Shown here piece after piece: positions 1-24,000 of a stretch of DNA of 24,000 nucleotides. The stretch covers positions 1,947,620-1,971,619 of the forward strand of contig NZ_OZ201293.1 in assembly GCF_964332355.1 (NCBI RefSeq), in the 5' to 3' direction. The notes beneath the pieces are model-generated. The model saw only the letters and a list, made by a program, of their open reading frames with translations, was not told the origin of the DNA and searched no databases. The translations under genes and the position numbers were made by a program. Source of the stretch: Imbroritus primus (GTDB lineage Bacteria; Pseudomonadota; Gammaproteobacteria; Burkholderiales; Burkholderiaceae). Numbering within the stretch: the first letter of the stretch is position 1; the number at the start of each line of letters is the position of its first letter.

Positions 1-33
1 ATACATGCTGAAGAAGGTGGTCGGAAAATCCAT
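1..33 (-). CDS. possible 5' end of an unidentified CDS running off the left edge
   Basis: There is an ATG on the minus strand at 33..31, preceded by GGAGG (rc of 39..43) with a 5-nt spacer. Only 11 codons (MDFPTTFFSMY) are visible, so no product can be assigned. Confidence 0.2.
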   Translation of the reverse strand, partial: MDFPTTFFSMY

Positions 34-150
34 GTCCGCCTCCGCTACCAGTGTTGCACTGGCGCTTTCAGTATAGGCGGTACAGGACGGGATGCAATAC
101 GGGCGCGCGGCCTGTCGGCATACCTGCACTGTGTGCAGGTTCGGTACCTG

Positions 151-1833
151 TCACTCCTTGCGCGAGATTGCGCGCGCCAGCAGGATCACGGGGATCAATC
201 CGGCCAGCACGATCGTCAGCGCCGGCACTGCTGCTTCACCGAGGCGTTCGTCGGCGGCCAGCTGATTGGTGATGACCGCGAGCGTATCCATATTGAACGG
301 ACGCAGCACCAGTGTTGCCGGCAATTCCTTCATCACGTCCACGAAAACCAGCAAAGCTGCCGTTAGCACGCTGCGCCGAAGCAGCGGCGCGTGAATCCGG
401 GTCAGCAACTCCCAGTTGGACGCGCCCAGGCTGCGTGCACTCGCATCGACGGCAGGCGTGATCTTGGCGAGACCAGCTTCGACCGTCTGCAGGCCCGCCG
501 AGAGAAAGCGGACAAGATACGCATACAGCAGCCCAAAGATGGTGCCGGTCAGCGCGAGCCCGGTGAACCAGCCTTGTGCGTACATCCAGTGATCGAGGCG
601 CGTCAGCGGAATCAGAATGCCCACGGCCAGCACTGCGCCCGGCACGGCGTAACCGAGGCTGGCGATATCGTTGCCGAGCCGGCTCAGCCGCCCCGGCGCA
701 AGACGTACGGCATAGGCCAGCAGCAAGGTACACACCACGGCAAGCACTGCCGTCAGCGAGGCCAGCTTGAGCGTGTTGGTCAGCCACAGCAGATAGCGTT
801 CGACATTCAATGTCTCGACATCGCGCAGCGCCAGACGCAGCATGATCCAGGTGGGCAGCACGAAGCCGATCAGCAGCGGCAACATGCACACTGCATTGGC
901 GACCACCGCAGCTGTGCCCGACAGGCGGCGCGCTTCCGGCTTGCGGAAGCGCTGGCCGACGCCGTAGAAACGCAAGCGCCCACGGCTGCGCTTTTCGAGC
1001 ACAAGCAGCACGAAGACGAACAGCAGCAATGCCGATGCCAGTTGTGCCGCGGCGACGCGGTCGCTCATCGACAACCAGGCGCGGTAGATACCGGTGGTGA
1101 AGGTCTGCACGCCAAAGTATGCAACGGCGCCGTAATCGGCCAGCGTTTCCATCAGCACAAGCGCCACGCCGGCCGCTGCGGCCGGGCGTGCCAGCGGCAG
1201 CACCACACGGAAGAACGCTTGCGCCGGACTGCTGCCGAGTGTGCGCGCGGCATCGTGCAAGCGCGGGCTGCGCTCGATGAATGCGGTCCGCACCAGCAGG
1301 TAGACATAGGGATACAGCGCGAAGATGAACACCAGCGCCGCGCCACCAGTCGAGCGGATCTCGGGAAACCAGGGCAGGCGCCGCTCACCCGTCAGTTCAC
1401 GCAGCAGGCTCTGCACGGGACCGGAGAACTGCAGGAAATCGGTGAAGGCGTAGGCCATCACATAGGTGGGTACCGCCAAAGGCAGGATCAGGGCCCACTC
1501 GTACAGGCGCTTGCCCGGAAAATCGTAGGCCGCCACGATCCACGCCACGGCGATGCCGATGACCGCGGCGCCGAGACCGACCGAAACCAGCAGGATCAGC
1601 GTGGTTCCGATGTAAGACGGCATGACCGTCTGCAGCAGGTGGCGTAGGATGTCGCGCGACGCGGCATTCGGGTCGAGCACCGTCGCCAGCAGGCCGAGTA
1701 CCGGCACGGCCACGACGGCTGCCAGAGCCAGCGCGATCCAGGGCATCCATGTGTGATAGCGGCGCACCGCCCCTAAACGGCGGGATGGCCGCACAGCGGG
1801 AGCGGTATCCATGGGAGCAGCTTGGTCGGGCAT
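151..1833 (-). CDS. ABC transporter permease, two tandem permease domains (FbpB-like, Fe(III)-type)
   Basis: The ORF is long and hydrophobic, with many predicted TM segments and two internal permease-like halves, as in fused iron(III) ABC permeases. I placed the start at Met45 of the track ORF (cat at 1831..1833). Met at 1812 is equally possible, and neither has a clear SD. Confidence 0.8.
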   Translation of the reverse strand: MPDQAAPMDTAPAVRPSRRLGAVRRYHTWMPWIALALAAVVAVPVLGLLATVLDPNAASRDILRHLLQTVMPSYIGTTLILLVSVGLGAAVIGIAVAWIVAAYDFPGKRLYEWALILPLAVPTYVMAYAFTDFLQFSGPVQSLLRELTGERRLPWFPEIRSTGGAALVFIFALYPYVYLLVRTAFIERSPRLHDAARTLGSSPAQAFFRVVLPLARPAAAAGVALVLMETLADYGAVAYFGVQTFTTGIYRAWLSMSDRVAAAQLASALLLFVFVLLVLEKRSRGRLRFYGVGQRFRKPEARRLSGTAAVVANAVCMLPLLIGFVLPTWIMLRLALRDVETLNVERYLLWLTNTLKLASLTAVLAVVCTLLLAYAVRLAPGRLSRLGNDIASLGYAVPGAVLAVGILIPLTRLDHWMYAQGWFTGLALTGTIFGLLYAYLVRFLSAGLQTVEAGLAKITPAVDASARSLGASNWELLTRIHAPLLRRSVLTAALLVFVDVMKELPATLVLRPFNMDTLAVITNQLAADERLGEAAVPALTIVLAGLIPVILLARAISRKE

Positions 1834-2058
1834 GGCGCAGGCAAGACAGAATGTTGAACCGGATACCGTCCGGGATGGCGGCACGACACCACCACCGAAA
1901 ACATCGAGGCTGGTCTGCGTGGGTAGCGCGGCAGGCTGGCGGATTGCCGCGCACGCGCATTGCAAATTATACTCATTCGCTTAACCATTACCGATGTCGC
2001 CCTGACCGCACCGGACTGGCTACCCTGCCAGCCCTCTTGCGGTCCGACCTGCCGCTTC

Positions 2059-3156
2059 ATGACGCAGCCACACCTGCAACTCGACCGTATCCACATTGCC
2101 TACGACACCCCGACGGGTGCCCAGGAAGTCATCAGCGGCCTGTCCCTGGCCCTGGCCAAGGGCAAGATCGGCTGCTTGCTGGGGCCATCGGGTTGCGGCA
2201 AGACCACCGTGCTGCGCGCCATCTGCGGCTTCGAGCCCCTGTCGGGCGGCGCCATCACACTGCACGGCGTCACGGTCAGCGACGCCCGGTACAGCATGCC
2301 GCCGGAGAAACGCAAGGTCGGCGTGGTGTTCCAGGACTACGCCCTGTTTCCGCATTTGTCCGTCGCCGACAACATCGGCTTCGGCCTGCGCAAGCTGCCC
2401 CGCGATGCGCGGCAAGCACGCGTGCAGGAGCTGCTGGGACTGGTCGGCCTGCCCCAGGCCGGCGGCAAGTATCCGCACGAACTGTCCGGCGGCCAGCAGC
2501 AACGCGTCGCCCTGGCCCGCGCCCTGGCGCCTGCGCCGGAACTGCTGCTGCTGGACGAGCCCTTTTCGAACCTCGATGTCGATCTGCGCGAGCGTCTTGC
2601 GACCGAGGTGCGCGACATCATCAAGCATGCGGGCGCGACGGCCATCCTGGTCACGCATGACCAGTTCGAGGCCTTTGCCATCGCCGACGAGATCGGTGTG
2701 ATGTCGAATGGCACCATCGTGCAGTGGGACGACCCATACAATCTCTATCATCAACCGCACACGCGCTTTGTCGCCGACTTCATCGGCCGTGGCGTGTTCG
2801 TGCCTGGCCGCCATGTGGCGGAAGCGGACGGCGAGGCACATGTCGATATCGAGCTGGGGCAGTTGCCGCTCTCGGCCTGCGAGATCGCCGAGCAGCATCT
2901 GGCTAACGGTGGGGACAGTGTCGACGTGCTTCTCCGGGCCGACGATGTTTTGCACGACGACGACAGCCCGCTCAAGGCCCAGGTGGTGCGCAAGGCATTT
3001 CGCGGCGCCGATTTCCTGTACACGCTGCGGCTGCCATCCGGGCGCGAGGTACTGGCCTACGTGCCCAGCCACCATGACCATGCCATTGGCGAGATGATCG
3101 GCATTCGCCTCGTGGCCGACCATGTGGTGACATTTCCGGCACGCGCAAGCGCATGA
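2059..3156 (+). CDS. ABC transporter ATP-binding protein (FbpC/PotA-like, with C-terminal TOBE-like regulatory domain)
   Basis: Motifs seen are Walker A GPSGCGKTT, ABC signature LSGGQQQRVALARAL, Walker B LLLLDEPFSNLD and H-loop ILVTHD. I placed the start at the ATG at 2059 (MTQPHLQL...), because the upstream extension from 1960 does not look protein-like. Confidence 0.88.
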   Translation: MTQPHLQLDRIHIAYDTPTGAQEVISGLSLALAKGKIGCLLGPSGCGKTTVLRAICGFEPLSGGAITLHGVTVSDARYSMPPEKRKVGVVFQDYALFPHLSVADNIGFGLRKLPRDARQARVQELLGLVGLPQAGGKYPHELSGGQQQRVALARALAPAPELLLLDEPFSNLDVDLRERLATEVRDIIKHAGATAILVTHDQFEAFAIADEIGVMSNGTIVQWDDPYNLYHQPHTRFVADFIGRGVFVPGRHVAEADGEAHVDIELGQLPLSACEIAEQHLANGGDSVDVLLRADDVLHDDDSPLKAQVVRKAFRGADFLYTLRLPSGREVLAYVPSHHDHAIGEMIGIRLVADHVVTFPARASA

Positions 3157-3661
3157 ATCCAGCGGCTAGTGGATTCCGCTGTCCCGGATCCACAACGCAG
3201 TTCCGGTCCGGCAAGAGATTTGCGATGCACTGCAACAATTTTTCAGGGCGTCTGTTATACTGCGCGCCAGTGAGTTCGCCATGCGAGCCCCGCGAGGATG
3301 TTTTTCCGGCGTTGCTGTCCTGCGCCACCCTGCCCGCACCCGCTCCCATCTCTGCATTACCGTCCACTGTCCGGCTTGCCGGCCACAGACCTCCGCAGAA
3401 GCAATCTCACCTGATGCTTCGCCTCCGATCCTGTTAAGGCAGTGCATGCGCCGCTTGTGTGCGCAATGAAACTGCCCGCCTGCCGGGAAATGTGTCAGCT
3501 AGCCAGTCCGAGCGATTGGTCGCCGATCCTGTCCCCAGCCTGCCACCGTAGCCAGCCTGGCTGTCCCTACGGTCTCATTGATTGGCGCCGACGCCCACGA
3601 CGACGCTGCATACCGCCGCTCCGCTCAACCGGAAGGGCGCTGCTTTTTCTGAAAGAACCAT

Positions 3662-5422
3662 ATGACACAGCAACTGAACGAAACGACTCAGCCTATCGTG
3701 CCGAGCCCGATCGAAAAACTCGAAGCCATTCTGCACGCCGGCGATACCGCCGCTACCGCACCGCAGGCCACCGACTCCCCCTTCGCCGCGCTTGGCCTCA
3801 ATGCCAATCTGCAACGCGCTCTCGCGGAAATCGACTTCACCCAGCCGACCGAAGTCCAGGCCAAGGCGATCCCTGCCTCGCTGGCCGGACGCGACCTGCT
3901 GGTCTCGAGCCAGACCGGTTCGGGCAAAACGGCCGCTTTCATGCTGCCAGCACTGCAACTGATCAGCGAGAAGCCGGCCCCTGCCCGTCCGCACTCTGAC
4001 GAACCAGTCAAGCGTATGAAGGGGAAGCGCCCGCGTCCGCAGCCGGCGCAACCTTCGCTGCTGGTGCTGACGCCCACGCGCGAACTGGCGCTGCAGGTAA
4101 GCAATGCCACCCTGCAGTTCGGCAAGCACCTGCGCCGCATTTTCTGCGCCAGCATCCTTGGCGGCATGCCGTATCCCAAGCAGTTGGCCATGCTGGCCAA
4201 GATGCCGGACATCCTGGTCGCCACGCCGGGCCGCCTGCTCGACCATATCGCCTCGGGCCGCATCGACCTGTCCAAGCTGGACATGCTGGTGTTCGACGAA
4301 GCCGACCGCATGCTCGACATGGGCTTCACCGATGACATCGACGCTATCGTCGCCGCCACGCCGGCAACGCGCCAGACGCTGATGTTCTCGGCCACCGTGG
4401 ACGGCAACATCGCCCGCCTGGCAGCGCGCATGCTGCGCGATCCGCAGCGCATCGAAATCGCCGCGGCGAAGGTAACGGCGAACAACATCGAACAGCGCCT
4501 GCACTATGCGGATGACCTGTCGCACAAACAGCAACTGCTCGACCATCTGCTGCGCGACGTGTCGCTCAAGCAGGCCATCGTCTTCACCGCCACCAAGCGT
4601 GACGCCGACTCGCTCGCCGAACGCCTGGCCGACACGGGCTTTTCCGCTGGGGCGTTGCATGGCGACATGAACCAGGGTGCGCGCAACCGCATGCTGACCG
4701 CCCTGCGGCGCGGCAACATCCAGGTGCTGGTGGCCACCGATGTAGCCGCTCGCGGCATCGACGTACCGGACATCACGCACGTGGTGAACTTCGACCTGCC
4801 GAAGCAGGCCGAGGACTATGTGCACCGTATCGGCCGCACGGGCCGCGCCGGCCGCGCCGGCATCGCCATCAACCTGGTGAACCACGGTGAAGTGTTCCAG
4901 TGGCGCCGCATCGAGCGCTTCATCGACCGTCGCCTGGACGCCACGGTCATCGCCGGTCTTGAACCCAAGCGCAGCGCTGCCCGCAGTGCACCCAAGGGCA
5001 AGCCGCGCTTCGAGGGCCGTCCTGGCCAGTCGCGCCAGGGACGTCCGGGTGGCAATGGCGGCGGATATGGTGGCGGACGCAGCGAAGGTTTCCGTGGTGA
5101 CGGTTTCCGCAACGACGGCCCGCGCCACGATGGTTACCGCGCAGACGGCTACCGTGGCAAACCCGGTGGCCGACCGGACGGCTTCCGCGGCAACGCGGAC
5201 AACCGCGGCAATGTGGAAGGCGCCAATGTGAACACCAACCCGTGGGCCAACACGCGCCGCAACGATGGCGGCTACCGTGGCCAAGCCACCGGCGACCGCT
5301 ATCGCGGCGATGGTGCGGGCAACGGCTTCGGCAACCGCAACGGTGACTATCGCGGCGCGGCGCGCCCGCGCAGCAACGACGGCTTCCGTGCTGGCGGCCG
5401 GTCGCGCTTCAACGACCGCTGA
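3662..5422 (+). CDS. rhlE: ATP-dependent DEAD-box RNA helicase, RhlE-like, with long C-terminal RG-rich tail
   Basis: The Q-motif region is [10 protein letters not shown]. Helicase motifs are I ([11 protein letters not shown]), Ia (PTRELA), II ([13 protein letters not shown]), III (SAT), V (ARGID) and VI ([10 protein letters not shown]). The core is colinear with E. coli RhlE as I remember it. Confidence 0.9.
4970..5419 (+). repeat. low-complexity Arg/Gly/Asn/Asp tail of the helicase with about 10 copies of a [DN]G[FY]R(G) motif
   Basis: The translated tail contains [25 protein letters not shown]...PDGFRG...GGYRG...DRYRGDG...GDYRG...NDGFRAG. Confidence 0.8.
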
Positions 5423-5531
5423 TCGCCTGCTGATCGATTGGCATCGCACGCCCCGGCGGGTTTACTCGCCGGCTGCGATCACAATGCCAGCCTCCGTTGC
5501 GCATGATTAGCCGCGCATCACGCCAGCGTGA

Positions 5532-6791
5532 TCACACGGCGCATGAGCGGAACCCGATCCAGCCAAGGTCGGCACCGGGTTCCGCCGCCCCTCTGAAACA
5601 GGCGCTGCGGAATGCAGGCGGCGTCATCCACGCCGCCCCGCGTACCGCTTGGTACACGCCAAAGTAAGGCAAACTCCAGGTATCGTCACGCCCCGGCAGG
5701 AATCCATCGTAGGGTTCGAACACCGAACCGGTCCATTCGCGTACGCTGCCCCACTGGAAAGTGCCATTGCGGGTTGCGGCCATCTCCCACTCATCCTCGG
5801 TCGGCAAACGACGACCCGCCCAACGGCACCATGCTTCCGCCTCGAACAGGCTGACATGGCAGACCGGCTCATCCAGCGGCAACACGATATCGCTGCCAAA
5901 GCGCTGCATATGCCAGCGCACTGTCCGCCCCCCCTCGCGCTGGCGCGACCAGTAGCGCGCCACGGAGCGTTCCTGGAACATCATCCATTGCTGACCGGCG
6001 GCACTCCACCAGGCCGGGTTGTCGTAACCACCATCTTCCACAAATGCCAGGAATTGGCGATGACTCACTGGCGCTGCGTCGATCTCGAAGGGCGGGACAT
6101 AGGTGCGCTGCGCCGGGCGTTCGTTGTCGAACGAGAGTCCTTGGCCCGCATCCCGGCCCAGTGTCATGCGTCCACCGGTAAACGAAAGCGTCCCGGGTTC
6201 GCAACGCCATGGCGCGCGGGCCATGCCACCGGGCAAGGGGCGGCCCAGCGCCTGCAGAATGGCGATCAAGCCTTCCGCCTCCAGCACCTCGCGGAACAAG
6301 GTCATGCGAAAAGGTTCGAGGGCCTCGTCGGAATCATCATGCAGGTTTGTGAGCTGCGCCAGGATGCGTTCAAGCGTGTTGGCCGCATAGGCCTTGATGA
6401 CCGCCAGCTCAGGAAGTGTGACTTCCCAGCGCGTGTCAGGCGGAATCCGGTCGGCATCGAACCACGCATCAGCGCCATCCAGCAAGGTGGGCGCGGCCGG
6501 CTCCCAGAGAGAACCGGCAGGGCCGCGGATTTCGGAGGGATCGCGCAGGCACCATTTCTCGCCATACCAGGCCAGGTTGCCGAGCGTCCACTGCGGCGGA
6601 GAAAACTCATGGCTGGGCATCAGACGCCAGTTGCGCTCATGCATGCCAAATGCGGCCAGCAAGCTCAACGTGCGGTTGCGTGCGTCGACCAGCGCGTGTG
6701 CAATGCCCTGACGAGGCATGGTGCGCGCGTCGTGCCAGGAATCCCCGGCACCCGTGAAATACAGGTCCGGCAACATGAAGAACCCCGCCAT
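5532..6791 (-). CDS. EgtB-like protein (DinB-like N-terminal domain plus FGE-sulfatase/SUMF1 C-terminal domain), apparently lacking the canonical His triad
   Basis: The C-terminal half has FGE-sulfatase hallmarks (RGAAW...IGFRSC). The N-terminal half has a DinB/EgtB-like SPPQWTLGNLAWYGEKW motif. The gene lies directly downstream of egtD. I chose the start at the ATG at 6791 because GAGGA sits 8 nt upstream. ATGs at 6821 and 6923 are alternatives. Confidence 0.72.
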   Translation of the reverse strand: MAGFFMLPDLYFTGAGDSWHDARTMPRQGIAHALVDARNRTLSLLAAFGMHERNWRLMPSHEFSPPQWTLGNLAWYGEKWCLRDPSEIRGPAGSLWEPAAPTLLDGADAWFDADRIPPDTRWEVTLPELAVIKAYAANTLERILAQLTNLHDDSDEALEPFRMTLFREVLEAEGLIAILQALGRPLPGGMARAPWRCEPGTLSFTGGRMTLGRDAGQGLSFDNERPAQRTYVPPFEIDAAPVSHRQFLAFVEDGGYDNPAWWSAAGQQWMMFQERSVARYWSRQREGGRTVRWHMQRFGSDIVLPLDEPVCHVSLFEAEAWCRWAGRRLPTEDEWEMAATRNGTFQWGSVREWTGSVFEPYDGFLPGRDDTWSLPYFGVYQAVRGAAWMTPPAFRSACFRGAAEPGADLGWIGFRSCAV

Positions 6792-6874
6792 GAAATGAGT
6801 CCTCGGATCAGGAACCTTCATTATGGCATCGTCGGCCGCCGGCCTGCACACGCACGCCCTGCCATGAGCTGCGT

Positions 6875-7906
6875 CTAGCCGCGCGCGTGGAATACTGCGA
6901 AGGCGTCCTGACGGTCGTGCCACACACAGATGTCATCGAAGCCAGCCTGCTCGAGCAACAGGGCAAAATCCTCGTCGCGATATTTGTATGAACTCTCGGT
7001 ATGGATACGCTCGCCATGCAGAAAGCGGCGGGTTCCGCCTGACCAGGTCACAGTTACATCGCGCCGGGCCTGCAGGTGCATTTCGATGCGGTTGTGTGCG
7101 GCATTGAACAGGGCGATGTGTTGCCAGTCCCCCACCTCGAAATCCGCACCGGCAAGGCGATTGACGTGTCGCAGGATGTTGAGGTTGAAGGCCGCCGTTA
7201 CGCCGAGCGGATCGTCATACGCATCTTCGAGCGTCTCCACCGACTTGAGCAGGTCAACCCCGATCAGCACTCCGTCGCCCCGCGCGCTTGCCGCACGGAT
7301 GCGCTGCAGGAGCGCCAAGGCTTCGATCGGCGTAAAGTTCCCGATGCTCGATCCGGGGTAAAAAAACAGTCGGTTGTCACGTCCCACCGTGGACGGAAAA
7401 TCGAATGGCGTCGATAGGTCGGCGCCGACCGCCTGCATGGCGATCTCGGGAAACTGGCGTTGCAATCCTTCGAGCGTATCGCGCAGGTACTCCACCGAGA
7501 TATCCACGGGGACATACTGCGCCGGTCGCAAGGCAGGAAACAGCCGCGCCGCTTTCTGGCAATTGCCGGCCCCCAGGTCGATCATCACCGGCCGCTCGCC
7601 GATCCGTCTCGCGATATCGTGCTGGTGTGTCGCCAGAATCTCTGCTTCGACGCGCGTCGGATAGTACTCGGGCAAGGCAGTGATCGTGTCAAACAAGCGC
7701 GAGCCAAGTCCATCGTAGAAAAACTTGGGCGACAGCCATGCACGCGGCGCCGTCAGGCTGGCGGTGATTTCGGCACATGCGGCATCGGGGTGCTTGGCGA
7801 ACTCTGCGCGGGATGCACTGCGTGCACGGTCAGGACGAACGGATGCGGGACGGGTAGCTGGCCGGACTTCAGGCGGTGACGATTGCGACGACAGGACTCC
7901 TGGCAT
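6875..7906 (-). CDS. egtD: L-histidine N-alpha-methyltransferase (EgtD family, SAM-dependent)
   Basis: EgtD-family motifs are SPKFFYDGLGSRLFDTITALPEYYPTRVEAEIL, the SAM site IDLGAGN, YPGSSIGN, AYDDPLGVTAAFNLNIL and TESSYKY. The start is the ATG at 7906, preceded by a strong AGGAGG. The track ORF extends to 8293, but that extension has no support. Confidence 0.85.
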   Translation of the reverse strand: MPGVLSSQSSPPEVRPATRPASVRPDRARSASRAEFAKHPDAACAEITASLTAPRAWLSPKFFYDGLGSRLFDTITALPEYYPTRVEAEILATHQHDIARRIGERPVMIDLGAGNCQKAARLFPALRPAQYVPVDISVEYLRDTLEGLQRQFPEIAMQAVGADLSTPFDFPSTVGRDNRLFFYPGSSIGNFTPIEALALLQRIRAASARGDGVLIGVDLLKSVETLEDAYDDPLGVTAAFNLNILRHVNRLAGADFEVGDWQHIALFNAAHNRIEMHLQARRDVTVTWSGGTRRFLHGERIHTESSYKYRDEDFALLLEQAGFDDICVWHDRQDAFAVFHARG

Positions 7907-8302
7907 GCTTGCTCCTCCTTGGTGGGTACGGACCTCAAGCAGTGACCATGCCAGCCAGCGCAGCCTCGCGGGATAAACATGCAGATGCGATGGCCGTGCA
8001 TCACCGGACACTACCCGGACCATATCAGTGGCAAGGCGATGACAGCCGCCGTCGTCTCCTGCATGAAGCGGACGGCCGCCAGCGTCGGGACTCATCTTAC
8101 TCCCGCATATGTGATACGGCCACCACGAAATACGGGACATGCGTAGCGATCCCGTGACGCATACGTGGCTAATGGCTGCAAGTGTCTGCTCCTCTGCATT
8201 TTTTTGCACAACGATTGTAAAGTTGACACCGCCTACGCCACGCAGCTTGAAAATCCGGGCCGCCTCCTGCCAGCCCCGATTATTGCAATGCACAGCAATG
8301 AA

Positions 8303-8333
8303 TTGCCGCTAGCCGGTTTTTTTGCCTTATAAT
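8303..8333 (+). promoter_or_regulatory. candidate sigma70 promoter for the riboswitch and TerC transcript
   Basis: There is a perfect TATAAT at 8328..8333 and a TTGCCG -35-like hexamer at 8303..8308. The spacer is 19 nt, which is longer than optimal. The predicted TSS near 8340 lies just upstream of the riboswitch. Confidence 0.4.
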
Positions 8334-8357
8334 CCGCCCAACGCTGATAAGCGTCCC

Positions 8358-8475
8358 TCCAAAGGGGAGTAGCTCCGGGACCTGGTCCTGAGCACAATCG
8401 TCATTACGAGACGTCCGTCTCCGGTTGTGCTGGTTGCGCACCTGCTGTGTGCGTCTCCGAGCGAGACCTTTGCGA
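8358..8475 (+). promoter_or_regulatory. yybP-ykoY family (Mn2+-sensing) riboswitch aptamer
   Basis: The hallmark 5' element CAAAGGGGAGUAGC is at 8360..8373 and the 3' element GAGCGAGACCUUUG is at 8459..8472. AAAGG/CCUUU can close P1. Three internal hairpins can be drawn: GCUCCGGGACC/GGUCCUGAGC, CACAAUCG/CGGUUGUG enclosing GAGAC-GUCC-GUCUC, and GCGCAC/GUGUGC. The element sits upstream of a TerC-family gene, which is the classic genomic context. Confidence 0.75.
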
Positions 8476-8567
8476 CCTGTCCAATGGTCCGCAAAGGCGT
8501 CCCTACGCGCTCCATTCGACAGTCTTCCGAGGGTCTTTTCGACTTTTAAACTGTCCGAGGAAAATTC

Positions 8568-9260
8568 ATGGAGTGGTTGACTGATCTGTTTACGATGCAG
8601 TTCCTGACAGCACTGGTATCGATCATCATCATCGATCTGGTGCTCGCCGGCGACAATGCCATCGTGATTGCGCTGGCAGCGCGTAACCTGCCGCCTCACC
8701 TGCAAAAGAAAGCCATCGTCTGGGGCACCATCGGCGCGATCGTCGTGCGCTCGGCCATGACGCTTGCCGTCGTGTGGCTGCTCAAGATCCCGGGTCTGCT
8801 GCTGGTGGGCGGTGTCGCGCTGGTGTGGATCGCCTACAAGCTGCTCACCGATGATTCGGGTGACGACGAACACGGCGCCGCACAAAACACCCTGTGGGGC
8901 GCCATGAAGACCATCATCATCGCCGACGCGGTGATGGGCATGGACAACGTGCTGGCTGTGGCCGGCGCCGCACACGGCAGCTTCCTGCTGGTGGTGCTCG
9001 GCCTGCTGATCAGTATCCCCATCGTGGTGTGGGGCAGCTCGCTGGTGCTGCGCCTCATGGAGCGCTATCCGTCGATCATCTACATCGGTGCAGGCGTGCT
9101 GGCCTTTACCGCTGCGAAGATGATCGTCAGCGAGCCGATCGTCAAGCCGACCATCGCAGCCTATCCGGTACTGTACTGGGCCACCTTCGCGCTTTGCCTG
9201 GGCATCGTGCTGCTCGGTGGCTACCTGGTCAAGAAGCGTCGCGCTGCCGCCGCAGCCTGA
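8568..9260 (+). CDS. TerC/YjbE-family integral membrane protein (putative Mn2+/metal exporter)
   Basis: The protein is polytopic and has the duplicated TerC signature (DLVLAGDNAIVIAL and ADAVMGMDNVLAVAG). GAGG lies 7 nt upstream of the ATG. Confidence 0.85.
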   Translation: MEWLTDLFTMQFLTALVSIIIIDLVLAGDNAIVIALAARNLPPHLQKKAIVWGTIGAIVVRSAMTLAVVWLLKIPGLLLVGGVALVWIAYKLLTDDSGDDEHGAAQNTLWGAMKTIIIADAVMGMDNVLAVAGAAHGSFLLVVLGLLISIPIVVWGSSLVLRLMERYPSIIYIGAGVLAFTAAKMIVSEPIVKPTIAAYPVLYWATFALCLGIVLLGGYLVKKRRAAAAA

Positions 9261-9281
9261 CCTTCCGGCTTACGCCCTCAA

Positions 9282-9306
9282 GAAAAGGCCCCTCCGGGGG
9301 CCTTTT
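9282..9306 (+). terminator. rho-independent terminator after the TerC-family gene
   Basis: The stem is GGCCCC (9286..9291) paired with GGGGCC (9296..9301), with a TCCG loop. It is followed by TTTTT (9302..9306) and preceded by AAAA. Confidence 0.8.
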
Positions 9307-9403
9307 TGCATGCTGTTGGCCGCCACCACCCCGGTAGCGGCTCTATGGGATAATGTGGCGGTACTGCTGTCTGGGCATTGCCGCGCAACCTCCTTTCTCA
9401 CGA

Positions 9404-10198
9404 ATGAAACAATACCTCGACCTGATGCGCCACGTGTATGAGCATGGCGTGGAAAAATCGGACCGGACCGGTACCGGCACACGCTCGGTCTTTGGCCACC
9501 AGATGCGCTTCGATCTGCAGCAGGGTTTTCCCATGGTGACGACCAAGAAGCTACATCTGAAATCCATCATTTATGAGCTGTTGTGGTTTCTCCAGGGCGC
9601 AACCAATGCGCGCTGGCTGCAGGAGCACGGCGTAACGATCTGGGATGAATGGGCCGATGCCAGCGGCGAACTGGGGCCGATCTATGGTTACCAATGGCGT
9701 TCCTGGCCGGCGCCGGATGGCCGCCACATCGACCAGATCAGCCAGTTGATGGACCAGTTGCGCAGCAATCCCGATTCGCGCCGCCTGATCGTATCGGCTT
9801 GGAACGTGGCCGATATCCCGCGCATGAAACTGCCGCCGTGCCACGCTTTCTTCCAGTTCTACGTGGCCGAGGGCAAGCTGTCGTGCCAGCTATACCAGCG
9901 CAGTGCCGACATCTTCCTGGGCGTGCCGTTCAACATCGCCAGCTACGCCCTGCTCACGCACATGATCGCCCAGCAAGCGGATCTCGATGTCGGTGATTTC
10001 GTCTGGACCGGCGGCGACTGCCACCTCTACAGCAACCATTTCGAACAGGTCCGCACGCAACTGGCCCGTGAGCCCATGCCGCTGCCGACCCTGAACTTCA
10101 CACGCAAGCCGGATTCGATCTTCGACTACCGTTTCGAGGACTTCGATATTGCCGGCTACACCTCCCATCCGGCCATCAAGGCCCCGGTTGCCGTTTGA
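9404..10198 (+). CDS. thyA: thymidylate synthase
   Basis: The N-terminus is [31 protein letters not shown], and the active-site region is [12 protein letters not shown]. The protein is 264 aa from the ATG at 9404. Confidence 0.97.
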
Positions 10199-10268
10199 AC
10201 ATCCAATCGACCGCATGATCGATCACCCGATCGGGTCTGCGGCCGGTTACTGATCCAAGATCCGCATT

Positions 10269-10772
10269 GTGACCATCCTGACCCTGATCGTCGCCAAGTC
10301 CCGCAATCACGTCATTGGCCGTGACAACACGCTGCCGTGGCGCCTCCCCGAGGACCTCGCGCATTTCCGCCGCACGACCATGGGCGCGCCAATCCTGATG
10401 GGCCGCAAGACCTACGAGTCGATCGGCCGTCCTCTGCCGGGCCGGCGCAATATCGTCATCAGCCGTAACCGGGATCTGGTCATCGCAGGTTGCGAAGTCG
10501 CGCATTCGCTTGAAGAGGCGCAACTGCTCTGCATCGGTGTGGAGGAAATCTTCCTCGTCGGCGGTGCGCAGCTGTATGCCGAGGCGTTGCCCAGCGCGGA
10601 CCGGCTGATCGTTACCGAAGTGGATATCGAGATCGATGGTGACGCGTTTTTTCCACCCATCGACCGGAAAGTATGGCGGGAAACCGCGCGCGAAACACAT
10701 CGGGCGGCACCGCCAAATACCTTTTCCTTTGCGTTCGTCACCTACGAGCGCCTGCCATCCCAGGCCGAGTGA
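10269..10772 (+). CDS. folA: dihydrofolate reductase
   Basis: DHFR motifs are [22 protein letters not shown] and [10 protein letters not shown]. It uses a GTG start and lies immediately downstream of thyA. Confidence 0.95.
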
Positions 10773-10805
10773 GGGCTAACCCCGAGTCCTGCCCAGCCGT
10801 GCGCC

Positions 10806-10829
10806 TGTATCACGGCTGATACACTTTTG
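10806..10829 (+). terminator. weak terminator-like hairpin downstream of folA
   Basis: TGTATCA (10806..10812) and TGATACA (10817..10823) form a 7-bp stem with a CGGC loop, followed by CTTTTGG. The stem is short and AT-rich. Confidence 0.25.
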
Positions 10830-10911
10830 GCCGGTGCGGCGCAGCCCGTTGCCAGCCGCGGCGTCCGGCACCTGACATACCGCTGCGCGCCCCTTCTCCA
10901 CCCCGCTGCCA

Positions 10912-10947
10912 CGCGATATCGGTTTCACGCCTGAAACCGATATCGCG
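10912..10947. promoter_or_regulatory. perfect 16-bp-arm inverted repeat, either a candidate enhancer (UAS) for the sigma54 activator or a strong hairpin/terminator
   Basis: The sequence is CGCGATATCGGTTTCA-CGCC-TGAAACCGATATCGCG. Its centre is about 84 bp upstream of the -24 GG and about 108 bp upstream of the predicted TSS. It is followed by ACGTTTT. Confidence 0.4.
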
Positions 10948-11011
10948 ACGTTTTCCAGTCATCTCGCGCATCCTCTCCGCCACACCGCCAGCCTGCGGGG
11001 CACATCGCCCG

Positions 11012-11027
11012 TGGCACGCTTGTCGCT
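11012..11027 (+). promoter_or_regulatory. sigma54 (RpoN) -24/-12 promoter of the fap-like operon
   Basis: TGGCACGCTTGTCGCT compares with the consensus TGGCACG-N4-TTGCW. GG and GC have the correct spacing, and there is one mismatch in the -12 element. A sigma54 activator gene lies next to the operon. Confidence 0.65.
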
Positions 11028-11051
11028 ATGGTGTGGGCGAGGGAGAAAGCC

Positions 11052-11522
11052 ATGACGCCTACAACTACATACGTCTGGCGGGGGGAGCCTGCGCGCATCT
11101 TGTGTCTGATGATGCTGTGTGCCGCCGCCGTTCTCGCAGCAATGCCTGCCCAGGCTGACAGCGGGGATATCGTGGTCCTGCGCGAGGTGGCACCACGCGT
11201 GGCCTACCGGGGCCTACCGCGCAACGAAATCCCCGAACACACCGTTATTGATACCTTCCCGCAGCAGCAGTTTGCCCAGGCGACCGACCTTGAACTCGGC
11301 CGTGCTCAGGCCGGACCGCTGCGCTCTGTCCAGGCACAGATCGCCATCGGCAATCCGGCCACCAGCATGGCCCAGCCAGGATCGCTGCTGAGCGACGCGC
11401 TGATCGGAGGTGGCCGGCGCGACGGTGGTGGTGGTATTGCAGATCGCGTGCAACAGGCCACCGGCATGATTTCCGGAGCGGTGGGCCAGGCGCTTGCCCC
11501 ATTGAGCGGAGGCGCGCGATGA
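11052..11522 (+). CDS. fapA: secreted protein in the first position of the fap-like operon (FapA-like by position)
   Basis: The ATG at 11052 has GGGAGA 6-7 nt upstream. The track start at 11028 would lie inside or upstream of the sigma54 promoter. The signal peptide ends ...AAVLAAMPAQA|DSG. The C-terminus is Gly-rich. The stop overlaps the next start (ATGA at 11519..11522). I recognised no family motif, so the assignment is positional. Confidence 0.55.
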   Translation: MTPTTTYVWRGEPARILCLMMLCAAAVLAAMPAQADSGDIVVLREVAPRVAYRGLPRNEIPEHTVIDTFPQQQFAQATDLELGRAQAGPLRSVQAQIAIGNPATSMAQPGSLLSDALIGGGRRDGGGGIADRVQQATGMISGAVGQALAPLSGGAR

Positions 11523-12124
11523 ACCGCAATCCGCGTGCATTCGCCTGGCTATCCATCTTCGTCATGCTGTGGTTCGGCCCGGCTCAGGCGCAAAGCATCG
11601 CTCCCCTGCCCGCCAGCCTGTCGACACGGATCGATGATGCAGCAGGCAGTGACATGCGCGGCCGCGTCGCCGTGAACGTGGCGGCAGGCGCAGGGAACGC
11701 CCAATCCAACACGGCTGTTCTGGCGCCAGACGGCGTCGCCGTCGTGCGCCAGAACCAGGCGGCGCGCATCCAGGCCGGACCGGGCGCGGCGTCGAGCCAT
11801 ATCGGCGCCGATGTCTTCCAGAACGCCAATGGCTTGCTCAGCCTCAACATGGCAAGTGGCTACGGCAACCTGCAGGGCAATACCGTCGCGGTCGCACAGG
11901 CCGTCGAGATCGAAACGGTTGCGGACAGCATGCTGCAGTCCACCACCGCGCACAGGAGTCGCAGCGATGCACCCGTTGTCGTGCCATCGCACCGCCAGGC
12001 AACGGTTCACCCGGATGCCTTCGCCGGTGCCAATGGCATCGTCCAGGTGAATCAGGCGGCAGGATCGGGGAATGTCGCATCCAACGTTTTTGTGCTCCGT
12101 CCCCCGGCGGGCACTTTTTTCTAA
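11519..12124 (+). CDS. fapB: FapB-like amyloid subunit (minor/nucleator type) with three degenerate Fap repeats
   Basis: The signal peptide ends ...WFGPAQA|QS. The three repeats are GRVAVNVAAGAGNAQSN, GLLSLNMASGYGNLQGN and GIVQVNQAAGSGNVASN. The protein ends in Phe. Confidence 0.8.
   Translation: MNRNPRAFAWLSIFVMLWFGPAQAQSIAPLPASLSTRIDDAAGSDMRGRVAVNVAAGAGNAQSNTAVLAPDGVAVVRQNQAARIQAGPGAASSHIGADVFQNANGLLSLNMASGYGNLQGNTVAVAQAVEIETVADSMLQSTTAHRSRSDAPVVVPSHRQATVHPDAFAGANGIVQVNQAAGSGNVASNVFVLRPPAGTFF
11660..12085 (+). repeat. span of the three imperfect amyloid repeats in FapB-like protein
   Basis: The repeat cores are at about 11660..11710, 11828..11881 and 12029..12085. The shared pattern is xNxAxGxGNxxxN. 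Confidence 0.75.
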
Positions 12125-12143
12125 GTGAAGGCAGGAGAATGTC

Positions 12144-12983
12144 ATGAAAGCAAAACTTGTTGCACTGGCAGCATTGGCCACGCTGTCTTCCGGCGTCGTC
12201 TTTGCCGGGTCGGGATATGGGTCGCATGACAAGCCGGATGATGCGGATATCTACAACTACACGCATCTGTCCAATGACATCCATGTCGCCGGATACGGGC
12301 TGGCACTGGGTCTGATCAAGTTCGGCGCGGAATCGGCCGCCACGGTCAACAGCGATCAGATCAGCATGTTCGGCACGACGATGAATTTCGGTGGCGAAAA
12401 CAAGGCACGCCTTGGTGGTAATGCGCTGCGCGGCGCGGAAGGCAATATCGGTGTGAACGTGTCGGCTGGCGCGGGCAATGCCCAGGCCAACGACGCGGCA
12501 CTGACCGCAGTGGATGGCGGCGGCTCGTCGCATAGCAACGGATATCGCAAGGATCACAAGGACAACGATGCGGCAGCCGTATTTGCAGCGGCACAGGTGT
12601 TCTCGTCGCAGACTGGCAAGTCGAACCTCGCGATGGTATCCAATGCGGAAAACGTCGCATCCCTCAACGGCAATGCGCTGCGCAATGCGGCGGGCAATAT
12701 CGGCGTGAACATCGCATCGGGCGCCGGCAACCTGCAGAACAATGGCATGGCCGGTTCGACCAACAGCTCTGGCACGCTGGCGAAGGCCACGTCGTCCAAT
12801 GCCCAGGCATCGTTCGGCAACGTGCTGTTTGAGCTGGGCTGCGATCCGGTCAACAGCGCCGTGGTTTCCGGCAATGCACTGCGCGGGGCGACCGGCAACA
12901 TCGGTCTGAACCTGACGGCTGGCGCTGGCAACCTGCAGCACAACGGTCTGGCCATTGCCACGGCGACTGCGCCGCGGAATTGA
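12144..12983 (+). CDS. fapC: FapC-like major functional-amyloid subunit with three well-conserved repeats
   Basis: AGGAGA lies upstream of the ATG. The signal peptide ends ...SSGVVFA|GSG. The repeats are GNALRGAEGNIGVNVSAGAGNAQAN, GNALRNAAGNIGVNIASGAGNLQNN and GNALRGATGNIGLNLTAGAGNLQHN. They closely resemble the GNIGVNVAAGAGNQQSN repeats I remember from Pseudomonas FapC. Confidence 0.85.
   Translation: MKAKLVALAALATLSSGVVFAGSGYGSHDKPDDADIYNYTHLSNDIHVAGYGLALGLIKFGAESAATVNSDQISMFGTTMNFGGENKARLGGNALRGAEGNIGVNVSAGAGNAQANDAALTAVDGGGSSHSNGYRKDHKDNDAAAVFAAAQVFSSQTGKSNLAMVSNAENVASLNGNALRNAAGNIGVNIASGAGNLQNNGMAGSTNSSGTLAKATSSNAQASFGNVLFELGCDPVNSAVVSGNALRGATGNIGLNLTAGAGNLQHNGLAIATATAPRN
12417..12944 (+). 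repeat. three 75-nt imperfect direct repeats encoding the FapC-like amyloid core
   Basis: The repeats are at 12417..12491, 12669..12743 and 12870..12944. Similarity is visible at the DNA level (ggcaatgcgctgcgc...ggcaatatcggtgtgaac...ggcgc.ggcaa...cag..caa). The linkers are 59 and 42 codons. Confidence 0.85.
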
Positions 12984-13062
12984 TGGTCCGTTTCACGGCA
13001 CCATGTGCCGCACGCGGTGGCCGTCCACGGATGGCCACCGCCCTGGGATGACGAGACACGCC

Positions 13063-13755
13063 ATGCGCCTCTATACGATCCTCGCCGCACCTCTGACAGG
13101 ATGGCTCCTGTGCAGTGGCGTGGCCGCGCAGACGGCCGTGCCGCTGCAGATCGACGGGCAGCCGGCAATCACCAAGCGCGTGACGAGCCTGGCCGCGATG
13201 CGTTACCGCAATGTGATGCGCCAGGAACTGGATTTCAGTTGCGGCGCGGCAGCGCTCGGTACGTTGCTGCGGTATGGCTATGGGGTCGATATCGAAGAAC
13301 GCCGCATCATCAGCGACATGCTCAAGATATCGGACGCCGAGGAAGTCATGCGGCGCGGATTTTCAATGCTGGACATGCGCAACTATGTCGAGACGCTCGG
13401 CTTTCGTGGCACAGGATTCCGTGTCGAACTGAGCGCGCTGCGGCAACTCAGGATTCCCGTGATCGTCCTTCTGGACATCAAGGGATACCAGCATTTCGTC
13501 GTGGTACGCCAGGCGGCGGAAGGACGGGTATTCGTCTCCGACCCTGCGCTGGGCAACCGCATCATGCCGGAGCATGAATTTGCCGAAGCATGGAACAACC
13601 TCGTGTTTGCCGTGATCGGCCAGCCTTTCCCGCAAACGTCAGAGCTGCTCAAGGCCGACGCGCCTGTACTCCGCCAGCGCACCGACGCGGCGATGCGTGC
13701 AGGCGCGCGGGCGCCGTCAGTCGATTTCGGGCTGGCGCACATGGATTTTTTCTGA
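13063..13755 (+). CDS. fapD: periplasmic stand-alone C39-family cysteine peptidase (FapD-like)
   Basis: The signal peptide is MRLYTILAAPLTGWLLCSGVAAQTA. The C39 motifs are QELDFSCGAAALGTLL (Cys codon at 13240..13242), GYQHFVVV (His) and VSDPALG (Asp). An alternative start exists at 13048. Confidence 0.8.
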   Translation: MRLYTILAAPLTGWLLCSGVAAQTAVPLQIDGQPAITKRVTSLAAMRYRNVMRQELDFSCGAAALGTLLRYGYGVDIEERRIISDMLKISDAEEVMRRGFSMLDMRNYVETLGFRGTGFRVELSALRQLRIPVIVLLDIKGYQHFVVVRQAAEGRVFVSDPALGNRIMPEHEFAEAWNNLVFAVIGQPFPQTSELLKADAPVLRQRTDAAMRAGARAPSVDFGLAHMDFF

Positions 13756-13756
13756 C

Positions 13757-14515
13757 ATGAACAACGCTCGCTGGATTCTTCCCATGACCCTGCTGGCATG
13801 TGGCACGCCAGCCTGGTCAGCCGCGCCGGTCCAGCCCGTGATGGTCGAGCTGGTCGATGATGGTGAACTTGCTGCCGCGCGCGGCAAATACCTCGGCCAG
13901 TTCGTCGTAACAGGATTCATGGTTGAAATGGCGACGCAATGGCTCAATCATGAAGCGCTTGCCACGGCAAGTGCGCGCCTGACCGCTGCCGGTCTCGATC
14001 GCGGCGGCCACCCGGAAGTCTCTGTGAATACCGCCGCAAACGTCAATGCGTCGGCGCAGGCTTCTTCTGCCCCCGCGCCTGCCGGTGTAGCCGGTCTGCA
14101 GATCAGCGGGCTCGGGCAGATCTCGCAGATCGCTGGCGATGGCAACACCATGGCCAATGTCACAACCATCGCCTTCCAGCGTGAGCCGCTGCCAGGCGCT
14201 GGGCCAGGCGGCACCACGACAAGCGATGCGGCTGCGGCCGGCTATCGTGCCCACGCCGCCATCGCCGGCAATACCTTGCTGATTGGCGTAGCGACACCCA
14301 ATGGGGTCGCAACCCAGGCAATTCAATCCCGCGCTCATTCGGTCAATACCGGTGGAGCGGGCAACCTGATGCAGACGGCGCAGATCGTCGGCCATCAACA
14401 ACAAGTCGTTAACCAGATGTCGGTGCAGCTCCAGATCCGGTCGATGAGTGCCAGCCAGTTGTCGCAGATCGGTATCGGACAAGCACTGGAGGCAGTTTCG
14501 ATGTTGCGTCGTTAG
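13757..14515 (+). CDS. fapE: secreted FapE-like protein with two degenerate Fap-type repeats
   Basis: The ATG lies 1 nt after the fapD stop. The signal peptide is MNNARWILPMTLLACGTPAWS|AAP, with a possible LLAC lipobox. Repeat-like segments are QISQIAGDGNTMAN and VNTGGAGNLMQTAQ. The assignment is partly positional. Confidence 0.6.
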   Translation: MNNARWILPMTLLACGTPAWSAAPVQPVMVELVDDGELAAARGKYLGQFVVTGFMVEMATQWLNHEALATASARLTAAGLDRGGHPEVSVNTAANVNASAQASSAPAPAGVAGLQISGLGQISQIAGDGNTMANVTTIAFQREPLPGAGPGGTTTSDAAAAGYRAHAAIAGNTLLIGVATPNGVATQAIQSRAHSVNTGGAGNLMQTAQIVGHQQQVVNQMSVQLQIRSMSASQLSQIGIGQALEAVSMLRR

Positions 14516-14574
14516 CCATGCGCTCACTGGTTTGAACAGGTAAGTGCCTGGCTTTTTTCCGGGGGGAAACAGCC

Positions 14575-15816
14575 ATGTCAAGCAAGCGTCAATGGGCGAC
14601 AGCTCTGGTAGGTGTACTCCTGCCGATCGCCGCCGCCAGTCAGGAAGTCATCGGTCAGGATCCACGCGTTCCGGAGTTGATGCGCCAGATCGAGCGTCAA
14701 TCAACTCTGATCCAGGCGCTCGAAAACCGGCTCAATGAACTTGAGATGCGCCAGACGCGGGGCCGAGGTACCGATGGGCCGATGCTGGCACAAGCCGGCG
14801 GCGACAGCCGCACGCCGGAAGTGACCATCGGCTCGGAGGCACGCGATACCCAGCAGCAGGCGCGCGTACAGAGCAAGGACCTCATCTACCAGACCGAGCA
14901 CGCCCCGCTGTTCGAGCGCCGCTTTACCATCGACGCCGGTTTCAGTTATAGCTACTACGATCGAAGGCGGTTGGCACTGAGCGGCTTCCTGGCGTTGGAT
15001 GCGATTTTCCTCGGCACCATCAATCTCGACCAGACCAAGTCGAGCACCCTTACCTGGGATGTCACTGGCCGCTACGGGCTCACGGACCGCCTCAGCATCG
15101 ATGCCAACGTGCCGTTCGTCTACCGCAACAGCTCATTCTTTTCGGGCGGTGCGGGCGGCGCGGCGACGGTGGTCAGCGAAGCCAGCAAATCGTCTACCAA
15201 TATCGGCGACGTCAGTGTCGGGCTGTACTATCAGCTCATCAAGGAAGCCGCCGGCGTGCCGGACGTGGTAGCAAGCTTGCGTGTACGCGCGCCGACTGGC
15301 AAGGCGCCGTTCGGCATCAAGCTGGTGCAGGCCGATGCGACCAACACTAACCTGAATATCGAGGAAAGCCTGCCGACTGGTAATGGCGTTTGGAGCGGCA
15401 CCCTCGGCCTGTCGTTCCTGAAAACGTATGACCCGATCGTACTGTTTGCCAGCCTCGGCTATACGTACAACAAGCCGCAGTCCTTCTCCGATATTTCGTC
15501 GGTCCAGGGCGTTGTCACGCCTGGCCGCGTCAAGCTCGGCGACTCGATCAACGTCGGTGGTGGTCTCGCCATTGCGCTGAACGACCGGACCGCGCTGTCA
15601 ATGGCATACAGCAACGTGTTTTCGCGCGCCACCAAGGTCACCACGGCGACGGGCACGCAATCGGTGATCGGCAGCAAGACCAATGCGGCAACGATGACTT
15701 TCGGCCTGAATCACGTCCTGACGAAGAATCTTTCGATCAGTGCTTCGCTGGCGCTGGGTATGACACCGGACGCACCGAACTATGTGTTCGGCTTGCGATT
15801 CCCTTACACGTTTTGA
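14575..15816 (+). CDS. fapF: outer-membrane beta-barrel secretion channel with N-terminal coiled coil (FapF-like)
   Basis: The signal peptide ends ...LLPIAAAS|QEV. A heptad-like helix PELMRQIERQSTLIQALENRLNELEMRQ occupies 14665..14754, followed by a polar disordered linker. The rest shows the alternating-residue pattern of beta strands, with Gly/Ser/Thr/Asn-rich stretches between them. The C-terminus is OMP-like (FGLRFPYTF). Confidence 0.75.
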   Translation: MSSKRQWATALVGVLLPIAAASQEVIGQDPRVPELMRQIERQSTLIQALENRLNELEMRQTRGRGTDGPMLAQAGGDSRTPEVTIGSEARDTQQQARVQSKDLIYQTEHAPLFERRFTIDAGFSYSYYDRRRLALSGFLALDAIFLGTINLDQTKSSTLTWDVTGRYGLTDRLSIDANVPFVYRNSSFFSGGAGGAATVVSEASKSSTNIGDVSVGLYYQLIKEAAGVPDVVASLRVRAPTGKAPFGIKLVQADATNTNLNIEESLPTGNGVWSGTLGLSFLKTYDPIVLFASLGYTYNKPQSFSDISSVQGVVTPGRVKLGDSINVGGGLAIALNDRTALSMAYSNVFSRATKVTTATGTQSVIGSKTNAATMTFGLNHVLTKNLSISASLALGMTPDAPNYVFGLRFPYTF

Positions 15817-15877
15817 CGCATAAAGGGGGGAGAACACGGTATCCACAAGGTTCGAGCCTGATATCGTGTGCGACTTG

Positions 15878-15908
15878 GAGGCCCATCGCCAGATCGGGCC
15901 TCTTTTTT
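15878..15908 (+). terminator. rho-independent terminator closing the fap-like operon
   Basis: GAGGCCC (15878..15884) pairs with GGGCCTC (15896..15902), with inner ATC/GAT pairing. It is followed by TTTTTT (15903..15908), which overlaps the stop codon of the convergent regulator gene. Confidence 0.7.
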
Positions 15909-17274
15909 ATGGCAGGTATTTTTCGATGGATTCGAGCCGATCATCGGCGCGGATGCCATGCTTCTGCATCAGCCGATACAGCGTGACGCGTGACACGTTC
16001 AGTTCGCGTGCCGCCGGACAAACGTGATTGCCATTGCGTGCGATCACCTGCCGGATGATATTTCGCTCCGCCTGCTGCCGCGCCCCTTCGAGTGTGATGG
16101 GATCGGAGGCACTGTGATCCACAAGCTGGAGATCGGCTGCAGTCAGGGTACGCCCTTCGGACATGACGATCGCGCGGCGGACACGATTGATGAGTTCTCG
16201 CACATTGCCTGGCCAGGAGTAACTCATCATCGCTCGCATGGCACATGCCGAAAAGCCGCGGATCTTGCGCTGGGCTTCGCCCTGATGCTGACGCAGGACA
16301 TTCTCCGCGAGCAGCAGGATATCCTCGGAGCGCTCGCGCAGGGGTGGGATTTCCAGTGTCAGCACGCATAGGCGGTGATAAAGGTCGCTGCGGAACAGTC
16401 CTTCACGCTGCGCCGCGCCCACGTCGACATGCGTCGCCGAGATGATGCGAATATCGAGCTCGATCGATTCATGCCCACCCAGCCGCGTGATCGTGCCTTG
16501 CTGGAGAAAGCGCAGCAGGCTGACCTGACTTTCCAGCGGCAAGTCACCGATCTCGTCGAGAAACAGCGTGCCATGATTGGCCTGCTCGATCCAGCCGATC
16601 TTGCGCTGGTTCGCGCCGGTGAACGCACCACGCTCATAGCCGAACAGTTCTGACTGGATGAGATTGGGCGGAATGGCCCCGCAATTGATGGCGATAAAAG
16701 GCTTGTCGCGTCGGCGTGACATATGGTGGATCGACTGCGCAGCCAGTTCCTTGCCGACTCCGGACTCGCCGAAGATGAATACCGGCGCATTGTTGCGCGC
16801 CACCTTGCCAATGGTGCGCAACAAACGCTTCATGACATCGCTGCGCCCCAACATCGGGCCGCTTTCCAGCGGAGATGGCGGCTCGTACGCACGCAGCCTG
16901 GCCATGCCATAGGCGTGGCGCAATGAATAGGCCACCTCGTCGCACGAGAACGGTACCTGCACGTAGTCCACACAGTAGTCGAGGATCAGGCGTCGCAAGC
17001 GTGGATCTTCCAGTTCCATGGTCCGCGCTGCGACCACCCAGCCGACGTGCGGCTGGGGCAACATGCGTTCCATCAACGCGAGATCGGCCGAGGTGACGCC
17101 GCCCGTACAATCGAGCAAGGCGGCCATGCAGTGGCCTTGGCGCACCACTTCCTGAGCCTGGTGGATCGAGTTGGCGTGGATCACATTCCAGCCGGCACCC
17201 AGGACAGGCACGTCGATACCACAATTGTCTGACGGCGAAACGATCAACGCCGTCCATCCCGTCATCCCTGCCAC
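15907..17274 (-). CDS. sigma54-dependent transcriptional activator (bEBP) with atypical receiver-like N-terminal domain and Fis-type HTH
   Basis: AAA+ motifs are Walker A GESGVGKE, the sigma54-contact loop GAFTGA (16612..16629) and Walker B LFLDEIG. WPGNVRELIN is present, and the C-terminal HTH is AARELNVSRVTLYRLMQKHGI. A GTG start at 17274 has AAGGAGAG 6-8 nt upstream. An ATG at 17265 is the alternative. Confidence 0.9.
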   Translation of the reverse strand: MAGMTGWTALIVSPSDNCGIDVPVLGAGWNVIHANSIHQAQEVVRQGHCMAALLDCTGGVTSADLALMERMLPQPHVGWVVAARTMELEDPRLRRLILDYCVDYVQVPFSCDEVAYSLRHAYGMARLRAYEPPSPLESGPMLGRSDVMKRLLRTIGKVARNNAPVFIFGESGVGKELAAQSIHHMSRRRDKPFIAINCGAIPPNLIQSELFGYERGAFTGANQRKIGWIEQANHGTLFLDEIGDLPLESQVSLLRFLQQGTITRLGGHESIELDIRIISATHVDVGAAQREGLFRSDLYHRLCVLTLEIPPLRERSEDILLLAENVLRQHQGEAQRKIRGFSACAMRAMMSYSWPGNVRELINRVRRAIVMSEGRTLTAADLQLVDHSASDPITLEGARQQAERNIIRQVIARNGNHVCPAARELNVSRVTLYRLMQKHGIRADDRLESIEKYLP

Positions 17275-17419
17275 AGCCGCCTCTCCTTTTTATCCGGGTG
17301 GCAGGCACGCGTGATATTTCACGCACCGGACACTGCGGTCCGTTGCCATCCCGAAGAACCGGTCGTTCTTCTGATCGAGTACGTGCAATACGGGGAAAAT
17401 TCTTAAGGCCCGCTCTGAG

Positions 17420-17447
17420 AGCATAGATCAGAATGGGCAACAGTCAA
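17420..17447 (-). promoter_or_regulatory. candidate sigma70 promoter for the sigma54 activator gene
   Basis: On the minus strand, TTGACT (17447..17442) is followed by a 16-nt spacer and TATGCT (17425..17420). This would give a leader of about 140 nt. Confidence 0.35.
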
Positions 17448-17554
17448 CGCGTATTTATGCGATCTGCCACAGCCACTGGCAGATCGGCGATGGTGCACCA
17501 AAACAGCGAACGCGACCTGGTGACCGGGGAATGGTTGTGACGGGAAACCGTTGA

Positions 17555-18913
17555 TCAGCTGCCGGCAACAGTCATCTGGCCGATCAGAATCGAACCGGTT
17601 TCCTTGGTGCCGCGCACCAGTGTATCCGCGCCGACTGCGACGATGTCGCGGAACATGTCGCGCAGGTTTCCGGCGATGGTGATTTCCTCGACCGGATACT
17701 GGATCACGCCATTCTCCACCCAATACCCCGACGCCCCGCGGGAATAGTCACCCGTCACGTAATTGACACCCTGCCCCATCAGTTCCGTGACCAGCAGGCC
17801 AGTACCCATCTTGCGCAACATGGCCGCGAAGTCGTCACCAGACGCGGTACGCGTACTGCGCAGTGTCAGATTATGGGATCCACCGGCATTGCCGGTCGTC
17901 TGCATGCCGAGCTTGCGGGCCGAATAGGTCGACAGGAAATATCCCTCCACGACGCCATCGCGCACCACCGCGCGCTGGCGCGTGCGGACGCCTTCTTCGT
18001 CGAACGGGGCACTCCCCATGCCGCGCGAGACGTGCGGGTTTTCCTCGATCTGCACATGCGGAGCAAAGACTTCACGACCGAGGGAATCCAGCAGGAAAGT
18101 CGAGCGACGATATAGTGCCCCACCCGACACAGCTTGCACGAAGGCACCCAGCAGGCCCGCCGCCAGCGGCGCCTCGAACAGTACCGGGCACTTGCGGGTG
18201 GCCAGTTTGCGGGCGTTCAGGCGCGCCAGTGCACGCGCAGCGGCATAGCGACCCACGGCTTCGGGATCAGCCAGGTCGTCCGGCGCACGCTTGGAGGTAT
18301 ACCAGTCGTCACGCTGCATGCCATTGCCCGAGCCAGCAATCGGCGCCACCGAAATGAAATGGCGGGAATATGGATAGCCCCCGGAGAATCCCCGGGTGGT
18401 GGCAAGGATGAACTGCGAATGCTGGGCCGAGACGCTCGCGCCATCACTGTTGCGAATCTTTGGGCTCACGGCCATGGCTGCTGCCTCGGCACGGCGCGCC
18501 AGTTCCACGGCGGCCTCGGCATCGATGGTCCAGGGATGGAACAAGTCTAGTTCAGGCGGTTGCTGCTCCAGCAACTCCTCTTCAGCGAGGCCGGCGCAGT
18601 CATCCTCGGCGGTGAAACGCGCGATGTTGTAGGCAGCCTCGGCCGTTGCCTGCAGTGCGGAGGGCGAAAAATCGGAGGTACTGGCATTGCCGCGGCGCTG
18701 GCCGATCAGGACCGTCACCCCCACGACCTTGTCGCGATTCTGCTCAATAGTCTCGATCTCCCCTTTGCGTACCGAGACCGACAGGCCGCCGCCCTCGGAA
18801 ATTTCCGTGGCGGCATCGGTCGCGCCGAGCGCACGGGCCATGCGCAGGACATCCGCAGCCATCTGCTTGAGTTCATCCTGGGTATGGGCAAAGAAACGGG
18901 TCGGATCGGTCAT
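17555..18913 (-). CDS. pmbA: metalloprotease PmbA (TldE)
   Basis: This is a full-length PmbA/TldD-family protein (452 aa). Its N-terminus resembles PmbA (LKQMAADVLRMARALGATDAATEISEGGGLSVSVRKGEIETIE). It is divergent from yjgA, as in E. coli. Confidence 0.9.
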   Translation of the reverse strand: MTDPTRFFAHTQDELKQMAADVLRMARALGATDAATEISEGGGLSVSVRKGEIETIEQNRDKVVGVTVLIGQRRGNASTSDFSPSALQATAEAAYNIARFTAEDDCAGLAEEELLEQQPPELDLFHPWTIDAEAAVELARRAEAAAMAVSPKIRNSDGASVSAQHSQFILATTRGFSGGYPYSRHFISVAPIAGSGNGMQRDDWYTSKRAPDDLADPEAVGRYAAARALARLNARKLATRKCPVLFEAPLAAGLLGAFVQAVSGGALYRRSTFLLDSLGREVFAPHVQIEENPHVSRGMGSAPFDEEGVRTRQRAVVRDGVVEGYFLSTYSARKLGMQTTGNAGGSHNLTLRSTRTASGDDFAAMLRKMGTGLLVTELMGQGVNYVTGDYSRGASGYWVENGVIQYPVEEITIAGNLRDMFRDIVAVGADTLVRGTKETGSILIGQMTVAGS

Positions 18914-18984
18914 CGTTGGGCTTTCATCAATTCAGTACGTGGGCAAAATGCCAAAGTGGAATCATAGCAAGATAAAATGCCGGC

Positions 18985-19587
18985 ATGACGCGACCTTCCC
19001 GATTCCCCTCCCAGGCCATGGACAGTCCGGACGACACGGACGACCAGGACCTCCCGAAAAGCAAGTCGCAGCGCAAGCGTGAAATGACGGCGCTGCAGGA
19101 TCTCGGCGCCGAGATCGAGGCGTTGCCCAAGGAAAAATTCAAGCGCGTGCCGCTGCCCGAGCATGTAGCCGAAGCCCTGCTGGAGGCCCGCCGCATTAGC
19201 AACCATGAAGGCAAGCGCCGGCAGATGCAGTATGTCGGCAAGGTTATGCGTTCGCTCGATGAGGCCGAAGTGGCCGCGATCCGCCGTGTGCTCGACACCT
19301 TCAAGGGGGCAAGCCGGGCTGAGACGGCAAGGCTCCACCTGATCGAACGCTGGCGCGACCGGCTGCTGGCCGATGACGGCGCCATGACGGCATTCTGCAC
19401 CGAGCATCCTGACGCGGATGTGCAGGCCTTGCGCACGCTGGTGCGCAACGCGCGCCGCGAAGCGCAGATGCAGAAGCCGCCACGTGCTTCCCGCGAGATA
19501 TTCCAGATGGTCAAGGCCGTGCTCGATGCTGCAGCCGGCGACACCCCCACCCATGACAGGAGCCCAGACGATGACTCAGAAGATTAA
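18985..19587 (+). CDS. yjgA: ribosome-associated protein YjgA/DarP (DUF615)
   Basis: The protein has an acidic N-terminus. It is colinear with E. coli YjgA as I remember it ([43 protein letters not shown]). An alternative start exists at 19018. Confidence 0.85.
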
Positions 19588-20194
19588 CCGCTCGCATCCC
19601 GATGAACTGATTGTGGGACTGGTTTCGATCTCGGATCGCGCCTCCACGGGCACCTATGACGACCAGGGGATTCCGGCGCTGCGAACGTGGTTAGGCAAGG
19701 CGCTGACTTCGCCATGGCAATCGGTCGACCGCCTGATTCCCGACGATCAACCGACCATCACGCAGACCCTGATCGACCTGGTGGATATTGCCGGGTGCGA
19801 TCTCGTGCTGACCACTGGCGGCACCGGCCCGGCCCGGCGCGACGTGACCCCGGAAGCCACGCTGGCGGCGGGCACCAAGGAAATGCCGGGATTCGGCGAG
19901 CAGATGCGGCAGGTCAGCCTGCATTTCGTGCCGACCGCGATTCTCTCGCGCCAGGTTGCGGTCATTCGCGAGACGCCAAGTCGCGCCGCATTGATCATCA
20001 ACCTGCCGGGCCAACCGCGCGCCATCCAGGAAACGCTGGAAGGTCTGCGTGGCGACGACGGTAGCGTCACGGTCAACGGTATCTTCGCGGCCGTGCCCTA
20101 CTGCATCGACCTGATCGGCGGGCCTTACATGGAAACCGACGAAAGCGTGGTCAAGGCGTGGCGGCCCAAGCACGCGATCCGAAGCAAGGGCTGA
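19571..20194 (+). CDS. mog: molybdopterin adenylyltransferase MogA
   Basis: The sequence closely matches E. coli MogA as I remember it ([62 protein letters not shown]). The ATG at 19571 has AGGAG upstream. The gene overlaps the yjgA 3' end by 17 nt. Confidence 0.92.
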
Positions 20195-20205
20195 TCCCCG
20201 CCCCC

Positions 20206-21087
20206 TCAGCGCAGGCCGAGATACAGCCCAAGCGGAACGAACAGGATGGCGCCCATGTTGCCAAGCAGCACGATGGACGCCACCTGATCAGGTTCCTGCT
20301 GATAGCGGTCGGCCACCAGGAAATTCAGGACAGCCGGCGGCAGGCTGGCATAGACGAACAGCAGGCCGGTCTGTAGCGGCGTCAGCGTAAACAGCAGTGA
20401 TGCCGGCCACGCCACCAGCAGGCCGGTGAGCGGACAGACCACCGCCCCGAGCAAACCCACCGACCAGTTGCGCAGATTGGCATCCACCATGCGCACGCCG
20501 AGTGAAAACAGCAGCAGCGGCACAGTGGCGTCGCCGAGCAGCTTGATCGACTGGTAGAGCGGTTCCGGCATCACCCACCACGGCTTGATCATCGACAGCG
20601 CCAGCCCGATGACAGTGGCGATCACCATGGGGCTGCGCGCGATCTGCAACAGCGAGGCGCGGTGGTTGACGATCTTCACGCCGACCGTGAAGTGCAGCAG
20701 GTTGCTGGCGGCAAAAAGGATAACCGACGGCGCCAGCCCGGCTTCACCAAACGCAAAGATCGCCAGCGGTAGTCCCATATTGCCGCTGTTGTTGAACATC
20801 ATCGGCGGCACGAAGGTGCGCGGCTGCAACCCGGCCATGCGGGCCACGGGCCAGGCCAGCAGGCCCGAGCCCAGCACCACCAGTACACAGGCTGCCAGCA
20901 GCGGCAGCTGTTCGCCAAGCGCAAAATCCTTGCTGGCAAAGGCGGAAACCACCAGCAGCGGCGTGATGACATCGAGCAGCGCCTGGTTGATGCCACGCAT
21001 GTCGGGCCGTGCCTTGCGGCCGTACAGCCAGCCGATCGCGATGACCAGCACGACTGGCGTCACAATGGCAAGAATGCGCATCAGCAT
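20206..21087 (-). CDS. AEC (auxin efflux carrier) family transporter
   Basis: This is a roughly 10-TM hydrophobic protein of 293 aa. Its N-terminus is typical of the AEC family (ILAIVTPVVLVIAIGWLYGR) and its two halves look internally duplicated. Confidence 0.8.
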   Translation of the reverse strand: MLMRILAIVTPVVLVIAIGWLYGRKARPDMRGINQALLDVITPLLVVSAFASKDFALGEQLPLLAACVLVVLGSGLLAWPVARMAGLQPRTFVPPMMFNNSGNMGLPLAIFAFGEAGLAPSVILFAASNLLHFTVGVKIVNHRASLLQIARSPMVIATVIGLALSMIKPWWVMPEPLYQSIKLLGDATVPLLLFSLGVRMVDANLRNWSVGLLGAVVCPLTGLLVAWPASLLFTLTPLQTGLLFVYASLPPAVLNFLVADRYQQEPDQVASIVLLGNMGAILFVPLGLYLGLR

Positions 21088-21136
21088 GATGGTGCTTGGC
21101 AGGCGTCAGGCGATCAGTCGGTCGGCAGTGCAGCGC

Positions 21137-21778
21137 TCAGCTGCCGGCAGGCGCGGCAGCTTCCACAGGGCTGGTTGCCGCAGAGGGATTGTGGATGAAG
21201 TGCGTGCGGTAGTAGCGCAGTTCCTCGATGGATTCCATGATGTCGGCCATTGCGGTATGCAACTGACGCTTGTGGAAGCCCTTGTGGATCAGCGGCTCCC
21301 AGCGTTTGCACAACTCCTTGAGCGTCGAGACGTCAAGGTTGCGGTAATGGAAGAAGGCTTCCAGCTTGGGCATGTGGCGCGCCATGAAACGGCGGTCTTG
21401 GCAGATCGAGTTGCCGCACATCGGCGACTTGCCGGTCGGCACCCATTTCCGCAGGAACGCCAGCAAGGTTTCTTCGGCCTGTGCCTCCGTCAGGGTCGAG
21501 GCCTTGACCTTGTCGATCAGGCCCGAACGGCCGTGCGTGCCCTTGTTCCATGCGTCCATGCCATCGAGCACCTCATCCGCCTGATGGACCACCAGCACCG
21601 GACCTTCCGCCAGCACATTGAGTTCGGAATCGGTGATCACGACGGCCACCTCGATGATCCGGTCGGTGTCCGGCGACAGGCCGGTCATCTCCATATCGAG
21701 CCAGATCAGGTTGTTTTCACTCTTGGCGGGCCTGGCGGCCGCGGTTGAGGCGGGACTTGCTGCAGGGGTCGTGGTCAT
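21137..21778 (-). CDS. orn: oligoribonuclease
   Basis: DEDDh exonuclease motifs are [22 protein letters not shown] and [14 protein letters not shown]. The start is the ATG at 21778. There is an Ala/Pro/Thr-rich N-terminal extension of about 20 aa, with no in-frame alternative start before the catalytic DxE. Confidence 0.92.
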
Positions 21779-21902
21779 CGTCGCTATGGAATTCCTGAGC
21801 GGATCAGGTGTCAATCGGGTGGTCGATCTATAATTCTCGCACATTCGGCCCCATTTCAGCCCAACCGGCGCCGTGTCCCCACGTCGCTTCCACGCCCTTT
21901 CT

Positions 21903-23153
21903 ATGCTGACCTATCTATTTCTGCTCGCCCTGATCACCATGGTGATCGTCAAGCTCTGGCTGGCGTCGCGCCAGATCCGGCATGTCGCCCGGCATCGCCA
22001 GGCCGTGCCGGCGCGCTTTGCCGACACGATCACGCTCGATGCCCACCAGAAGGCGGCCGACTATACGGTGGCCAAGACGCGCCTGTCGATGCTGGACATC
22101 GGCGTCAGTGCGGCCGTCCTGCTCGGCTTTACGCTACTGGGCGGACTGCAGTGGCTGAACCTCTTCTGGCTGGAAACCTTCGGGCCGGGCTATGCCTACG
22201 GCGTGGCGCTGATTGCCAGCGTGGTCCTGATCAGCAGCCTGGTCGAACTGCCCTTCTCTCTGTACGGCCAGTTTGGCATCGAGGAACGCTACGGCTTCAA
22301 CAAGATGACGCTGCGCCTGTATTTCGCGGACCTGGTCAAATCCACTCTCATCGGCGCAGCCCTGGGCTTGCCGCTGCTGGTCGCGGTGCTCTGGCTGATG
22401 GAGCGCATGGGCGACCTGTGGTGGGTGTGGACTTGGGTGGTGTGGATGGGCTTCAACCTGTTGCTGCTGGTGCTCTACCCTACCGTCATCGCCCCGCTGT
22501 TCAACAAGTTCGAACCGCTCGAGGACCTCTCGCTAAAGCAGCGCATCGAGGCCCTGCTGCAGCGCTGCGGCTTCGCCAGCAAGGGCCTGTTCGTGATGGA
22601 CGGCAGCCGGCGCAGCGCGCATGGCAATGCCTACTTCACGGGCTTTGGCGCCTCCAAGCGCATCGTTTTCTTCGATACCCTGCTGAACCGCCTGGATGCC
22701 GATGAGATCGAGGCCGTGCTGGCGCACGAACTCGGTCATTTCAAGCGCCACCACATCCTCAAGCGCATCGTCGTGACCTTTGCCATCAGCCTCGGCGTGC
22801 TGGCCATGCTCGGCTGGCTGGCGGGCAAGCCCTGGTTCTACACGGGCCTCGGCGTGGAGCCGAACCTGATGACGGACAACAACGCGCTGGCGCTGATCCT
22901 GTTTTTCCTGACGCTGCCCGTGTTCACCTTCCTGCTCGGCCCCATCGCCAGCCTGAGTTCGCGCAAGCATGAATTCGAGGCCGACGCGTATGCCGCGGGC
23001 ATCGCCAATGCCAATCACCTCGTGTCGGCACTGGTTAAGCTGTACAAGGACAACGCATCGACCCTGACGCCCGATCCGGTGTACTCCGCCTTCTATTACT
23101 CGCATCCGCCTGCCTCGCAGCGCATCGCGCGCCTCGAGGCCAGCCCCGCATGA
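21903..23153 (+). CDS. M48-family (Ste24/HtpX-like) zinc metalloprotease
   Basis: The protein is multi-TM, with the HExxH motif in [12 protein letters not shown] and a downstream glutamate in [10 protein letters not shown] start at the ATG at 21903 is favoured, and GTG at 21873 is possible. The stop overlaps the rsgA start (ATGA). Confidence 0.88.
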
Positions 23154-24000
23154 AGGCTCGCCGCAGTCCCGGACAGGCGCCATCCGCCAGCGCGCCTGCC
23201 GCAGCGCTGAGCGGCCGCATCATCGCGGCACACGGGCGTCACTATCTGGTGCAACTGCCCGATGGCACGCTGCAGAACTGCTTTCCGCGCGGGAAGAAGA
23301 GTGAATGCGCGGTGGGCGACGTGGTGCGCATCGAGCGCGCCTCGGCCGACCAGGGCGTGGTGACCGGCGTCGAACCGCGGCACAACCTGCTCTACCGCTC
23401 CGACCAGTTCAAGTCGAAACTGCTGGCTGCCAATATCGATCAGGTGCTGATCGTGCTGGCCACCGAGCCGGGGTTTTCCGAAGACCTGCTGGGACGCGCG
23501 CTCGTGGCGGCGGAAGCGCTGGGAATCGACCCGCTGATCGTCCTGAACAAGACCGACCTCGCCGAGCGTCTGCCACAGGCACGCGAGCGCCTGCAGCTCT
23601 ACCGCGATCTCGGCTACACGGTGCTGGAAGTCTCCGCCAGCGCGCAGGAGGAGGCCACGCTGGCGCAACTGCGCCCGCACCTCGCGGGGCGTGCCTCGAT
23701 CCTCATCGGGCAATCCGGCATGGGCAAGTCGACGTTGCTCAACCTGCTGATTCCCGGGGTGGCGGCACGCACACGCGAGATTTCCGACAAGCTCGATTCG
23801 GGCAAGCACACCACCACTTTCACGCGGCTCTACCATCTGCCCGACAGCTGGGGCGATGGCGGCATGCTGATCGATTCGCCGGGTTTCCAGGAATTCGGTT
23901 TGTACCATCTGAGCGAAGGCATGCTGGAGCGCGCCTTTCCGGAGTTCCGCCCGCGCCTGGCCGAATGCCGCTTCTACAATTGCCGGCATTTGAAGGAGCC
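23150..24000 (+). CDS. rsgA: ribosome small-subunit-dependent GTPase RsgA (YjeQ), truncated at the right edge
   Basis: I translated this frame by hand, since it is open-ended and absent from the ORF track. The GTPase motifs are in circularly permuted order, with G4 LNKTDL before G1 [14 protein letters not shown] is present, and the start of the Cys-rich zinc motif (CRFYNCRH) is visible. Confidence 0.9.

Follow-up and report, generated by a model that had tools for sequence, protein, structure and literature searches.

A probable vertically inherited fapABCDEF functional-amyloid operon of a Burkholderiaceae bacterium, with control elements like those of Pseudomonas fluorescens

The window, that is, the whole 24,000-nucleotide stretch of DNA analysed here, contains six co-oriented genes at positions 11052–15816. 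For each gene product, the best NCBIfam match was the corresponding Fap model, in the order FapA to FapF, with near full-length profile coverage. The genes and the elements around them are the following:

10806..10823, + strand: distal inverted repeat TGTATCACGGCTGATACA, enhancer-like; one of the 4 matches to the conserved core in the window, and a variant of it
10912..10947, + strand: perfect 36-bp palindrome CGCGATATCGGTTTCA-cgcc-TGAAACCGATATCGCG, with 16-nt arms that are 100% complementary
10922-10937, + strand: 16-bp palindrome core GTTTCACGCCTGAAAC, putative activator binding site (UAS)
11012..11027, + strand: sigma-54 (-24/-12) promoter TGGCACGCTTGTCGCT, TGGCAC-N5-TCGCT
11052..11522, + strand: fapA, chaperone-like secreted protein, 156 aa (NCBIfam chaperone_FapA, E 4.5e-9, profile 11-140 of 146)
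11519..12124, + strand: fapB, minor/nucleator amyloid subunit, 201 aa, three repeats (FapB model, E 3.6e-24, profile 10-185 of 190)
12144..12983, + strand: fapC, major amyloid subunit, 279 aa, three imperfect repeats (FapC model, E 2.4e-21)
13048 or 13063..13755, + strand: fapD, stand-alone periplasmic C39 cysteine peptidase (Pfam Peptidase_C39, E 9.7e-22)
13757..14515, + strand: fapE, secreted accessory protein, 252 aa (FapE model, E 7.9e-14, profile 1-229 of 247)
14537..14560, + strand: terminator-like hairpin and T-run in the fapE-fapF gap, a consensus match of a type not above chance in the region
14575..15816, + strand: fapF, outer-membrane amyloid secretion channel, 413 aa (FapF model, E 2.5e-117, profile 10-420 of 420)
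15878..15908, + strand: hairpin GAGGCCC-(11 nt)-GGGCCTC and then T6, identified by eye in the sequence
15907..17274, - strand: BrfA-type sigma-54 enhancer-binding protein gene, 455 aa, convergent to fapF
17420..17447, - strand: weak sigma-70-like promoter candidate of the activator gene, TTGACT-16-TATGCT, a consensus match at chance frequency

All six fap genes are intact and are equipped with ribosome-binding sites and signal peptides. The signal peptides, which were judged by eye from the translated N-termini rather than by a predictor, show a charged n-region and a hydrophobic core before an AxA-like cleavage site in all six products. The genes are tightly packed, from a 4-nt overlap (ATGA) between the end of fapA and the start of fapB to a gap of 79 nt between fapC and fapD if fapD starts at 13063 (64 nt if it starts at 13048). 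The likely start of fapA is the ATG at 11052, which is preceded by a ribosome-binding site; the ATG at 11028 chosen by the open-reading-frame finder falls inside the promoter. The position of fapA as the first gene is conserved across the fap loci compared.

FapB has imperfect repeats at residues ~43-64, 96-121, and 164-189. FapC carries the repeat motif GNALRxAxGNIG(V/L)NxxxGAGNxQxN at residues ~92-116, 176-200, and 242-266, is composed of 11.8% Asn, 14.3% Gly, and 17.9% Ala, and matched the FapC fibril entries 9u4u (E 1.6e-12) and 9nqd (E 2.9e-12) of the PDB. FapD matched the NCBIfam model C39_FapD over profile positions 11-224 of 224 (E 6.9e-61). FapF consists of an N-terminal coiled coil followed by a β-barrel, and its residues 99-413 matched the FapF crystal structure (PDB 5o65, E 5.9e-89). 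The profile models of the individual genes, the FapF structure, and the FapC fibril structures thus agree with the complete fapABCDEF operon proposed in the first-pass annotation, whose two three-repeat proteins are FapB and FapC, whose stand-alone C39 peptidase is FapD, and whose outer-membrane barrel is FapF. The homology of these six proteins, and that of the activator, is directly established. Two observations count against this reading: all six matches score under the NCBIfam equivalog cut-offs, and FapA shows a non-significant 25% identity to P. fluorescens FapA in pairwise comparison. The other subunits are also divergent from those of P. fluorescens, with identities of 30% for FapB (E 1e-13), 31% for FapC, and 27% for FapE (E 2.6e-11); FapD is 41% identical, and the FapF barrel 50%.

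The hairpin 15878..15908 is likely the fapF terminator. Its T-run shares nucleotides with the stop codon of the convergent activator gene, and it was missed by the terminator scan because its loop is longer than 8 nt. The hairpin between fapE and fapF is possibly an attenuator, in keeping with the report that, in P. fluorescens PF07, induction of fapA-E does not extend to fapF (PMC9207406).

The promoter at 11012-11027 is the sole site of the window that scores ≥11/12 with GG and GC in place. Looser sigma-54 consensus matches occur at chance frequency (17 found, 16.75 expected), so that a promoter-consensus match alone is, in this window, no better than chance, which counts against the reading, as does the absence of rpoN from the 24,000 nucleotides. 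Among 78 fap loci of Burkholderiaceae, Xanthomonadales, and Pseudomonas compared for the promoter, 77 have TGGCAC-N5-TCGCT upstream of fap, and the RpoN promoter of P. fluorescens was located by 5'RACE at the corresponding place (PMC9207406). The predicted transcription start lies near 11037.

In PF07, fapA-E are transcribed from an RpoN -24/-12 promoter mapped by 5'RACE, brfA, the “adjacent reverse gene” downstream of fapF, encodes the required activator, and deletion of rpoN or brfA abolished fap expression and the biofilm matrix (Guo 2022, PMC9207406). Comparison with P. fluorescens revealed that (i) the window has the same six-gene order as fapABCDEF-brfA; (ii) a sigma-54 -24/-12 promoter with a short leader lies directly upstream of fapA in both; (iii) a convergent VpsR-type sigma-54 activator gene lies directly downstream of fapF, and its product is 44% identical to the P. 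fluorescens activator over 439 residues (E 9e-113); and (iv) GTTTCA-N4-TGAAAC repeats are located upstream of the promoter. The two loci differ in their -12 element, TCGCT in the window and CTGCT in P. fluorescens, and in the start of the proximal repeat, -90 in the window and -80 in P. fluorescens; in addition, the window repeat, unlike that of P. fluorescens, is extended into the perfect 36-bp palindrome. The promoter, palindrome, and dedicated convergent enhancer-binding protein noticed in the first-pass annotation are all present; its claim that this wiring departs from the Pseudomonas Fap system is not supported, given PF07 and the one P. fluorescens locus examined, which has exactly the same layout with the activator directly past fapF. 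We consider it very probable that the complete fapABCDEF operon of the window encodes a functional amyloid, was inherited vertically by its Burkholderiaceae host, and is controlled as in P. fluorescens. It is an ordinary further example of a known system, and the novelty of its wiring fails, because the same wiring has already been demonstrated experimentally in P. fluorescens. Fap operons of Burkholderia and Ralstonia have been catalogued since 2013, and the Betaproteobacteria operons of that catalogue are, as here, single fapABCDEF operons with repeats in FapB and FapC; a search of the paper found no mention of sigma factors and the word “regulator” once, in the reference list (Dueholm et al. 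2013, PMC3792158).

The activator comprises a VpsR-type receiver-like domain (Pfam PF20161, E 1.5e-13), an AAA+ domain (Sigma54_activat, E 1.3e-66) with GAFTGA at residue 216, and a Fis-type HTH (HTH_8, E 2.6e-8). Nearly all of the loci compared carry a homologue linked to fap, and the tree of these fap-linked activators follows taxonomy. By analogy with its relatives, the activating signal of the operon would most likely be c-di-GMP rather than a partner kinase. Rather unlikely is control through phosphorylation of the receiver Asp (D55) by an unlinked histidine kinase, or through another signal. D55 is kept in 130 of 132 fap-linked activators; the exceptions, which have Arg, are two Pseudomonas BrfA orthologues, those reported to use c-di-GMP. 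The window activator keeps this residue that Pseudomonas BrfA lacks, and therefore its input signal could differ. Moreover, what we take to be the c-di-GMP contact residues of FleQ are not conserved in the window activator or in its P. fluorescens orthologue. Against phosphorylation, position 107, where the canonical receiver has Lys, is occupied by V, M, L, or T in all fap-linked activators compared, the acidic pair that closes β1 is non-canonical, and the window contains no kinase gene. Binding of c-di-GMP has also been reported for relatives, some of the same architecture, namely BrfA, BerB (PMC5552954), and VpsR. As cited in PMC13101488, BrfA is an enhancer-binding protein that senses c-di-GMP directly (Guo 2024, Microbiol Res 287:127864). 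BerB (Bcam1342) of Burkholderia cenocepacia is an RpoN-dependent enhancer-binding protein that binds c-di-GMP and controls biofilm matrix genes (PMC5552954); likened to the window activator by description rather than by sequence, it has GAFTGA at residue ~210, but its target is berA and the Bep exopolysaccharide instead of fap, and it is encoded on another replicon. VpsR of Vibrio cholerae, which shares the PF20161 N-terminal domain family with the window protein, likewise binds c-di-GMP and activates biofilm matrix genes, but controls the vps genes independently of RpoN. VpsR works with sigma-70 and is not known to have a functional GAFTGA; in the window protein, GAFTGA is intact, and the predicted target is a sigma-54 promoter.

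At its centre, the palindrome contains the inverted repeat GTTTCA-N4-TGAAAC. Of the 77 promoter-bearing fap loci, 74 have the first base of this core 90-92 nt before TGGCAC, and the other 3 have it shifted by roughly a helical turn, to -101 or -80; the background rate is 3e-4 matches per nt. Both the promoter and the core with its conserved position are directly established. With ≤2 mismatches allowed, the window contains 4 matches (0.25 expected), 2 of them in the fapA upstream region. The distal repeat is also found in the close relative L006, and P. fluorescens likewise has two core-type sites upstream. It is unlikely that the palindrome acts chiefly as an intrinsic terminator or insulator for the upstream, co-oriented folA rather than as an enhancer, although RNA folding gives a highly stable hairpin (-27.3 kcal/mol, z -6.1), which is followed by a short T-run (ACGTTTTCC). 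The window and L006 have different outer arms, which still pair in both (-27.3 and -22.5 kcal/mol), these two are the only loci with long arms among those with inspected upstream regions, and they are the only compared loci with folA directly upstream and co-oriented. However, the T-run is short and 3 nt off the stem, the terminator scan made no call, and the 16-bp centre keeps its spacing from the -24 element even in loci where the upstream gene is divergent and therefore no terminator is needed. A dual role, in which the core is the enhancer and the arms may form a hairpin that insulates fap from folA, suits all data better than a terminator alone. Thus, of the large palindrome of the first-pass annotation, the 16-bp centre is a conserved element, and the outer arms are specific to the lineage of the window.

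By analogy with PF07, the BrfA-type protein would bind GTTTCA-N4-TGAAAC in the middle of the palindrome, a site centred ~82 bp ahead of the first base of the -24 element and ~108 bp ahead of the predicted transcription start, and probably also the weaker second site at 10806-10823. Set most likely by c-di-GMP, its ATP hydrolysis and GAFTGA loop would open the sigma-54 holoenzyme complex at TGGCAC-N5-TCGCT, making the operon RpoN-dependent. The transcript would yield six Sec-exported proteins, to which we assign roles from the Pseudomonas literature: FapC (major subunit) and FapB (nucleator) would pass unfolded through the outer-membrane channel FapF and assemble extracellularly into amyloid fibres, which would stiffen the biofilm matrix, with FapA as a periplasmic chaperone, FapD as a C39 protease, and FapE as an accessory or minor fibre protein. 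That these homologues instead form a non-amyloid adhesin, or that the operon is silent, is improbable: the low identity of FapA, FapB, and FapC to the studied subunits and the scores under the equivalog cut-offs would allow it, but the three-repeat architecture and repeat motif align to the FapC fibril structure, the genes retain their ribosome-binding sites and signal peptides, and conservation of the operon extends to at least 588 species genomes. Curli (csgBAC-csgDEFG) of Enterobacteria resembles Fap in having a dedicated secretion-and-nucleation pathway, an extracellular functional amyloid, and imperfect-repeat subunits. By contrast, its proteins are unrelated, and it is encoded in two divergent operons regulated by CsgD without RpoN. 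Curli is also regulated by RpoS.

The fap cluster adjoins thyA, folA, and pmbA, neighbours that differ from those in P. fluorescens. This synteny is directly established; the position is ancestral in Burkholderiaceae, and the cluster is not an island. The location between housekeeping genes, own regulator included, could suggest a recently acquired self-contained island, but this is poorly supported and very improbable, as the same three genes flank fap in Paraburkholderia, Burkholderia, Trinickia, and Pararobbsia, degraded fap remnants occupy the position in B. gladioli, B. pseudomallei, and B. territorii, the activator tree tracks taxonomy, the G+C of the cluster (0.60-0.66) is similar to that of its surroundings, and the flanks within the window contain no tRNA, integrase, transposase, or other mobile-element gene. 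The betaproteobacterial-type genome and the lack of flanking mobility genes noted in the first-pass annotation are borne out. The nearest genome is the Burkholderiaceae MAG SMAG_U13647, whose FapF is 97% identical. The host is a soil Burkholderiaceae of an uncultured lineage.

Between thyA/folA and pmbA, six genes run in the same direction and a seventh converges on them. Their coordinates and domains agree with the first-pass annotation, which had described six co-oriented genes at this position. Coordinates and gaps below are those of the most plausible starts. For fapA, the ATG at 11028 proposed by the ORF finder falls within the promoter and was dropped; the start retained, at 11052, has GGGAGA ahead of it and agrees in position with the relatives.

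Genes of the fap cluster and its flanks (gaps are to the preceding gene)
9404-10198, thyA
10269-10772, folA
11052-11522, fapA
11519-12124, fapB, 4-nt ATGA overlap with fapA
12144-12983, fapC, gap of 19 nt
13048 or 13063 to 13755, fapD, gap of 64 or 79 nt
13757-14515, fapE, gap of 1 nt
14575-15816, fapF, gap of 59 nt
15907-17274, minus strand, activator gene, convergent to fapF
17555-18913, minus strand, pmbA

The naming of these genes as fapABCDEF was borne out by profile searches. For each of the six proteins the top NCBIfam match was its own Fap model, in the gene order A-B-C-D-E-F and with near full-length coverage of the profile. Sec signal peptide-like N-termini were seen by inspection in all six.

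NCBIfam matches of the window Fap proteins and their identity to the proteins of the P. fluorescens locus
FapA: E 4.5e-9; 25% identity, not significant pairwise
FapB: E 3.6e-24; 30% identity
FapC: E 2.4e-21; 31% identity
FapD: E 6.9e-61 (C39_FapD); 41% identity
FapE: E 7.9e-14; 27% identity
FapF: E 2.5e-117; 50% identity (barrel region)

All six proteins scored below the NCBIfam equivalog cut-off (for example, 392 bits versus 700 for FapF and 205 versus 330 for FapD), which is a naming threshold and not a biological defining feature. These cut-offs and models are, we assume, calibrated or built on Pseudomonas sequences. We read the scores as divergence inside the Fap family, not as exclusion from it, because Dueholm 2013 drew the bounds of the family so as to take in Burkholderiales (PMC3792158). 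Pfam-A profiles matched only FapD (C39 peptidase domain) and FapF (barrel family) and gave no match for FapA, FapB, FapC, and FapE; the PF27129 FapBC family, which was seen in the precomputed annotations of the fetched loci, was apparently missing from the Pfam-A copy used, and NCBIfam was used for the Fap proteins instead.

FapF matched the FapF crystal structure 5o65 with an E-value of 5.9e-89 over residues 99-413, which form the barrel; the NCBIfam model was covered from 10 to 420, including the N-terminal region, and residues 33-60 (PELMRQIERQSTLIQALENRLNELEMRQ) are heptad-like by inspection. FapF is thus predicted to form a β-barrel channel for secretion in the outer membrane, preceded by an N-terminal coiled coil. 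FapC contains three copies of GNALRxAxGNIG(V/L)NxxxGAGNxQxN, through which it matches two fibril structures, 9u4u and 9nqd (E about 1e-12), and FapB contains three looser copies; both are probably secreted subunits with three imperfect Asn/Gly/Ala/Gln-rich repeats. Because FapF and FapC match solved structures by sequence, the question of their fold is settled. FapD (235 aa) has a signal peptide and a PF03412 match (E 9.7e-22) and is devoid of ABC-transporter domains, as would be expected of a stand-alone periplasmic C39 peptidase. By the roles described in the Pseudomonas literature, FapF would be the channel, FapC the major subunit, FapB the nucleator, FapA a chaperone, FapD the protease, and FapE an accessory protein.

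Upstream of fapA, TGGCACGCTTGTCGCT at 11012-11027 matches 11 of the 12 consensus positions of a sigma-54 promoter, with GG at -24, GC at -12, and correct spacing. A simple -24/-12 consensus search performs at chance level, so that the window promoter alone is statistically unremarkable, and conservation across loci was therefore used as the promoter test. In a search of one genome per species, at least 588 genomes proved to encode a FapF relative, and the best 80 loci were fetched. TGGCAC-N5-TCGCT was located upstream of the fap operon in 77 of 78 loci. Together, sequence and conservation mark 11012-11027 as a predicted sigma-54-dependent promoter, and RpoN dependence is known only from P. fluorescens PF07, in which an RpoN -24/-12 promoter upstream of fapA was mapped by 5'RACE and loss of rpoN lowered the expression of fapA-E (Guo et al. 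2022, PMC9207406).

The activator (455 aa), whose gene is on the strand opposite to fapF and ends 90 nt away from it, begins with a VpsR-type domain, continues with an AAA+ domain for sigma-54 interaction (Sigma54_activat, 1.3e-66), and ends with a Fis-type HTH (HTH_8, 2.6e-8). The GAFTGA motif at residue 216 is intact, and the Walker A motif GESGVGKE is at residue 169. The P. fluorescens locus that we fetched has the same layout, fapA-F followed by a convergent VpsR/sigma-54 activator of 441 aa. We take this protein to be the orthologue of BrfA, the enhancer-binding protein of PF07 that is reported to sense c-di-GMP; its length agrees with the 1,326-bp brfA (PMC9207406). The 2 proteins are 44% identical over 439 residues (E 9e-113), and this full-length homology, together with the adjacent convergent position, would class the window activator as BrfA-type. 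The first-pass identification of a fap operon with a sigma-54 promoter and an activator was right. Its further proposal that this wiring is unlike that of Pseudomonas fails against the RpoN promoter mapped in PF07 and the convergent activator of P. fluorescens; the supposed departure from the known Fap system does not exist.

By analogy with BrfA, BerB, and VpsR, the input signal of the activator is most likely c-di-GMP, which is supported by a receiver-like domain whose canonical Lys (residue 107) is absent from all fap-linked activators and by the absence of a kinase gene near the window activator. Of 132 fap-linked activators, 130 keep a receiver-like Asp (D55), and the other two, the Pseudomonas BrfA orthologues, have Arg in its place; the input signal may therefore vary between lineages, and in Burkholderiaceae another input, or a further one, may act on the activator. 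Rfam searches of the window and of the fapA leader matched no riboswitch and no other RNA family, which rules out a riboswitch as the route of c-di-GMP input. BrfA and BerB are both unmentioned in a review of c-di-GMP effectors, and a later paper (PMC13101488) sums up the same group's 2024 work on BrfA.

A large palindrome (10912-10947) had been noted upstream of the promoter. Its exact centre is GTTTCACGCCTGAAAC (10922-10937), a core of the GTTTCA-N4-TGAAAC type that starts at -90 relative to the T of TGGCAC. In the cross-locus comparison, in which the core repeat was counted with at most 3 mismatches, it starts 90-92 nt upstream of this T in 74 of the 77 promoter-bearing loci, and exactly at -91 in 64 of the 74, against a background frequency of 3e-4 per nt. 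The 3 exceptions are two Cupriavidus basilensis strains (-101) and P. fluorescens (-80), each shifted from -90/-92 by about one helical turn. These shifts therefore suggest a face-of-helix constraint, and in our view the comparison argues strongly for an effect of helical face between the putative activator site and the -24 element. A second, weaker core copy, GTATCACGGCTGATAC (10807-10822; inverted repeat TGTATCACGGCTGATACA, 10806-10823), is a 2-mismatch variant located 116 bp upstream of the main palindrome, centre to centre, and is present too in L006, a close relative of the window locus with 97% FapF identity. In the window, the core motif has 4 matches versus 0.25 expected, and the upstream region of P. 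fluorescens likewise has two core copies. There is thus strong evidence from sequence for the core as the predicted binding site of the activator; the constant spacing of this conserved repeat speaks for a DNA target in common, not for a ligand in common.

Only the core of the palindrome, at its fixed distance, proved to be conserved; the outer arms (CGCGATATC...GATATCGCG) are not. In L006 the arm sequence differs and the pairing is kept (hairpins of -27.3 kcal/mol in the window versus -22.5 kcal/mol in L006), and the remaining lineages inspected have the short core only. Among the loci compared, folA is directly upstream and co-oriented only in the window and L006. Our guess is that the outer arms are an added hairpin that insulates fap against folA read-through. 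It stays a guess, because the T-run after the palindrome is weak and the palindrome was not called in the terminator scan. The scan also missed the likely fapF terminator, and both were found by eye. This terminator, a hairpin with T6 at 15878-15908, closes the operon and overlaps the stop codon of the activator gene.

We propose that the activator gene is probably transcribed from its own promoter, for which a weak sigma-70-like match at 17420-17447 is a candidate. The activator would bind the core repeat or repeats, reach the sigma-54 holoenzyme at 11012-11027 through DNA looping, and open the complex, with transcription starting near 11037, 14-15 nt ahead of the fapA ATG. A terminator-like hairpin and T-run (14537-14560) was also seen inside the 59-nt fapE-fapF gap, as a consensus match only, at chance frequency. 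This hairpin could reduce the expression of fapF relative to fapA-E, which would fit the finding that fapF is not co-induced with fapA-E in PF07 (PMC9207406).

The order fapA-B-C-D-E-F is repeated in about 80 related loci, and a 2013 catalogue already lists fap operons of Burkholderia and Ralstonia (PMC3792158). Closest among the best 80 loci is that of SMAG_U13647, a Burkholderiaceae MAG from soil, whose FapF is 97% identical and whose gene order is that of the window. The position of the activator varies: (i) a single convergent downstream activator is present in Cupriavidus, Ralstonia, Xanthomonadales, Pseudomonas, and the window lineage; (ii) some Luteimonas/Xanthomonadaceae loci have it 4-6 kb away from fapF; (iii) in Pandoraea it is upstream of fap; and (iv) Paraburkholderia, Burkholderia, Trinickia, and Pararobbsia have the arrangement thyA, activator 1 (divergent), fap, activator 2 (co-directional), folA, pmbA. 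The activator tree agrees with taxonomy, and the two Paraburkholderia copies appear to be a lineage-specific duplication.

In B. gladioli (L004, 7450-10001), B. pseudomallei (L089, 5803-8039), and B. territorii (L088, 7174-8001), reduced loci without fapDEF occupy the thyA/folA/pmbA position. All three keep the activator and a TGGCAT/C-N5-TCGCT promoter, with a GTTTCA-N4-TGAAAC core free of mismatches at -90 to -92, and downstream of their promoters there is only a 117-aa ORF, or small ORFs and a FapBC-domain protein. The regulatory module thus outlives the secretion genes in Burkholderia lacking fapDEF. The history of the fap cluster is one of vertical inheritance with loss. A genomic island is rejected by the G+C of the cluster (0.60-0.66), which is similar to that of its flanks, by the shared synteny, by the reduced loci at the same position, and by the flanking genes; the tRNA search of the window found none, as the first-pass annotation had stated for the flanks. 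The rest of the window is housekeeping (ABC transporter, DEAD-box helicase, an egtB/egtD-like pair, TerC-family protein, DarP, Mog, RNase T, and M48 peptidase).

The window itself matters little, being a well-preserved case of a system that is already under study in Pseudomonas as to structure, secretion, and regulation. Of modest use is the comparison across loci, which predicts a BrfA-type DNA site, GTTTCA-N4-TGAAAC, helically phased with the -24 element; it also makes sigma-54 control of Fap general across three orders and not a peculiarity of P. fluorescens. The promoter-plus-enhancer remnants in Burkholderia pathogens without fapDEF are candidate further targets of a BrfA-type biofilm regulator. 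The phased, conserved enhancer and its survival before orphan ORFs are a modest addition, not found in the literature examined, which does not cover Guo 2024. A broader reading, tentative and as a whole somewhat doubtful, is that the BrfA-type activator, the TGGCAC-N5-TCGCT promoter, and the one-face enhancer (at -80, -91, or -101) form an ancient unit common to Pseudomonas, Xanthomonadales, and Burkholderiaceae, which perhaps outlives the amyloid genes (being kept before small orphan ORFs in the B. cepacia complex, B. pseudomallei, and R. solanacearum); that the window enhancer was extended to a 36-bp hairpin insulating fap from folA; and that the receiver Asp is a second input absent from Pseudomonas BrfA.

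Several further features were observed. In Ralstonia solanacearum (L001, 11377-12100), an activator orthologue with 61% identity is present without fapF within 10 kb; the promoter TGGCATGGATGTCGCT at 12044 (minus strand), with the core repeat at -91, faces an uncalled ORF that starts MPATFAQ, like the start of Ralstonia fapA. In the Paraburkholderia, Burkholderia, and Trinickia loci (L025-L085), the promoter is about 1.1-1.2 kb, not about 0.5 kb, upstream of fapB. The Paraburkholderia dipogonis locus (L028, 4950-6113) has an extra secreted-protein gene (4993-5490, about 165 aa) between the promoter and fapA, and in loci of this type FapC is much longer (463 aa) and two paralogous VpsR-type activators flank the operon. 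In the window, an overlapping gene pair at 5532-8293 (minus strand) encodes an FGE-sulfatase-domain protein (EgtB-like) and a histidine-specific SAM methyltransferase, EgtD (Methyltransf_33, E 3.6e-98), and resembles a gene pair for the biosynthesis of ergothioneine, here in a genome of the Burkholderiaceae.
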